Source: an uncultured Candidatus Rokubacteria bacterium
GTDB taxonomy: Bacteria > Methylomirabilota > Methylomirabilia > Rokubacteriales > DASRDR01
NCBI GenBank assembly: GCA_963805625.1
Contig: CAWDVE010000013.1
Coordinates: forward strand, 64,001 to 128,000
Direction of reading: 5' to 3'
DNA length: 64,000 nt
This document shows, piece after piece, positions 1-64,000 of the stretch. Each line of letters starts with the position of its first letter. Within the stretch, counting starts at the first letter, position 1. The notes under the pieces were generated by a model, which was given only the letters and a program-made list of their open reading frames with translations, had not been told where the DNA came from and made no database searches. A program made the translations under genes and the position numbers.

Positions 1-229
1 CGGGCGTCACGTAGACGTCGTCGAGATCCAGCTCCGACAGCGCCGACGCCAGCGCGTTGACTCGATCCCCGAGCGGAGCTCGCGCGTCCAGGAGTATGAA
101 TTCGCGACCCTCGACGAGGCAGCGGCCTCCGCCGCGCGCGGGCGGCGTCTCGAACGGCTCGATCCGGACCTCGACGCCGAGGCGTGTCGCGACACGCACC
201 AGCTCGTCGAGGAGGTCCCGGTCATCCAC
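1..229 (-). CDS. conserved hypothetical protein (3' end runs off the window)
   Basis: Not in the ORF track. Minus frame from GTG at 229 (upstream GAGGG RBS) reads VDDRDLLDELVRVATRLGVEVRIEPFE..GGGRCLVEGREFILLDARAPLGDRVNALASALSELDLDDVYVTP and stays open to the edge. Confidence 0.7.
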   Translation of the reverse strand, partial: MDDRDLLDELVRVATRLGVEVRIEPFETPPARGGGRCLVEGREFILLDARAPLGDRVNALASALSELDLDDVYVTP

Positions 230-329
230 AGTCGCCCTCTCGCGGCGCCGCACGGCGCGCGGTAGCGTCCCTAATCTGGCGGAAGATGCAGGAGCGCCCC
301 TCGCCGAACGGAGCGCGCAGTGAGGTCGG

Positions 330-532
330 TCATTCGATGATCTGATCCACCCGCGCCAGCATCGAGGGCGGGATCGTCGGCCCGAGGGCCTTGGCGGTCT
401 TCATGTTGACGTCGAGCTCGAAGGTGGTGGGTTGCTCCGGTACACCTTCCCCGCCTGCTGCGCCTCAGCGGCGAGCGGCGCGGCGATGAGGCCGAGCAGC
501 AGAATGACCATGAGGAGTCGCGGAGCCGCCAT
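330..532 (-). pseudogene. internally deleted ABC transporter substrate-binding protein (ABC_sub_bind family) remnant
   Basis: N-terminal signal region [32 protein letters not shown] joins out of frame to the family C-terminus [35 protein letters not shown]. Most of the protein is missing. Confidence 0.85.
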
Positions 533-740
533 GTGAGCCCCCCGGTCGCGATCGAGATGACATCAGCATAGCTCGGCGCTTTCCTCCCCGGAAGGACGCC
601 GTATCAAGCCACCCAAGGTGCCATCGAGCACCCGGGAACGCGCCATCGGACATGGAACCCTCGATCCCCTCAAGGCCGGAGGAAGGGTTACATGGTGAGC
701 GGTGGGCCAACCCGGATCCGGCAATGCCGATCAGCAGACG

Positions 741-1553
741 TCAGTCGAGGGAGACGACCCCCTCGGCCGCGGCCGCCTCCCACGCGAGCCGGGGGATCTG
801 GGTCGCGAGCTTCCCGCCGCTCACGTCGATCATGGTCCCCGTGATGTAGCCGGCCAGGTCGGAGGCCAGGAAACAGATGAGATTCGCCACTTCCCGCGTC
901 TCCCCCCACCGCCGGAACGTCAGGGTGTCGAGGAGCCGGCGCTGGCGCTCGGCAGGCAGCTCCCTGAACCGGTTGATCTCAGTCGGGATCATCCCGGGGG
1001 CATAGCAGTTCACCGTGACGTTCCAGGGGCCGAGCTCTCCCGCGAGCGCGCGGGTGAAGTAGTGCACCCCCGCCTTCGACGCCGCGTACGCCGCGCTGCC
1101 CGTGATCGGGAGGATCGCCGCGAAGGACGCCGCGTTGATGATCCGGCCGGAGCGCTGCCGCTTCATCACCGGCATCACCGCCTGGCACATCAGGAACGTG
1201 CCCTTCAGGTTCACGTCGAGATTGAGGTCCCACGCCTCCTCGGACAGGGTCTCGACCGGGCCGCCCGGCGCGACGCCGGCGTTGTTCACGAGCACGTCGA
1301 TCCGGCCAAGCGTCCGTGCGACGTCGTCCACCACCGCGCGCGTCCGCGCGGCGTCCCGGACGTCACAGATGTACTGGCGGCCGGTCCAGCCCTGACGCCC
1401 GAACTCGGAGGCCACGTTGTCGAGGAGGTCCTGGCGGATGTCCGTGACCACGGTGGCCGCCCCTTCACGCGCGAGCGTCTCCGCGATCTCGCGGCCGATG
1501 CCACGGCCGGCGCCGGTGACGATCGCGACCTTGCTCCTGAGAACGATCTCCAT
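741..1553 (-). CDS. SDR family NAD(P)-dependent oxidoreductase (FabG-like)
   Basis: TGAGRGIG, NNAG and YAASK motifs. Confidence 0.93.
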   Translation of the reverse strand: MEIVLRSKVAIVTGAGRGIGREIAETLAREGAATVVTDIRQDLLDNVASEFGRQGWTGRQYICDVRDAARTRAVVDDVARTLGRIDVLVNNAGVAPGGPVETLSEEAWDLNLDVNLKGTFLMCQAVMPVMKRQRSGRIINAASFAAILPITGSAAYAASKAGVHYFTRALAGELGPWNVTVNCYAPGMIPTEINRFRELPAERQRRLLDTLTFRRWGETREVANLICFLASDLAGYITGTMIDVSGGKLATQIPRLAWEAAAAEGVVSLD

Positions 1554-2192
1554 CTAAGGATCCTCCATCGGTTCGAGGCGAAGCTTCGAGTAGGTCCGTG
1601 ACTCGGTCACCACGAGGTCGACCCGGCGATCCGTGGCGAGGACCGGCACCGCCGGCACGACCTGGAGCTCGAACGCCGCCGCCACGAGCGGCGGTAGGGG
1701 CTCCGGCCACGAGCCCAGGAGCCGGTCGTAGTATCCGGCTCCATAGCCGATTCGGCCGCCGTCCGGATCGAAGACGAGGCCGGGCACGAGGACGAAGTCG
1801 ATCTCGGCGGGCGCTACCAGGCGGCAGCGCGCCGGAGCGGGCTCGGGAATGCCCCACGTCCCGGGCCGTAGCTCCGTGTCGAGGCCCCGAACCTCGTGGA
1901 GCACCAGGAGCCTGGCCTCGCGATCCACGCGCGGCAGGACGAGCGTCCGGCCGCTGGCCAGCACCTGTTGAAGGAAAGGCCGCGTGTGCACCTCGCTACC
2001 GAACGAGGCGTAGCCGAGGATCGTCCGGGCCCGCCGGAAGGCGTCCAACACCCGCGTCCGCTCGAGCGCCGCCGCGGACAGCCGCGCCCGCGCAGAAGGT
2101 TGGAGCGCGTCGCGGCGCGCCAGGATCTCCCGGCGCAGCGCGGCCTTGGCCGCGGCATGATGAGGATCGAGCTCAGGCTTGGCGTCGACCAC
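1554..2192 (-). CDS. ygfA: 5-formyltetrahydrofolate cyclo-ligase
   Basis: KAALRREILARR N-terminus; WGIPEP; DFVLVPGLVFD..GGRIGYGAGYYDRLL signature. Confidence 0.93.
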   Translation of the reverse strand: MVDAKPELDPHHAAAKAALRREILARRDALQPSARARLSAAALERTRVLDAFRRARTILGYASFGSEVHTRPFLQQVLASGRTLVLPRVDREARLLVLHEVRGLDTELRPGTWGIPEPAPARCRLVAPAEIDFVLVPGLVFDPDGGRIGYGAGYYDRLLGSWPEPLPPLVAAAFELQVVPAVPVLATDRRVDLVVTESRTYSKLRLEPMEDP

Positions 2193-2249
2193 GGGCGCAA
2201 GCGTACGCCACCCTCGCGCGCGGTGCCATCGGCCGCGCGGGGGGGGCGG

Positions 2250-2951
2250 TCAGGATCGGGCTATCGTGATCCAGGTCGCACGTGCCACCGCGCGCGGCGT
2301 GCCGTCCTCGCCAAGGATTGCCACGGCCGCCAAGCGCTTTCGGCCCTCGCCGCCAAGCGCCCAGCCCATGACGACGCAAGGCTCTCCCACTCGAACGGGA
2401 CCTATGAGACGCGCGGCTAGCTCGCCTAGGAGCATCGGCATCGCCCGGGTCACGACGATGGACGCCCACCCGCTCGGGCAGTCGAGCGCGGCCCACAGGA
2501 ACACCGGCCGGACATCGTCACGGCCGTCGGCGAGTGAGGCATCGGGAATCCACGGCGCCGCCACCAGATCGCGACCCGGCACCGGCCCCGGGAAGATCCG
2601 CAGGCCATCCCCGGCCGCCCGCGCCGGCCCACACGCAAAGCAGCCCGGGAAGACATGTTCGCGAAACCCAGGGTACTCGCGCGATGCGAGCTCCGCCTCG
2701 TCGAAGCCGACGGCAGCCGGTAGGACGACATCGACGGCGGTCGGCACGCCGGTCGCCACGACCGCCCCGCCATCGAGGAGGCTCACGCCGTCACCCCCCC
2801 GGCGAACCGCGAGCCCGCGACCGAGCGGAGGTGGTCGGTGGAGCCGCACGCGCGCCGACCCATCAAGCAGGCCGGCGACCAAGCCGCAGACATATCCCCC
2901 GTGGCCGGAGTCCGGCGGGCCGTTGAAGCGCGGGGCGATTGTCAGCTCCAC
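2250..2951 (-). CDS. hotdog-fold thioesterase-like protein
   Basis: RFNGPPDSGHGGYVCG, FPGCFACG and WAALDCP motifs of a double-hotdog family. Confidence 0.8.
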   Translation of the reverse strand: MELTIAPRFNGPPDSGHGGYVCGLVAGLLDGSARVRLHRPPPLGRGLAVRRGGDGVSLLDGGAVVATGVPTAVDVVLPAAVGFDEAELASREYPGFREHVFPGCFACGPARAAGDGLRIFPGPVPGRDLVAAPWIPDASLADGRDDVRPVFLWAALDCPSGWASIVVTRAMPMLLGELAARLIGPVRVGEPCVVMGWALGGEGRKRLAAVAILGEDGTPRAVARATWITIARS

Positions 2952-2988
2952 GATTCCAGTGGACCCGATGAGCTATGGGGCGCGCAAC

Positions 2989-3041
2989 CCTGGACACCCC
3001 GCAGGAGACGCAACGCTCGCAAGTCCTGCGGGACGTCCAGG
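2989..3041. other. long imperfect inverted repeat in a divergent intergenic region
   Basis: CCTGGAC..CCCGCAGGA pairs with TCCTGCGGG..GTCCAGG. Confidence 0.55.
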
Positions 3042-3431
3042 AAGCGATGGCAAATCTCTCCCTACGGTCCGAGCTCGAATCGCTTGCCGAAGTCGGCCTT
3101 GTCGGAATGGGGCAGCAGAGGCACCCCGGCGGGTCTCGTGACCTCCAGGGACAGCAGCGTCCCACCGGTTTCCAGGCTCACGTGGCGCGCACCGGCGCCA
3201 CCTAGAGGCCGGAGTGAGGGCGAGAACGGTGCCATCGAGAGAGGACAGCGGAATCAGGAGTTTAGGAGCGACAGAGGTCGTTGCCGATGGTGGGCCTCCG
3301 CCGCTGGGTGGGGCAAGTCTCGGCGATCCGGGGGCCGGGGTTGGCGCTCGCACGGTTTGCGTGTACCGTTCATCGGCGGGCGCCAGTTGAGGGCGATGCC
3401 CTAGCCTCCCCCGACATCGAAGGACAGGCCG

Positions 3432-4526
3432 ATGAGCTCCGGACTCGAGGACCGCTTCCAGACGCTCCACGAAATCGTGCGCGCCGCCCGGCGCGAGCTG
3501 CCTCCGGGTCCCTGGGACTACCTGGTCGGCGGCACGGAGACCGAAACGACGCTCCGGCGGAACCGCCAGGCGCTCGACTCGATCGCCTTCCGCCCGCGAG
3601 TCCTCCGGGACGTGTCGGCGATCGACAGCACGGGGACGTGGTTCGGCGAGCCGGTGCGCCTCCCCGTCATGCTGGCCCCCATCGGCTCGATCGAGTCGTT
3701 CACACCAGGCGGTGCCGCCACGGCGGCGAAGGCCGCCGCGCGGTTCGGCGTCCCGCAGATGCTGAGCTCCGCGTGCAACCCGGGGCTCGAGGCTACGGCC
3801 AAGGCGGCTGACACCCTCCGCATCTTCCAGCTCTACGTCCGCGGCGACGACGCGCTGGTGGACGACTGGGTGCGCCGTGCGCGGGATCACGGTTACCGTG
3901 GCTTCTGCCTCACCGTGGACAGCGCCTACTACAGCCGCCGCGAACGCGACCTGGCTCGCCGGTTCGTGAAGCCGTGGCGGGCCTCGGCGACCGGCCTCGA
4001 GTACCAGCGGGGTCTGTCGTGGGATCAGGTCAAGCGCTTCAAGGACGCCCACCCGGATGTGCCGCTCGTCCTCAAGGGCATCGCCACCGGGGAGGATGCG
4101 GAGATCGCCTGCCGCCACGGGGTCGAGGTCGTGTACGTCTCGAACCACGGGGGCCGCCAGCTCGATCACGGCCGGGGAAGCCTCGCGGTCCTGCCTGAGG
4201 TGGTCCGGGCCGTCGGGGGCCGCGCGAAGGTGTGGGTCGACGGGGGCTGTGTTCGCGGCACGGACATCGTGAAGGCGATCGCGCTCGGCGCCGATGTCGT
4301 CGGGCTCGGGCGGATCGCCTGCATGGGGCTCGCCGCGGCCGGTGACGCGGGGCTCGTCCGCGTGCTGGAGCTGCTCGAGGAGGAGGTGCGGCTCTGCCTC
4401 GGGCTCCTGGGCGTGACGCGCTTCGAGGAGCTCGACCCGAGCTACCTCCACGCCGAGACGCCCGTCACCATGCCCTCGGTCGTGAGCGCCTTCCCGCTCC
4501 TCGACCTCGACGTCGACCGCTACTGA
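3432..4526 (+). CDS. FMN-dependent alpha-hydroxy acid oxidase/dehydrogenase
   Basis: DYLVGG, FRPRVLRDVS, FQLY, TVD, LKGI, SNHGGRQLD and DGG motifs. Confidence 0.93.
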   Translation: MSSGLEDRFQTLHEIVRAARRELPPGPWDYLVGGTETETTLRRNRQALDSIAFRPRVLRDVSAIDSTGTWFGEPVRLPVMLAPIGSIESFTPGGAATAAKAAARFGVPQMLSSACNPGLEATAKAADTLRIFQLYVRGDDALVDDWVRRARDHGYRGFCLTVDSAYYSRRERDLARRFVKPWRASATGLEYQRGLSWDQVKRFKDAHPDVPLVLKGIATGEDAEIACRHGVEVVYVSNHGGRQLDHGRGSLAVLPEVVRAVGGRAKVWVDGGCVRGTDIVKAIALGADVVGLGRIACMGLAAAGDAGLVRVLELLEEEVRLCLGLLGVTRFEELDPSYLHAETPVTMPSVVSAFPLLDLDVDRY

Positions 4527-4561
4527 GGGGTGCCCCGGCGCACACCTGCCGGACGGAGGGC

Positions 4562-6649
4562 ATGGCTTACCGCGTCGGCTCGGACATCGGCGGGACGTTC
4601 ACCGACCTCATCCTCGCAAGCGAGGACGGCCAGACCTTCCAGGTCGGCAAGGTGCTCACCACCCCCGACCGGCCCGACGACGCCGTCGTCGCAGGGATCG
4701 AGGCGGTCCTCGGCGCGGCGCGCGTGCCGGCCGGCCGGGTGTCGCACGTCCTCCACGGCACCACCCTCTTCACGAACGCCATCATCGAGCGGAAGGGCGC
4801 CCGGACCGCGCTCGTCACGACCAAGGGCTTCCGCGACGCGGTCGAGATCGCCCGCGAGCACCGCTACGACATGTACGACCTTTACATGCAGCGGCCGCGG
4901 CCGATCGCGCCACGCCACCTCCGCTTCGAGCTCGACGAGCGGATGCTGGTCGACGGCACCGTGAGGAAGCCGGTCGACCCCGACGAGGTGCGGCGCCTGG
5001 CGGACCGGCTGCGATCGGCGGGGATCGAGGCGATCGGCGTGTGCCTGCTCCATGCGTACGCAAACCCCGCCCACGAGCGCCTGGTGGGGACGATCCTGCG
5101 GGAGGCACTCCCGGATGTCGCGGTCACGCTGTCGAGCGAGCTGGTCCCGGAGATCAGGGAGTACGAGCGCACGTCGACCACGCTTGCCAACGTGTACGTC
5201 CAGCGTCTGGCCCAGCGCTACCTGGGGCGGCTGGGTGACCGGCTGCGCGGGGCCGGCGTCGGCGGGGGCCTCTTCATCATGCAGTCCAATGGCGGGCTCT
5301 GTGAGGCGGAGACGGGCGGCCGGTACCCCGTCCGCCTGATCGAGTCGGGCCCCGCGGCCGGCGCCCTCGCCGCCGCGCACTACGGCGCGCTCCTCGGCCA
5401 CAAGGACCTCCTGTCGTTCGACATGGGCGGCACCACCGCCAAGGCGTGCGTCATCGCCGGCGGCGAGCCGCTCGTCTCCCCCGAGTTCGAGATCGACCGC
5501 CGCTATCACTTCAAGAAGGGCAGCGGCCTCCCGATCAAGGTTCCGGTGATCGAGATGATCGAGATCGGCACCGGCGGGGGCTCGATCGCCCGGGTCGACG
5601 CGCTCCGCCGGCTCCTCGTCGGGCCGGAGAGCGCCGGGGCGCGCCCCGGACCGGTGGCCTACGGTCTCGGCGGCACGGAGCCGACCGTGACCGACGCCGA
5701 CCTCGTGCTCGGTTATCTCGACCCCGACTTCTTTCTCGGCGGTCAGATGCGGCTCGACCGGGACGCCGCCCGCCACGCGATCGCCGAGCGGGTCGGGCGG
5801 CCGCTCGGCCTCGGTCCCGTGGAGACCGCCTGGGGCATCCACCAGCTCGCCAACGAGAGCATGGCGAGCGCCGCGCGCATCCACGCGATCGAGCGCGGCA
5901 AGGACGTCGAGCGCTTCCCCATCTTTGCCTTCGGGGGTGCCGGGCCCGTGCACGCCTTCGGCGTGGCCCGCATCCTCCGGAGTCCGACCGTGATCTACCC
6001 GCTGGGCGCCGGCGTCATGTCGGCGGTCGGCTTCCTCGTGGCGCCCCTGTCGTTCGACTTCGTCCGGACGCTCCCCGGCGCCCTGGACACGCTCGACTGG
6101 GATGCCGTCGCGCGGGCGGTCGCCGACATGGAGGCCGAGGGCCGCGCCGTCCTCGGCCAGACGATCCCCGCCGACCAGGTTCGCTTCCGTCGCTTCGCCG
6201 ACATGCGATACCGGAAGCAGGGCTACGAGATCCGCGTGCCCCTCCCCGGCGGGTCGCTCGACGCCTCCCGGCGTGACGAGATCCACCGGAGCTTCGAGGG
6301 CGCGTACCGCGCGATCTACGGCCACACCGTCCGGGATGCGCCGATCGAGGCGGTCTCGTGGCGGGTGGTCGCCCAGGGCCCCCGGCCGACGCTCCGGCTC
6401 CCGACGAGCGCCGGCGCGAGCCGTGACCCGAGGGACGCCCGAAAGGGCATGCGGCGCGTCTACCTCCCCGATGCGCGGGGATACGGGGACGTCCCGGTCT
6501 ACGATCGCTACGCGCTGGGCGCCAGCGCCACGCTGGAGGGACCGGCGGTGATCGAGGAGCGCGAGTCCACAGTCGTGGTCAGCGCGACGGCCCGGATCCG
6601 GGTAGACGACGCCTCGAACGTGATCGTGGAGGTCCCGCCGGTCGCCTAA
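4562..6649 (+). CDS. hydantoinase/oxoprolinase subunit A (ATP-binding)
   Basis: DIGGTFTD, HGTT, REYERTSTT, ESGPAAG, DMGGTT and FGGAGP motifs. Confidence 0.95.
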   Translation: MAYRVGSDIGGTFTDLILASEDGQTFQVGKVLTTPDRPDDAVVAGIEAVLGAARVPAGRVSHVLHGTTLFTNAIIERKGARTALVTTKGFRDAVEIAREHRYDMYDLYMQRPRPIAPRHLRFELDERMLVDGTVRKPVDPDEVRRLADRLRSAGIEAIGVCLLHAYANPAHERLVGTILREALPDVAVTLSSELVPEIREYERTSTTLANVYVQRLAQRYLGRLGDRLRGAGVGGGLFIMQSNGGLCEAETGGRYPVRLIESGPAAGALAAAHYGALLGHKDLLSFDMGGTTAKACVIAGGEPLVSPEFEIDRRYHFKKGSGLPIKVPVIEMIEIGTGGGSIARVDALRRLLVGPESAGARPGPVAYGLGGTEPTVTDADLVLGYLDPDFFLGGQMRLDRDAARHAIAERVGRPLGLGPVETAWGIHQLANESMASAARIHAIERGKDVERFPIFAFGGAGPVHAFGVARILRSPTVIYPLGAGVMSAVGFLVAPLSFDFVRTLPGALDTLDWDAVARAVADMEAEGRAVLGQTIPADQVRFRRFADMRYRKQGYEIRVPLPGGSLDASRRDEIHRSFEGAYRAIYGHTVRDAPIEAVSWRVVAQGPRPTLRLPTSAGASRDPRDARKGMRRVYLPDARGYGDVPVYDRYALGASATLEGPAVIEERESTVVVSATARIRVDDASNVIVEVPPVA

Positions 6650-6672
6650 GGGCCTCCTGGAGCGAAGCCGCC

Positions 6673-8370
6673 ATGGAACAGATCACTCTCGACATCCTGT
6701 GGAGCCGGCTCGTCGCCACCGTCAACGAGCAGGCCGCAGCGCTCATGCGCTCGTCGTTCACGTCCATCGTCCGCGAGTCGGGAGACCTCTCCGCGGGCGT
6801 CTTCGACCGCCGGGGGCGGATGGTCGCCCAGGCCGTCACCGGGACGCCGGGCCACATCAACTCGATGGCGACTGGGATGATCCACTTCCTCGAGCGCTTC
6901 CCGGTCGACACGCTCAAGCCGGGGGACGTCCTCGCCACCAACGATCCCTGGAAGACCGCTTCCCAGCTGAACGACATCACCGTGGCCACGCCGGTCTTCA
7001 GGCGCGGCCGCGTCGTCGCCCTCTTCGCCAACACCTGCCACGCCCTCGACATCGGCGGGCGCGGCCTCTCGGCCGACGCCCGCTCCGTGTTCGAGGAAGG
7101 CCTCGCGATCCCGATGATGAAGCTCCACGACGCCGGACGCCCCGTCGAGCCGCTCTACGAGCTGATCGCCGCCAACGTGCGCACGCCCGAGGAGGTCCTG
7201 GGCGACCTCCACTCCCAGGTCGTCGGCAACGAGGTCGGCGCGCGGCAGCTCACGCGCTTCCTCGACGAGTTCGGGCTCGACGACATCGAGGCCCTGGCCG
7301 ACGAGATCATCGCGCGCTCGGAGCGGGCGATGCGGGAGCGGATCGCCGCCCTCCCCGACGGCGAGTACCGCTATGGGCTCACCATCGACGGCTTCGAGCA
7401 CCCGATCGAGATCCGCGCGGCCGTCCGGATCCACGGCGACGAGCTGACGGTCGACTTCGCCGGCAGCTCGGGCCCGGTCCCGCTCGGCGTCAACGTGGCG
7501 CTGAACTACACCCGGGCCTACACCACCTACGGCATCAAGTGCGTCATCTCGCCCGACGTGCCGAACAACGAGGGGAGCTTCCGCCCGGTGCACGTGACGG
7601 CGCCGGAGGGCTCGATCCTGAACGCGCGCTTCCCGGCCGCCGTGGCGGGCCGCCACCTCGTCGGCCACTTCCTGCCCTCGGCGGTCATGGGCGCGCTCGC
7701 CCAGGCCCTGCCGAACCGGGTCATGGCGCCGGGCTTCGACGGGCTCTGGGACACGCAGATCACGGGCGTCCAGCGCGGGACGGGCCGCCACTTCTCGTTC
7801 ACCTGGTTCTCGGCGGGAGGCACGGGCGCCCTCCGCGGCCAGGACGGGCTCTCGGCCACGGCCTATCCGAGCGGCGTCGCCGGCGTGGCGGCCGAGGTGA
7901 TCGAGACGCTGGCGCCGGTCGTCCTCCGGCGGCGGGAGCTCCGGCCCGACTCGGGCGGCGCCGGGACCTTCCGCGGTGGCCTCGGCCAGGTGATGGAGAT
8001 CGAGGTCCTGACCGACGAGCCCTACGTCTTCTCCGGGCTCTACGAGCGTACGCGTCACGCCGCGCCGGGTCTCCAGGGCGGCGGCCCTGGCGCCTGCGGC
8101 CACATCGCGACCAGCAACGGCGTCCCGCTGCCGCCGAAGATCAGCACGCTCGTGCCCCCCGACACCGTGGTGACGGTCGAGCTGCCGGGGGGCGGCGGCT
8201 ATGGCCCGCCTGCGGGGCGCGATCCGCAGCGCGTCCTGGAGGACGTCCGCGAAGAATACGTCTCGCTCAAGCGCGCGCGCGAGGAGTACGGCGTCGCGGT
8301 CGACCCGGTCACGGGGGCGGTGCTGACGGACGAGACCGCAAAGCTCCGCGCCGCGATGCCGGGCGGCTAG
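6673..8370 (+). CDS. hydantoinase B/oxoprolinase subunit B
   Basis: RESGDLS, NDPW, H..DIGG, EEGL, DSGGAG.FRGGLG and PGGGGYG motifs; follows subunit A. Confidence 0.95.
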   Translation: MEQITLDILWSRLVATVNEQAAALMRSSFTSIVRESGDLSAGVFDRRGRMVAQAVTGTPGHINSMATGMIHFLERFPVDTLKPGDVLATNDPWKTASQLNDITVATPVFRRGRVVALFANTCHALDIGGRGLSADARSVFEEGLAIPMMKLHDAGRPVEPLYELIAANVRTPEEVLGDLHSQVVGNEVGARQLTRFLDEFGLDDIEALADEIIARSERAMRERIAALPDGEYRYGLTIDGFEHPIEIRAAVRIHGDELTVDFAGSSGPVPLGVNVALNYTRAYTTYGIKCVISPDVPNNEGSFRPVHVTAPEGSILNARFPAAVAGRHLVGHFLPSAVMGALAQALPNRVMAPGFDGLWDTQITGVQRGTGRHFSFTWFSAGGTGALRGQDGLSATAYPSGVAGVAAEVIETLAPVVLRRRELRPDSGGAGTFRGGLGQVMEIEVLTDEPYVFSGLYERTRHAAPGLQGGGPGACGHIATSNGVPLPPKISTLVPPDTVVTVELPGGGGYGPPAGRDPQRVLEDVREEYVSLKRAREEYGVAVDPVTGAVLTDETAKLRAAMPGG

Positions 8371-8382
8371 CGCCGCTGCTGG

Positions 8383-9342
8383 TCAGCGGGCTGCCAAGCG
8401 CGCCACCAGGGGCGCCGCTCGATCGAGCTGCCGGTCCGAGACGACGTAGTAGGAGAAGCCGTAGCGCGCGCGGCGCTCCTCCATCTGATCGGCGATCTCG
8501 CTCACCGAGCCGATGAAGACGGACGGCATGGCGAGCACGTCGGACGGGGTGACGCCGCTCCAGCCGCGGCCGACGATGAGATCCGACGCGGCGCGCTCAC
8601 GATTCTCCTCGAACAGGAGGGTCGGGATGAGGCTGAGCTCAATGTCGGGAAAGCGCGCGCCGGCGCCCTCCCGTACCCACGCGAGCTTCTGGGCGACCGT
8701 GTCGGCAAGCCGCTCGGACGCGTCGTCCACCACGGTGCCGGTGGCGACGGAGGTCGTCAGGATGCCGACGATGTCGGCCAGGCGCCCGGCCAGCGTCAGC
8801 ACGCGGCGCCGGCCGCCGCCGATGAGAATGGGCGGACGCGGGCGCTGGGCCGGCTTGGGATGGCCGTCCAGCGAGGCGACCGTGTAGTGCTTGCCGGTGA
8901 ACGAGAACGGACCCGCGCCGAACAGGCCGTCGAGGATCCGGACCGTCTCCTCCAGACGATCGATCCGGGTGCCGGCCGAATCGAACGTGAAACCGGCCGT
9001 GTCGTATTCGCGGCGGAGCCAGCCGGCGCCGAGCCCAAGCTCGAGGCGGCCGCCGGACAGGAGGTCCAGCGTCGCGGCCTCCTTGGCGAGCATCACCGGA
9101 TGGCGATAGTCGACCGCGAGCACCATGGTCCCGAGCCGAAGGTGCATGCTCAGGGCCGCCGCATTGGCCAGGGCAACCAGAGGCGCCGGCTGGTCCCCGA
9201 AGAAGTCCGGCACGAAGTGATCGCGGATCAGGAACGTGGAGAAGCCCACGTCCTCGATTCGCCGGAGGTGGCTCGCCCACGTCGTGGGTGACTGAGGCTC
9301 CTCGTGGATGACCCCGAAGCGGAAAGGCCGGGGACTCAGCAT
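8383..9342 (-). CDS. LLM-class (probably F420-dependent, TIGR03621-like) oxidoreductase
   Basis: RPFRFGV, DHF, RHPVMLAKEAATLDLLSGGRLELGLGAGW and RRARYGFSY motifs. Confidence 0.9.
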   Translation of the reverse strand: MLSPRPFRFGVIHEEPQSPTTWASHLRRIEDVGFSTFLIRDHFVPDFFGDQPAPLVALANAAALSMHLRLGTMVLAVDYRHPVMLAKEAATLDLLSGGRLELGLGAGWLRREYDTAGFTFDSAGTRIDRLEETVRILDGLFGAGPFSFTGKHYTVASLDGHPKPAQRPRPPILIGGGRRRVLTLAGRLADIVGILTTSVATGTVVDDASERLADTVAQKLAWVREGAGARFPDIELSLIPTLLFEENRERAASDLIVGRGWSGVTPSDVLAMPSVFIGSVSEIADQMEERRARYGFSYYVVSDRQLDRAAPLVARLAAR

Positions 9343-9380
9343 CGGGCGCGGCCTCCCTACGTGTCAGGATTCAAAACGTA

Positions 9381-9752
9381 CTAGGAAGCCGCGGCCCGGC
9401 CGGCCGGTCCCGAGTATTCTTCCGGCCGCGGGACGAAGACGATCCGCACCCCCGTACCCTCTTGTCCCAGTGCCTGCTGCGCGATCTCGGTCAGGCGACC
9501 GGCGATGGCGAGGTTTCGCGGCGTCAGGCCGATCGTGACGGTCCAGGGCTGGCCGCGATGCTGCGCAACGGTCGGGGCAACGATCGCCCCCAGCACGCCG
9601 TGAACAGCCTCCGTGACCTTGACCTCCGCGACCACCCGGGCGAGCCGGCGCCGATCGACCCTGTCGACCAGGTGCCCCAGGATGGAGGCGAGGAGCATGG
9701 CCCACCCGAGCAGCGAGACCAGCGCGACCGCGGTCAGCATCGGAGCCGCCAC
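9381..9752 (-). CDS. hypothetical membrane-anchored protein
   Basis: N-terminal hydrophobic helix followed by a small soluble domain; overlaps the upstream small ORF. Confidence 0.6.
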   Translation of the reverse strand: MAAPMLTAVALVSLLGWAMLLASILGHLVDRVDRRRLARVVAEVKVTEAVHGVLGAIVAPTVAQHRGQPWTVTIGLTPRNLAIAGRLTEIAQQALGQEGTGVRIVFVPRPEEYSGPAGRAAAS

Positions 9753-10024
9753 CAGGCCTGCCGGGCGACCAGCGCGTGATCCGCGGGCCGATCGAGCCCG
9801 AGGCTTCTCCCGGCGGCCGGCGACACGGTGGCCGTCGCCACATCCCCCCCGACCCCCGCGGCGCGAGACCGGAGGCTACCCAGCCACCCGGCAATCCTGA
9901 GCCCCGCCTGCACCGCTCCGGCAACCAGCAGCGAGGCGACGACGGCGCCGATGGTCGTCACCACCCCGAACAGGACGAACCCAAGGACACCGACGATCCG
10001 AAGTTCCGTCAGGCTCATGTCCAT
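9734..10024 (-). CDS. small hypothetical membrane protein
   Basis: Strong GGAGGAGG RBS before ATG 10024; hydrophobic segment IVGVLGFVLFGVVTTIGAVVASLLVAGAV. Confidence 0.6.
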   Translation of the reverse strand: MDMSLTELRIVGVLGFVLFGVVTTIGAVVASLLVAGAVQAGLRIAGWLGSLRSRAAGVGGDVATATVSPAAGRSLGLDRPADHALVARQAWWRLRC

Positions 10025-10184
10025 CACCCTCCTCCGCCTCCTGGGACACCGGAGGAGAGCGTTCGTGAAAGAGGGAGACGGTTGCGCGCGTCGCTCAGGT
10101 TGCGACAGGATCGGGGCCGACCGAGGCGCCGGTCGGTCCCCGGCAAGTCCTCCCGGGGCCACCACGCGGTCCCGGGGGGAACCG

Positions 10185-11924
10185 TCAGACGCGCCCCGGC
10201 GCCTTCTCGATCTTGGCCCAGGTATCCCGGAGGCCGACCGTGCGGTTCACGACCAGCCGCTCGGCCGTCGTGTCGGGATCGACGGAGAAGTAGCCCAGCC
10301 GCTCGAACTGGAACCGGGCGCCGGGCGCGGCGCCGCGGAGGCTCGGCTCCACGCGGGCGTCGGGCACGACCTCCATCGACGCGGGGTTGAGGAGCGCCGT
10401 GAAGTCCTGGCCCTCCGCCTCGTCCCCGGGATTCGGATGCGTGAACAGTCGATCGTAGAGGCGCGCCTCCGCGGTCTCCGCATGCGGCGCCGAGACCCAG
10501 TGGATGGTGCCCTTGACGCGCCGGCCCTCGCCGGCGCTCCCGCCGCGGCTCGCGGGGTCGTAGGTGCACCGCACCTCGACGATCTCGCCGGTGCGCTCGT
10601 CCTTCACCACCCCTGTGCAGCGGACGACGTACGCGTAGCGGAGACGCACCTCGTTGCCCGGGAAGAGCCGGAAGTACTTGGGCGGCGGCACTTCGCGCAC
10701 GTCGTCCCGCTCGATCCAGAGGACGCGCGAGAAGGGTACCTTGCGGACGCCCATCGCCGGGTCTTCCGGGTTGTTGACGGCCTCGAGCTCCTCCACCTGC
10801 CGCTCGGGGTAGTTCTCGATCACGAGCCGGACCGGCCGTAGCACCGCCATGACCCGCGCCGCGCGACGGTTCAGATCCTCCCGGATGCAGTGCTCGAGGA
10901 GCGCCAGGTCGACCACGCTGTTGGCCTTGGCGACGCCGATGCGCTCGGAAAAGTCGCGGATCGCCTCCGGCGTGTAGCCCCGGCGGCGGAGGCCGGCAAG
11001 GGTGGGCATCCGGGGGTCATCCCAGCCCCGGACGTGCCCCTCCTGGACCAGTCGGAGCAGCCGGCGCTTGCTCATCACCGTATAGCCGAGGTTCAGGCGC
11101 GCGAACTCGATCTGCTGCGGGTGGTAGATCTCGAGCGCCTCACACAGCCAGTCGTAGAGCGGCCGGTGGTCCTCGTACTCGAGGCTGCAGAGTGAGTGCG
11201 TGATCCGCTCGATCGAGTCCGACAGGGGGTGCGCGTAATCGTACATGGGATAGATGCACCAGCGCTCGCCGGTCCGGTGGTGGGCCACGTGCCGGATCCG
11301 GTAGAGGGTCGGGTCGCGCAGGTTCATGTTGGGCGAGGCCATGTCGATCTTGGCTCGCAGGACCCGCGCCCCATCCGGGAACTCGCCCGCGCGCATCCGG
11401 CGGAACAGGTCGAGGTTCTCCTCCACCGACCGGTCCCGGTAGGGGCTGTTCCGGCCGGGCTCGGTGAGGGTGCCGCGGTGCCCCCGGATCTCCTCGGCGG
11501 AGAGATCATCGACGTATGCGAGGCCGCGGCGGATCAGCTCCTCCGCCCACTGGTAGAGCCGTTCGAAGTAGTCGGACGCGAAGTAGAGATGCGGACCCCA
11601 GTCGTAGCCGAGCCAGCGTACGTCCTCCTGGATCGCGTCGACGTACTCGACCTCCTCCTTGGCGGGATTGGTGTCGTCGAACCGGAGGTGGCAGGTCCCG
11701 CCGAACTCCCGGGCGAGGCCGAAGTCGATCGAGATCGCCTTGGCGTGCCCGATGTGGAGATAGCCATTGGGCTCAGGCGGAAATCGCGTGACGACGCGCC
11801 CGCCCCAGCGCCCCGCCCGCGTGTCTTCCTGGATGGCGGCGCGGATGAAGTTGGGCGGTGGTCCCGTCTCGGGTATCGACATGGTGTTGGCGCTCGTCCG
11901 CTCGGGATTCGAGACTCCCATCAC
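10185..11924 (-). CDS. glnS: glutamine--tRNA ligase (start may be 11883)
   Basis: [37 protein letters not shown] and FQFERLGYF motifs. Confidence 0.97.
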
Positions 11925-12062
11925 AGGCGCGCGCGTCTCCCATGATACCGCGACTCACGAAAAGCTTGGGCCTCTGGCCGCCCCTGAGGCAGCATGGGAT
12001 TCGGAAGGCCCCGCGCGCCCTCCGGTGACGGCCGGGCCTCGATTCTTCCGGGAGGGGAAGCC

Positions 12063-12776
12063 ATGCGAAGCAAGAGTTGGCACTGTTTCTGTCTCGCCAT
12101 CCTGGCTGCGCTCGTCATCGGCGCGGTGCGCGCGGACGCCCAGAGCCCGGAGTTCGCCGCGAGCTTCGCACGGGCGACGACAGCGCTCTACCAGATGATC
12201 AACGTCCCCGACGGGAAGGGCATCTCGCGCGAGGCCCTGGCCAAGGCGCACGGGGTGGCCGTGTTCCCGGAGGTCGTGAAGGGCGCGCTCCTGATCGGGG
12301 GCACCGCCGGTGACGGCGTCGTGACGGTGCGCCGGCCGGACGGCTCCTGGAGTCCGCCCGCGATCATCCGGATGGCCGGCGGGAGCCTCGGCTTCCAGAT
12401 CGGCGCCGAGATCACGGACGTCGTGCTCCTGATCATGACCCCGAAGGGTCTCCAGGGGCTCCTCTCGAGCGAGTTCACGATCGGCGCGGACATGTCCGCG
12501 ACGGCCGGACCCACCGGGCACCGAGAGGAGCTGTCGACGGACCTCAAGTTCACGACCGACTTGGTGACGTACTCGCGCACCAGGGGCCTCTTCGCGGGCC
12601 TATCGCTGGCAGGAGCGAGCGTGCGCGCCCGGGACGACTGGAACCAGTCGCTCTACGGACGAGGCTACACGATCCACGAGATCCTGCTCGGCACCCAGCT
12701 ACCGGTGCCGCAGGTCGCGCAGGGATTCATCCAGACGGTCGCCGCGTCCACCGGCCCCGCCATCAGCCAGCAGTAG
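12063..12776 (+). CDS. secreted lipid-binding SYLF (Ysc84-like) domain protein
   Basis: GGAGGGG RBS; signal peptide; GDGVV..WSPP, GGSLGFQIGAE.TDVVL and YSRTRGLFAG motifs. Confidence 0.9.
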   Translation: MRSKSWHCFCLAILAALVIGAVRADAQSPEFAASFARATTALYQMINVPDGKGISREALAKAHGVAVFPEVVKGALLIGGTAGDGVVTVRRPDGSWSPPAIIRMAGGSLGFQIGAEITDVVLLIMTPKGLQGLLSSEFTIGADMSATAGPTGHREELSTDLKFTTDLVTYSRTRGLFAGLSLAGASVRARDDWNQSLYGRGYTIHEILLGTQLPVPQVAQGFIQTVAASTGPAISQQ

Positions 12777-12815
12777 CGGCCCCGTCCTTCGCGTTTGGCG
12801 CGCTCCGGCGCGCTC

Positions 12816-12842
12816 GGGCGGCCCCGGAATCCGGGGCCGCCC
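12816..12842. terminator. GC-rich perfect hairpin, candidate terminator after the SYLF gene
   Basis: GGGCGGCCCCGG-AAT-CCGGGGCCGCCC (12-bp stem); no U-tract. Confidence 0.5.
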
Positions 12843-12901
12843 ACTCGATCTCACCCGGCTTGACCCGATTCCGCAGCGAAACGCGGTGTATCCTGCTTCA
12901 C

Positions 12902-14041
12902 GTGATCGACGCCGATGCCTTCCTCGAGCCGGCGCGCGCCCGGGGCTTCGGTTTCTACGCGGGCGTCCCTTGCTCGTTCCTGACCCCGGTCATCAACCGG
13001 GTCATCAGCGACCCCACGCTCGAGTACGTGGGCGCGACGAGCGAGGGCGAGGCGGTCGCCATCGCGGCGGGCGCCTGGCTGGCCGGCAGGAAGACCGTCG
13101 TGATGTGCCAGAACTCGGGCCTGGGGAATGCAGTCAACCCGCTCACCTCGCTCAGCTTCCCGTTCCGCATCCCGACCCTGCTGGTGGTCACGTGGCGGGG
13201 CCAGCCGGGAATCCACGACGAGCCGCAGCACGAGCTGATGGGCCAGATCACTGGCAGCCTGCTGGACGCCATGCGGATCCCCCGTCGCCCGTTCCCGGCA
13301 GCGCCCGAGGACGTGGAGCCGGCCCTCGCACAGGCCGAGGCGGCGATGGACCGGTCGGAGCTGCCGTTCGGGCTCGTGATGGCGAAGGACACCGTCCGCG
13401 ACGGCGGCCTCGACGAGAAGCCGCCCGACCCCAGGCTCCCCGGCGCCCGCCGGGATCTCCGGGAGCACGGCCCCCGCCCTGCCCGGGTCGAGATGCTGCA
13501 GCGCTTTCTCGCCGTCGTCGCCGACACGGCCGCCGTCATCGCCACCACCGGGAAGTGCGGCCGTGAGCTCTTCACCCTGGCCGACCGGCCGCAGCACCTC
13601 TACCAGGTCGGCTCGATGGGTGGCGCCAGCGCAATGGGTCTCGGCGTCGCCCTCCACACGCCGCGCCCGGTGGTCGTCCTCGACGGTGACGGTGCCGCGC
13701 TCATGAAACTCGGCAACCTCGCCACCATCGGAAGCCGCGCTCCGGCCAACCTCGTCCACGTCGTGCTCGACAACGGTGTCCACGCCTCGACGGGCGGCCA
13801 GGCCACGGTGTCGGCCAACGTGGACTTCGCGGCCGTCGCCCTCGCGTGTGGCTACGCGAGCGGCGCGAGCTGTGACAGCTTGCGCGGGTTCGAGCAGACC
13901 CTGGGAGCGAGCCGCGACGCCCCGGGGCCCCACCTGATTCACGCGCGGATCGCGCCCGGATCTCTCGCGAAGCTGGGGCGCCCGACGATCACGCCTCCGG
14001 AGGTCGCGCGGCGGTTCCGTTCATTCCTCGCGGAGCCCTGA
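12902..14041 (+). CDS. aepY: phosphonopyruvate decarboxylase (ThDP-dependent)
   Basis: GVPCSFL, EGEAVAIAAG, QNSGLGNAVNPLTSL, DEPQHELMG, TTGKCGRELF, GSMG and DGDGAALM motifs; GTG start at 12902. Confidence 0.88.
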   Translation: MIDADAFLEPARARGFGFYAGVPCSFLTPVINRVISDPTLEYVGATSEGEAVAIAAGAWLAGRKTVVMCQNSGLGNAVNPLTSLSFPFRIPTLLVVTWRGQPGIHDEPQHELMGQITGSLLDAMRIPRRPFPAAPEDVEPALAQAEAAMDRSELPFGLVMAKDTVRDGGLDEKPPDPRLPGARRDLREHGPRPARVEMLQRFLAVVADTAAVIATTGKCGRELFTLADRPQHLYQVGSMGGASAMGLGVALHTPRPVVVLDGDGAALMKLGNLATIGSRAPANLVHVVLDNGVHASTGGQATVSANVDFAAVALACGYASGASCDSLRGFEQTLGASRDAPGPHLIHARIAPGSLAKLGRPTITPPEVARRFRSFLAEP

Positions 14042-14061
14042 CCGGATACCGGAAGCGGACG

Positions 14062-14502
14062 ATGGAGGCGTGGGAGGCGAACCTGGTGATGAGTGCCGCG
14101 GAGATCGCGCGGATTCTCGCGGAGTGCCGGCGCATTGCGGTGCTCGGGATCAAGCCCGAGTCGCGCGCGGGCGCGCCCGCCTTCTACGTGCCCGAGTACA
14201 TGCTCCGCCAGGGCTACGACGTCGTTCCCGTCCCCGTGTACTACCCGGAGATCGTCGAGATCCTGGGGCTGCGCGTCCATCGGTCCCTCCGGGACGTGCC
14301 GGGGCCGATCGACATGGTGAACGTCTTCCGCCGCCCCCGGGACATCCCGCCCCACGTCGCGGACATCCTGGCGGTGAAGCCGCGCGTCGCGTGGTTTCAG
14401 CTCGGGATCACGCACGACGAGGCGGCCGAGACCCTGGCGCGGGCGGGAATCCGGGTCGTCCAGAACCGGTGCCTCCTGGTGGAGCACCGGCGGCTCGCGT
14501 GA
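14062..14502 (+). CDS. CoA-binding domain protein (YccU-like)
   Basis: IAVLG, YDVVPV, IDMVNVFR, WFQLGI and VVQNRC motifs. Confidence 0.9.
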   Translation: MEAWEANLVMSAAEIARILAECRRIAVLGIKPESRAGAPAFYVPEYMLRQGYDVVPVPVYYPEIVEILGLRVHRSLRDVPGPIDMVNVFRRPRDIPPHVADILAVKPRVAWFQLGITHDEAAETLARAGIRVVQNRCLLVEHRRLA

Positions 14503-14507
14503 AGGTG

Positions 14508-15041
14508 ATGGCGGGTCTCGCGGCGCGGCTCGACCCCATCGTCCTACCGGACGCAGACGGCCGGCCGGTGAGGCTAGGCTCTCTCTGGGCTGACGCGCCC
14601 GCGGCCCTCGTCTTCCTCCGCCACTACGGCTGAGTGTTCTGCCGGGAGCACGTCGCGCAGTTGCGCGACCACGAGGCCGAGTTCCGAGCGCGTGGCGCGC
14701 GCGTGGCCGCGGTCGGCCTCGGGGATCTCGCCTACGCCCGGGCGTTCCGCGACGAGTCCGGAATCGCTTTCCCGCTCCTGATCGACGCGGAGCGGGAAGC
14801 CTACCGCGCGGCGGACCTCAGGTCCGCCACGCTTCGCCACCTGCTCCGCCGGGACAACTTCGCCGCCCGTCGCCGTGCCCGGGCGGCCGGCCACCGGCAA
14901 GGGCGGACCGGCCAGAACGTGTTCCAGCTCGGCGGGAGCTTCGTCTTCGGCCCGGGCAACGTCGACCGCTACGCGCACGTGAGCGAGACCTTCGGCGACA
15001 CCGCCCCGGTCTCCCTGCTGCTGGCCGCGCTCGACCGCTGA
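14508..15041 (+). CDS. AhpC/TSA (peroxiredoxin-like, PRXL2/SelU-type) protein with in-frame TGA read as selenocysteine (UxxC)
   Basis: One frame reads MAGLAARLDPIVLPDADGRPVRLGSLWADAPAALVFLRHYG-TGA(14631)-VFCREH...QLGGSFVFGPG. The TGA falls where the family has the first Cys of LRHxGCxFCRE. Confidence 0.85.
14652..14669 (+). promoter_or_regulatory. candidate bacterial SECIS apical hairpin
   Basis: GTCGCGC-AGTT-GCGCGAC; loop begins 26 nt after the TGA, with G at loop position 2. Confidence 0.65.
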
Positions 15042-15114
15042 CCGCCAGCCGCCCGGCTCCCAGGCCGGAGCAGCGGACATGCCATCGGATCCGGAACAGG
15101 GCTCGCGCCGGCGG

Positions 15115-15561
15115 TCAGCCGGACTGGTCGAGAAATCGCGCGCGGTGCCGCGGCTCTGGGAGCGGGCAGCTGTCGTAGCGACCGAACAGGCGGTAGCGGG
15201 TGCGGGCCACGAGGTCATACCCCAGATCGCGCACCCATCTCGGCACGACGCGCAGCGCCCCAGCAGCCCGCCACGGCCCCCCCAGCTCGCGCAGGATCCA
15301 CAGCGCAGCGTCGGACTTCTGGAGCAGGCGCTCCTCTGGCCGGCCGTGGGCGATGACGAGATAGAGGGTGTCGAGGTCCCGGGGATCCCGACCGTGTCGG
15401 GCCAGGATCTCACTCGCGAAGGCGCTCTGGAGTGCCGCGAAACGAAACCGTCCAGGGCGATCCCGCGCCAGCACGAACCGGTTGAGACGGTTACAGAGGC
15501 CGCAGACGCCGTCGTAGAGGATGATCGGCCCGTCCGCCGTGGCGCCGGGCGGCTCACTCAC
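15115..15561 (-). CDS. DCC1-like thiol-disulfide oxidoreductase (DUF393)
   Basis: ILYDGVCGLC, RFAALQS and RDLGYDLVARTRYRLFG motifs. Confidence 0.9.
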   Translation of the reverse strand: MSEPPGATADGPIILYDGVCGLCNRLNRFVLARDRPGRFRFAALQSAFASEILARHGRDPRDLDTLYLVIAHGRPEERLLQKSDAALWILRELGGPWRAAGALRVVPRWVRDLGYDLVARTRYRLFGRYDSCPLPEPRHRARFLDQSG

Positions 15562-15688
15562 GCCGTTCCTCTCTGACCGGGCTCACCCATCGGGCCCCAG
15601 TCTATCCCACGCGCCTTCGGGATCGTCGTGTTGCCCGCGCGATGGCCGGCAGGACGCGCTGGTCGTTCGAGGGCAGACCCCCAGCCCG

Positions 15689-16573
15689 CTACCAGCGCAT
15701 GGCGCGCTTCGTGTGACGGCGACCAATCTCGGCGGCCTCGCGGGCCTGACCACCGGCCCCGATGCGGACTCCCTCGGCAATGCGCTCGATCACGTTCGCC
15801 GGAGTCACCTGGTCCAGGAACGCGATGCCGGCCACCTGGCAGGCCGCCAGCACGCGGGCCCGGGCCGCGAGCATGTCGGGCGGGTACGGCGGGTCGTGCT
15901 GGGTCGCGTGTCCCATGGAGAGCCCCATGTCCCCGGGCCCCCACTCGGCGAACGAGATGCCGGGCACCGTCAGGCTCGCCTCGGCGTTGGCGAGGGCGCG
16001 GACGTTCTCGATCTTGAGTCCGAGCATGAGCTCGCCGGCGGGATTCAGCGGCCAGGGGTCCGCCCGGGCCATGTACTCCGCCACCGTGAGGCCCCACATC
16101 GTCGACGCGTAGCCCTGTCCTCCGCTCCCCCGGCGCCCGACCCCGAGCCCGTCGCCGACTCCCAGGGTCTGGTGGGGATATCGGGCCGCTTCGACGAAGG
16201 CCTGCACCGCCTCCGGTGTCTCGGCGTGGCAGAGGAGGAGGCCGTGGACACCGGCCGCCAGCGCCTGACGGATCATCCACGCGTTGGCGCGCACGACCGC
16301 CTCGCTGCGACCGTCGACCGGAAGACTGACGATGACCGCCGGCGTGCGATGGCCGCTTCGCGTGACACCCGCCTCGAGTAGGCCGCGCACGAACTCCCGG
16401 AGCTCGGCGGCATCGAACGGCGCGTGCTCGGCGTCGTAGCTGAGGTAGTCCGCCCATGTGCTGGCGGCGGCCCGTCCCGCCTCATAGCCCCCCCGGCCGG
16501 GCGCATCCAGATGCTCGTAGTAGATCGGCTGGTCGAGAGCGAGCAGCTCGAGCGCTCGGTTGACTCGCGCCAT
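15689..16573 (-). CDS. HpcH/HpaI aldolase/citrate lyase family protein
   Basis: YDAEHAPFD, LKIEN and WGPGDMGLSMG motifs. Confidence 0.8.
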   Translation of the reverse strand: MARVNRALELLALDQPIYYEHLDAPGRGGYEAGRAAASTWADYLSYDAEHAPFDAAELREFVRGLLEAGVTRSGHRTPAVIVSLPVDGRSEAVVRANAWMIRQALAAGVHGLLLCHAETPEAVQAFVEAARYPHQTLGVGDGLGVGRRGSGGQGYASTMWGLTVAEYMARADPWPLNPAGELMLGLKIENVRALANAEASLTVPGISFAEWGPGDMGLSMGHATQHDPPYPPDMLAARARVLAACQVAGIAFLDQVTPANVIERIAEGVRIGAGGQAREAAEIGRRHTKRAMRW

Positions 16574-16576
16574 GGC

Positions 16577-17599
16577 TCAGCCTTCCCGGAGACCCCGGGC
16601 GCGCGCATGCGCCTTAACCTCCGGATTGACGAGCGACGTCGGCCACCGGCCGTCGAGGAAGCGGAGGACCTGGTCGACGGACTGGCGACGGTTGTCGGCC
16701 ATGGAGCCATCGCCGTGGCCGGCGGTGTGGGACGTGAGCAGAACGTTGGGCAGCGTCAGGAGCGGGTTGTCGGGATGCGGGGGCTCCTGCTCCAGAACGT
16801 CGAGGGCGGCGCCCGCAATCCGCCCCTCCCGGAGGGCCTGGGTCATCGCGGGCTCGTCGACGGTTCCACCCCTAGAGGTGTTGACGAAGTATGCCGTCGG
16901 CTTCATGGCCTGGAACTGGGCCGCTCCGAACATGCGCCGGGTCCCCGCGTTGAGCAGCACGTGCATGGAGATGAAGTCCGATCGGCGGCACAGCTCGTCG
17001 AGGGAGACGAGCTCGACACCCCAGGGCCCGACGGCCTCGGCCGTGAGATACGGATCGTGGGCGAGGTAGTGCATCCGGAAGCCCGCCAGCTTCTCGGCGG
17101 TCAGACGCGCGATCTTCCCGAAGCCGACGAAGCCGAGCGTCTGCCCTCGCATGCGCTGCACGGATCCCATCGCCTCCACCGCGGGTGGACGGCTCCATCC
17201 GTGACGACGGGCGACGTGGACCTGCTGCGGGAGCTTGCGGGCGCAGGCCATGAGCAGCATCACGGCATGGTCGGAGACCTCCTCGATGCAGAAGAGGGGG
17301 CTGTTCGCGACCAGGACACCGCGCCGTGTCGCGGCACCGACGTCCACCCGGTCGTAGCCGACCGTGCACTGCATGAGGAGCTCGAGGCTCGGCAGGCCCT
17401 CGAAGACACGCTCCGTGAACGGGAACTGCCCGAGCCCCATCACGACCTCGGCCTCGGCGCACGAGGCGATGAGATCGTCCTCGGTGCCGCCGCGACCTTC
17501 CACGACCGCTGCGCCGGCGGCGGCGAGCCGCTCACGCTCGGCCGCCGAGCCGTCCAGCAACGAGCCGATGTTCGCGATCAGCCGACGTCCGTCTCTCAT
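16577..17599 (-). CDS. D-2-hydroxyacid dehydrogenase (CtBP/SerA-like)
   Basis: VGYDRVD, GFVGFGKIAR, VNTSRGG, LDVLEQEP and TSHTA motifs; ATG 17599 preceded by GGAGG. Confidence 0.9.
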   Translation of the reverse strand: MRDGRRLIANIGSLLDGSAAERERLAAAGAAVVEGRGGTEDDLIASCAEAEVVMGLGQFPFTERVFEGLPSLELLMQCTVGYDRVDVGAATRRGVLVANSPLFCIEEVSDHAVMLLMACARKLPQQVHVARRHGWSRPPAVEAMGSVQRMRGQTLGFVGFGKIARLTAEKLAGFRMHYLAHDPYLTAEAVGPWGVELVSLDELCRRSDFISMHVLLNAGTRRMFGAAQFQAMKPTAYFVNTSRGGTVDEPAMTQALREGRIAGAALDVLEQEPPHPDNPLLTLPNVLLTSHTAGHGDGSMADNRRQSVDQVLRFLDGRWPTSLVNPEVKAHARARGLREG

Positions 17600-17826
17600 C
17601 AGCGTGCGTCCTCCAGATTGGTGGGGTGCCGGGCCGCGCGTCACGCGCGTCGGCGACCGCGACCATAGACGAACTCGGGTCAGCCTCGCAAGAGGGCACG
17701 GGCCTTCCCCGACGCCTCGAGGCGCTTGTCGCGAAGCTGACGCGTGTGCCACCATCGAATCGACGGGCGCTGCTGGGCGGACGGATCTCCGCCGACTCCC
17801 AGCACCGTCGCAGGGGGAAGCGTCAC

Positions 17827-20148
17827 ATGGCGAGCAAGCGGCACCTCCACACATCCCACTGGGGCGCCTTCGAGGCGGAAGTCGAGGGCGGCGCCGTCGT
17901 CGCCGTCCACCCCTACCGGAACGACCCGGATCCGTCTCCCCTGCTGGGCAACATCCCGGGGAGCCTCCGGCATCGGGCCCGGATCGCCCAGCCCATGATC
18001 CGGGCCGGCTGGCTCGACCGCGGCCCGGGACCCGACAGGCGGCGGGGGGCCGAGCCGTTCGTGCCGGTGAGCTGGCCGACGGCCGTCGACCTCCTGGCCC
18101 GCGAGCTCCGCCGCGTCTACGGCGCCCACGGGGGCGAGGCCGTCTACGGGGGCTCTTACGGCTGGGCCAGCGCGGGCCGGTTCCACCACGCGCAGAGCCA
18201 GCTCCATCGCTTCCTCAACTGCCTCGGGGGCTACGTCCGGGGCGAGCACACGTACAGCGCCGGGGCGCTCACCGTGATCATGCCTCACGTGGTCGGCGAC
18301 ATGCGCGGGTACCTGGACCGGGCGACCGCCTGGTCGGTGATCGAGCGCCACACCGAACTCTTCGTCTGCTTCGGCGGCATCCCGCTCAAGAACACGATGG
18401 TAAGTCCAGGGGGGGCGAGCCGCCACCCGACACGGGACCACTTGCGCGCCGCGAAGGCCGGTGGGGTGGAGTTCGTGCTGGTGAGCCCGGTTCGCGACGA
18501 CCTGCCGGAGTTCGTCGGGGCCGAGTGGCTCCCGGTCGTGCCGGGCAGCGACGTCGCCGTGATGCTCGGCCTCGCGCACGTCCTGGTCGACGAGGCGCGG
18601 TGCGATCGCGACTTCCTCGCGCGGTACTGCGCGGGCTTCGACCGCTTCGAGGGCTACCTCCGCGGGACGGAGGACGGCACTCCCAAGACCCCCCAGTGGG
18701 CCGAGCGGCTCTCCGGAATCCCGGCCGGGACGATCCGCGCGCTGGCGCGGCGCATGGCGGCGAAGCGGACGCTGATCAACGCGAACTATTCCCTCCAGCG
18801 CGTCGAGCACGGTGAGCAGGCCCCGTGGATGGTGGTGACGCTCGCGGCCATGCTCGGCCAGATCGGCCTGCCCGGCGGGGGATTCGGCCAGGGCTACGGC
18901 TCGCTGGGGTACGTCGGCCGGGCGCCGCTCCGCAGCCACCCCCCCGCCTTGCCGCAACTGGCCAATCCGGTCCGCGCCGTCATCCCGTTCGCCCGGGTGG
19001 CGGACATGCTGCTCCACCCGGGTGAGCCCTTCGACTTCGACGGCCAACGCCCGGTCTATCCCCACATCCGCCTCGTCTACTGGTGCGGAGGGAATCCCTT
19101 CCACCATCACCAGGACCTCGCCCGGCTCCGGCGCGCACTGGCCACGTTGGACACGATCGTGGTCCACGACCCGTTCTGGACGCCGATGGCTCGTCACGCG
19201 GATGTCGTCCTGCCGGCAACCGTGACCCTCGAGCGAAACGACATCGGCGGCTCGCCGAACGACCCCTGCCTGATCGCGATGCGTCGGGTGATCGAGCCGT
19301 ACGCGGAGGCGCGAAACGAGTACGCGATCTTCACTGACCTCGCCGAAGCGCTCGGGGTCGGGGCGCGCTTCACGGAGGGGCGGGACGAGATGACGTGGCT
19401 CCGGCACCTCTACGAGGGCTGGCGCGAGAAGGTCGCACACCGGGGCGGGCCGGCGCTGCCCGGGTTCGACGAGTTCTGGGCCACTGGTTCGCTGGAGGTG
19501 GCCGACGCCGACACCGACCTGGTCCTGCTGAGAGACTACCGAGCGGACCCGGAGCGCGCGCGACTCGCCACCCCGAGCGGCCGCATCGAGATCTTCTCGG
19601 CGACGATCGACGGCTTCGGGTACAAGGACTGCCCCGGACACCCGTCCTGGCTCGAGCCCACGGAATGGCTCGGGGCGCCCCTCGCCGACCGCTACCCGCT
19701 CCACCTCGTGGCGAACAATCCCACGACGCGGCTCCACAGCCAGCTCGACGTCGGCGCGTACAGCCAGGCCTCGAAGGTGCAGGGCCGCGAGCCGATCCGC
19801 ATGCACCCGGTCGACGCGGCGCACCGCGGCATCCAGAGCGGCGACGTGGTGCGGGTGTTCAACGACCGGGGAAGCTGCCTCGCTGGCGCCGTGGTCACCG
19901 ACGCCGTGCGCCCCCGCGTGGTCCAGCTCTCGACGGGGGCTTGGTACGACCCGCTCGATCCCGCGGATCCCGATGCGATGTGCGTCCACGGGAATCCGAA
20001 CGTGCTCACGTTCGACCGCGGCACCTCGAAGCTGGCACAGGGCTGCTCCGGCCAACACGCGCTCGTCCAGGTCGAGCGGTGGACCGGCCCCCTGCCCCCG
20101 ATCCGCGCCTACGACCCGCCCCCGATGGAGCAGCGGCCGGGGCTGTAG
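17827..20148 (+). CDS. bisC: cytoplasmic Mo-bisPGD biotin/methionine sulfoxide reductase (BisC/TorZ type)
   Basis: SHWGAF, GGSYGWASAGRFHHAQSQ, TYSAGA (Ser ligand), RLHSQ and HGNPNVLT motifs; no Tat signal. Confidence 0.88.
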   Translation: MASKRHLHTSHWGAFEAEVEGGAVVAVHPYRNDPDPSPLLGNIPGSLRHRARIAQPMIRAGWLDRGPGPDRRRGAEPFVPVSWPTAVDLLARELRRVYGAHGGEAVYGGSYGWASAGRFHHAQSQLHRFLNCLGGYVRGEHTYSAGALTVIMPHVVGDMRGYLDRATAWSVIERHTELFVCFGGIPLKNTMVSPGGASRHPTRDHLRAAKAGGVEFVLVSPVRDDLPEFVGAEWLPVVPGSDVAVMLGLAHVLVDEARCDRDFLARYCAGFDRFEGYLRGTEDGTPKTPQWAERLSGIPAGTIRALARRMAAKRTLINANYSLQRVEHGEQAPWMVVTLAAMLGQIGLPGGGFGQGYGSLGYVGRAPLRSHPPALPQLANPVRAVIPFARVADMLLHPGEPFDFDGQRPVYPHIRLVYWCGGNPFHHHQDLARLRRALATLDTIVVHDPFWTPMARHADVVLPATVTLERNDIGGSPNDPCLIAMRRVIEPYAEARNEYAIFTDLAEALGVGARFTEGRDEMTWLRHLYEGWREKVAHRGGPALPGFDEFWATGSLEVADADTDLVLLRDYRADPERARLATPSGRIEIFSATIDGFGYKDCPGHPSWLEPTEWLGAPLADRYPLHLVANNPTTRLHSQLDVGAYSQASKVQGREPIRMHPVDAAHRGIQSGDVVRVFNDRGSCLAGAVVTDAVRPRVVQLSTGAWYDPLDPADPDAMCVHGNPNVLTFDRGTSKLAQGCSGQHALVQVERWTGPLPPIRAYDPPPMEQRPGL

Positions 20149-20188
20149 CCGGGAGCTGCGACCAGAGAAGCCTGTCCGCCTGGACAGG

Positions 20189-21415
20189 CTAGCCGAGCGT
20201 GTCCTTGTAGACCACGCCGTCCTTCACGATCAGCTTCAGGTTCCGTTCAGGCTCCCGCATGATCCCCAGATCCTCGAGCGGGTTGCCCTCCACCACGAGA
20301 AGGTCCGCCCGCGCCCCGGGGGCAACCACTCCCAGCTCTCCCTCGCGCTGGAAAAGCCGGGCCGCCGTCGACGTCGCCGACCGGATCACGTCGACCGGCT
20401 GTAGCACCTCCCCGCGGATCGCGAACTCGTCCAGCTGGAACCGGTGCATCGGGCCGAGAAGATCGGTCCCATAGACGAGCGCGACACCCGCCCGGTGGGC
20501 CATCTCCACAACGCGCGTGCCGGTCTCGAAGATGGCAAACATCTTCTCCCTGAGCTCCGCCGGAAAGCCCGCCTCCACGCCCTCGCGGATGACCGCATGA
20601 ACGACCGACAGCGTGGGAATCAGGAACGCCCCGCGCTCGGCCATGAGCCGGAGCGTCGCCTCATCCAACAGGTTTCCGTGCTCGATCCCCCGCACGCCGC
20701 ATTCGATCGCTCGCGCGACGGCCCGCGACGTGTATGCATGCGCGGTGACGTAGATGCCGGCGGCCTCCGCCTCCTCGACGGCGGCCCGGATCTCGTCGCG
20801 TGAGAACTGCGTGTTGGTGATGCGGTCCGTCGGTGACGCGACGCCACCCGAGACCATGAGCTTCAGGTGGGTCGCCCCCTTCCGGATCTCGTCGCGGCAC
20901 GCCTCGAGCACGGCCGGCACGCCGTCGGCCACCCGGCCGAGGCCGTGCATGCACGTTCCCTCCTCCGTGTCCTCTCCCGGCCCGCGCATGTCCCCGTGCC
21001 CGCCGGTCTGCGAGATCGCGTGGCCGGCGAAGAGCAGGCGCGGCCCGACCAGGTGGCCTTCCTCAATCGCGCGCGCGAGGCCCCAGTCGGCGCCGCCAAC
21101 GTCCCGCACAGTGGTGAATCCCCGCAGGAGCATCTCCCGCAGAACGTGACCCGCGCGGGAGGCGACGTATGTCGATGACCATCGGCGGAGAAGTGCGAAA
21201 TCGGGTATCACCGCAGTCGCGTGGACGTGGCCGTCGCAGAGACCGGGCATCACCACGCGGCCCCGCACGTCGATCACGCGGCCCTTCGGGGATCGGGGCG
21301 GGCGCTCGGCGACGTCGGCGATGCGACCACCCTCCACGACGACGTGCCGGTCCGGCAGGAGCCGGCCGGCGACGGGATCGAGCACGAGCGCGTGGCTGAG
21401 CACGAGGTCGGACAT
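20189..21415 (-). CDS. metal-dependent amidohydrolase (imidazolonepropionase/prolidase-like)
   Basis: PGLCDGHVH, GFTTVRD, GGHGD, AHAY, IEHG and GTD motifs. Confidence 0.9.
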   Translation of the reverse strand: MSDLVLSHALVLDPVAGRLLPDRHVVVEGGRIADVAERPPRSPKGRVIDVRGRVVMPGLCDGHVHATAVIPDFALLRRWSSTYVASRAGHVLREMLLRGFTTVRDVGGADWGLARAIEEGHLVGPRLLFAGHAISQTGGHGDMRGPGEDTEEGTCMHGLGRVADGVPAVLEACRDEIRKGATHLKLMVSGGVASPTDRITNTQFSRDEIRAAVEEAEAAGIYVTAHAYTSRAVARAIECGVRGIEHGNLLDEATLRLMAERGAFLIPTLSVVHAVIREGVEAGFPAELREKMFAIFETGTRVVEMAHRAGVALVYGTDLLGPMHRFQLDEFAIRGEVLQPVDVIRSATSTAARLFQREGELGVVAPGARADLLVVEGNPLEDLGIMREPERNLKLIVKDGVVYKDTLG

Positions 21416-21439
21416 GCGGATCCTTTCAGGGTGGACCGA

Positions 21440-22312
21440 TCAGCCGATCGTCACCGTCTTCATGTGAGGGTCGAGGAGGTCCCGGAGGGCATCGCCGACT
21501 AAATTGACACCGAGTACCGTGGCGAAGATCGCCAACCCTGGAAACATTGCCAGCCAGGCCGACGTGAACACGTAGAGCTGCCCCTCGCTGAGCATGCCCC
21601 CCCACGAGGGCGTGGGGGGCGGCACCCCGAGCCCGAGGTACGAGAGAAACGACTCGACGATGATCATCCGCGCCACCTCGACGCTCGCTAGCACGATCAG
21701 GAGGTTTGACAGATTCGGCAGGATGTGGCTCAGGAGGATTCGGAGGCTCGAGCTGCCCAGGCCGACCTCGGCCTGGACGAAGTCGCGCTCCCGGAGGCTC
21801 AACACCTCGTTCCGGATGACGCGCGCGTAGATCGGCCAGCTGGTCACGCCCAGGACGAGGACCATGTTGACGAACCCTGCGCCCATGAGCGCGATCACCA
21901 CGATGGCCAGCAGCATGAACGGAAACGTGAGCGTCACGTTCGCGAGGAAGGTCAGCACGCGGTCCGCGGCACCACCATAGAAACCCATCACGAGCCCGGC
22001 GGCTACGCCGATCCCGCCCGAGCAAAGCACCGCCAGCAGGCCGACCGCCAGGGACACGCGGGCGCCATAGATGATCCGGCTCAAGTAGTCCCGTCCCACG
22101 TGGTCCGTCCCGAGGGGATGCTCCGCGCTGCCAGCACGCGCCCACATCGGCGGCCGGAGCCGCGCCGCCACGTCCTGGCTGAACGGGTCGTGCGGCGAGA
22201 GCTGCGGAGAGAAGAGAGCGCACAGCGCCATCAGACTCACCAGCAGCGCCCCTGCCCACCCCGTCCAGTAGGCACGAAGACGGCCGCGACGCCGGGGCCG
22301 CGCCTCATCCAT
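21440..22312 (-). CDS. peptide/nickel ABC transporter permease (DppC-like)
   Basis: HPLGTD..GRD, HILPN, ESFLSYLGLG..PSWG and GDALRDLLDP motifs. Confidence 0.93.
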   Translation of the reverse strand: MDEARPRRRGRLRAYWTGWAGALLVSLMALCALFSPQLSPHDPFSQDVAARLRPPMWARAGSAEHPLGTDHVGRDYLSRIIYGARVSLAVGLLAVLCSGGIGVAAGLVMGFYGGAADRVLTFLANVTLTFPFMLLAIVVIALMGAGFVNMVLVLGVTSWPIYARVIRNEVLSLRERDFVQAEVGLGSSSLRILLSHILPNLSNLLIVLASVEVARMIIVESFLSYLGLGVPPPTPSWGGMLSEGQLYVFTSAWLAMFPGLAIFATVLGVNLVGDALRDLLDPHMKTVTIG

Positions 22313-23222
22313 ACCGGATGCGGGGATCGAGATAGCCGACGACTACGTCGGTCACGAGGTTGACGAGAGCGATGGCAGCGCCGACGACGACGACCGCTGC
22401 CTGCACGACCGGGTAGTCGAGCGTTCGCACCGCCTTCACCGTCAAGAAACCGATGCCGGGCCACGCGAAAACGATCTCAATAACGACTGTCCCAGCCAGG
22501 AGTCGGCCGAACTGGAGTCCCACCATCGTCACCAGGGGGATGCTGACGTTCTTGAAGGCGTGTTTCCACAGGATCAGCGTCTCGGCTACCCCTTTGGCGC
22601 GCGCGGTCCGGACATAATCCTGCGCCAGCACGGTGAGCATGCCCGACCGCACGAGTCGCATCATGATTGGCGCGAGGTACAACCCGAGGCACACCGCCGG
22701 CAGGATGAGGCTGCGGAAGCCCGAGCGCCCCGAGACCGGCACCAGCCGGGACCAGACGGCGAACACGAGAATCAGGAGGATGCCGAGCCAGAACGTCGGT
22801 ATGGCCTGGCCCACGACCGAGACGATCGACGCCACGTGATCGACCCAGCTCCGGGGACGATAGGCTGCCAGGATGCCGAGCGGCACCGCGAGCGCCACAC
22901 CGACAAGGAGGCCGGCCAGCGCGAGCTCGATCGTGGCCGGCGCCCGCTCCAGCAGGATCGAGAGGGCCTTGTCCCGGATGATGAACGAATCGCCAAACTC
23001 CCCGCGAAGGGCGTTGCCGAGGAACCGCCCGTACTGCACGAGGAACGGGTCGTCGAGACCGAGGCTCCGCCGGAGATCCGCTACCGCCTCCTTGGAGGCC
23101 TCCGGCGGCAGGAGCACCTTGGCGGGATCCCCCGCGAGGTGCAAGAACACGAACACGACAAACGAGATCGCGACGCAGGTGAGACCGGTGTCGACGAGCC
23201 GCTCGACGACGTAGGTGCGCAC
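22305..23222 (-). CDS. peptide/nickel ABC transporter permease (DppB-like)
   Basis: GDPA, DYVRTARAKG, IEIVFAWPGIG and LDPRIRYG motifs. Confidence 0.93.
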   Translation of the reverse strand: MRTYVVERLVDTGLTCVAISFVVFVFLHLAGDPAKVLLPPEASKEAVADLRRSLGLDDPFLVQYGRFLGNALRGEFGDSFIIRDKALSILLERAPATIELALAGLLVGVALAVPLGILAAYRPRSWVDHVASIVSVVGQAIPTFWLGILLILVFAVWSRLVPVSGRSGFRSLILPAVCLGLYLAPIMMRLVRSGMLTVLAQDYVRTARAKGVAETLILWKHAFKNVSIPLVTMVGLQFGRLLAGTVVIEIVFAWPGIGFLTVKAVRTLDYPVVQAAVVVVGAAIALVNLVTDVVVGYLDPRIRYG

Positions 23223-23231
23223 GGCGGGATG

Positions 23232-23265
23232 GGCGCCGGCCGCCGATTATTCGACGGCCGGCGCC
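23232..23265 (-). other. intercistronic stem-loop between the SBP and permease genes
   Basis: GGCGCCGGCCG-N12-CGGCCGGCGCC; position typical of mRNA-stabilising hairpins after SBP genes. Confidence 0.6.
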
Positions 23266-23287
23266 GAGACCGATGGACCTCGGGCGG

Positions 23288-24826
23288 TCAGTTCTTCCAG
23301 GTGGCCCGCCAGAACGCGATGGTCTCGTCCGACGCGGCCTTGTAGTTGAGCTTGTTCGACACCGCCATGACCGACGTCTGCGCATACATGGGGAAGACAA
23401 GGTAGTTGTCGGCCACATACCGCTGGACTTGCCGGTACGCTTCCATCCGCTTCCCCGGATTGACCGTGTTCCGCCCGATGTCAAGCCACTCGTCGAGCTT
23501 GGGATCCCGCACGTACGCGAACGCCTCCGACGAGTGGAAGCGCGGGTACAGGATCATGTCGGCGTCGAAGACCGACCAGCTCCCCCAGCTCGCGAGGTAG
23601 ATGTCCTTCAGCTTGCCAGTGCGTTCGAGGTTCGACGACAGTCCGATGTCCTCGATGTGCTGATGGTTCGTCTGGATGCCGACCTTGTTCAAGTACCCGG
23701 ACACGGCATCGCCGACCTGCCGGGACGCAATGATGCTGCCGCTGTACGTCATGAACTCGAGCTTGACGCCGGCCGCCAGGCCGGCCTCGGCCAGCAGCTG
23801 CTTCGACCGCGCGGGATCGTAGGTCACCGGCTTGATCGAGGCGTCGTAGCCAAACTTCATCGGGTTGACCACCGTCCCCAGCTTGAGTCCGCGGCCACCC
23901 AAGACGTGGGTGATGATGCCGTCCACGTCGATGGCGTGAGAGATCGCCTCGCGGACCTTGATGTTCTGGGTCGGGCCAGCGCCGGCGCGACCTGCCACAT
24001 CGAAGTTGAGGAAGATCACGCGGATGATCGGGGCCGTCGTGATGTACGCCTTCCCCGAGCCCTCGATCGCGGGGATCTGATCGGGCGGCACCAGACGGAT
24101 GAAGTCCACGCTGCCCGCCATCATCTCGGCGATGGCGGTCGCAACCTCAGGGATGGGCCTGAAGACGAGAGTCTTTACCGCAGGCTGCTGACCCCAGTAG
24201 CTCGGGCTTGCCTCCACGACGAGACGCTGCCCGCGGGCCCACTCGACGAAGCGATACGGTCCGCTCCCGACCGGGTTCTTCGCGATGAAGGCGTCGCCCT
24301 TCTCCTTGACGTAGGCGGGCGGAAGGATCGCGAGGTTCGTCAGCCGCTCGAGAAGAACCGGATTAGGCTTCTCAGTCTTGAGACGGACGGTCAGGTCATC
24401 CACGACCTGGACCGACGTGATCCCCTTGAAGCGGTCCCGGAGGTATGACTTCTGGGCGGGGTCGAGCACGCGGTCGATGCTGAACTTCACCGCCTGCGCG
24501 TTCACGGGCTCGCCGTTCTGGAACTTGACGCCCTTGCGAATCTTGAACTCCCAGGTCAGGTCGTCGACCGTTCGCCAGGATTCCGCGAGACCGCCCACGA
24601 GTTTCATGGTCTCGGGATTCCGCGCGATCAAGTGGTCGAAGATGTGCATGAGCACCATGTAGTCAATGGTTCCTGTAGCCTGATGCGGATCGAGCGTCTC
24701 CCGATCGGAATCGAGCGCAGCCACAAGCTGACCTCGCGGCTGGGCGAGAGCACCCGCCGGGATCCCGAGCACCACGGCGAGCATCATCGTTAGACCACCC
24801 GCGAATCTGCGTCCTCGCATGTGCAT
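23288..24826 (-). CDS. peptide ABC transporter substrate-binding protein (family 5)
   Basis: Signal peptide; LDPH, LAESW..VDDLTWEFK.RKGVKFQNG and PVGSGPY motifs; start 24826 or 24820. Confidence 0.92.
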   Translation of the reverse strand: MHMRGRRFAGGLTMMLAVVLGIPAGALAQPRGQLVAALDSDRETLDPHQATGTIDYMVLMHIFDHLIARNPETMKLVGGLAESWRTVDDLTWEFKIRKGVKFQNGEPVNAQAVKFSIDRVLDPAQKSYLRDRFKGITSVQVVDDLTVRLKTEKPNPVLLERLTNLAILPPAYVKEKGDAFIAKNPVGSGPYRFVEWARGQRLVVEASPSYWGQQPAVKTLVFRPIPEVATAIAEMMAGSVDFIRLVPPDQIPAIEGSGKAYITTAPIIRVIFLNFDVAGRAGAGPTQNIKVREAISHAIDVDGIITHVLGGRGLKLGTVVNPMKFGYDASIKPVTYDPARSKQLLAEAGLAAGVKLEFMTYSGSIIASRQVGDAVSGYLNKVGIQTNHQHIEDIGLSSNLERTGKLKDIYLASWGSWSVFDADMILYPRFHSSEAFAYVRDPKLDEWLDIGRNTVNPGKRMEAYRQVQRYVADNYLVFPMYAQTSVMAVSNKLNYKAASDETIAFWRATWKN

Positions 24827-24879
24827 CCCCCCTGGAGCCGTTCGAAATCGAGCGCGCCCACCGGCGAGCGCCCACCGCG

Positions 24880-24909
24880 AGACTAGCGTCCCGCAGACGG
24901 ACGTGTCAA
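24880..24909 (-). promoter_or_regulatory. sigma70-like promoter of the ABC operon
   Basis: TTGACA-N18-TAGTCT on the minus strand. Confidence 0.55.
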
Positions 24910-25149
24910 GGCGACGCGCCCAGACGCGCCCAGAACGGGCGGTCCCGAGCGGAGGCGCCCGATCCTGCGATCGACGACCTTCCCGAGTCGCAGCACCTCG
25001 GGCGCTCGGATGCCGACGCTGTAGCGGAACACCATGTGCATGTTGTGGAAGGTTCGACGGCGCCGGTCCGGCTGATTCCATCCCGGCCGGTTGCCCTCTC
25101 CCACGAGGAGATCGGGGCTGGGGTCGGTCGTGGTGACGTTCACGCTCAC
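24883..25149 (-). pseudogene. truncated N-terminal fragment, possibly of a serine hydrolase (beta-lactamase-like) family
   Basis: GAGGAG RBS + GTG 25149; WNQPDRRRRTFHNMHMVFRYSVGIRAPEVLRLGKVVDRRIG, then degenerates into the ABC promoter. Family call is from recall only. Confidence 0.45.
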
Positions 25150-25238
25150 GGTGGGTCTCCTCGTGTCGGGATCGCCGGGCGGCGCGGTGGCGGCCGGCCC
25201 GTCATCGCTCCCGGCGCGGGGGGCGGGTACCGATCCGG

Positions 25239-26060
25239 TCAGGCCTTGACCGCGCGATAGTCTCGGAGCAGGCCGCTGAACTGCTCCCGCAGGCCACACT
25301 CGGCGAAGCCCACGTCACCGAGGGCCGACAGGATGGCTTCCGGTGCGACGCAGTGCTCGGTCGTGTCCCACCAGTAGGCCATCAGGGTACGCATGTCCTG
25401 GTTGCCCGTCGCCGTGGCGAAGACCACGCCCATGACGGTCTTGATGTAGAAGCGTGACGCCGCCCGGAGGGCGATCGAGCGCGGGCGGGAGATCTCCAGC
25501 AGGAGGACGATGCCGCCAGGCTTGAGGACCCGGCGGTACTCGCGGAAGGCCACGCGCAGGTCGGACACGTGGCGGAGGGCGTATCCCATGCTCAGGAAAT
25601 CAAAGGTGGCGTCCGGGAACGGCAGCTGCTCCCCCACTCCCTGGATCAGGTTGCGGCACGGCCCCTTCCGGGCCTCGTGGAGCATGCCGGAGCTGGGATC
25701 GAGCCCGACGACGTAGCCGGTCGAGCCCACCAGGCCAAGCGCACACTGGGTGGTCAATCCGGGGCCGCACGCGACGTCCAGCACCCGCATGCCCGGTCCG
25801 AGACCCGCGCCGCGAAGAGCCGTCCGGCGATACCAGAGACCCGAGCCGAACCCGACGACCTTGTCGATTGCCCGGTACCGGTAGGCCGTGCGGTTGAACA
25901 GGTCGTTCAGGAACCCCTGCCGCGACTCGTTCGCGTCGTAGTACTCCGACAGCATGGGATGCGGGGGGGTGTGCACGGCCGGCCCTCGATCGTCTGATCT
26001 CTGTTCCACGCGAGCAACCATTGGCCGCCTCTTGATATCAGGACGCGGTGAAGCGGGCAA
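25239..26060 (-). CDS. class I SAM methyltransferase, UbiE/MenG-like (start uncertain)
   Basis: LFNRTAYRY, VLDVACGPG, LPFPDATFD, YALRHV and RVLKPGG..LEI motifs. Confidence 0.85.
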   Translation of the reverse strand: MPASPRPDIKRRPMVARVEQRSDDRGPAVHTPPHPMLSEYYDANESRQGFLNDLFNRTAYRYRAIDKVVGFGSGLWYRRTALRGAGLGPGMRVLDVACGPGLTTQCALGLVGSTGYVVGLDPSSGMLHEARKGPCRNLIQGVGEQLPFPDATFDFLSMGYALRHVSDLRVAFREYRRVLKPGGIVLLLEISRPRSIALRAASRFYIKTVMGVVFATATGNQDMRTLMAYWWDTTEHCVAPEAILSALGDVGFAECGLREQFSGLLRDYRAVKA

Positions 26061-26724
26061 GAGGAGCCAGGATCAGGCAGTACTGATAGGGCAGGAACGT
26101 CACCTCGTGGACGAGGCGGAAGCCCGCTCGGTCGGCGTCCCGGAGGAAGATCTCGCGAGCGACGCGGCGCTCGACCGGCGGGCCGACCGGCGTCTCCCGG
26201 CGGTGGAAGTCGACGTTCACGAGCCGGCCTCCCGGCCGGAGCAGCCGATGCAGCCGCCGGAGGTAGCGCGACCCGCCCCGGAAGTGGTGGTACGTGTTCA
26301 CGACCAGGACCAGGTCGCACGAGCGCGCGGGCAAGAGCGGGTCGTCGTCACGGCCGAGGACGGGCGTGACGTTCTTGATCCCTCCACGGCGAAGCCGCTC
26401 GATCAGGATCGGCAGCATCCGCGGCTCCACGTCGACAGCATAGACGCGCCCCCGCGGTCCCACGATTCGCGCGAGCCGTCGGACGAAGTACCCGGAGCCC
26501 GCGCCGATCTCGGCGACCGTCTGGCCGGAGCGGAGACCGAGCGCCTGCACGAGCCGCGCGGGACGCTGCCACCGCAGGCGACCCGGATCCTCGAGCCGGC
26601 CCAGCATGAGCTGGAAGTCTCGCGGATTCCCGTGCGCGCCGAAGCCTCCTGGTACGCCGTGACCGCCGCCGTGGTGCCGCAAGCCAATCTGTCGGTGTCG
26701 ACCCGGAATTCTCGTCACGCTCAT
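26038..26724 (-). CDS. class I SAM-dependent methyltransferase
   Basis: HGNP..LEDPGR..WQRP, EIGAGSGYF, VYAVDVEP, NTYHH and LPYQY motifs; ATG overlaps the upstream TGA. Confidence 0.88.
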   Translation of the reverse strand: MSVTRIPGRHRQIGLRHHGGGHGVPGGFGAHGNPRDFQLMLGRLEDPGRLRWQRPARLVQALGLRSGQTVAEIGAGSGYFVRRLARIVGPRGRVYAVDVEPRMLPILIERLRRGGIKNVTPVLGRDDDPLLPARSCDLVLVVNTYHHFRGGSRYLRRLHRLLRPGGRLVNVDFHRRETPVGPPVERRVAREIFLRDADRAGFRLVHEVTFLPYQYCLILAPLARFTAS

Positions 26725-27506
26725 GCCGCGCCCGGAACCTGAAGACGCACCTCGCGTCGGACACCGCGGAGGTCCATCTCGTAGGCCAGGCCCGCGATCG
26801 GCGGGTGGGACAGGTACCAGTGGACGCCGTGGACCGCCGCCGGACCCATCGCCGCGAGCACCTCGGTCGCGAGGAAGCTCTCCAGCGGATGCACGGTATA
26901 GACACCGACCGCCGTCACGTCCGCCCACATGGCGCCGAGCCCGCGGAGCCGCGCCTGCATGACGCCCATCACGTACGCGGCCTTCTCCCTCAGCGCATCG
27001 GGCGACGTCTCGTCGGGGCGGACGACGCTCGCCCGAGAGGCCGGACCAGGCCGGAGCTCCCCCGACCCCGCCGCGACGAACGTCGGCCGCCCGGGCACCT
27101 CGACCGCAACGGTATGCGAGAACGCATAGAGCACAGGCTCCGACGGCGGCCCCACCACGGGCGCCACGTTGGTCCGCGCCACGGGGTTCCGCCCATCCAC
27201 GAGGAGCCCCCACTCCCCGAGCAGCGCGCGGTAGCCCCGGTTGAACTCGGCGAAGCCGGAGAAGGTCAACGGGGTCGGGACGCGCAGCTCGATCGCGCAG
27301 AGCGCGCTCCGGGGCCGGCCGAGCCCTCGGAGATGCCGCTCGATCGCCGCGAAGCCATCGCGCCACGGCACTGGCGCCTGGAGTGTCGCGTGAATCACTT
27401 CCCAGCCCGGCGTGGCGACCACACCGGACGAGTAAGGCTCGCCGCCTGGCAGGAATCGATAGCTCGGATCGGGGCCCGGAAGCAGGGACGCTGGCGCGGC
27501 GGCCAT
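26721..27506 (-). CDS. CnbZ-like (2-amino-5-chloromuconate deaminase / RidA-fold) protein
   Basis: YRFLPG..PYSSGV, LCAIELR.P, NPVARTNVAP, TFVAAGSGE and PPIAGLAYEMDLRGV motifs. Confidence 0.75.
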   Translation of the reverse strand: MAAAPASLLPGPDPSYRFLPGGEPYSSGVVATPGWEVIHATLQAPVPWRDGFAAIERHLRGLGRPRSALCAIELRVPTPLTFSGFAEFNRGYRALLGEWGLLVDGRNPVARTNVAPVVGPPSEPVLYAFSHTVAVEVPGRPTFVAAGSGELRPGPASRASVVRPDETSPDALREKAAYVMGVMQARLRGLGAMWADVTAVGVYTVHPLESFLATEVLAAMGPAAVHGVHWYLSHPPIAGLAYEMDLRGVRREVRLQVPGAA

Positions 27507-27507
27507 G

Positions 27508-28353
27508 TCAGCCCTCCGCCGGCAGGCCAAATGCCTGCTTCAGCTGGCGGAGCCCCTCTTGCTGAGGCGTCCACAGCCGGCCGCTGATCAAGCCGCCGTC
27601 GACGACGATGTCCTGGCCCGTCACGAACGACGACTCGTCGCTCGCGAGAAAGACGGCCATGTAGGCGATGTCGTCGACCGAGCCCGCCCGCGGGATGGGC
27701 TGCTGGGTCGCGAACCGCTCCGTGAGCGCCGAGGCGACGTCATCGGCGCGCTCGGGCGGAAGCCCGAGCGCCTTCAGCAGGATGCCGGTGACGATCGCGC
27801 CGGGGGAGATACAGTTCACGCGCACGTTGTGCTCTCCGAGCTCCATCGCCACGCACCGGGAGAGCTGCACGACGGCAGCCTTGGCCGCGCTGTAGATCAT
27901 GGATGACGAGTAGCCCGCGCGGCTGGCGGCCACGCTGGCGTTGTTGATGATGCTGCCGGAGCGCTGGCGCATCATGATCGGGGCCGCGTGCTTCATGCCG
28001 AGGAGCACGCCGCCAAAGTTCACCGCCATCGACCGCTCGGCCGCGTCCAGGGAGATGGTCTCGACGCCGTCGCGCGGGCCGGGGCCGCCGGCGTTGTTGA
28101 AGAGGCAGTCGAGCCGCCCGTGACGATCGACCGCGGCGCCGACCAGCCGCCGGACGTCGTCCTCGCGCGCAACGTCGGTCCGGACGAACCGCGCGTGGGG
28201 GCCGAGCGCGCGGGCGGCCGCCTCGCCCTCCGCCTCCCGGCGGCCCGCGAGGATCACGGTCGCGCCCTCCTCGACGAACAGCTCCGCCGTGCGCTTCCCC
28301 ATGCCGCTCGTCGCGCCCGTGACGATCGCGACCTTGCCTTCGAGCCTGCCCAT
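27508..28353 (-). CDS. SDR family oxidoreductase
   Basis: TGATSGMG, FNNAG, YSAAK and VRVNCISPG motifs. Confidence 0.93.
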   Translation of the reverse strand: MGRLEGKVAIVTGATSGMGKRTAELFVEEGATVILAGRREAEGEAAARALGPHARFVRTDVAREDDVRRLVGAAVDRHGRLDCLFNNAGGPGPRDGVETISLDAAERSMAVNFGGVLLGMKHAAPIMMRQRSGSIINNASVAASRAGYSSSMIYSAAKAAVVQLSRCVAMELGEHNVRVNCISPGAIVTGILLKALGLPPERADDVASALTERFATQQPIPRAGSVDDIAYMAVFLASDESSFVTGQDIVVDGGLISGRLWTPQQEGLRQLKQAFGLPAEG

Positions 28354-28477
28354 GCGCCTCTCCTAGCAATTCAGGTGGGAGTGTTCAGTGGCGAGTCCAA
28401 TGGATCTTCAGCCCGTGGGACATCATACCCTCGCGCGGCCTTTCCGACGCCGCGGCCGATCGCGTATCATGCGCCGC

Positions 28478-29422
28478 GTGGCGTCCTCGATGAAGCTCGG
28501 CTTCTCTCTCCCCGTGGCCGGCGCGTGGGCCACGCCCGCCAACCAGGTGCGCGTCGCGCAGGAAGCCGAGCGCCTCGGGTACCACTCGCTCTGGGTGCTG
28601 CAGCGCCTCCTCTTCCCGGTCGCGCCGCAGAACGACTACCCGCCGATGCCCGGGCGCCCGTGGCCGGACTGCTTCGAGTCCGTGGCCGATCCGGTGGTCT
28701 CGCTCGCGTTCGTGGCGGGCGTGACGTCGCGCATCCGCCTAGGCACGAGCGTGCTCGTCATGCCCTACTACACGCCGGTCGTGCTCGCGAAGCAGCTCGC
28801 CACGCTGGACCAGGTCTCGGGTGGCCGCCTCGACGTCGGGCTCGGCGTCGGCTGGTCGCGGGACGAGTACGACGCGGTCGGAGTGCCCTACGACAAGCGC
28901 GGGCGGCGCGCCGACGAGTTCCTCGCTTGTCTCAAGGCGATCTGGACCGAGGATCCGGTCGAGTTCCGGGGCGAGTTCTACCGGGTGCCGCGCGCCCACG
29001 TCCGGCCGCGGCCGCTCCAGGTCCCCCACCCGCCGATCACCATCGGGGGCTACGGGGCGGCCGCCGTCCGGCGCGCGGTGGCCTTCGGCGACGGCTTCAA
29101 CGGCGGGAACATGCCACTCGACCGCGTGGCCCCGCTCGTGAAGGAGCTGCGGACGGCCGCGGAGCAGGCCGGGCGCGATCCCGCGCGGCTCCAGGTGGTC
29201 TGTCGCGGGACGTTCCATCCCTCAGACGCCTCGCAGGGCCCGAATCGCCGGCCCCTCTTCGGCTCGCTCGACGAGATCCGCGACGACATCAGGCGCTACG
29301 CCGAGCTCGGGCTGACCGAGCTCTTCCTGGAAGCGAACGTCCTGCTCCACGCCTGGCCCGTGGAGCGGACGCTCGAGATCATGGCGGCGCTCGCCCCGGC
29401 TCGGAGCCTCGAGGCGCCGTGA
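28478..29422 (+). CDS. LLM-class (TIGR03619-like, probably F420-dependent) oxidoreductase
   Basis: AERLGYHSLW, RIRLGTSVLV and LAKQLATLDQVSGGRLDVGLGVGW motifs; GTG 28478 or ATG 28490. Confidence 0.9.
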   Translation: MASSMKLGFSLPVAGAWATPANQVRVAQEAERLGYHSLWVLQRLLFPVAPQNDYPPMPGRPWPDCFESVADPVVSLAFVAGVTSRIRLGTSVLVMPYYTPVVLAKQLATLDQVSGGRLDVGLGVGWSRDEYDAVGVPYDKRGRRADEFLACLKAIWTEDPVEFRGEFYRVPRAHVRPRPLQVPHPPITIGGYGAAAVRRAVAFGDGFNGGNMPLDRVAPLVKELRTAAEQAGRDPARLQVVCRGTFHPSDASQGPNRRPLFGSLDEIRDDIRRYAELGLTELFLEANVLLHAWPVERTLEIMAALAPARSLEAP

Positions 29423-30210
29423 GCGCTCTCGTCCCCGGAGCGGCAATCGTGACGGGTGGCGGGTCGGGCATCGGCCGTGCGATCGCCGAGGCGCTAGCCA
29501 CTGGGGGCGCGCCAGTCGCGCTGGTCGACCTCCTCGCCGACGGGGGCCGCGAGACCGCGGCGGGCATCCGGGCCGGCGGCGGCCGCGCGATGTTCCTCGA
29601 GGCCGACGTCAGCCACTGGGCCGATGTTGACCGCGCCGTGGCAGAAGCGGTGCGGATGCTCGGCCCGCTCGGGATCATGGTGAACGCGGCCGGGGTCCTC
29701 GACGGCTACACGCCGGCCGACCAGATGTCCCCCGCGCTCTGGGAGCGAGTCGTCGCGATCGACCTCACCGGCACGTTCTGGGGGTGCAAGCGCGCCCTGG
29801 CCGAGATCCTGCCCGCCGGACGGGGCCGGATCGTGAATGTCGCCTCGGTCGCCGGGCTGGTGGGATCGGGTGGCGGGCCGGCTTACACGGCGGCCAAGCA
29901 CGGCGTCGTCGGCCTCACCCGTCAGCTCGCCATCACGTACGCCGGCCGCGGCATCACGGTCAACGCGATCTGCCCGGGGGCGATCCAGACCCGCCTCCGG
30001 GCCAACTCCGCCCGGATCCTGGGTGCCGACGCGCCGCCCATGACGGGCGGCGTGGGCGCGAGCGAGGCCGCCATCCGCGCCGTCACGCCAGCGGGCCGGC
30101 GGGGTACCCTCGCGGAGGTCGCCGCCGCGGCGGTCTACCTCGCGAGCGAGGCTGCCGCCTACGTCACCGGCCAAACGCTCGTCGTCGACGGGGGCTGGAC
30201 CGCGGCCTGA
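29419..30210 (+). CDS. SDR family oxidoreductase
   Basis: TGGGSGIG, YTAAKHG and VNAICPG motifs; GTG overlaps the LLM stop. Confidence 0.92.
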   Translation: MSALVPGAAIVTGGGSGIGRAIAEALATGGAPVALVDLLADGGRETAAGIRAGGGRAMFLEADVSHWADVDRAVAEAVRMLGPLGIMVNAAGVLDGYTPADQMSPALWERVVAIDLTGTFWGCKRALAEILPAGRGRIVNVASVAGLVGSGGGPAYTAAKHGVVGLTRQLAITYAGRGITVNAICPGAIQTRLRANSARILGADAPPMTGGVGASEAAIRAVTPAGRRGTLAEVAAAAVYLASEAAAYVTGQTLVVDGGWTAA

Positions 30211-30231
30211 CTCGCCGAGATCGAACCGTTG

Positions 30232-30545
30232 GCCGTCCCGGCGACTACTTCCGGCCACACTGGGACCGGCCGGTCGAGCCCGAGGATGACCTCACGAGAC
30301 GCCGGCGCATCTCCATCGTCGTCTTTCTGAACGGCACCGGCGAGCCGACGCTCCCGGAGACGTTCGACCGCGGGGCGCTGACGTTCTATGGGTCGCTCGA
30401 CGATCCCCGGCCCCGGGCCATCGGCTACCCCCTGCGCGCCGAGACCGGCCTCCTGGTCGCCTTCCGTTCGGACGTCCTCCACGAGGTCACGCCCGGGAGC
30501 CGTGGTGAGCGCCACTCGGTCGTCGCCTGGCTGGCCGAAACGTAG
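30232..30545 (+). pseudogene. C-terminal fragment of a 2OG-Fe(II) oxygenase (prolyl-hydroxylase-like)
   Basis: RPGDYFRPHWD (HxD), ISIVVFLN, LLVAFRSDVLHEVTP (H) and GERHSVVAW (R); N-terminal half and start absent. Confidence 0.75.
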
Positions 30546-30592
30546 CGCGGCCGCCTCCGGCAACGCTGCTAAGATGGGGTCGGACGACGGCC

Positions 30593-31558
30593 ATGCTCAT
30601 CACCTGCGTCGCCTACCAGGACGGCAAGCGGCTCGCAGAGATCACCCCGCACGAGATCCACGACTACGTGAGCCGGCCCGATTGCTTCGTCTGGGTGGCG
30701 CTCCGCGACGCGACCGACAGCGAGCTGGCGGAGATGCAGGAGGAGTTCGACCTCCACCCCCTCGCCGTGGAGGATGCCCGCCACGGGCACCAGCGGCCGA
30801 AGGTCGAGGAGTATGGGACCTCGCTCTTCACGGTGATCCAGACGATCGAGCCGGACGGCGACGACCTCCGCGTGGGCGAGGTGGCCGTTTTCGTCGGTCG
30901 GAACTACGTCCTCACCGTCCGTCACCGCAGCGAGCGCGGGTTCGCCGAGGTTCGCGCGCGATGTGAGCGGGAGCCCGAGCTCCTCCGCCATGGCTCCGGG
31001 TACGTCCTCTATGCCCTCATGGACGCGGTCGTGGACCGCTATTTCCCGGTGATCGACGCCCTCGAGGTCGAGCTCGAGCAGATCGAGGAGCGGATCTTCG
31101 CCGGCGGCGCCGCGCGTACCCAGGTCGAGGCGCTCTACGGCATCAAGCAGAAGCTCGTCACGCTGAAGCACGCGGTGGGGCCACTCCTCGAGGGGACCAG
31201 CAAGCTCCACGGCGGTCGCGTGCCGCAGGTGTGCACGGGCATGGGCGAGTACTTCCGGGACGTGTACGACCACCTGACGCGGCTCAACCAGTCGATCGAC
31301 GCGATCCGCGAGATGGTCACAATGGCCATGTCGGTGCACCTGTCCCTCAGCACCATGCAGGAGAACGAGACGACGAAGCGGCTGGCCGCCTACGCGGCGC
31401 TGATCGCCGTCCCGACGATGATCGCCGGCCTCTACGGCATGAACTTCGAGAACATGCCCGAGCTGCGTTGGAGCATGGGGTACCCGGTGGCGCTCCTGAT
31501 CATGGCGGTCATCGACGTCTACCTCTTCTTCCGCTTCCGCAAGACCGGCTGGCTGTGA
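30593..31558 (+). CDS. corA: magnesium/cobalt transporter CorA
   Basis: LHPLAVEDA..HQRPK and YGMNF..MPEL motifs; two C-terminal TM helices. Confidence 0.95.
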   Translation: MLITCVAYQDGKRLAEITPHEIHDYVSRPDCFVWVALRDATDSELAEMQEEFDLHPLAVEDARHGHQRPKVEEYGTSLFTVIQTIEPDGDDLRVGEVAVFVGRNYVLTVRHRSERGFAEVRARCEREPELLRHGSGYVLYALMDAVVDRYFPVIDALEVELEQIEERIFAGGAARTQVEALYGIKQKLVTLKHAVGPLLEGTSKLHGGRVPQVCTGMGEYFRDVYDHLTRLNQSIDAIREMVTMAMSVHLSLSTMQENETTKRLAAYAALIAVPTMIAGLYGMNFENMPELRWSMGYPVALLIMAVIDVYLFFRFRKTGWL

Positions 31559-31749
31559 GCGCCGACTGGCGCAGCAGCTCTTCCGCCCGCCGCGTGTATG
31601 GCCCGTTTCGCCGCGACGGGGCGATGCCGGGCGAGACCTCGCACGCGTCAATATCCCCGTGAGGGATCGGTGATGTTGATGAACGGCGGGCCGTCCAGGA
31701 GTCGGCGTTCTCCCACTTGCCGACCGGGGCGAGTGCCATCGGTCAATCC

Positions 31750-32349
31750 CTAGACGGCAGCCTGGGGCGGCCCTTCCATCTGTGCGATGACGCGAGTGGC
31801 CGGCATCACTTCTATCGGCCTTCGCGGGTGGATCAGATTCTGCCACACCCAGTTGTGGTGCCGGATGACGGACAGCGAGTCCACGTGCGGCCGGTCCGCG
31901 GTCGTGTGCCCGTCCTCCACCACGACGATCTCGTAGTCCCGGCTGGCCGCCGCCCGCACCGTCGTGTCCACGCAGAAGTCCGTCGCGCAGCCCGTGACGA
32001 GCAGCCGCGTCACGCGGTGCTTGTCGAGCACTTCGGCCAGGTCCGTCTCGTAGAACGCATCGCAGGCGCGCTTGGGCACCACGAGGTCGCCTTCCTCTCG
32101 CCGCAGCGACGGGAGGATCTTCCACCCCTCACGCCCGGGCTCGAACACGTCACCCGGAGGTCCGTCGTGCTGGATGAAGATGACGATCCCCCCTTCCCGG
32201 CGGACCGCCCTCGCGAGGGCATTGATCCGCTCGACGACGCCCTCCGCATCGTGCCGGGGCGTGTCCGCCCCGAAGAGGCCGACCTGCATCTCGATCACGA
32301 GGAGTGCCGCTCCGGTGAACGGCGAGGGCAGAGCACCGCGCTCGATCAT
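31750..32349 (-). CDS. isochorismatase/cysteine hydrolase family protein
   Basis: ALLVIEMQ (Asp replaced by Glu), K..CDAF and GCATDFCVDTT motifs. Confidence 0.88.
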   Translation of the reverse strand: MIERGALPSPFTGAALLVIEMQVGLFGADTPRHDAEGVVERINALARAVRREGGIVIFIQHDGPPGDVFEPGREGWKILPSLRREEGDLVVPKRACDAFYETDLAEVLDKHRVTRLLVTGCATDFCVDTTVRAAASRDYEIVVVEDGHTTADRPHVDSLSVIRHHNWVWQNLIHPRRPIEVMPATRVIAQMEGPPQAAV

Positions 32350-32356
32350 GGCACGC

Positions 32357-32492
32357 TCACTCCCCGATCAGCTGATCCGCCCGGGCCAGCACGGACGACG
32401 GAATCCCAGTCCGAGGGCCTTCGCGGTCTTGGTTGATCACCAACTCGAACCGTGTCGCTTGCTGGATGGGCAGGTCCACCGGCTTCGCGCTC
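32357..32492 (-). pseudogene. C-terminal remnant of an ABC_sub_bind substrate-binding protein
   Basis: AKPVDLPIQQATRFELVIN-(frameshift)-KTAKALGLGIPSSVLARADQLIGE*. Confidence 0.85.
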
Positions 32493-32497
32493 TCGTT

Positions 32498-33484
32498 TCA
32501 GAGGTAGACGCCGCGGAGCTGCGCGTCGGGGTAGCGACCACCCTTCGCCGCGCCCGAGGGCATGGCCTCGTCGAGCCGCCCGCGGTCGTCGGCAGACAGC
32601 CGGACGCCCAGCGCGCCCAGGTTCTCCTCGAGATACGCGATCCGCTTGGTGCCGGGGATCGGGACGATGTCGTTCCCCTGGACGAGGAGCCACGCCAGGA
32701 CGAGCTGGGACGGCGCCACACCCTTCTCCCGCGCGATCGCCTCGATCCGGCCGACGAGCCGGCGGTTGTGGTCGAAGTTCTCGCCCTGGAAGCGGGGGTG
32801 CTGGCGCTTCCGGTCGTCCTCGGGAATCTCGGCCGCGGTCTGGATGCGGCCCGAGAGGAATCCCCGCCCCAGCGGCGAGTACGCCACGAACGTGATCCCG
32901 AGTTCGCGGCAGGCCGCCAGCGCCTCCTCCGCCGGTTGCCGGTAGAGGAGCGAGTACTCGAGCTGAACCGCACTGATCGGATGGATGGCGTGCGCCCGCC
33001 GGATCGTGGCCGGGGCGGCCTCGGACAGACCGAGGCACCGCACCTTCCCCCGCTCGACCAGCCGGGCCATGGCACCCACCGTCTCCTCGATCGGCACCTT
33101 GGGGTCGACGCGGTGCTGGTAGTAGAGGTCGATCTCGTCGACGCCGAGGCGCCGGAGGCTCGCGTCGCAGGCCCGGAGGACGTAGTCCGGCCGACCGTCA
33201 ACTAGGTTGGCGCCGTCGGGGCTCCGCACCTGGCCGAACTTGGTGGCCAGGACCACGCCGGCCCGCCGGCCCCGGAGCGCGCGCCCGACCAGCTCCTCGT
33301 TGTGTCCCCACCCGTACATGTCGGCGGAGTCGAGCAGGGTAATTCCGAGATCGAGCGCGCGGTGGATCACGGCGATCGACTGCGCATCGTCGCCCTTCCC
33401 GTAGGTGCCGGACATCGACATGCAGCCGAGGCCCAGGGCCGACACCGTCAGCGTGCTGTGGCCGAGCTTTCGATGCTCCATCAC
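32498..33484 (-). CDS. aldo/keto reductase
   Basis: [31 protein letters not shown] and PIPGTK motifs. Confidence 0.95.
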
Positions 33485-33563
33485 CTGCCCCGTCGTGCTG
33501 GCGCCGCGAGCCGGGGAATCGGATGGCCCATTGGACGGCCTTCAGCCTGTGAGCCCCGGGAGC

Positions 33564-33977
33564 TCACCCCTTGTCCGGCTCCGAGCCGCGATCGAGCCGG
33601 AGCGCCGCCGAGTTGATGCAGTAGCGGAGCCCGGTCGGCTGGGGCCCATCGTCGAAGACGTGGCCCAAATGCCCCTCGCACCGGGAGCAGAGCACCTCCG
33701 TCCGCGTCATGAAGAAGCTGCGGTCGGTGTGGGTCTCCACGGCGGCGCCGTCCACGGGCTCCCAGAAGCTCGGCCACCCCGTCCCCGAGTCGAACTTGGT
33801 GCCCGACGCGAAGAGGGGCGCGCCGCATCCCGCGCACTTGTAGACACCCTCGTCCTTCGCGTCATGGTACTCGCCGGTGAAGGCCCGCTCCGTTCCGTGT
33901 TTCCGCAGGACCCGGTACTGCTCCGGCGTCAGGTGCTTGCGCCACTCCTCGTCGCTTCGAACGACCTTGTCACTCAT
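33564..33977 (-). CDS. msrB: peptide-methionine (R)-S-oxide reductase
   Basis: [34 protein letters not shown] and RYCINS motifs; GGAGG RBS. Confidence 0.96.
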
Positions 33978-34000
33978 CGAAGAGCCTCCTTGTGCGCGGC

Positions 34001-34744
34001 TCACAGCTCCGGTGTGCGCGTGTCGATCCGAAAGGCGGTGCCAACCGGCTCGACGGGCCCCACGGGCAGTCCCAGGTCCCGGCCGGGCCCGAGGTCGATC
34101 GCCAGCGGCCCCTCCTCCAGGTCCGGCGCGATCTCCGCCACGATCCGCATCGGAGACCCCGGCCACCGAAACACCAGCTCGCCTTCCGTCGAGTGGGCCA
34201 GGGTCCCGCCAAGCGCGCGCTCCCACTGGAGACGCGCCCGCACCACCGACCGCGCCCGCGTCCGGAGTCCGAGGACCCGAGCCTGGGGCGGCGGCGCCGC
34301 CGGGCCCGGCGGCACCTCCCGGGGTCGCCGGCCGTAGCGGCCGCCGGATTGACCCAGCTGGACGACGACGCCAAGGGCCTCCTTGGGATGGAGGTACGCC
34401 ACCAGCCAGTCGGAGTCCGTCTCGTCGCGCCCGACCAGCCGGTAGCCCTGGGCCTCGGCGCGGGCGGCAGCATCGGCGAGACTCGACACCTTGAAGGTCA
34501 CATGATGGAGCCCCGGTCCGCGCGCCGCGAGGAATCGGTGGAGGAAGCCGTCGACACCTGCCGGCTCGATCACCTCGATGCAGCCCCCGCCCTCGAAGCT
34601 CCACGCCGCCCACCGAAAGCCGCCGCCGGGCCCGCCCGAATGCGGAAGGCCCCCCAGCCGGCCGACGAGGACCTCGGTGGCGTCGGCCATCCGCTCCATC
34701 CCGATGGCGATGTGATCGAACTTCGTCCGCGACCCAATGTTCAT
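34001..34744 (-). CDS. VOC/glyoxalase family (methylmalonyl-CoA epimerase-like) protein
   Basis: [24 protein letters not shown] and YLHPK..GVVVQL motifs. Confidence 0.85.
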
Positions 34745-34790
34745 TCGACCGTGTAGTGTACGCCATGCCACGTCGGCTATAGTGTTCGAC

Positions 34791-35528
34791 GTGGCTCGCA
34801 CCCCCGCCGATCTCCGAGAGACCATCGAGCGCGCCATCGCCGAGACCGAGGAGCCGGTCACCCGGACCGAGCCGGTCCCGACCGAGTCCGTGAGGCTCGT
34901 CGCGGAGCCGGTGATCCTGGTCACCGGGTACGAGCCGTTCGGGATCCACGCAGTCAATCCATCGCAGGAGGTGGCGAAGATCCTGGATGGCCGGCGGATC
35001 GGAAATTGCGCCGTCGCGAGCGCGATCCTGCCGGTCCATCACCTCGAGGCCTCGCGCCACGTGTCCGTCCTCCTCGAGGAGATGGCGCCCGTGGCCGTCG
35101 TCCACCTGGGCCTGGCCGAGGGCCGGGCACGACTGGCTCTCGAGCGGGCCGCCCTCAACGTGATGGACTACCGCATCGCCGACAACGCCGGATACCGGGC
35201 CGAGGGCGAGCCCTGCGTCCCCGAGGGGCCCGCCGCGTACTTCGCCACGCTCCCGTTGCCCGAGATCCTTGCCGCTCTGGCGGCGGAGGGCATCCCCGCC
35301 TACGTGTCGAACACCGCCGGGACGTTTCTCTGCAACCAGACCTTCTACGGAACGCTCCACGAGATCGCGATGCGCGAGCTGACCGCCCGGGCGGGGTTCA
35401 TCCACCTCCCGCTCCTCCCCGCCATGGTCGCTGCCAGCGGGACCGATCAGCCGAGCATGGACCTCCCGCTCATGCTCCGCGGCGTCGAGACGGTGCTGCG
35501 GATCGTTGCCGAGACCGTCGCCCCGTAA
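34791..35528 (+). CDS. pcp: pyroglutamyl-peptidase I, with N-terminal extension
   Basis: [31 protein letters not shown] and GFIHLP motifs (Glu/Cys/His triad). Confidence 0.92.
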
Positions 35529-35553
35529 CGGTGACCGTGAGAGGAGCTCGCCC

Positions 35554-36264
35554 GTGACGACAGGGCTCCGGAAGGGCCGGGCGCTCGCCATCCTCTGGGC
35601 CGAGGTGCCGGCGGCTCGCCGCGCGGACCTCGAGGCCTGGGCGGCGAGCGAGCCCCTCGCGCCCACCGATCCCGCGGTAGGGGTGCTGGCCGTCGGGCGC
35701 TATGCCGGCATCTCGGGCGCGCCGGCCTTCCTGGAGATCCACGAGCTCCTGAGCGACGACGCGACGGTGGTGGCCGCCAGCGGGGGCCTCATGTCGGCAA
35801 CACTTCGCGCGCTCGAGCGCCTCGGCGCCACGATCTTCCCGGGCGGCGCCCCCGCCGAGCCCGGCGGGTCGCGCCCGGGCTCCGTCGGTCCCGCCGGCGT
35901 CTACGGCCAGATCTTCCCGCCCGGGATCGACGAGCGGGCGGCCGTGCATGGGCTGCCGCCGGCGCTCCAGATCGGGCGGATCGACATCCCGCCCGCGCAT
36001 GAGGACGAGTTCAACGAGTGGTACAACACCGAGTACCTGATCGGCAACATGACGGTGAACGGGGTCTACTCGGCGCGCCGCTATCTGAACCGCGGGACCG
36101 GGCCCCGCTACCTCACCGTCTACGAGTTCGCCCACCCCGAGGTGAGCCGGCAGCCGGCCTGGGACCGCGCGCGCGCCCAGTCAGTCTGGCGGCGCCGGAT
36201 CGAGCGCCTCTGGGCCCACGCCCCCGGCTCGCCCGGTATCTACCGTCGTCTGACCGCGCGCTGA
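35554..36264 (+). CDS. DUF4286/EthD-like dimeric alpha-beta barrel protein
   Basis: GAGGAG RBS; [18 protein letters not shown]...ARRY...PRYLTVYE. Confidence 0.7.
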
Positions 36265-36292
36265 TTGGCCGAACGGCGCGGCTGGAGCTCAC

Positions 36293-37378
36293 GTGACGAT
36301 CGCGGCCGTCGAGGTGGGTCACTACCGCGTCCCGCTTCCGGTCGTGCTCTCCGACTCGACGCACGGAGAGATCGCGTACTTCGACTTGGTGACGGCGCGC
36401 GTCCGCACGGCCGACGGCGGGGAGGGTCTCGGCTACACCTACACGGTCGGCGCCGGGGCCGCGGCCATCCGGGCGCTCCTCGGTGACCTCGTGCCGCTCC
36501 TTCTCAGCCAGGACGCCGAGCGGATCGAGGCGCTCTGGCAGCGGACGTGGTGGGGCTGCCACTACGTGGGACGGGGTGGCCTCGCCGCCTTCGCGATCTC
36601 GGCGGTGGACATCGCCCTCTGGGATCTCCGCGCGCGCCGCCGCGGACTCCCGCTCTGGAGGCTCCTCGGCGGCCACCATCCGCGAGTGAAGGCTTATGCC
36701 GGCGGGATCGATCTCCAGTTCCCGCTCGATCGGCTCCTTCGCCAGACCGACGAGAAGGTCGGCCGAGGCTTCCGCGCGATCAAGATGAAGGTGGGCCGCC
36801 CTCGCCTCCGCGAGGACGTCGAGCGCGTCAGCGCGATGCGGGAGCATCTGGGTCCCGATGTCCCTCTGATGGTCGACGCCAACATGCGCTGGACGGCGGA
36901 CGAGGCGATTCGCGCCGCCCGCGCGCTCGGCGCCCACGACGTCTTCTGGCTGGAGGAGCCGACGATCCCGGACGACGTTCCCGGGCACGTGCGAATCGTA
37001 CGCGAGGGCAGGCTCCCCGTCGCCGCGGGCGAGAACCTCCGGACGATCCACGAGTTCAAGCGTCTGATCGACGCCGGCGGCGTGACGTTCCCCGAGCCCG
37101 ACGTCTCGAACGTGGGCGGCGTCACGGCCTGGATCAAGGTGGCGCACGTCGCCGAGGCGCACAACCTGCCGGTCACCTCCCACGGCGTTCACGATCTCCA
37201 CGTCCACCTTCTGGCCGCGGTGCCGAACGCCTCGTATCTCGAGGTCCACGGCTTCGGGCTCGAGCGGTTCATCGCGCATCCCCTCGAGATCCGGGACGGC
37301 GAGGCGATCGCCCCCGACCGCCCGGGTCACGGGGTGGAATTCGACTGGGAGGGCCTCGAAGGCCTCCGGGTCACCTGA
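36293..37378 (+). CDS. mandelate racemase/muconate lactonizing enzyme family protein
   Basis: SAVDIALWD, KMK, MVDAN, WLEEP, AGEN and SHG motifs. Confidence 0.93.
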   Translation: MTIAAVEVGHYRVPLPVVLSDSTHGEIAYFDLVTARVRTADGGEGLGYTYTVGAGAAAIRALLGDLVPLLLSQDAERIEALWQRTWWGCHYVGRGGLAAFAISAVDIALWDLRARRRGLPLWRLLGGHHPRVKAYAGGIDLQFPLDRLLRQTDEKVGRGFRAIKMKVGRPRLREDVERVSAMREHLGPDVPLMVDANMRWTADEAIRAARALGAHDVFWLEEPTIPDDVPGHVRIVREGRLPVAAGENLRTIHEFKRLIDAGGVTFPEPDVSNVGGVTAWIKVAHVAEAHNLPVTSHGVHDLHVHLLAAVPNASYLEVHGFGLERFIAHPLEIRDGEAIAPDRPGHGVEFDWEGLEGLRVT

Positions 37379-37474
37379 TCGAGTCGCATTCCGCTCCAAG
37401 CCGAACCGACGACTCCTACGGCCTGTACGATCGAGTCATAATGTGATACTTCACGGTAACTTATACATCATACC

Positions 37475-38458
37475 GTGCGAGGCACCTGGACCGTGTTGAT
37501 CGACTCGGACGACCTGCCCATCGTCGACGCTCACCAGCACTTCTGGAATCTGTCGCTCGGCAAGCACCCCTGGCTCCGGGACGAGCCGCCTCCGCCCTTC
37601 CGCTACGGCGACACGCGGCCGCTCCGGCGCGACTACCTGCCTGCCGACTACCGGGCCGACATACGGGGCCATCGGGTCGTCGGCACGGTCTACGTGGAAA
37701 CCGAGTGGGATCCGGCGGACCCCGTCGCCGAGACGCGTTGGGTGGAGAAGCTGGCGGCCAAGGAGGGGCTCCCGAGTGCCGTGGTCGCCCAGGCGCGGCT
37801 CGACGGGGCCGACGGCGAGGAGATCCTCGCCCGCCAGGCCGCTTGCCCGTTCGTGCGCGGCATCCGTCACAAGCCTCGGGCCGCGCCATCGCCCGACGCG
37901 GTCGTCCCAGGTGCCCCGGGCTCGATGGGCGACCCACGCTGGCGCGTGGGATACGCGCGACTCGCGCGCCACGGTCTCTCCTTCGATCTCCAAACCCCTT
38001 GGTGGCACCTGCGTGAGGCGACGGCGCTGGCCCGCGCGTTCCCCGACACCCTCATCATCCTGAACCACACGGGCCTGCCGGCCGACCGCAGCCCGGAGGG
38101 CCTGCTCGGCTGGCGAGAGGCGATGGCAACGCTCGCCGCCCAGCCGAACGTCGCCGTCAAGATCTCCGGGCTCGGCGTGCCCGGGCGGCCCTGGACCGCA
38201 GAGTCGAACCGCGAGGTGGTCCTGCGAACCATCGATCTCTTCGGCGTCGGCCGCGCGATGTTCGCGTCGAACTTCCCTGTGGATCGCCTCGTCGCGAGCT
38301 TCGACACGATCTACGCAGGCTTCAAGGCGATCGTCCGCGACTTTCCCCTGTCCGACCGGCGCCGCCTCTTCCACGACAACGCCGTACGGCTCTACCGGTT
38401 GCTGCCCCCCCGCCCCTCGGCGCCAGCCGGCGATGCGCGTCAGCGCTCGGGGGCGTAG
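37475..38458 (+). CDS. amidohydrolase_2 family protein (lactonase-like)
   Basis: DAHQHFW, LNHTG, PNVAVKISG and MFASNFPVD motifs. Confidence 0.9.
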   Translation: MRGTWTVLIDSDDLPIVDAHQHFWNLSLGKHPWLRDEPPPPFRYGDTRPLRRDYLPADYRADIRGHRVVGTVYVETEWDPADPVAETRWVEKLAAKEGLPSAVVAQARLDGADGEEILARQAACPFVRGIRHKPRAAPSPDAVVPGAPGSMGDPRWRVGYARLARHGLSFDLQTPWWHLREATALARAFPDTLIILNHTGLPADRSPEGLLGWREAMATLAAQPNVAVKISGLGVPGRPWTAESNREVVLRTIDLFGVGRAMFASNFPVDRLVASFDTIYAGFKAIVRDFPLSDRRRLFHDNAVRLYRLLPPRPSAPAGDARQRSGA

Positions 38459-40293
38459 ACGCGAACGGGCGTCCATCGCCAACGTTCGACGAAAGTCCAG
38501 CCGCGCCAGGCGAGCGGGCCGTCAGGATCGCGCCCGACGACGAGCACCGCGCACGGGCGGTCCTCGAACGACCGCGCGAGCCGCCCGGAAGCGTTCTCCA
38601 CCAGCACGTGCTCCAGCCGTACCGCCTCGCCGATCCGCGTCCGGAGCAGCGGCCAGAACGGGTACTCAAAACCGTCCCAGTCGAGGACCAGGCCCACTCG
38701 CCCGCATCGCATGTCACGCACGACATCCACCGCAGCTCCGTAGACGGGGTAGAGCTTGGGGTGGTTTCGGAACCGCTGAGCCTCTCGCGGCAGCGTGAGC
38801 ACGCTACCAGGACCGACGAGAGCGCGGGGCCACGTCACGCCGAGGCTCGGCAGGGCGACCAGGCAGAAGACTGTGGCCCACGTTGCGGCGAGACGGCGGC
38901 GGCCCTCGAACGCAATGCCGATCAGAGGGCTCGCCAGAACGAACAGGGGAAGGTGCAGCCGGCTGTTCCACGGTTGCCACTTCAGGGCGACCGCGAACGC
39001 GATCGCGCTCGCCACGCTCAGAAAAGCCCAGCCGCGCACCGGTATGGGGAACGCCTCGCGACGACGCCAGATGATCACGACGGCTACGAGAGCCGCCAGG
39101 AACTGGAGCGGGTTGCCAACGAAGTCCTCGTGGAGGATGACGGGCCCGACCTGGAACCGTGGGAATGGGCCGCCGAGGGTGGTCCGGCTGTCGTTCGGGT
39201 CGAAGCCCATCACCCGATGGATGCCGACGATGGCGTACTCGACCCAACCGTTCACACGCTCTGAGGGCCCAGCCAAATGAAGCGTCGCGTTGCGCAGGAC
39301 ATTCGACACAACCGCGCGAGGGTCAAGCGTCCTGTTGACGTACGTGGTCCAGATGGGCGGCAGCTGGTCGGGACTGCCCGCTACACGGGTGGGCACGGCC
39401 GACGCGTCACCCACCAACGGCAATGTCCGGCTGATGTGCCCCGCGTTCAGCGTCACGACGCTCAGGACCACCGCCAGCACGGAGTGCAAGGCCCGTCGGC
39501 GACCGAGCGGGAGGGCGATTGCCACGAAGGCGATGAGCCACGGGACCGCAAGAAACGACGCCGGAAGCTTCGTCAGCGCTGCGAGCCCAACGCTGCTCCC
39601 GACCAGGGTCGCCGTGCCCACCCCTGGCGCCGCGCGGAACCGCAGCACCCAGTAGCCGAGTGAGAGGAGCCAGAAGCTCGCGACAAGGTCGTTCTGGGTG
39701 CTGCTCGCCTGGGCGATGGCCATTGGAAGAGTCGCGCAGGCCACCGCCGCCAGCCCGCGCGCCCGTCGGGCGCCGCCGAGCTCGCCGGCTACGATGGCGG
39801 AGCCTACTGCGCAGCCGGCGAACACCAGCCACTGCACGAGGTTCGCCAGGCGGTCGCCGCCAGTCAGGAGATACAGGTGCATGATCGCGAACTCGGCCCA
39901 GGGCCCCGACCAGAGCTGACGCAGGATGTGCGTCGGGTAGTGAGCGACCGATCCGTTCTGGCTCCAGTGTGCGACCCGGGGCATGTGATACGTCATCGAG
40001 TCCCAGTTGTTCGGCGGCGCCAGCATCGCGATGACTCCGGTCACCACGAGGATCGCTCCGACCGCCCACGTCGCCCCTCGAGGCATCGGCCCCGCACGCG
40101 CGGCCGGCTCGCGGGGACGGAGTCCGCGGAAGGCCCATACCCCGATCCCGACCGCGAAGGCCCAGCTCGCGGCGAGCCATGCCGGCGTGAGGTGATGCCA
40201 GAGGCTCAGACCTTCGGTGATCAGCGTCAACGCCACGCCGAACGCCGCGGCGCCAAGGAAAAGCCCGTGGCCGGCCATCGTCTTGTGACCCAT
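38440..40293 (-). CDS. GT-C fold (family 39/ArnT-like) membrane glycosyltransferase
   Basis: Multiple TM segments; PPNNWDSMTYHMPRVAHW, QASSTQNDL, LTK and KWQPWNSRL motifs. Confidence 0.8.
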   Translation of the reverse strand: MGHKTMAGHGLFLGAAAFGVALTLITEGLSLWHHLTPAWLAASWAFAVGIGVWAFRGLRPREPAARAGPMPRGATWAVGAILVVTGVIAMLAPPNNWDSMTYHMPRVAHWSQNGSVAHYPTHILRQLWSGPWAEFAIMHLYLLTGGDRLANLVQWLVFAGCAVGSAIVAGELGGARRARGLAAVACATLPMAIAQASSTQNDLVASFWLLSLGYWVLRFRAAPGVGTATLVGSSVGLAALTKLPASFLAVPWLIAFVAIALPLGRRRALHSVLAVVLSVVTLNAGHISRTLPLVGDASAVPTRVAGSPDQLPPIWTTYVNRTLDPRAVVSNVLRNATLHLAGPSERVNGWVEYAIVGIHRVMGFDPNDSRTTLGGPFPRFQVGPVILHEDFVGNPLQFLAALVAVVIIWRRREAFPIPVRGWAFLSVASAIAFAVALKWQPWNSRLHLPLFVLASPLIGIAFEGRRRLAATWATVFCLVALPSLGVTWPRALVGPGSVLTLPREAQRFRNHPKLYPVYGAAVDVVRDMRCGRVGLVLDWDGFEYPFWPLLRTRIGEAVRLEHVLVENASGRLARSFEDRPCAVLVVGRDPDGPLAWRGWTFVERWRWTPVRVYAPER

Positions 40294-40437
40294 GCGCGCT
40301 CTGCCCGAGGGCTCCGGGACGTCCCAATCTAGCGCATGCGCGACCCGAGATCGCCGCGCCCGGAGGGCCGGAGAGCCGGCCGACCATTGCCGCTGACCGC
40401 GCGTCAGCCATTGGAGCCTCGCGTCGGCGAAAGCCCA

Positions 40438-40467
40438 TTGACACCCGGGGCGGCGCCGGGAAACGAT
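40438..40467 (+). promoter_or_regulatory. sigma70-like promoter of the second ABC operon
   Basis: TTGACA-N18-AACGAT upstream of a GAGGAG RBS. Confidence 0.45.
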
Positions 40468-40545
40468 TGGGGCGACCAGTCCATGTGCGGCGGCGGTCGC
40501 GCGGGCAGGGTCACGGACGAGACGTCCACCTGAGGAGACCGAGCC

Positions 40546-42147
40546 ATGAGCGCTCCGAAATGGTCTGGTTTCGGCCTGAACGTTCCAGGCACATCCCGCC
40601 GCAGCTTCCTGCGCTGGTGCGCGGCCGCGTCCGGGGCACTGACGACCGTCGCGACGCGAGGGCTCCGAGGGGCGCCCGAAGCGCTCGCCCAGGCCGCTCC
40701 CAAGCGGGGCGGGACTCTCCGGGTCGGCTTCTACATCGAGGCCGCCACCATGGATCCCCACCTGTCCGGCAGCAAGATCGACCGGCAGGTCTACCACAAC
40801 CTCTACGATCCGCTCCTGGTCCTGGACGAGAAGCTCGGACTCCGCCCCGGCCTGGCGGAGTCCTGGACCCAGCCAGATTCGAAGACGCTTGTCTTCAAGC
40901 TCCAGCGGGGCGTGAAATTCCACGACGGCACCGAATTCAACGCCGAGGCCGCCAAGTTCAACTTCAACCGGATGAAGACGGACCCGAAGTCGGTCCGGAA
41001 GGGAGAGACGGCCAACATCGAGTCGGTGGACGTGGTGGACTCCCACACCATCCGGCTCAACCTCCGAAGGCCCGACGCCTCAATTCTGGCGGCGCTCACG
41101 GACAGGGCGGGGATGATGGTGTCCCCGAAGGTGGTCCAGGAGCGGGGCCCGGACCTCGAGCGGAACGCGCGGGGCGCCGGCACGGGACCCTTCGAGTTCG
41201 TGGAGTGGGTGAAGGACGATCACATCACGCTGAAGCGGAACGACAACTACTGGAACAAGCAGGCGGGCCCCTATCTCGACCAGATCCGCTACCGCCCCAT
41301 CCCGGACGACACCGTCAAGCTGGCGAGCCTCCAGTCGGGTGAGATCGAGGTGATGGACTACGTGCAGCCGCGCGACGTGGCGGCGGTCAAGGCCGACAAG
41401 AACGTGGCCGTCGTGGACGTGCCGTCACTCGCCTCGTTCGGCTACATGCTCAATCACACGAAGCCGCCCTTCAACAACAAGGCCCTGCGCCAGGCGGTAG
41501 CCTACGCGCTGGACATCGACCAGATCGTCAAGGCGGTCTGGCTCGGCGTCGGCGTCCCGTCGAACGGGCCGATCCCGCCCTCGAGCTGGGCGTACGACAG
41601 CAGCATTCCCGCGACGAAGCGCGACCTGGCGAAGGCGAAGGCCAAGCTCGCCGAGGGCGGCCAGCCGGGGGGGTTCACGTTCAGCGTCACGACGAACAAC
41701 ATCCCGATCAACGTGCAAGAAGCCGAGGTGATGCAGGCGCAGCTCGCCGAGGCGGGCATCACCATGAAGATCAAGCTCGTCGATTCCGCCGCGCTCCTGT
41801 CGGACGGCAACAACAAGAACTTCGACATGATCAACTACCAGTGGAGCGGCCGGCCGGATCCCGACGGCAACACGTTCCAGTTCTTCAAGACCGCGCCGGG
41901 CATCTCGCTCAACTGGTCCGGGATCTCCAATCCGCGGATCGACGCGCTGCTCGACCGGAGCCGCGAGGTGTCGGATCGGGCCGAGCGGAAGAAGATCTTC
42001 AGCGAGCTGACGCGGCTCCTGCACGAGGAGCTCCCGATGGTGTTCATCGTGCACCCGATCGAGCCGAAGGCCTTCAGCCCGCGGGTCCAGGGCTACGAGC
42101 CCATCCCCGACGGGATGATGCGGTTCAAGAGCGTCTGGCTGAAGTAG
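40546..42147 (+). CDS. peptide ABC substrate-binding protein (family 5) with Tat-like signal
   Basis: SRRSFL twin-arginine motif; LAESW, GVKFHDGT, GTGPF and RQAVAYALD motifs. Confidence 0.93.
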   Translation: MSAPKWSGFGLNVPGTSRRSFLRWCAAASGALTTVATRGLRGAPEALAQAAPKRGGTLRVGFYIEAATMDPHLSGSKIDRQVYHNLYDPLLVLDEKLGLRPGLAESWTQPDSKTLVFKLQRGVKFHDGTEFNAEAAKFNFNRMKTDPKSVRKGETANIESVDVVDSHTIRLNLRRPDASILAALTDRAGMMVSPKVVQERGPDLERNARGAGTGPFEFVEWVKDDHITLKRNDNYWNKQAGPYLDQIRYRPIPDDTVKLASLQSGEIEVMDYVQPRDVAAVKADKNVAVVDVPSLASFGYMLNHTKPPFNNKALRQAVAYALDIDQIVKAVWLGVGVPSNGPIPPSSWAYDSSIPATKRDLAKAKAKLAEGGQPGGFTFSVTTNNIPINVQEAEVMQAQLAEAGITMKIKLVDSAALLSDGNNKNFDMINYQWSGRPDPDGNTFQFFKTAPGISLNWSGISNPRIDALLDRSREVSDRAERKKIFSELTRLLHEELPMVFIVHPIEPKAFSPRVQGYEPIPDGMMRFKSVWLK

Positions 42148-42208
42148 ACCGCATCGGTGACCGCCATCGGGTAAGCCCGGGCATGCCGGGCGCCTGAGAC
42201 TCACGCGC

Positions 42209-43153
42209 ATGGGCCGGTTCCTCCTGGGCCGCCTGATCGCCGTGCTCCCGGTCCTCGTGCTCGTCACCGCCGGGGTGTTCCTCCTCATCCACCTCACGCC
42301 CGGCGATCCGATCGACGCCATGATGGCCGAGTCGGTGGACGCCGGCGTGAAGGCGGAGCTCAGCCGGCAGCTCGGTCTCGATCAGCCGATCCACGTGCAG
42401 TACGTCAGGTGGATGGGCCGGCTCCTCCGGGGCGACCTCGGGCGCTCGATCCGGAACGGGCAGCCGGTCGTCGAAGACGTGGCGCGCCGCCTCCGGCCCA
42501 GCCTGGAGCTGGCGTTCCTGGCGATGCTGATCGCGCTCCTGGTGGCCTTCCCACTCGGCATGCTCTCCGCGGCACGCCGGAACACCGCGACGGACGGCGC
42601 CGGCACGGCGTTCGCCCTGCTCGGGATCTGCATGCCGAACTTCCTCGTCGCCCTGCTCCTGATCTTCCTGTTCGGCGTGACGCTCCGCTGGCTGCCCGTC
42701 TCCGGCTACACCGATCCGCTCGAGGACCCGGTGAACGGCCTCCGCTCGCTGACGCTGCCCGCGATCACCCTCGGACTCGCGCTGGCAGCCGTGCTCACCC
42801 GAACGCTGCGCTCGAGCCTCATCGACGCGCTTTCCGAGGATTACGTGCGGACCGCGCGGGCCAAGGGGCTGTCCGAGCGAGTGATCCTCGGCCGGCACGC
42901 GCTCAAGAACGGCCTCATCCCGGTCGCCACGGTGCTGGGGCTCCAGCTCGGCGGACTCATCGGGGGGGCGGTGATCACGGAGTACGTGTTCGCCCTCCCC
43001 GGCGTCGGCCGGCTCGTGGTCGACGCGGTCTTCGCGCGGGACTATCCCCTGGTGCAGGGGGTCGTCCTGCTGATCGCCGTGGGCTTCATCCTGAGCAGCC
43101 TGGCGGTGGACCTCGTCTATGCGTGGCTCGACCCGAGGATTCGATATCGCTGA
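42209..43153 (+). CDS. peptide ABC permease (DppB-like)
   Basis: PGDP, GDLGRS, DYVRTARAKG and LDPRIRY motifs. Confidence 0.93.
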   Translation: MGRFLLGRLIAVLPVLVLVTAGVFLLIHLTPGDPIDAMMAESVDAGVKAELSRQLGLDQPIHVQYVRWMGRLLRGDLGRSIRNGQPVVEDVARRLRPSLELAFLAMLIALLVAFPLGMLSAARRNTATDGAGTAFALLGICMPNFLVALLLIFLFGVTLRWLPVSGYTDPLEDPVNGLRSLTLPAITLGLALAAVLTRTLRSSLIDALSEDYVRTARAKGLSERVILGRHALKNGLIPVATVLGLQLGGLIGGAVITEYVFALPGVGRLVVDAVFARDYPLVQGVVLLIAVGFILSSLAVDLVYAWLDPRIRYR

Positions 43154-44042
43154 GCACGCTCCCGCGAGCGCGCGCACCTGGGCCCCGGCCGCGCGGCCGG
43201 CCTCGGTGCGGCGCTGGGTGGCGCTGCGGCGACTGGCCAGCGGGCGACTCGCCCTGGCCGGCGCCGCGGTGACCCTGGTCGCGGTGGTGGTGGCGCTGGC
43301 CGCGCCAGCGCTGGCCCCCCACAACCCCCTCAAGCAGAATCTCGGCAGCACGCTCGCAAGCCCGAGCCGGACTCACCTCCTCGGGACCGACAACGTGGGC
43401 CGGGACGTGCTCTCGCGGGTCATCTGGGGCACGCGCATCTCGCTGGTGGCAGGCTTCGTGTCGGTCGCGATCGCGGCGCTGGCGGGAAGCCTTATCGGGC
43501 TCTTCGCCGGATACCGAGGCGGCCGGGTCGATGGCCTCGCGATGCGGCTCATGGACGCGGTGCTGTCCTTCCCGCCCCTGGTCCTGGCGCTGGCGCTCGG
43601 CGCCGTTCTGGGCGCGGACCTCACCGGGGTGCTGATCGCGCTCGGCGTCGTCTACACGCCCACCTTCGCCCGCCTGATGCGCGGTCAGGTGCTGACGATC
43701 CGGGGGCGCGAGTACATCGAGGCGGCCCGGGCCCTCGGCGCGTCCGGCGGGTGGATCGCCTGGCGTCACGTCCTGCCGAACGCCGCCACCCCGATCGTGG
43801 TGCAGGCGTCCCTGAGCGTGGCGTTCGCCATCCTCGCGGAGGCCTCGCTGTCCTTCCTCGGGCTCGGAGTCCAGCCGCCGGATGCCTCCTGGGGCAGCAT
43901 GATCAACGCGGGGCGCGGCTACCTCCGCCAGGCGCCGTGGGTCGTCTTCGGGCCGGGCGCCGCCCTGTTCGTGACCGTGCTCGGTCTGAACTTCCTCGGC
44001 GACGCCGTACGCGACGCGCTCGATCCGAAACTGCGGGCGTGA
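43146..44042 (+). CDS. peptide ABC permease (DppC-like); start codon atypical or uncertain
   Basis: HLLGTDNVGRD, HVLPN, EASLSFLGLG and GDAVRDALDP motifs. Confidence 0.88.
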   Translation: MAEHAPASARTWAPAARPASVRRWVALRRLASGRLALAGAAVTLVAVVVALAAPALAPHNPLKQNLGSTLASPSRTHLLGTDNVGRDVLSRVIWGTRISLVAGFVSVAIAALAGSLIGLFAGYRGGRVDGLAMRLMDAVLSFPPLVLALALGAVLGADLTGVLIALGVVYTPTFARLMRGQVLTIRGREYIEAARALGASGGWIAWRHVLPNAATPIVVQASLSVAFAILAEASLSFLGLGVQPPDASWGSMINAGRGYLRQAPWVVFGPGAALFVTVLGLNFLGDAVRDALDPKLRA

Positions 44043-44557
44043 GGCTCGCGGGCGTCGATAGCGCGTGCGACATCGCCAGCGCGACGCGCCTACTGGTCGG
44101 GCTGCCGGTCTTCCTCCGGCGCCGAGCGGTCGCCCAGGAGGCCCACGCAGTCATCCGACGGCGCCTCGAGCAGCGCAGCGCCACATTCCTCGAGAAGCTC
44201 AACGCCGGTGGGATGACGTTCCTGGACACCGACATCGTCCGGCTCCTCGAGCGGGATCTGCCGGCCCGCTTCGGCGGGGGGCCGACGGACTTTCAGCTCG
44301 TCGAGCAGGAGCGCGAGGACGGACGACCTCGGGTGGTGCTGATCGTGCACCCGGGTGTCGGCGCGGTGGACCCGGCCGCGGTCGCCGAGTACCTGCTCGA
44401 TCGACTCGGCCGCGGATCCGGAGCCGAGCGGATCATGGCGCTCACGTGGCGCCAGAGCGACATCCTGGAGGTGGAGCGCGGCGTACCCAAGATGACCGCC
44501 GCCGGCAAGCTCCTACCGGTCCTCAAAGTCACGGGCCAGCTTCCACGGCCATCGTGA
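44039..44557 (+). pseudogene. internally deleted remnant of a phenylacetate-CoA-ligase-like hypothetical family
   Basis: N-terminal-type segment (GLPVFLRR..AHAVIRRRLEQRSATFL) runs directly into a C-terminal-type segment (EKLNAGGMTFLDTD..LPARFGGGPTDFQLVE..TAAGKL). Family recalled, not searched. Confidence 0.6.
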
Positions 44558-44710
44558 TCGACAAGCGCACGGCGGCCAGCCCCATCGGCCAGGACGACGC
44601 GCCAGTGCGCGCGGCTGGCCCCCCCGCGCCGACAGGTCATGAGCAACCGGGTAGACTGGAGCGGCTGTCGGGGAACAGCCGTGGCACCCCTACCCCTCTG
44701 ACCGGAGGAC

Positions 44711-46162
44711 ATGCGCATGCCGAATCCGTCTCTGGCCTTCGAGCCCATCACTCAGCTGGCGGCGAGGATCCGTGCAGGCGACGTCAGCCCGGTCGCGCTG
44801 ACCGAGGCGCTGCTCGAGCGGATCGCGGCGCTCGACGGCCGACTCCACGCCTTCATCGCGGTCACCCGGGAGCGGGCGCTGGCGGAGGCCCGCGCCGCCG
44901 AGCTCGCCCTGCGGGGGGGTCAGGACCTGGGACCGCTTCACGGCATCCCGTACGCCGCGAAGGACCTCTTCGACGTCCGGGGCGTGCCGACGACCGCAGG
45001 CACCCGGCTCCTCGCCGGGAACGTGGCGAAGGAGGACGCGGCCGTCGTCCGGCGTCTGGCCGGCGCCGGCATGGTCCTCGTGGGCAAGACCTATACGGTC
45101 CAGTTCGCCTTCGGCGGAGTCGGCGTGAACCACGACCAGGGCACGCCGCACAACCCCTGGCACGCGACGCACCATGTCCCGGGCGGCTCGTCCAGCGGCT
45201 CGGGAGTGGCCGTGGGGGCGGGGCTCGTCCCGATGGCACTCGGGAGTGACACCGGGGGCTCGGTCCGCATCCCGGCCGCCCTCTGCGGCACGGTCGGCCT
45301 CAAGACGACCGTCGGGCGCGTGAGCCGCGCCGGCGTCTACCCGCTCAGCTTCACCCTCGACTCGGTGGGACCCCTGACTCGGACGGTGGCAGACGCCGCC
45401 CTCGTCTACCAGACGCTGCAGGGCCAGGACGCCCGCGACGAGACAACCGACGGCGTCCAGCCGCACGATGTGCTGGCCCGGCTCGAGGACGGCGTCCGCG
45501 GGCTCAGGCTCGCCCTCGCCGAGACGCTCTTCTTCGACGACGTCGACCCCGAGGTCGAGCGGGCGGTGCGCGAGAGCGCCGGGGTGTTCCGCTCGCTCGG
45601 CGCCCAGGTCGAGAGCATCAAGGTCCCGGAGGCGGCGGAAGCGATGTCGGAGCAGAAGCGGGCCTTCGCCATCGCGGCCGAGGCGTGCGTCTACAACGCC
45701 CGGCTTCTCGACGAGCACTTCGACCAGCTCGACCCTGCGGTGGCCCACCGGATGATCGGCGGGCGCCAGCTCTCCGCTCCCGACTACTTCGCCCTCCACC
45801 GCCAGTGGGCCGAGCTCCGGCGACGGCTCGGCGCCCGTCTCGCCGACGTGGACGCGCTCCTGGTGCCGACCACTGCCCTGCCCTCGAAGCCCCTGGCGGA
45901 GGTCGACCGGACGATCGAGTCGTACGCCCAGCACAACAGCCGCTACCTCCGGAACACGGCGGTCGGGAACATCCTGAACCTCTGCGGCGTGTCCCTCCCG
46001 TGCGGCTTCACGCAGCAGGGGCTCCCGATCGGCCTGATGGTCTACGCGAAGCCGTTCCAGGAGGACGTGGCGCTCCGCGTCGCGCACGCCTACGAACGGG
46101 CGACCGAGTGGCACCGGCGCCATCCCGACCTCGCCTGGGCTGCGGGCGGTACGCGCCGCTGA
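44711..46162 (+). CDS. amidase signature family enzyme
   Basis: GPLHGIPYAAKD, PGGSSSGS and GSDTGGSVRIPA (Lys-cisSer-Ser triad). Confidence 0.93.
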   Translation: MRMPNPSLAFEPITQLAARIRAGDVSPVALTEALLERIAALDGRLHAFIAVTRERALAEARAAELALRGGQDLGPLHGIPYAAKDLFDVRGVPTTAGTRLLAGNVAKEDAAVVRRLAGAGMVLVGKTYTVQFAFGGVGVNHDQGTPHNPWHATHHVPGGSSSGSGVAVGAGLVPMALGSDTGGSVRIPAALCGTVGLKTTVGRVSRAGVYPLSFTLDSVGPLTRTVADAALVYQTLQGQDARDETTDGVQPHDVLARLEDGVRGLRLALAETLFFDDVDPEVERAVRESAGVFRSLGAQVESIKVPEAAEAMSEQKRAFAIAAEACVYNARLLDEHFDQLDPAVAHRMIGGRQLSAPDYFALHRQWAELRRRLGARLADVDALLVPTTALPSKPLAEVDRTIESYAQHNSRYLRNTAVGNILNLCGVSLPCGFTQQGLPIGLMVYAKPFQEDVALRVAHAYERATEWHRRHPDLAWAAGGTRR

Positions 46163-46217
46163 GATTCGGGCGGCGAGGAGTGCGGCCAGGCTTCTCCGCG
46201 CTGGCGAGGAGGAGGCC

Positions 46218-46604
46218 ATGAGGGAAACGGGCCAGGAGCTTGGACGGGAGGCGGGGACGAGCCCGGTCCGCGAGCGGCGCTGGGGCATGATCGGCGGGAC
46301 CCTGGGCTCTCTCTATGGCGTGGGAGCCGCCCTGATCGCCCTCCTCGTCGAGGGGGCACCCTGGTGGCCGACGGGCACCTACCCGCCGTTCTTCACGACG
46401 CCACGGCTCCTTGCCTTCGATGTGTACATGATCGCCGCGCTCGTGACGGGCGTCGGCTTTCTGGTCGCGGCGCTCGCCCTCGCCCGCCTGAGCCGGTATC
46501 CGCGCACCGACGCCAGCGGTGCCCTCGTGCTGGGCCTGGTCCTCGGTCTCACCAGCGGCGCGATCCTGTTCGCGCGGCTCGTGGCCGTCGTGCGAGGCGC
46601 GTAG
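46218..46604 (+). CDS. hypothetical membrane protein (3 TM)
   Basis: GGAGG RBS; three hydrophobic segments. Confidence 0.7.
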   Translation: MRETGQELGREAGTSPVRERRWGMIGGTLGSLYGVGAALIALLVEGAPWWPTGTYPPFFTTPRLLAFDVYMIAALVTGVGFLVAALALARLSRYPRTDASGALVLGLVLGLTSGAILFARLVAVVRGA

Positions 46605-46637
46605 CGGGCCGGGAAACGACTCCGAGGCGGGAGCGAG

Positions 46638-47396
46638 GTGGCCGTGAGGCTCATGGGGAAAGTGGCACTGATCAGCGGCGGCGCGCGCGGCATGGGCGCC
46701 AGTGAGGCGCGGCTCTTCGCCCGGGAAGGGGCGCGCGTCGTCATCGGCGACATCCTCGAGGCCGAGGGCCTGGCCGTCGAGGCCGACATCCGTGCGAAGG
46801 GCGGCGACGCCCTGTTCGTCCGGCTCGACGTCACGGACGAGGGCGACTGGGAGCGCGCCGTCAGCCGGACGGTCGAGCGCTTCGAGCGGTTGAACGTGCT
46901 CGTGAACAACGCGGGCGTGGGAGCCGTCGGCCGCATCGAGGACACGACGGCCAAGGACTGGGACCACGTCATGGACGTCAACGCCAAGGGCGTGTTCCTC
47001 GGTACGAAGGCAGTCATCCCCGCCATGCGCCGGGCCGGCGGCGGCTCGATCGTCAACATCTCGTCCCAGCTCGGTCTCGTCGGGACCGACAACAGCAGCC
47101 CGCAGTACCAGGCCTCCAAGGGCGCCGTGCGCCTCCTGACGAAGGCGACCGCCATCCAGTACGCGCGCGAGGGCATCCGCGCCAACTCGGTCCACCCCGG
47201 ACCCATCGTGACCGCGATGACCGAGCGGCGCCGCGCCGACCCGGAGCACTACCAGCGCATGCTCTCGCGGATTCCGCTCGGCCGGTTCGGCGAGTCCGAC
47301 GAGGTCGCCTACGGCGTCCTCTACCTCGCCTCGGACGAAGCGGCATTCGTGACGGGCAGCGAGCTCGTCATCGACGGAGGCTGGACCGCCCAGTAG
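46638..47396 (+). CDS. SDR family oxidoreductase (glucose/cyclopentanol dehydrogenase-like)
   Basis: SGGARGMG, NNAG, YQASK and NSVHPG motifs. Confidence 0.93.
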   Translation: MAVRLMGKVALISGGARGMGASEARLFAREGARVVIGDILEAEGLAVEADIRAKGGDALFVRLDVTDEGDWERAVSRTVERFERLNVLVNNAGVGAVGRIEDTTAKDWDHVMDVNAKGVFLGTKAVIPAMRRAGGGSIVNISSQLGLVGTDNSSPQYQASKGAVRLLTKATAIQYAREGIRANSVHPGPIVTAMTERRRADPEHYQRMLSRIPLGRFGESDEVAYGVLYLASDEAAFVTGSELVIDGGWTAQ

Positions 47397-48933
47397 GCTC
47401 GAGAGCTCGGGGCCCGATCAGTCGGACCTCTGACGCACGCACTCCTCGAAGCGCCACCGCCAGGCGCGCGCAGGCCTCATCGATCTCCCGCGGCGTGTAG
47501 GCCGCGTAGCCCAGCATGAGCCCGCCCCGCACGGCCCGGCGCACGGGCCGGGCACGATAGGCGGAGAGAGGCGGCGCGTCCACGTCGTGGGCCAGGGCGG
47601 CGCGCGCGGCCGAGCGGTCATCCACCCCCACGGGCAGCCAGCCCATCAGATGCATGCCCGCCTCCGCCGGTGCCACCTCGAGGAGCCCCCCGAGTGTCCG
47701 CCGCGCGGCGCGCACGAGGGCCGTCTGACGCTCGGCGTAGAGCGCGCGGGTTCGCCGCACGTGCCGTGCGAAGTGCCCGCCGTCGATGAAATCGGCGAGG
47801 GCCGCCTGGGTCACCGACGGCGAGTGCCGGTCGGCCAGCGCGCGCGCGGCGACGAAGGCGTCGACCAGCTCCGGAGGCACCACCAGGTACCCTAGCCGGA
47901 GCGCCGGGAAAAGCACCTTGCTGAACGTCCCCGCGTAGATCACGCGACCCTGCGTGTCGAGGCCCTGGAGCGCCGCGAGCGGGCGCCCGGCGTAGCGGTA
48001 CTCGCTGTCGTAGTCGTCCTCGAGGATCCACGCCCCGCTCGCGCTCGCCCACTCGAGAAGGGCGAGCCGGCGGTTCAAGCTCATCGTCACGCCGAGCGGG
48101 TACTGATGCGACGGCGTGACGTAGACCAGCCGGGCTCCGGGGGCGTCGCGGGCACCCCGGCGGACGTCGAGCCCCTCCGCGTCCACGGGGATCGGGGCCA
48201 GGCGGATCCCCGCCGCCACCAGGGCGCCGCGTGCCCCCTGGTAGCCCGGGTCCTCCACCCACGCCGTATCGCCGGAATCGAGGAGCACGCGCGCCGCGAG
48301 ATCGACCGCTTGCTGGGCGCCGGTCACCACGATGACCTGGGACGCCTCGCAGCGCACGGCTCGCGCCTCGCCGAGGTACGCCGCGATCGCCTCGCGAAGC
48401 GGCGCGTGGCCGGCCGGATCCCCGTAGTCCAGTAGCTGGCGCGAGACGCGCCGCCACCGCCGGGCGACCAGCCGCGTCCACAGGTCGAACGGGAAGGCGT
48501 CGAGCCCGGGAAGCCCGGGGCGGAACGGATGGGCCGTGATGGGCCCTCCGGCCAGGCTGGCGCGCGTCCCGAGGAGCAAAGCCCCACGCCGCGACAGGCG
48601 CGGCCGCCGGCCGGGCCGCTCCGTTCCCGCGGTCTCCGGGCGCGCCCGGAGGAGCGTCTCCGGGAGCATCCCCGCCACCGTCGTTCCCGCGCCCACGCGA
48701 CCCTCGAGGTAGCCCTCGTCGAGAAGCTGGCCGAACGCGGTGAGCACCGTGTTGCGGGAGGTTCCGAGATCGCCCGCGAGCACCCGCGTCGACGGGAGCC
48801 GCGCTCCGGGCCGGAGCCGTCCCGAGAGGATCGCCTCGCGCAGACCGTCGTAGAGCTGGCGGTAGAGTGGCACGCTCGAGGCGCGCTCGAGCCCCAGCGT
48901 CCCGATCGTCACGACGGCGCGGCGCTTCGGCAT
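47368..48933 (-). CDS. MocR/GabR family regulator (GntR HTH + PLP aminotransferase domain)
   Basis: PLYRQLY..LPSTR, YVTPSHQYPLG, EDDYDSEY and GTFSKVLFPALRLGY motifs. Confidence 0.95.
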   Translation of the reverse strand: MPKRRAVVTIGTLGLERASSVPLYRQLYDGLREAILSGRLRPGARLPSTRVLAGDLGTSRNTVLTAFGQLLDEGYLEGRVGAGTTVAGMLPETLLRARPETAGTERPGRRPRLSRRGALLLGTRASLAGGPITAHPFRPGLPGLDAFPFDLWTRLVARRWRRVSRQLLDYGDPAGHAPLREAIAAYLGEARAVRCEASQVIVVTGAQQAVDLAARVLLDSGDTAWVEDPGYQGARGALVAAGIRLAPIPVDAEGLDVRRGARDAPGARLVYVTPSHQYPLGVTMSLNRRLALLEWASASGAWILEDDYDSEYRYAGRPLAALQGLDTQGRVIYAGTFSKVLFPALRLGYLVVPPELVDAFVAARALADRHSPSVTQAALADFIDGGHFARHVRRTRALYAERQTALVRAARRTLGGLLEVAPAEAGMHLMGWLPVGVDDRSAARAALAHDVDAPPLSAYRARPVRRAVRGGLMLGYAAYTPREIDEACARLAVALRGVRASEVRLIGPRALEPTGRSSLRR

Positions 48934-48977
48934 CCGGCCCTCCCTCCCCACGCCCCTGCCCCGTGACGATGTCGCGA

Positions 48978-49001
48978 ATGGAGCTCGGATAATGGCTCCA
49001 T
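48978..49001. promoter_or_regulatory. candidate MocR operator
   Basis: ATGGAGC-N10-GCTCCAT inverted repeat with an AATGG direct repeat, in the divergent promoter region. Confidence 0.6.
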
Positions 49002-49130
49002 CGTAGGGGTCGAGACGATCCTTCCGTCAAGGCCACCAGCGGGCGGCGGCGCCGCGGCTGTGACGCGGCCCGCGCACGCCGGCCAGACGTAGACCTCGCG
49101 GTGCAAGCCCGCGGTGTAACATGGACCGCC

Positions 49131-50024
49131 GTGAGCGGCGCCTTCGCCTGCAAGACCGCGCGAAACCGGCGGGTCGAGATCCGCGGCCTTGAGCTTCACC
49201 TCCTCGAGTGGGGCCCGGCGGCCCGGTCCGGCCTCCTGCTGCTCCACGGAGGTGCCGCGCACGCCCACTGGTTCGACGCCGTCGCGGTCGCGCTCGCCGA
49301 GCATCGACACGTCGTGGCGCTCGACCAGCGTGGCCACGGGGAGAGTGCGTGGGCACGTCCACCCGCGTACGCGACCGAGGACTTCGCGGGCGACATCATC
49401 GGCGTGATCGACGGCCTTGGATGGGAATCGGCGGTCCTCGTCGGGCACTCGATGGGCGGTCACAATGCGATCGCCTGCGCCGCGTGGCATCCCGATCGGA
49501 TCCGGGGGCTGGTCATCGTGGATTCGCGCCCGGCGATTCCAGCCGAGCGGCTCGCCCAGATGAAGGAGCGCGGGGAGCGACCCCTTCGCCAGCATCCGAC
49601 CATCGAGGCGGCCGTGGCCGCCTTCCGGCTCCTGCCGCCCGAGACGAGCGCCGATCCAGCCCTACTCGCCCACCTGGCGCGCGAGAGCGTCGCGTGGCGG
49701 GACGGCGCCGTCAGCCTGCGGTTCGACCCGGCGTGCTACGCGGCGCGCGTACCCGTCGACGGCTGGCCGCTCCTGCCGCGAATCACCGCGCCCGCGCTCG
49801 TGGTCCGGGGGGAGCGGAGCCCGATTCTCCCGGGCCCTATGGCCGAGCGCCTCCGCGCCGAGCTGCCCGCCGCCCGGCTCGTCGAGATACAGGACGCGTA
49901 CCACCATCTGGTGCTGGACCAGCCCGACGCGTTCGCCCACGAACTGCAGGGCTTCCTGGACGGCCTGGACAGCTCCGGGATGGGCGCCGAGGCATCCGCA
50001 GCCGGCCGGCCGGCGGCCTCATGA
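49131..50024 (+). CDS. alpha/beta hydrolase
   Basis: LLHGG, DQRGHG, GHSMGG nucleophile elbow and AYHH motifs. Confidence 0.92.
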   Translation: MSGAFACKTARNRRVEIRGLELHLLEWGPAARSGLLLLHGGAAHAHWFDAVAVALAEHRHVVALDQRGHGESAWARPPAYATEDFAGDIIGVIDGLGWESAVLVGHSMGGHNAIACAAWHPDRIRGLVIVDSRPAIPAERLAQMKERGERPLRQHPTIEAAVAAFRLLPPETSADPALLAHLARESVAWRDGAVSLRFDPACYAARVPVDGWPLLPRITAPALVVRGERSPILPGPMAERLRAELPAARLVEIQDAYHHLVLDQPDAFAHELQGFLDGLDSSGMGAEASAAGRPAAS

Positions 50025-50037
50025 CGGAGGCGCGCCC

Positions 50038-50718
50038 GTGAGGTCGAGCAGCCGACCGCGCAAGGTCTACGTCGTCACCGCTCCCGCGTCGATCCGCGGG
50101 ATCTACGACACCTGGGACGCGTGCCGGGCGGCCGTGTCCGGCATGGCCGGAGCCCGCTACCAGGGGGTCTCGAGCCGCGCCGTCGCGGAGGCGATGCTCC
50201 GCGGCGATGGCCTCCGGCTCGAGCCGGGCGTCTACGCGTTCGTCGACGGCAACGCCATGGGCGGCATCGGCGTGGTCCTGGTGGAGCAGGAAGAGTCGGG
50301 TCCGGCGTCGGTCCGCGAGCTCGCGACCACGGTCTACGACGTCTTCGGGCGGGCCGGGATCCCGAGTCTCGACACGCGCTCGAAGGTCACGGCGGCGACC
50401 GACAGCCTCCATAACATCCTCGCGGAGCTCGGCGCTCTCCACGCCGCCCTCCAGGAAGCCGCGCCGGGCTCGGCGCTGACCGTCGTCCACGACTACGAGG
50501 GCGTGGGCGCGTGGCTCGAGGGCCGGTGGAAGACGAAGAACCCGATGGTGGCCGAGGTGGTCCATGCCTGCCGGGCCCTCATCGAGGCGCGGGGCCTTCG
50601 CGTGCGCTTCCGCCACCAGCGTGGCCACGAGTCGACCTTCGCCGGCCGGAACGACTTCGCCGCCCACAACGCGCGGGCGGACAAGCTGGCGACCGAGGCT
50701 GCCCTCCGGCTCGTCTGA
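50038..50718 (+). CDS. rnhA: ribonuclease HI with N-terminal hybrid-binding (viroplasmin) domain
   Basis: YVV..GIYDTWDACRAAVSG..GARYQ; catalytic FVDG, NILAE, HDYEG and GH..NARADKLA. Confidence 0.82.
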   Translation: MRSSSRPRKVYVVTAPASIRGIYDTWDACRAAVSGMAGARYQGVSSRAVAEAMLRGDGLRLEPGVYAFVDGNAMGGIGVVLVEQEESGPASVRELATTVYDVFGRAGIPSLDTRSKVTAATDSLHNILAELGALHAALQEAAPGSALTVVHDYEGVGAWLEGRWKTKNPMVAEVVHACRALIEARGLRVRFRHQRGHESTFAGRNDFAAHNARADKLATEAALRLV

Positions 50719-50773
50719 CGCGCAGCCGGGCTCCCGCCACTGGTCACGTTTCATTCTCGGCGCGACAACGGGC

Positions 50774-51655
50774 ATGCGGGAAGGCAGACCGAGCCGCACG
50801 GCGGAATACATGGCGCTCTTCCGTGCCCTGGAGCACGGACGGCCGCCGGGAACACGGCTTTTCACCGACCCCTTCGCAAGGGCGTTCCTGGGGCCCCGCC
50901 TGCGCTCGCTCGTCACGCTGTCGGCGCTCCCCGGCTTAGCCGACCTGATCTGCGGCGTCATCGACCGCCGGTGGCCCGGCGCCCGCACCTCGGCCATCGC
51001 TCGCACGCGACTCATCGACGATCGCGTCGATGCGGCCATCGCCGAGGGCGCCGAGCAGCTCGTCCTGCTGGGAGCCGGCTTCGACTCCCGCCCCTACCGC
51101 CTGGCGGGCTGCGCCCGGCTGGCCGTCTTCGAGGTCGATCACCCGGCGACCCAGGCAAGGAAGCGCCAGGTCGTCGGTGACGTCATCGGCGAGCGCGCCT
51201 CCTGGGTCCGCTTCGTCCCCACGGACTTCGACCGCGACTCGATCGAGACTACATTGCCGGCAGCCGGGTACGACCGGACCCGGCCTACCCTCTTCATATG
51301 GGAGGGGGTGACCAACTACCTCACGGACAGCGCCGTCGACCACACGCTTCGCTGGTGCGCGCGAGCTGTGCCGCCCAGCCAGATCGCCTTCACATACGTC
51401 GCCCAGGCGGTCCTCGACGATCCGGCGGCGTTCTCCGGCACGGCCCGGCTGTTCGCCACCCTCGACGCCTCGGGGGAGCGCTGGACCTTCGGCCTCGATC
51501 CGTCCAGAGTCGCCGGGTATCTCGGTGAGCGTGGATATCGGCTGGACGAGGATCTCGGTGCCGCCGAGTACCGGGCGCGCTACTTCGGGCCGGCCTCGGC
51601 CGGCATGCGCGGGTACGAGTTCTATCGAGTCGCTTCCGCTCACGTTGTCGGATGA
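50774..51655 (+). CDS. SAM-dependent methyltransferase (LCM/TIGR00027 family)
   Basis: SRTA..MALFRA, FTDPFA, RTRLID, QLVLLGAGFDSR, FEVDHP and WEGVTNYL motifs. Confidence 0.9.
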   Translation: MREGRPSRTAEYMALFRALEHGRPPGTRLFTDPFARAFLGPRLRSLVTLSALPGLADLICGVIDRRWPGARTSAIARTRLIDDRVDAAIAEGAEQLVLLGAGFDSRPYRLAGCARLAVFEVDHPATQARKRQVVGDVIGERASWVRFVPTDFDRDSIETTLPAAGYDRTRPTLFIWEGVTNYLTDSAVDHTLRWCARAVPPSQIAFTYVAQAVLDDPAAFSGTARLFATLDASGERWTFGLDPSRVAGYLGERGYRLDEDLGAAEYRARYFGPASAGMRGYEFYRVASAHVVG

Positions 51656-51703
51656 CACGCTGGCGCGTCTCCGCCGCGTCACGGTTGAACGGCGAGGCAC
51701 AAC

Positions 51704-52069
51704 ATGACGGCGTCGAATCCGCAAGATCTTCCGGCCCTCTTCTTTCGGGTGCTCACCGCGGGCGACGTGGAGGCAGCGGTCTCGCTCTATGAGCCGGACG
51801 GCGTCGTCGCGCTGGATCCCGATCGACCGGTGCGGGGACGGTCGGCCATCCGGACCATGCTGTCCGGATTCCTCGCCCAGAAGCCTCGCTGGGTTCTTCA
51901 TGACGCGGACGTCGTCCAGACCGATGAGGTTGCCCTCGTCCGCTCGCGATGGACGGTCACCGTGACCGACGCGGCGGGCGCGAGCACGAAGCTCGACGTC
52001 CAGCCCACAATCGTCGCCCGGCGCCAGGCCGACGGCCGCGGGCTGGTCGTCATCGACCGACCCGCTTGA
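51704..52069 (+). CDS. SnoaL/NTF2-like (YybH/DUF4440) protein
   Basis: AGDVEAAVSLYEPD, GRSAIR and RRQADG..VID motifs. Confidence 0.8.
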   Translation: MTASNPQDLPALFFRVLTAGDVEAAVSLYEPDGVVALDPDRPVRGRSAIRTMLSGFLAQKPRWVLHDADVVQTDEVALVRSRWTVTVTDAAGASTKLDVQPTIVARRQADGRGLVVIDRPA

Positions 52070-52131
52070 CGCCCTTCCGGGGCCAGTGATACCAGGAACC
52101 CGGCGCGACGCTCGCGCCCAAGGAGGCTCCC

Positions 52132-52908
52132 ATGTGCTTCGACCACGATTCGAGGCCGCCCATCACCCCGATCGCCGGTGGCGCGACGGATGCGCGTGAC
52201 CTGCTCCTCACCTCCGCGGACGGCACCCGCTTCAGCGCCTACGCGGCGCGGGCGGCGCGGCCCACCGGGGCGGGCATGATCGTGGTGCCGGACGTGCGCG
52301 GGCTCCATCCCTACTACAAAGAGCTCGTCCTGCGCTTCGCAGAGATCGGCGTCGACTCCGTGGGCATCGACTTCTTCGGCCGGACGGCGGGGACGGGCGA
52401 CCGCAGCGACAGCTTCGAGTATCTTCCGCACGTGAACCAGACGACGCCCGCGACCCTCCAGGCGGACATTGCCGCCGCGGCGGCGCACCTGCGGTCGAAG
52501 GACGGTGGCCACGTGCGGGCGCTCTTCTGCGTCGGGTTCTGCTTCGGCGGAGCGCTCGCCTTCCACCAGGCCGCCAGCGGCCTCGGCTACGCGGGGGTGA
52601 TCGGCTTCTACGGATGGCCCCTCGGGTTGCCGCGCTGGCCCGATCGCCCGAAGCCGATCGACGCGGTCTCGCGCTTCCGGGCGCCGGTCCTGGCGATCTA
52701 CGGGGGTGCGGATCCTGGCATCCCGCCCAGCGCCGTCGCGGAATTCGACCAGGCGCTGGCGCGCGCAGGCGTCCACCACGAGTCCGTCACGTACGACGGC
52801 GCGCCGCACAGCTTCTTCGACCGGAAGCAGGCGGAGTTCGCCGACGCCTCCACCGACGCGTGGCGGAAGGTTCAGGCTTTCGTCACCCGGTACACGCCCG
52901 CCGCCTGA
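52132..52908 (+). CDS. dienelactone hydrolase family protein
   Basis: PDVRGL, GFCFGG (Cys nucleophile), GGAD and APHSF motifs. Confidence 0.92.
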   Translation: MCFDHDSRPPITPIAGGATDARDLLLTSADGTRFSAYAARAARPTGAGMIVVPDVRGLHPYYKELVLRFAEIGVDSVGIDFFGRTAGTGDRSDSFEYLPHVNQTTPATLQADIAAAAAHLRSKDGGHVRALFCVGFCFGGALAFHQAASGLGYAGVIGFYGWPLGLPRWPDRPKPIDAVSRFRAPVLAIYGGADPGIPPSAVAEFDQALARAGVHHESVTYDGAPHSFFDRKQAEFADASTDAWRKVQAFVTRYTPAA

Positions 52909-52915
52909 GCGAGCG

Positions 52916-53839
52916 CTAGAGCCGGGGGGCGACCTCGGCGGCGAGGATCTCGAGCTGCTCGACCTCGTCGAAGACGGGGTTCAACATGACCAGCCGCGCG
53001 CCCGCGGCGATGACCTCACGGAGGCCCAGGACGCACTGGTCGACCGAGCCCCACACCGACACCTCGGCGGCCAGCTGGGGTCGGCCGTAGAACCCGCCGA
53101 AGTACTCGGCGAGCCGGCGCCCCGCGCGCTCGCGATCCCGGTCCACCGCAACGTACACGCGCTTGCCGATGTCGATCGAGGCGGGGTCCCGCCCGGCCTC
53201 GCTGAGGAACCCGCGGAGCAGCACGACCTCCTGCGCGAACGTCGCGGTCGGCGCGGACCCGGCCCCCATGAAGCCCGAGGTCCAGTCCACGGACCGGCGA
53301 AGCGCGTCGGGGTGGTGCGCGCCGACCCAGAGCGGCGGATGGGGGCGCTGGAGTGGCTTCGGCTCCAGCGCGGCGTTCTCGAGCTGCCAGAACTCACCGG
53401 CGAACGTCACGCGCGGCTCGGTCCAGAGGGCCCGCATGAGCCGGAGCCCCTCGTTGAAGCGCGCCACGCGACGCGCCGCACTGATGCCGAAGGCGGGGTA
53501 GATCTTCGGGTTGCCGCCAAGCCCGATCCCGACGTCGAGGCGGCCGTCCGAGAGCTGATCGACGGTCGCGAGGCTCTTGGCGAGATGCACCGGGCTCCGG
53601 AGCGGTGTCAGGAGGACGGCCGTCCCGAGACGGATCCGGTCGGTCACCGCGGCGGCCCACGCGAGGAGCTCCACCGGCTCGAGGCTCGGGAGCGCGCCCA
53701 GCACCTGCTCCACGACCCAGGCGCTCTCGAATCCGAGCGTGTCCGCGCGCTCGAGAAAGCGCCGCATCCGGGGCCGATCGATGCCCCCGGTCGTCCAGGC
53801 CTGAGGGATACCTGCCGCCAATCGCACGCGTGACGTCAC
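52916..53839 (-). CDS. LLM-class flavin-dependent oxidoreductase
   Basis: GFESAWVVE, RIRLGTAV, LAKSLATVDQLSDGRL and PKPLQRPHPPLWVG motifs. Confidence 0.9.
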   Translation of the reverse strand: MTSRVRLAAGIPQAWTTGGIDRPRMRRFLERADTLGFESAWVVEQVLGALPSLEPVELLAWAAAVTDRIRLGTAVLLTPLRSPVHLAKSLATVDQLSDGRLDVGIGLGGNPKIYPAFGISAARRVARFNEGLRLMRALWTEPRVTFAGEFWQLENAALEPKPLQRPHPPLWVGAHHPDALRRSVDWTSGFMGAGSAPTATFAQEVVLLRGFLSEAGRDPASIDIGKRVYVAVDRDRERAGRRLAEYFGGFYGRPQLAAEVSVWGSVDQCVLGLREVIAAGARLVMLNPVFDEVEQLEILAAEVAPRL

Positions 53840-53864
53840 ACGTCACCTCCCAGGAGGTCAGACT

Positions 53865-54434
53865 CTACCGTTGGTCGCCGAGCCGCGAGAGGGCGAGCTC
53901 GAGCGCCAGCGCCGAGCTGATGTCCGTCAGGTAGCGAGGCGCGGCCTGCCCGAGGTCCTGCCGCAGCTGGTCGAGGGGCACCGACACCACCTCGATCTCC
54001 TCGAACTCGTCGGGGTGAGGCGCGGCCACGCATCGAACGCCCCGGGCCAGGAAAAAGGACCCCCGCGCGCCCGACAAGCTCGGGAACACGAGGTACGCAC
54101 CTAGCGATTCGAACGCCTCGCCGTCGTAGCCGGTCTCCTCGCGGAGCTCCCGGCGCGCGGCCGCCGCCGGCGCCTCGCCCGGCTCGATGAAGCCGGCCGG
54201 CAGCGTGTACGCGACATCGCCGGTGCCGTGCTTGTACTCGCGGGACAGGAGAACCTCCCTGCCCGGAGTGACCGCGACGGTCATCGCGAAGTCCCTGAGC
54301 TCCATGAAGTACATGTCAGGCGAGAGGCGACCGTCCGGCAACCGGCAGCGGTCACGCCGGATGGAGAGAAAGCCCGACCGGAACGCCCACTCGGACTGGA
54401 CTGGCTGCCAGCGACCAACACGATCCGGTTTCAC
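53865..54434 (-). CDS. NUDIX hydrolase (ADP-ribose pyrophosphatase-like)
   Basis: Nudix box GFIEPGEAPAAAARRELREETG; GTG 54434 after GAGGAG (TTG 54470 is an alternative start). Confidence 0.9.
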   Translation of the reverse strand: MKPDRVGRWQPVQSEWAFRSGFLSIRRDRCRLPDGRLSPDMYFMELRDFAMTVAVTPGREVLLSREYKHGTGDVAYTLPAGFIEPGEAPAAAARRELREETGYDGEAFESLGAYLVFPSLSGARGSFFLARGVRCVAAPHPDEFEEIEVVSVPLDQLRQDLGQAAPRYLTDISSALALELALSRLGDQR

Positions 54435-54489
54435 CGGGCTACTCCTCTCTCGTTCGGTCCGATCGGACAACCTTGATGGGCGCCTTCAC

Positions 54490-54709
54490 CCCGTCGCGAC
54501 CGGCAGCGGCCACATGCGCCTCACGGTACGCCGACGAACTCGGGATCCTCCGTCCCGTCGGGACGCAGCCGGAGGTCGTGGAAGCAGAACTGGCCATAGC
54601 CCGCGCTCCGCGGCTTCCGCAGGAAGCGCGCGGGGATGACGCGGTCGGTGTCCACGGTGGGAAGGTCGAGCGGCGCCGCGACGGCGATGAGGCGAACGAA
54701 GCGCTCCAT
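54490..54709 (-). pseudogene. leuD: truncated, frameshifted isopropylmalate isomerase small subunit
   Basis: MERF..AAPLDLPTVDTDRVIPARFL..GYGQFCFHDLR..DPEFV, then a frameshift and stop; C-terminal part absent. Confidence 0.85.
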
Positions 54710-54710
54710 G

Positions 54711-55535
54711 TCAGCTGCTCTCGGAGGCGTCACGCCTGACACCTCGTCCGATGAAAGCCTCGGCCTCGAGGAGCAGGCGGCCGCCGGATCGGAACGGCGA
54801 CATGCGCTCCTGGACGTTCTCTCGCACCACGCGGCGCCGGCTCTCCGGCAGCTCCAGGTAGAACTGGCCGATCCGGGAGGCTCCTGCTTCGATCGGCTGC
54901 CAGTAGTCCTCGAACGACTCGAACGCGAGACTGCGCCGCTCCGGGGTGACCGACACATCGTGGAAGCCGGCCCGTACGAGCAGTGCGAGGAGGCGGTCGG
55001 AGTCCGCCAGGATCGAGGGGCGATAGAGCGCGTCGCGCTGCTCTGGAAGCTCTCGGCTCAGCGCATCGGCCAGTAGCCCGTAGAAGGGCACGCGGTTGGG
55101 CCGCGACCACACCTGCAGCGCGATGCGGCCACCGGGACACAGGACTTGCCGGCACTCCTCGAGGCCCCGAAGCGGATCCGGGAAAAACATGAGGCCAAGC
55201 TGACACACGACGGCATCGAAGATCCCTGACCGGCATGCCAGCCGCTGGCCGTCCATGACCGCGACGCGCACTGGGAGGCCGGAGAGCTTACCGGCCGCCA
55301 CCCTCAGCATCGGCAGCGACAGGTCGACGGCGAGGACTCGGCCCGCGGTGCCGACGTACGACGCGAAGCTGACGGCCGCCTCACCGGTGCCGGCGGCAAC
55401 CTCCAACACCGAGTGGCCACCCGCCACCCCGGCGGCAGCGACAAGGCACGGAACGTACAACCGTGACCATCGACCCGTGAACCGGTCATAGGCGGAGGCA
55501 CCGGCGTCGTACGAGCTCGTCGTCACGGACGTCAT
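54711..55535 (-). CDS. class I SAM-dependent methyltransferase
   Basis: [40 protein letters not shown] and PGGR motifs. Confidence 0.9.
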
Positions 55536-55918
55536 CGATCCCCCGAAGCGCCGAGTCGCCGCACATCGGTGAGCCGTCCGGTGACCGCGGCCGCGGCCGC
55601 CATCGCGGGGCTCATGAGATGGGGGCGGGCCCGGGCCCTTGTCGGCCCTCGAAATTCCGGTTGGAGGTCGACGCCACCGCTCGCCGGGCCGCGCGGCGTC
55701 GCCGTTCATCGCGACGCACATCGAGCATCCGGGCTCGCGCCATTCGGAGCCGGCATCGCGGAAGATGCGGGCGAGGCCCTCGGCCTCCGCCGCACGCCGA
55801 TGAGCCCCGAGTCCGGGACGACCATCGCGGGCACGACCGCCAGAAGGGCGCGGCCGCCCGGCCCGGTCGCGACGACGTGTCGCGTCCAGATCCTGTCGAG
55901 TATCGTCCGTCCCGGCAT
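55532..55918 (-). pseudogene. leuC: internally deleted, frameshifted isopropylmalate isomerase large subunit
   Basis: N-terminus [16 protein letters not shown] joined to the C-terminus [56 protein letters not shown] across 3 frameshifts. Confidence 0.92.
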
Positions 55919-56008
55919 GGCGAAGCCATTGTACGGCGGTCCAGCTGGTCGGCTCGAGCCGCGCCGGCGAGACGGCCACGAACGCGCAGGGCGGGGCGGC
56001 CGCCGCCC

Positions 56009-56037
56009 TTGACGCCTCTCGCGCCCCCTGCGATAGT
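56009..56037 (+). promoter_or_regulatory. sigma70-like promoter
   Basis: TTGACG-N17-GATAGT with an extended TG, 15 nt before ATG 56053. Confidence 0.55.
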
Positions 56038-56052
56038 CCCGGACTGGAATCC

Positions 56053-57138
56053 ATGAAGATCGTCGCCGTCGACAGCGCGGTCCTCGCCGTCCCGACCCCG
56101 AAGCCCATGGGGCTCGAGTTCCGGGAGCACCGGCTCGTGGTGGCGCACGTTCACACGGACGAGGGCGTGTCCGGCCTGGGCTACAGCCTCGCCTTCGGCG
56201 GCGGTGGCGCCGAGTCGATCCAGGTCTACCTCGAGACGCGCCTGGTCCCTCTCCTCGTCGGCGAGGACCCGCGGCTGGTCGAGCGCCTGTGGGAGCGGAT
56301 GTATCGCGCCGACCGGGGGATCCGGCGCCTGGGAGTGGCTGCGTACGCGCTCTCCGCGCTCGACATCGCGCTCTGGGACCTCGCGGGCAAGGCGGCGGGC
56401 CAGCCGCTCTACCGCCTCTGGGGCGGAGTCACGGACCGTGTGGAGGCCTACGGGAGCGGCGGCTGGCCGTCGTACCGCGTGGACGACATGATCGAGGAGG
56501 CGCAGCGCTACGCCGCGGCGGGCCTCCGCTACTACAAGCTCAAGGTCCACCATCCCGACCCGCGGGAGAACCGCCGGCGCGCCGAGGCGGTGCGCCGGGC
56601 GCTCGGCGACGGCGTCCGGCTCATGGTCGACGTCAACCAAAAGCTCGACGTGCTGGGAAACCTGCGCCTGGCCGCGGCGCTCGAGGATCTCGACCTCGTC
56701 TGGTACGAGGAGCCCGTGCTGGCCGACGACATCGTCGCCTGCGCCGAGGTCGCCCACGCGATCCGCATCCCGGTGGCGACCGGCGAGAACCACTACACGC
56801 GCTTCGAGTTCCGCGAGCTGTGCGAGCGGCGGGCCGCCCGGTACCTCATGCCTGACGTTTGCCGGGCCAACGGCTTCAGCGAGACCCTCAAGATCGGTCA
56901 CATCGCGGCAGCACACCAGCTCCTGGTCTCGCCGCACGTCGTCCACGAGCTGTCGGTTCACGTCGCGGGCGCGCTCTCGAACAGCTTCCTCGTCGAGTAC
57001 ATGGACTGGATGCCGCCCGACCTCTTCGAGGCCGTGCCGCGGCCCGATCCGGCCGACGGCCTGATCCGGATCCCCGAGCGGCCGGGGCACGGCATGACGC
57101 TCGCCCCGGGCGCCGAGCGGAAGTACCACCTCCGCTGA
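56053..57138 (+). CDS. mandelate racemase/muconate lactonizing enzyme family protein
   Basis: [26 protein letters not shown] and SPH motifs. Confidence 0.93.
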
Positions 57139-57146
57139 GCGGAGCC

Positions 57147-57653
57147 GTGGCCGAAGGCGGAGAGAGCCCGCGCCACCGGGCCGTTCGCTGGGACGATCCG
57201 GCCGCGAGCGCGGAGGCGGCCGGGCGCCTCGCGGGGCTGCCCTTCCTCGAAGCGATCCGGGACGGGCGCCTCCCGGCGCCGCCCGTGAGCCGGCTCGTGG
57301 GGTTCACGCTCACCGAGGTCGAGTCGGGGCGCGCGGTCTTCGAGTGCGAGCCGTCCGAATCCCAGTACAATCCGATCGGCACGGTCCACGGCGGCGTCAT
57401 CAGCACGCTGCTCGACTCGGCGCTCTCGTGTGCCGTCCACACGACGCTGCCTGCCGGCACCGGCTACACGACGGCCGAGCTCAAGGTGAACTTCGTGCGC
57501 CCGGTCGTGATCGGAACGGGGTGGCTCCGCGCGGAGGGCCGGGTCATCCACGTCGGCAACCGGCTCGCGACCGCCGAGGCCCGGCTGACGGACGCGGCCG
57601 GCAAGCTCTACGCTCACGCCGTCGGCACCTGCCTCGTCATCACCGCCCGGTGA
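57147..57653 (+). CDS. PaaI family thioesterase
   Basis: YNPIGTVHGGVISTLLDSA and TAELKVNFVRP motifs. Confidence 0.92.
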   Translation: MAEGGESPRHRAVRWDDPAASAEAAGRLAGLPFLEAIRDGRLPAPPVSRLVGFTLTEVESGRAVFECEPSESQYNPIGTVHGGVISTLLDSALSCAVHTTLPAGTGYTTAELKVNFVRPVVIGTGWLRAEGRVIHVGNRLATAEARLTDAAGKLYAHAVGTCLVITAR

Positions 57654-58909
57654 AGCTCGGCGCGGGGCGGCTGGGAGCTCTCGCCGCCGGATTCGCCGTC
57701 CTGTTCGTGGGAACGGGCGTCAACTTCGCCTTCGGGATCCTCTTCAAGCCGATCCTGGGAGAGCTGGGGGTCGACCGCTCGACGCTCGCGCTCGCCGCCA
57801 CCGCGAGCCTCCTCGTGAACGCCGCGAGCCAGCCGGCCTTCGGCGCACTGGTCGACCGGTTCGGGCCGCGGCGCGTCATCCTCGCCTCGATGGCCCTCAT
57901 GACCGTCGGGACCGCGCTCGTGAGCCGGGTGAACGGGCCCTGGCAATTCATCGCCCTCTACGGCGTCGTGGCGGCCGTGGGCTACACCGGCTGCGGGATC
58001 CTGCCGGTCTCGATCCACGTGAGCCGCTGGTTCCCCGAGGAGCGTGGCTTCGTCATGGCGGTGGCCGCCTGCGGATTCTCGCTCGGGCACCTCGCGTTCA
58101 CGCAAGTGGCGGCCCGCACGGCGGCGGTGGCCGGCTGGCGCCAGACCTACGTCCTGCTGGCGGGTCTGCTCGCCGCCTCCCTCGTCGCCTTCGCCTTCAC
58201 CCTCCGCGATGCGCCGACCGTTCCGGGCGGGGCGCCTCCGGCGGCCGCCCCATCGCCCCGCGATGCCGCACCCGGGACCCCGGGTGCAGGCGCGTCCCTC
58301 GACCGCCGCGCGGCCCTCGCGAGGCCCGCGTTCTGGGCGATGACCGTGGGACTGATGGGCTGCGGGTTCACCGACTTTCTGATGACCACACACCTCGCGC
58401 CCTACGCGACGGATCTCGGGATGGCGCCAACCGTCGCCGCAAACGCCGTCAGCCTGTGGGCGGCGGCCAACGTCGTCGGCATCCTCGCTGCCGGCACCGT
58501 CGCAGCCCGCATCGGCACCCGCGCTGCTCTCGTCCTCACCTACGCGCTCCGCGCGACCGCCCTCTTCTACCTGCCATTCGTGCGCGAGCCCTGGCAGCTC
58601 TATCTCTTCTCGGGACTCTTCGGAGCGACGTTTTTCACGACGGCGCCGCTGGCCTCGACGCTGGTCGGCCAGCTCTTCGGGCCCGTTCACCACGGCGCGA
58701 TCTTCGGCGCGGCAAACCTCTTCCACCACACCGCGGGAGCCTTCGGCTCCTACGCCGGCGGACTCGTGTTCGACGTCACGGGCAGCTACCGGCCAATCTT
58801 CCTCCTCGCCGCGCTCGTGGTCGTGGGCTCGGCCGGCGTCACGTCCCTGGCCCGCCGCCGAGGATCGACCGCCGAACAATCCCGCGCCCGGTCGGGCGAT
58901 CGAGGGTAA
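57650..58909 (+). CDS. MFS transporter
   Basis: About 12 TM segments; GALVDRFGPRRV motif A; SRWFPEERG. Confidence 0.92.
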   Translation: MKLGAGRLGALAAGFAVLFVGTGVNFAFGILFKPILGELGVDRSTLALAATASLLVNAASQPAFGALVDRFGPRRVILASMALMTVGTALVSRVNGPWQFIALYGVVAAVGYTGCGILPVSIHVSRWFPEERGFVMAVAACGFSLGHLAFTQVAARTAAVAGWRQTYVLLAGLLAASLVAFAFTLRDAPTVPGGAPPAAAPSPRDAAPGTPGAGASLDRRAALARPAFWAMTVGLMGCGFTDFLMTTHLAPYATDLGMAPTVAANAVSLWAAANVVGILAAGTVAARIGTRAALVLTYALRATALFYLPFVREPWQLYLFSGLFGATFFTTAPLASTLVGQLFGPVHHGAIFGAANLFHHTAGAFGSYAGGLVFDVTGSYRPIFLLAALVVVGSAGVTSLARRRGSTAEQSRARSGDRG

Positions 58910-58961
58910 TGTTGAAAAGTCAACGGCTGCACCCTCTCATGAGCGCCACAAAGGAGCAACG

Positions 58962-59714
58962 GTGAGGAACAACAGCGCGAAGCGGAAACTGGCCGCCGGA
59001 AAGCCGGTAAGCGTCGTGGCCCCCACGTACAGCGCACCGGGACTCGTCGAGCTGCTCGGGCGACAGGGGTACGACATGATCTTCATCGACTGCGAGCACG
59101 GGCCCGCGAGCTGGGACGCCGTCGAGGACATGGTTCGCGCGGCAGAGCTCTGCGACGCCACGCCGATCGTCCGGGTCCAGAGCCACGACCCGTCCACTAT
59201 CACGCGCGCCCTCGACCGCGGCGCCGGTGGCGTCCAGGTCCCCCACGTCAACACCCGGGCCGAGGCCGAGGCGGTGGTGCGCCACGCGAAATTCTCACCG
59301 ATCGGACACCGGGGCTTCGCCGGCGGCCGCTCGGCCTTCGGCGAGGTCATGCACGACTACACGCGGCGGGCGAACGAGGAGACCATGGTCGTCGTCATGC
59401 TGGAGGAGCTGGAAGCCCTCCACAATCTCGACGACATCCTGAAGACGCAGCACATCGACGTCTTCTTCGTCGCCCCCGGCGACCTCGCCCAGTCAATGGG
59501 TCACCCGGGTCAGATGGACCACCCTGCGGTCCAGGCGGCCATCGACGACGCGGTCAAGCGGATCCGCACCGCCGGCCGGGCGCCGGGTGTGCTCTCCACC
59601 CCCGCCACCGTCCGGCGCTACCTCGACCTCGGCGCGCTCTTCCTGTACGTGGGGCTCGCCTCGGTCCTCGCGCCCGGCACAAAGGATTTCCTCGGCGCCT
59701 TCCCGCGCTCCTGA
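58962..59714 (+). CDS. HpcH/HpaI aldolase family protein
   Basis: IDCEHGP, RALDRGA.GVQVPHV, PIGHRG and APGDLAQSMG motifs. Confidence 0.92.
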   Translation: MRNNSAKRKLAAGKPVSVVAPTYSAPGLVELLGRQGYDMIFIDCEHGPASWDAVEDMVRAAELCDATPIVRVQSHDPSTITRALDRGAGGVQVPHVNTRAEAEAVVRHAKFSPIGHRGFAGGRSAFGEVMHDYTRRANEETMVVVMLEELEALHNLDDILKTQHIDVFFVAPGDLAQSMGHPGQMDHPAVQAAIDDAVKRIRTAGRAPGVLSTPATVRRYLDLGALFLYVGLASVLAPGTKDFLGAFPRS

Positions 59715-59762
59715 CGGGCGCGCAAGCGCCGCAGACAGGCCAAGAAAGGGTCAAGACAAAGA

Positions 59763-60470
59763 ATGATCACAATGAGGTCCCGCTCTGGCATGGTGGCAGT
59801 CGTCGCCCTCGCGGGTGCGTTGGCCGGGGGTGCCGTTGCCCCCGTCGCGCGCGCCCAGTCGGCTCCGGAGCTCAAGACGGACGAGCAGAAGACCCTCTAC
59901 GCCCTCGGGCTCGCGGTGGCCGGCAGCCTCTCGACGTTCGCGCTGTCGCCGGCGGATCTCGAGCTGGTCAAGACGGGGCTGACGGACGGGGTCCTGAACC
60001 GCCAGCGCCAGGTCGACCTCCAAGCCTACGGCACCAAGATCCAGGAGCTCCAGCGCTCGCGGGCATCGGTGGTGGCGGCGGTCGAGCAGAAGGCGGGCCA
60101 GGCGATCCTCGACAAGGCGGCTGCCGAGAAGGGCGCCACGAAAACAGCGTCGGGCCTCGTGATCGTGCCGATCAAGCCCGGCACGGGCGCCTCGCCGAAG
60201 GCGACCGATCGGGTCAAGGTCCACTACCACGGCACCCTCGCCGACGGCACCGTGTTCGACAGCTCCGTGCAGCGCGGTGAGCCCGCGACGTTCCCCCTGA
60301 ACGGGGTCGTCCCCTGCTGGACGGAGGGGCTCCAGCTGATGAAGGTCGGCGGGAAGAGCCGGCTGGTGTGCCCGGCCGCCCTCGCCTACGGCGATCGCGG
60401 CGCGCCGCCCCGGATCAAGCCCGGCGCGACGCTGACCTTCGAGGTCGAGCTCCTCGAGATCGTCAAGTAG
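59763..60470 (+). CDS. FKBP-type peptidyl-prolyl isomerase (FkpA/FklB-like, exported)
   Basis: Signal peptide; YALG dimerisation helix; VKVHYHGTL.DGTVFDSS and GATLTFEVELL motifs. Confidence 0.95.
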   Translation: MITMRSRSGMVAVVALAGALAGGAVAPVARAQSAPELKTDEQKTLYALGLAVAGSLSTFALSPADLELVKTGLTDGVLNRQRQVDLQAYGTKIQELQRSRASVVAAVEQKAGQAILDKAAAEKGATKTASGLVIVPIKPGTGASPKATDRVKVHYHGTLADGTVFDSSVQRGEPATFPLNGVVPCWTEGLQLMKVGGKSRLVCPAALAYGDRGAPPRIKPGATLTFEVELLEIVK

Positions 60471-61452
60471 CGGGGTCGGCGGGGTTGGGGGGATCGGCGG
60501 GCTCGTCGAGGGGGGCTGCGATCTCCTCGCCGCGCTGGGCGGCGGCCCGCGCGATCACCGAGTTGACCTCCCCGCCGATCAGGAGCGCCATGCCGGAGAG
60601 GTACAGCCACAGGAGGAGCAGGATCACGCCTCCGATCGAGCCGTACATCGCGTTGTAGTTCGCGAACTTGCTGACGTAGACGCGAAGCCCGACGGAGAAC
60701 GCCACCCAGGCGACGCCCGCGAAGGCGGATCCGGGCGTGAGCCAGTACCAGCGCTGGCGGACGGCCGGCGCGAGGTGATAGACGAGATCGATCCCCGTGA
60801 GGACGAACAGGAGACCGAGCGGCCACTGCAGGAGGTCCCAGATGGCCGTGAACATGCCGCCGAACCCCGCCCACGCCGCGGCCGCCCGACCGACGCGCTC
60901 GCCGAAAACGATGGACAGGAGGGCGGCGAGGGCCAGGACCGAGAACACCACCGTCAGCGCCACGGCGACGAGCTGCCGTCGCCACCACGGCCGCGGGCTG
61001 GTCACCCCATACACGACGTTGAGCGTCGTGATGATCGACACCATGCCGCGCGAGGCGCCCCAGAGCGCCGCCGCGACCCCGACCGACAGGAGTCCCCCCC
61101 CGGCACCCCGCTGGAGCTCTCGCAGCGTCCGGCGTAGCAGCGAGGCCGCATCGGGTGGGAGGAGATCCCGCACCGGGGCCAGGAATCGCTCCATCAGGTC
61201 CGGCCCGGGAAGCATCCCGATGAGCGTCGTCAGGAAGAGCAGCGTCGGGACCAGGGCGAACACGAAGTAGTAGGAAAGAGCAGCCGCCCGGTCGACCAGC
61301 TCGTCTTTCCAGATCTCCGCCCAGACGAGCACCGCGAGCTCACGCACTGAGAGCCCGCCGAGCGTCCACGGTGAGACCTGGCGGCGCCCCCGGCGCCACC
61401 CCTGTCCCAGCCGCCAGAGTGGGTGCCGGCGCGCGGACTCGAGCATGCTCAC
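60463..61452 (-). CDS. YihY/virulence factor BrkB family membrane protein
   Basis: AAALSYYFVFAL.P, LW.AS and YGSIGGVILLLLWLY..G.E motifs. Confidence 0.92.
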   Translation of the reverse strand: MSMLESARRHPLWRLGQGWRRGRRQVSPWTLGGLSVRELAVLVWAEIWKDELVDRAAALSYYFVFALVPTLLFLTTLIGMLPGPDLMERFLAPVRDLLPPDAASLLRRTLRELQRGAGGGLLSVGVAAALWGASRGMVSIITTLNVVYGVTSPRPWWRRQLVAVALTVVFSVLALAALLSIVFGERVGRAAAAWAGFGGMFTAIWDLLQWPLGLLFVLTGIDLVYHLAPAVRQRWYWLTPGSAFAGVAWVAFSVGLRVYVSKFANYNAMYGSIGGVILLLLWLYLSGMALLIGGEVNSVIARAAAQRGEEIAAPLDEPADPPNPADPAT

Positions 61453-61626
61453 CAGCCGAGCAGCTTCCGGGGCATCCGCTCCAGTGTCGTCGAGCGGGCC
61501 GCGACGTCAAGTCCGAGGGGCGCTTCCTTTCGTGGTGGCAGGAGTCACGTGACCGAGGCAGGATGGAGGGCACTGTCTCGCGCGAAGCGCCGGCAACTCC
61601 CCGCAGGCTGAGAAGGAGAGCGATCG

Positions 61627-62625
61627 ATGCCCAGTGCCCTCACCGTCGGAAGCGTGACCGCGGCACCCGGCCAGCTGGTATCCGGCTGGATCGAGGTGCC
61701 GGACGGCGTCGACCCCGGGACTCGAATCCCGGTGACGGTCGCCAACGGCGCCGCCGCGGGCCCCGTGCTCGCACTGGTGGGCGGCACGCACGGCTCGGAG
61801 TACACATCCATTCTCGCTCTCCAGCGGCTCCGGCCGCAGCTCGAGCCGGCGCGGATGCGGGGTGCTGCCATCCTCGTCCACATGGCGAATCCTCCCGCAT
61901 TCTACGGGCGACGGATCTACTACAGCCCTGACGGGAAGAACCTGAACCGCGTCTACCCCGGCAAGCCCGACGGCACGGTGAGCGAGCGAATGGCGCACGC
62001 CATCACGCGAGAGGTGATCGACCGGTGCACTCACCTCGCCGACATGCATTGCGGTGACGGCAACGAGTCGCTCCGGCCGTACACGTACTGGATCGTGGGC
62101 GGTGACGCCGCCGTCGACGCCCAGTCACGGGACCTCGCCCTCGCCTACGGTCTCGATCACATCCTCGTCGACCACGGACGCCCGCGGGATCGGGCCTCGA
62201 GCCTGTTCACCGCCAACACGGCGATCACCCGGGGCAAGCCCGCGATCACGACCGAGTCGGGCGGCCTCGGCGCGACGGACGAGCCGTCGGTGGCGGCCCA
62301 CGAGGCCGGCGCGCGCTCGCTGCTCGCGCATCTCCATATCCTGGACGGGCCGTCGGCGCGCGTGGCGCACCCCGTCTGGATCGACCGCGCGGAGGTCCTC
62401 CGCGCGCCGGTGACCGGCGTCTGGCATCCGGTCGTCCAAAAGATGCAGTCGGTCTCGACGGGCCGGCTCCTCGGGAGGCTGACGGACGAGTTCGGCACCG
62501 TCCTCCACGAGGCGCGCGCGCCCTTCGCCGGCGAGGTCGTCTACGTCGTGGCGACGCCGCCGGTTACCGCCGGCGAGCCGCTGTGCGAGATCGGCCGCCT
62601 CGCGGAGACATCGGGGGTCGCGTAG
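61627..62625 (+). CDS. succinylglutamate desuccinylase/aspartoacylase (M14) family protein
   Basis: GTHGSE, DGKNLNRVYPG, DMHCG and TESG motifs. Confidence 0.9.
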   Translation: MPSALTVGSVTAAPGQLVSGWIEVPDGVDPGTRIPVTVANGAAAGPVLALVGGTHGSEYTSILALQRLRPQLEPARMRGAAILVHMANPPAFYGRRIYYSPDGKNLNRVYPGKPDGTVSERMAHAITREVIDRCTHLADMHCGDGNESLRPYTYWIVGGDAAVDAQSRDLALAYGLDHILVDHGRPRDRASSLFTANTAITRGKPAITTESGGLGATDEPSVAAHEAGARSLLAHLHILDGPSARVAHPVWIDRAEVLRAPVTGVWHPVVQKMQSVSTGRLLGRLTDEFGTVLHEARAPFAGEVVYVVATPPVTAGEPLCEIGRLAETSGVA

Positions 62626-62635
62626 AATGTCCGCC

Positions 62636-64000
62636 ATGAGCCCATCAAGCCCATCTCACGACGGCGCCTGGCGTTCCGCTTCCTCGCTCACCCGGTATCC
62701 CGAGGCGTTCGGCGTTCGAGGCATGGTGGCCTCCGCCCACCCCCGTGCGGCCATGATCGGGACCGCGGTCCTCGAGCGCGGGGGCAATGCCTTCGACGCG
62801 GCGATCGCCGTTGCGGCGGCGGAGGGCGTGCTGCTCCCCATGATGTGCGGCCTCGGCGGCGACGGGTTCGCCGTCATCTACGACGCCCGCCGGCGGGAGG
62901 TACTCGGGCTCAATGGAAGCGGCGTCGCCGCGTCGGGCGCGACCAGAGAGTACTACGCGTCGCAGGGCCGCCGGCTGATGCCGCTCGAGGGCGTCCACTC
63001 GGTCGCCGTCCCGGGCGCCGTCGCCTTCTACGAGGCGATCTGGAAGCGCTGGGGCACCCTTCCATGGGCGGAGCTCTGGGCCCCGGCGATCAAGCTCGCC
63101 CAGGACGGCGTCGCCATGACGGCGTGGGTGAGCCGGTGGATCGGCGAGCGGGCCGACGTCCTCCGCCGCTTCCCCGACTCGGCCCGGCAGTTCCTGCCGG
63201 GCGGGCGGCCGCCCGCCCCGGGAGAGCCCTGGGCGGCGCCCGATCTGGCGCGGAGCCTTCGTGCGGTGGCCACCGATGGCGCCGAGACCTTCTACCGGGG
63301 GGAGCTCGCCGAGCGGCTCCTCGCCTTCCTCCGGCGGGAGGGCGCGCTTTTCGACCGGGGCGACTTCGCGCGTCAGCTCGGCGAGACCTTCGTCCATCCG
63401 GCGATCCTCACGGACTACCGGGGCTTCCAGGTGTACGAGACCGCTCCGGTCTCCCAGGGATTCCTCGTCCTCTCGCAGCTGAACGTCCTGGAAGGGTTCG
63501 ATCTCGGGAGCCTCCCGCTGGTCGGCACGGACCGGATCCACCTCACGGTGGAGGCGAAGAAGCTCGCCTTCGAGGACCGGAATCGCCACGCGGGCGATCC
63601 CGCGTTCGTCACGTGGCCGCTCGCCGAGCTGATCGGGAAGGCGCACGCGGCGCGGCGCCGGGCCGAGATCGACCTGGCCCGGGCGCGCCTGCCCGAGGCG
63701 ACGCTCGTCCCCGAGCACGCGGCCGACACCAGCTACTTCGCCGTCGTCGACGTGGACGGCAACGCGGTCTCCTTCATCCACAGCCTGTCGGCGGCGTTCG
63801 GCTCGGGTGTCGTGGCCGGAGACACGGGGATCACGCTGAACAACCGGACCGGCCGCGGGTTCACGCTGGACGAGGGTCACCCGAACGTCATCGCCCCCGG
63901 CAAGCGGACCATGCACACGCTGAACGCCTATCTCGTCTGCCAGGGCGGGCAGCCGTGGCTGGTCGGCGGGACGCCCGGCGGCGACCAGCAGACCCAGTGG
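62636..64000 (+). CDS. ggt: gamma-glutamyltransferase family protein (3' end runs off the window)
   Basis: Not in the ORF track. GMVASAHP, GGNAFDAA, CGLGGD, DTSYF (Thr nucleophile), FGSG, PGKRTMHT and GTPGG motifs. Confidence 0.93.
   Translation, partial: MSPSSPSHDGAWRSASSLTRYPEAFGVRGMVASAHPRAAMIGTAVLERGGNAFDAAIAVAAAEGVLLPMMCGLGGDGFAVIYDARRREVLGLNGSGVAASGATREYYASQGRRLMPLEGVHSVAVPGAVAFYEAIWKRWGTLPWAELWAPAIKLAQDGVAMTAWVSRWIGERADVLRRFPDSARQFLPGGRPPAPGEPWAAPDLARSLRAVATDGAETFYRGELAERLLAFLRREGALFDRGDFARQLGETFVHPAILTDYRGFQVYETAPVSQGFLVLSQLNVLEGFDLGSLPLVGTDRIHLTVEAKKLAFEDRNRHAGDPAFVTWPLAELIGKAHAARRRAEIDLARARLPEATLVPEHAADTSYFAVVDVDGNAVSFIHSLSAAFGSGVVAGDTGITLNNRTGRGFTLDEGHPNVIAPGKRTMHTLNAYLVCQGGQPWLVGGTPGGDQQTQW

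Follow-up and report, generated by a model that had tools for sequence, protein, structure and literature searches.

The gene at 14508..15041 of the window (the whole stretch of DNA that was analysed, 64,000 nucleotides long) is intact, and its internal UGA codon is very probably read as selenocysteine (Sec), so that it would encode a 177-aa UxxC enzyme with thioredoxin fold, likely reducing peroxides or disulfides. Recoding of this UGA as Sec had been proposed in a preliminary description of the DNA and is supported by TGA/Cys pairing among relatives, by conservation of the hairpin nucleotides in TGA carriers and by the presence of selA, selB, selC and selD in the genome.

The reading frame and its TGA/Cys column

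The frame runs from ATG 14508 to TGA 15039-15041, unbroken except for a single internal TGA at 14631-14633, around which the read-through is LRHYG-U42-VFC45-REH (Table 1). The list of open reading frames cuts the gene in two, the first part ending at 14633 and the second, of 135 aa, starting at 14634. The preliminary description had taken these for one gene split at TGA 14631, with a product of roughly 177 aa, and both points were borne out by the single frame with one internal stop and by the computed length. An alternative in-frame start, GTG 14499, overlaps the stop of the upstream gene. Confirmation of the TGA outside the assembly, which had been called for, came from an independent public contig (run X2) that covers 14520-15003 and differs at five letters, none of them at 14631-14633. 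In the nearest strain (run X1) the segment 14592-15155, TGA included, is uncovered, while the RNA runs X18 and X20 contained short pieces only, and among their contigs none from this strain spans the gene.

Table 1. Features of the window at and around the gene with the internal TGA.
Feature	Coordinates	Strand	Remarks
Phosphonopyruvate decarboxylase gene, two genes upstream	12860-14041	+	TIGR03297, 424 bits (cut-off 312)
CoA-binding-domain gene	14062..14502	+	PF13380, E 1e-33; ends 5 nt upstream of the ATG
Predicted Sec read-through CDS, SelL-related / PRXL2-like, thioredoxin fold	14508..15041	+	177 aa; NF040769 124.2 bits; PF13911 E 1.4e-15; pLDDT 95
In-frame TGA, codon 42, predicted selenocysteine	14631..14633	+	column is invariant Cys in 33 homologs
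UxxC motif U42-V-F-C45	14631..14642	+	located where helix 43-54 starts, behind strand 32-36; aligned with the human PRXL2B CVVC
Second hairpin, adjoining the UGA on its 3' side	14634..14651	+	absent from the preliminary description; 3 of 7 pairs disrupted in most rows (21-25 of 33)
Predicted bacterial SECIS hairpin	14652..14669	+	7-bp stem; AGUU loop 14659-14662; 25 nt behind the UGA
DCC1-like thiol-disulfide oxidoreductase gene, convergent	15115..15561	-	PF04134, E 1.8e-28

Alignment of homologs, suggested earlier as a check for TGA/Cys pairing, gave TGA in 29 and TGC or TGT in 16 of 45 loci from species genomes, these orthologs being kin and the counts not independent. Above 60% identity the codon was TGA in all 28 loci, whose records carry the labels Rokubacteria/Methylomirabilota, Acidobacteriota, Xenobia and Acidimicrobiia, and the sequence is conserved on both sides of the TGA in other organisms. 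Ca. Rokubacteria or Methylomirabilota is the label of the closest orthologs, which are 77-94% identical and share the neighbouring genes, so that the window likely stems from this lineage; of 251 genomes of its own phylum, 44 contain a homolog with an E-value no higher than 1e-18.

Mis-annotation by standard gene callers, as had been anticipated, was evident from the best 120 protein matches: 93 are short forms, at least 89 of which begin directly behind the TGA. The 27 full-length proteins among these matches have C (21), W (5) or R (1) at the column. The W-bearing homologs (protein records P0008, P0011, P0017, P0026 and P0030) likely reflect a TGA translated under the wrong code by the gene caller. 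The phylogenetic tree was a quick version with 26 of 57 inner branches open, and L080 stands on a long branch in it due to a frameshift. Of 15 protein-only ‘Cys’ rows, 14 are known from protein records alone and could hide Sec, and therefore no count of Sec gains and losses was drawn.

The hairpin behind the UGA

A perfect 7-bp hairpin with its loop 26 nt past the TGA had been reported and was recovered, the first loop base being the 26th after the TGA and the folding energy -12.1 kcal/mol. The bacterial SECIS consensus comprises a loop of 3-9 nt, a stem of 4-16 bp, a spacing of 16-37 nt and an energy of at most -7.5 kcal/mol, with G within the first two loop positions (PMC13188914); our own implementation of it, not bSECISearch, found here a 4-nt loop with G second, 7 bp, 25 nt and the above energy. 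The z-scores of the hairpin were -2.9 (42 nt), -2.2 (31 nt), -1.6 (50 nt), -1.1 (60 nt) and -1.3 (80 nt). A perfect 7-bp stem with an early loop G follows 1.5% of the 152,545 TGA triplets of the genome; among 400 random TGAs, 50% satisfy the loose bacterial SECIS rule and 12% reach -12.1 kcal/mol. Taken alone, the hairpin is modestly beyond chance and weak evidence, and such high chance rates led us to discard its strength as proof of a SECIS. The second hairpin at 14634-14651 was also dismissed as a SECIS, being unconserved and having its loop too close to the UGA (7 nt).

The codons that form the hairpin are more telling. From 54 distinct rows, those with TGA and an identity of 60% or more were picked for comparison, 34 distinct orthologs in all, and every one of them kept the hairpin core: codons +8 to +11 are GCG (34/34), CAG (33/33 rows with Gln), TTG (33/34) and CGC (34/34), whereas codons of nearby, equally conserved residues (Leu -5, Arg -4, Gly -1) vary freely, with the top codon at 53-68%. 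TTG is rare: of the 192 other Leu codons in the stretch, 16 are TTG, and in the genome as a whole it accounts for 3.5% of Leu codons; the single exception to it, L018, retains the stem and G at loop position 2. Only 4 of 19 Cys rows have TTG at the hairpin position. Three of the Cys orthologs are close and have an identical peptide; in two of them (L101, L102) the stem is broken, and the third (L103) retains it with one mismatch. L103 also retains the rare TTG codon and seems to have reverted recently from Sec to Cys. To judge from codon choice, the hairpin is under selection in TGA carriers and relaxed in the Cys versions. The inner four stem pairs are invariant in 33 of 33 distinct rows; a single cell changed on both sides, and shuffle tests of covariation did not go beyond chance, the core being invariant. 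Since these four pairs never vary, covariation cannot confirm the structure, and the stem rests on conservation.

A distant clade (33-44% identity; L030, L031, L161-L170, L177-L183) has a different SECIS-like hairpin, with the loop 16 nt behind the UGA, which needs the Ala codon GCT, a rare one in the source genome (5.7% of Ala codons). GCT was present in 17 of 17 TGA carriers versus 1 of 9 Cys carriers; the TGA row L182 belongs to another subfamily with the hairpin at 25 nt and lies outside the 17. Within genus g16, in which both alleles occur, the corresponding figures were 10/10 and 1/9. The Cys carriers of this clade have a second change in common and may represent one event.

Selenocysteine machinery and alternative readings

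The preliminary description had implied selABCD elsewhere in the genome. This held for selA (576 bits), for selC and for selD, which bears an in-frame TGA of its own, while selB is present in frameshifted form in this assembly. The tRNA-Sec (76.9 bits, anticodon TCA) has an 8-bp acceptor stem, a 5-bp T stem and a G discriminator, which are canonical features of such tRNAs. The selB gene lies behind selA and is split by the loss of one base between two homopolymer runs (L004:1485, G000:C21). Because the missing base is present in contigs of four out of four public runs, one of which shows no other difference along 416 bases, and five out of five congeners have an unbroken selB, an assembly error appears much the likelier cause of the break, and the broken selB was rejected as a refutation of Sec. 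The assembly probably holds more one-base errors; L110 also appears to lose frame. Furthermore, selA was found in all five non-Rokubacteria TGA carriers tested. Among Cys carriers it was found in 4 of 5 from genus g16 and in 2 of 5 distant ones; with Cys forms in selA-bearing genomes, Sec is therefore dispensable in this gene family.

Counting selD and the gene described here, the genome looks to encode at least 33 Sec-coded genes, a lower bound drawn from a coding-score and motif scan with 40 hand-picked candidates in an assembly with 6% contamination (loci L104-L139). A fitting family match across the TGA was obtained for 31 of the 40. The families include Prx/TlpA-like proteins (about 15), UGSC (four), AhpD-like proteins, rhodanese, GrdA and GrdB (glycine-reductase-type A and B), FwdB, MerB-like and a CUAEP radical SAM protein; we take their TGAs to be placed at the redox Cys of the family, judging from motifs and partly from general knowledge. 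Discarded were L114, L120, L135, L138 and L140-L143, with no family match across the TGA, and L129, with a match in a glycoside hydrolase and not at a redox Cys column. A simple-hairpin rule at -7.4 or better was passed by 31 of 34 genes (28 at -7.5) versus 7.3% of 3000 random TGAs; for eight of the 34 a hairpin had already been a condition of selection, and of the 25 chosen regardless of it the rule was passed by 23. In 5 of 34 genes, versus 1 of 3000 controls, the loop of the best hairpin starts with AGTT.

Outside the window, on the minus strand, lies a gene for a group-1-like [NiFe] hydrogenase large subunit (G000:C13:445637-446326, L153 / L130; best models Hyd-1 and Hyd-2 large subunit), in whose N-terminal nickel motif, RI-U-GV-U, TGA stands at both Cys positions. 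The double TGA is common to five genomes, the source and G192, G190, G145 and G070, out of 7 of 251 genomes matched; the latter four have whole genes with a Cys C-terminal motif, G019 has a single TGA (CxxU) and G071 none (rows compared: L152, L154-L157). The source copy loses frame about 280 codons on, and its C-terminal motif was not found in the assembly. As far as the account in PMC13582414 goes, N-terminal UXXU was reported from no group other than Group 4, two Group 1 sequences having N-terminal CXXU, and our literature search on this point found nothing beyond that paper. The group-1-like double-TGA form is possibly an unreported variant, more unusual than the 14508-15041 gene.

Four other readings of the internal TGA were weighed against Sec insertion, and together they leave slight room for doubt. 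A nonsense mutation or sequencing error, with the gene dead or in truth Cys-bearing, would take a single base change from TGC in an assembly that does err, as the one-base loss in selB demonstrates; a TGA at this codon in every one of the 28 genome loci, from several phyla, with more than 60% identity, its presence in the independent contig and the conservation of both gene halves make this highly improbable. Reassignment of UGA to Trp or Gly throughout the genome, to which the five full-length database homologs with W at the column might point, has a negligible chance, given that TGA terminates 1873 of 2835 long ORFs, that homologs have Cys at the column and that the only TCA tRNA is of the Sec type.

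The gene might also be expressed as two products, of which the 135-aa one would start anew at GTG 14634 and have only Cys45. Databases call the gene in this way, and early termination is expected under selenium shortage. The predicted fold, however, requires strands 12-15, 20-22 and 32-36 from the first piece, and the constrained hairpin codons would be left unexplained, so that we regard this as very unlikely. Marginally greater, and still small, is the chance that UGA is recoded as cysteine under the same hairpin by a SelC*/tRNA-ReC-type system: such tRNAs are described in PMC13582414 from genomes with UXXU enzymes, and the source genome has a UxxU hydrogenase-type gene. Against it stand one cysS over the cut-off and a single TCA-anticodon tRNA, of Sec type, among the 63 found by ARAGORN, a tool that could miss an odd tRNA.

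Protein family, proposed chemistry and significance

The read-through matched PF13911 (AhpC-TSA_2) and passed, by a margin of 4 bits only, the cut-off of 120 for NF040769 (SelL-related redox protein, within PF13911) over residues 14-174. Aligned with 33 Cys-written homologs, R38, H39, G41, C42, F44, C45 and R46 are invariant; the core at residues 38-46 thus agrees with the family motif LRHxGCxFCRE given in the preliminary description. The structure was predicted with a pTM of 0.91, and human PRXL2B is the nearest solved structure by both sequence (E 1e-19) and fold (TM 0.82). The match to PF13911, the CxxC-type motif at the helix start and PRXL2B as closest fold assign the protein to the PRXL2/SELENOU-like fold family. 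The peroxiredoxin motif PxxxT/SxxC(U) (PMC13188914) is absent from the read-through, in which Val35 and His39 occupy those places. The original label, peroxiredoxin-like AhpC/TSA, therefore stands in the sense of Prx-like (PRXL2/SelU/SelL-related), but does not extend to a peroxiredoxin proper. Peroxiredoxins proper (AhpC, BCP/PrxQ, Sec-Prx) belong to the same fold superfamily (PF00578 E 4.5e-13, TM about 0.7), and the PrxQ model scored 17 bits versus a cut-off of 260.

Among known systems, the motif and fold class are shared with the bacterial Prx-like thiol:disulfide oxidoreductase selenoproteins (UxxC, UxxU; GOS ‘Prx-like’), whose UxxC families have been reported since 2008 (PMC2398784) and whose UxxC/UxxU forms appear in PMC13188914 as unverified bacterial selenoprotein families ‘predicted with high confidence’. 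That paper does not mention NF040769 in its main text. Vertebrate SELENOL, treated together with SELENOU in 10.1101/2025.05.29.656587, has a two-Sec centre, unlike the UxxC of the present protein; a second Sec of the SELENOL type was not found, codon 45 being TGC in 34 of 34 TGA orthologs. Sec forms of vertebrate PRXL2/SELENOU are reported in the SELENOU1 branch only. In human PRXL2B (prostamide/prostaglandin F synthase; PDB 9US9, 9USA), the CXXC, which has an Arg next to it, serves to reduce an endoperoxide (PMC12938796). Its LRxxG-CxxC-R motif aligns at about 24% identity, and Arg38 here corresponds to Arg40, a residue that gives the PRXL2B site its shape (PMC12938796); PRXL2B has Cys where Sec is predicted here, and in place of its second Arg the present protein has His. 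There is no reason to expect prostaglandin substrates for the 14508-15041 protein.

From the known bacterial pathway and the fold we infer how Sec would be inserted and used. SelD would make selenophosphate, SelA would convert Ser-tRNA-Sec, and SelB would bind the AGUU-loop hairpin 25 nt downstream and deliver Sec at the UGA. The Sec42 selenolate, by analogy of fold, would act as nucleophile on the substrate and Cys45 would resolve it to a selenenylsulfide, after which a cellular reductant would reset the enzyme. As a first guess the substrate may be an organic peroxide, given the resemblance to PRXL2B and the Arg38 that is conserved next to the motif. The adjacent CoA-binding gene is likely co-transcribed with the Sec gene, and the DCC1-like neighbour is conceivable as reductant of the Sec protein. 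The two neighbours occur together in 9 of 45 related loci, all of one lineage, which is synteny and not a conserved pathway, and the neighbourhood was consequently set aside as a clue to function. The phosphonopyruvate decarboxylase gene hints at phosphonate synthesis.

Our search for papers on selenocysteine in Rokubacteria found none on this topic, and supplements may name the family or lineage; a Methylomirabilota genome with 63 selenoprotein genes is mentioned in PMC13188914. With a curated family model at hand and large Methylomirabilota selenoproteomes reported, the gene is of a kind already known and unsurprising to a specialist. Its description corrects an annotation error carried by the short forms among the best database matches, and supplies a further, well-supported example of a selenoprotein class listed as predicted and bench-unverified in a 2026 review table (PMC13188914). 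A wider and rather doubtful proposal is that the protein is a Sec counterpart of PRXL2/SelU reducing organic peroxides or endoperoxides in a soil and sediment lineage with much of its redox chemistry dependent on selenium, and that two SECIS types (16 and 25 nt) evolved and were lost on return to Cys. With its paired Sec and Cys alleles, a single genus offers a ready test of the benefit of Sec, and of the upkeep and loss of a SECIS inside a coding sequence.
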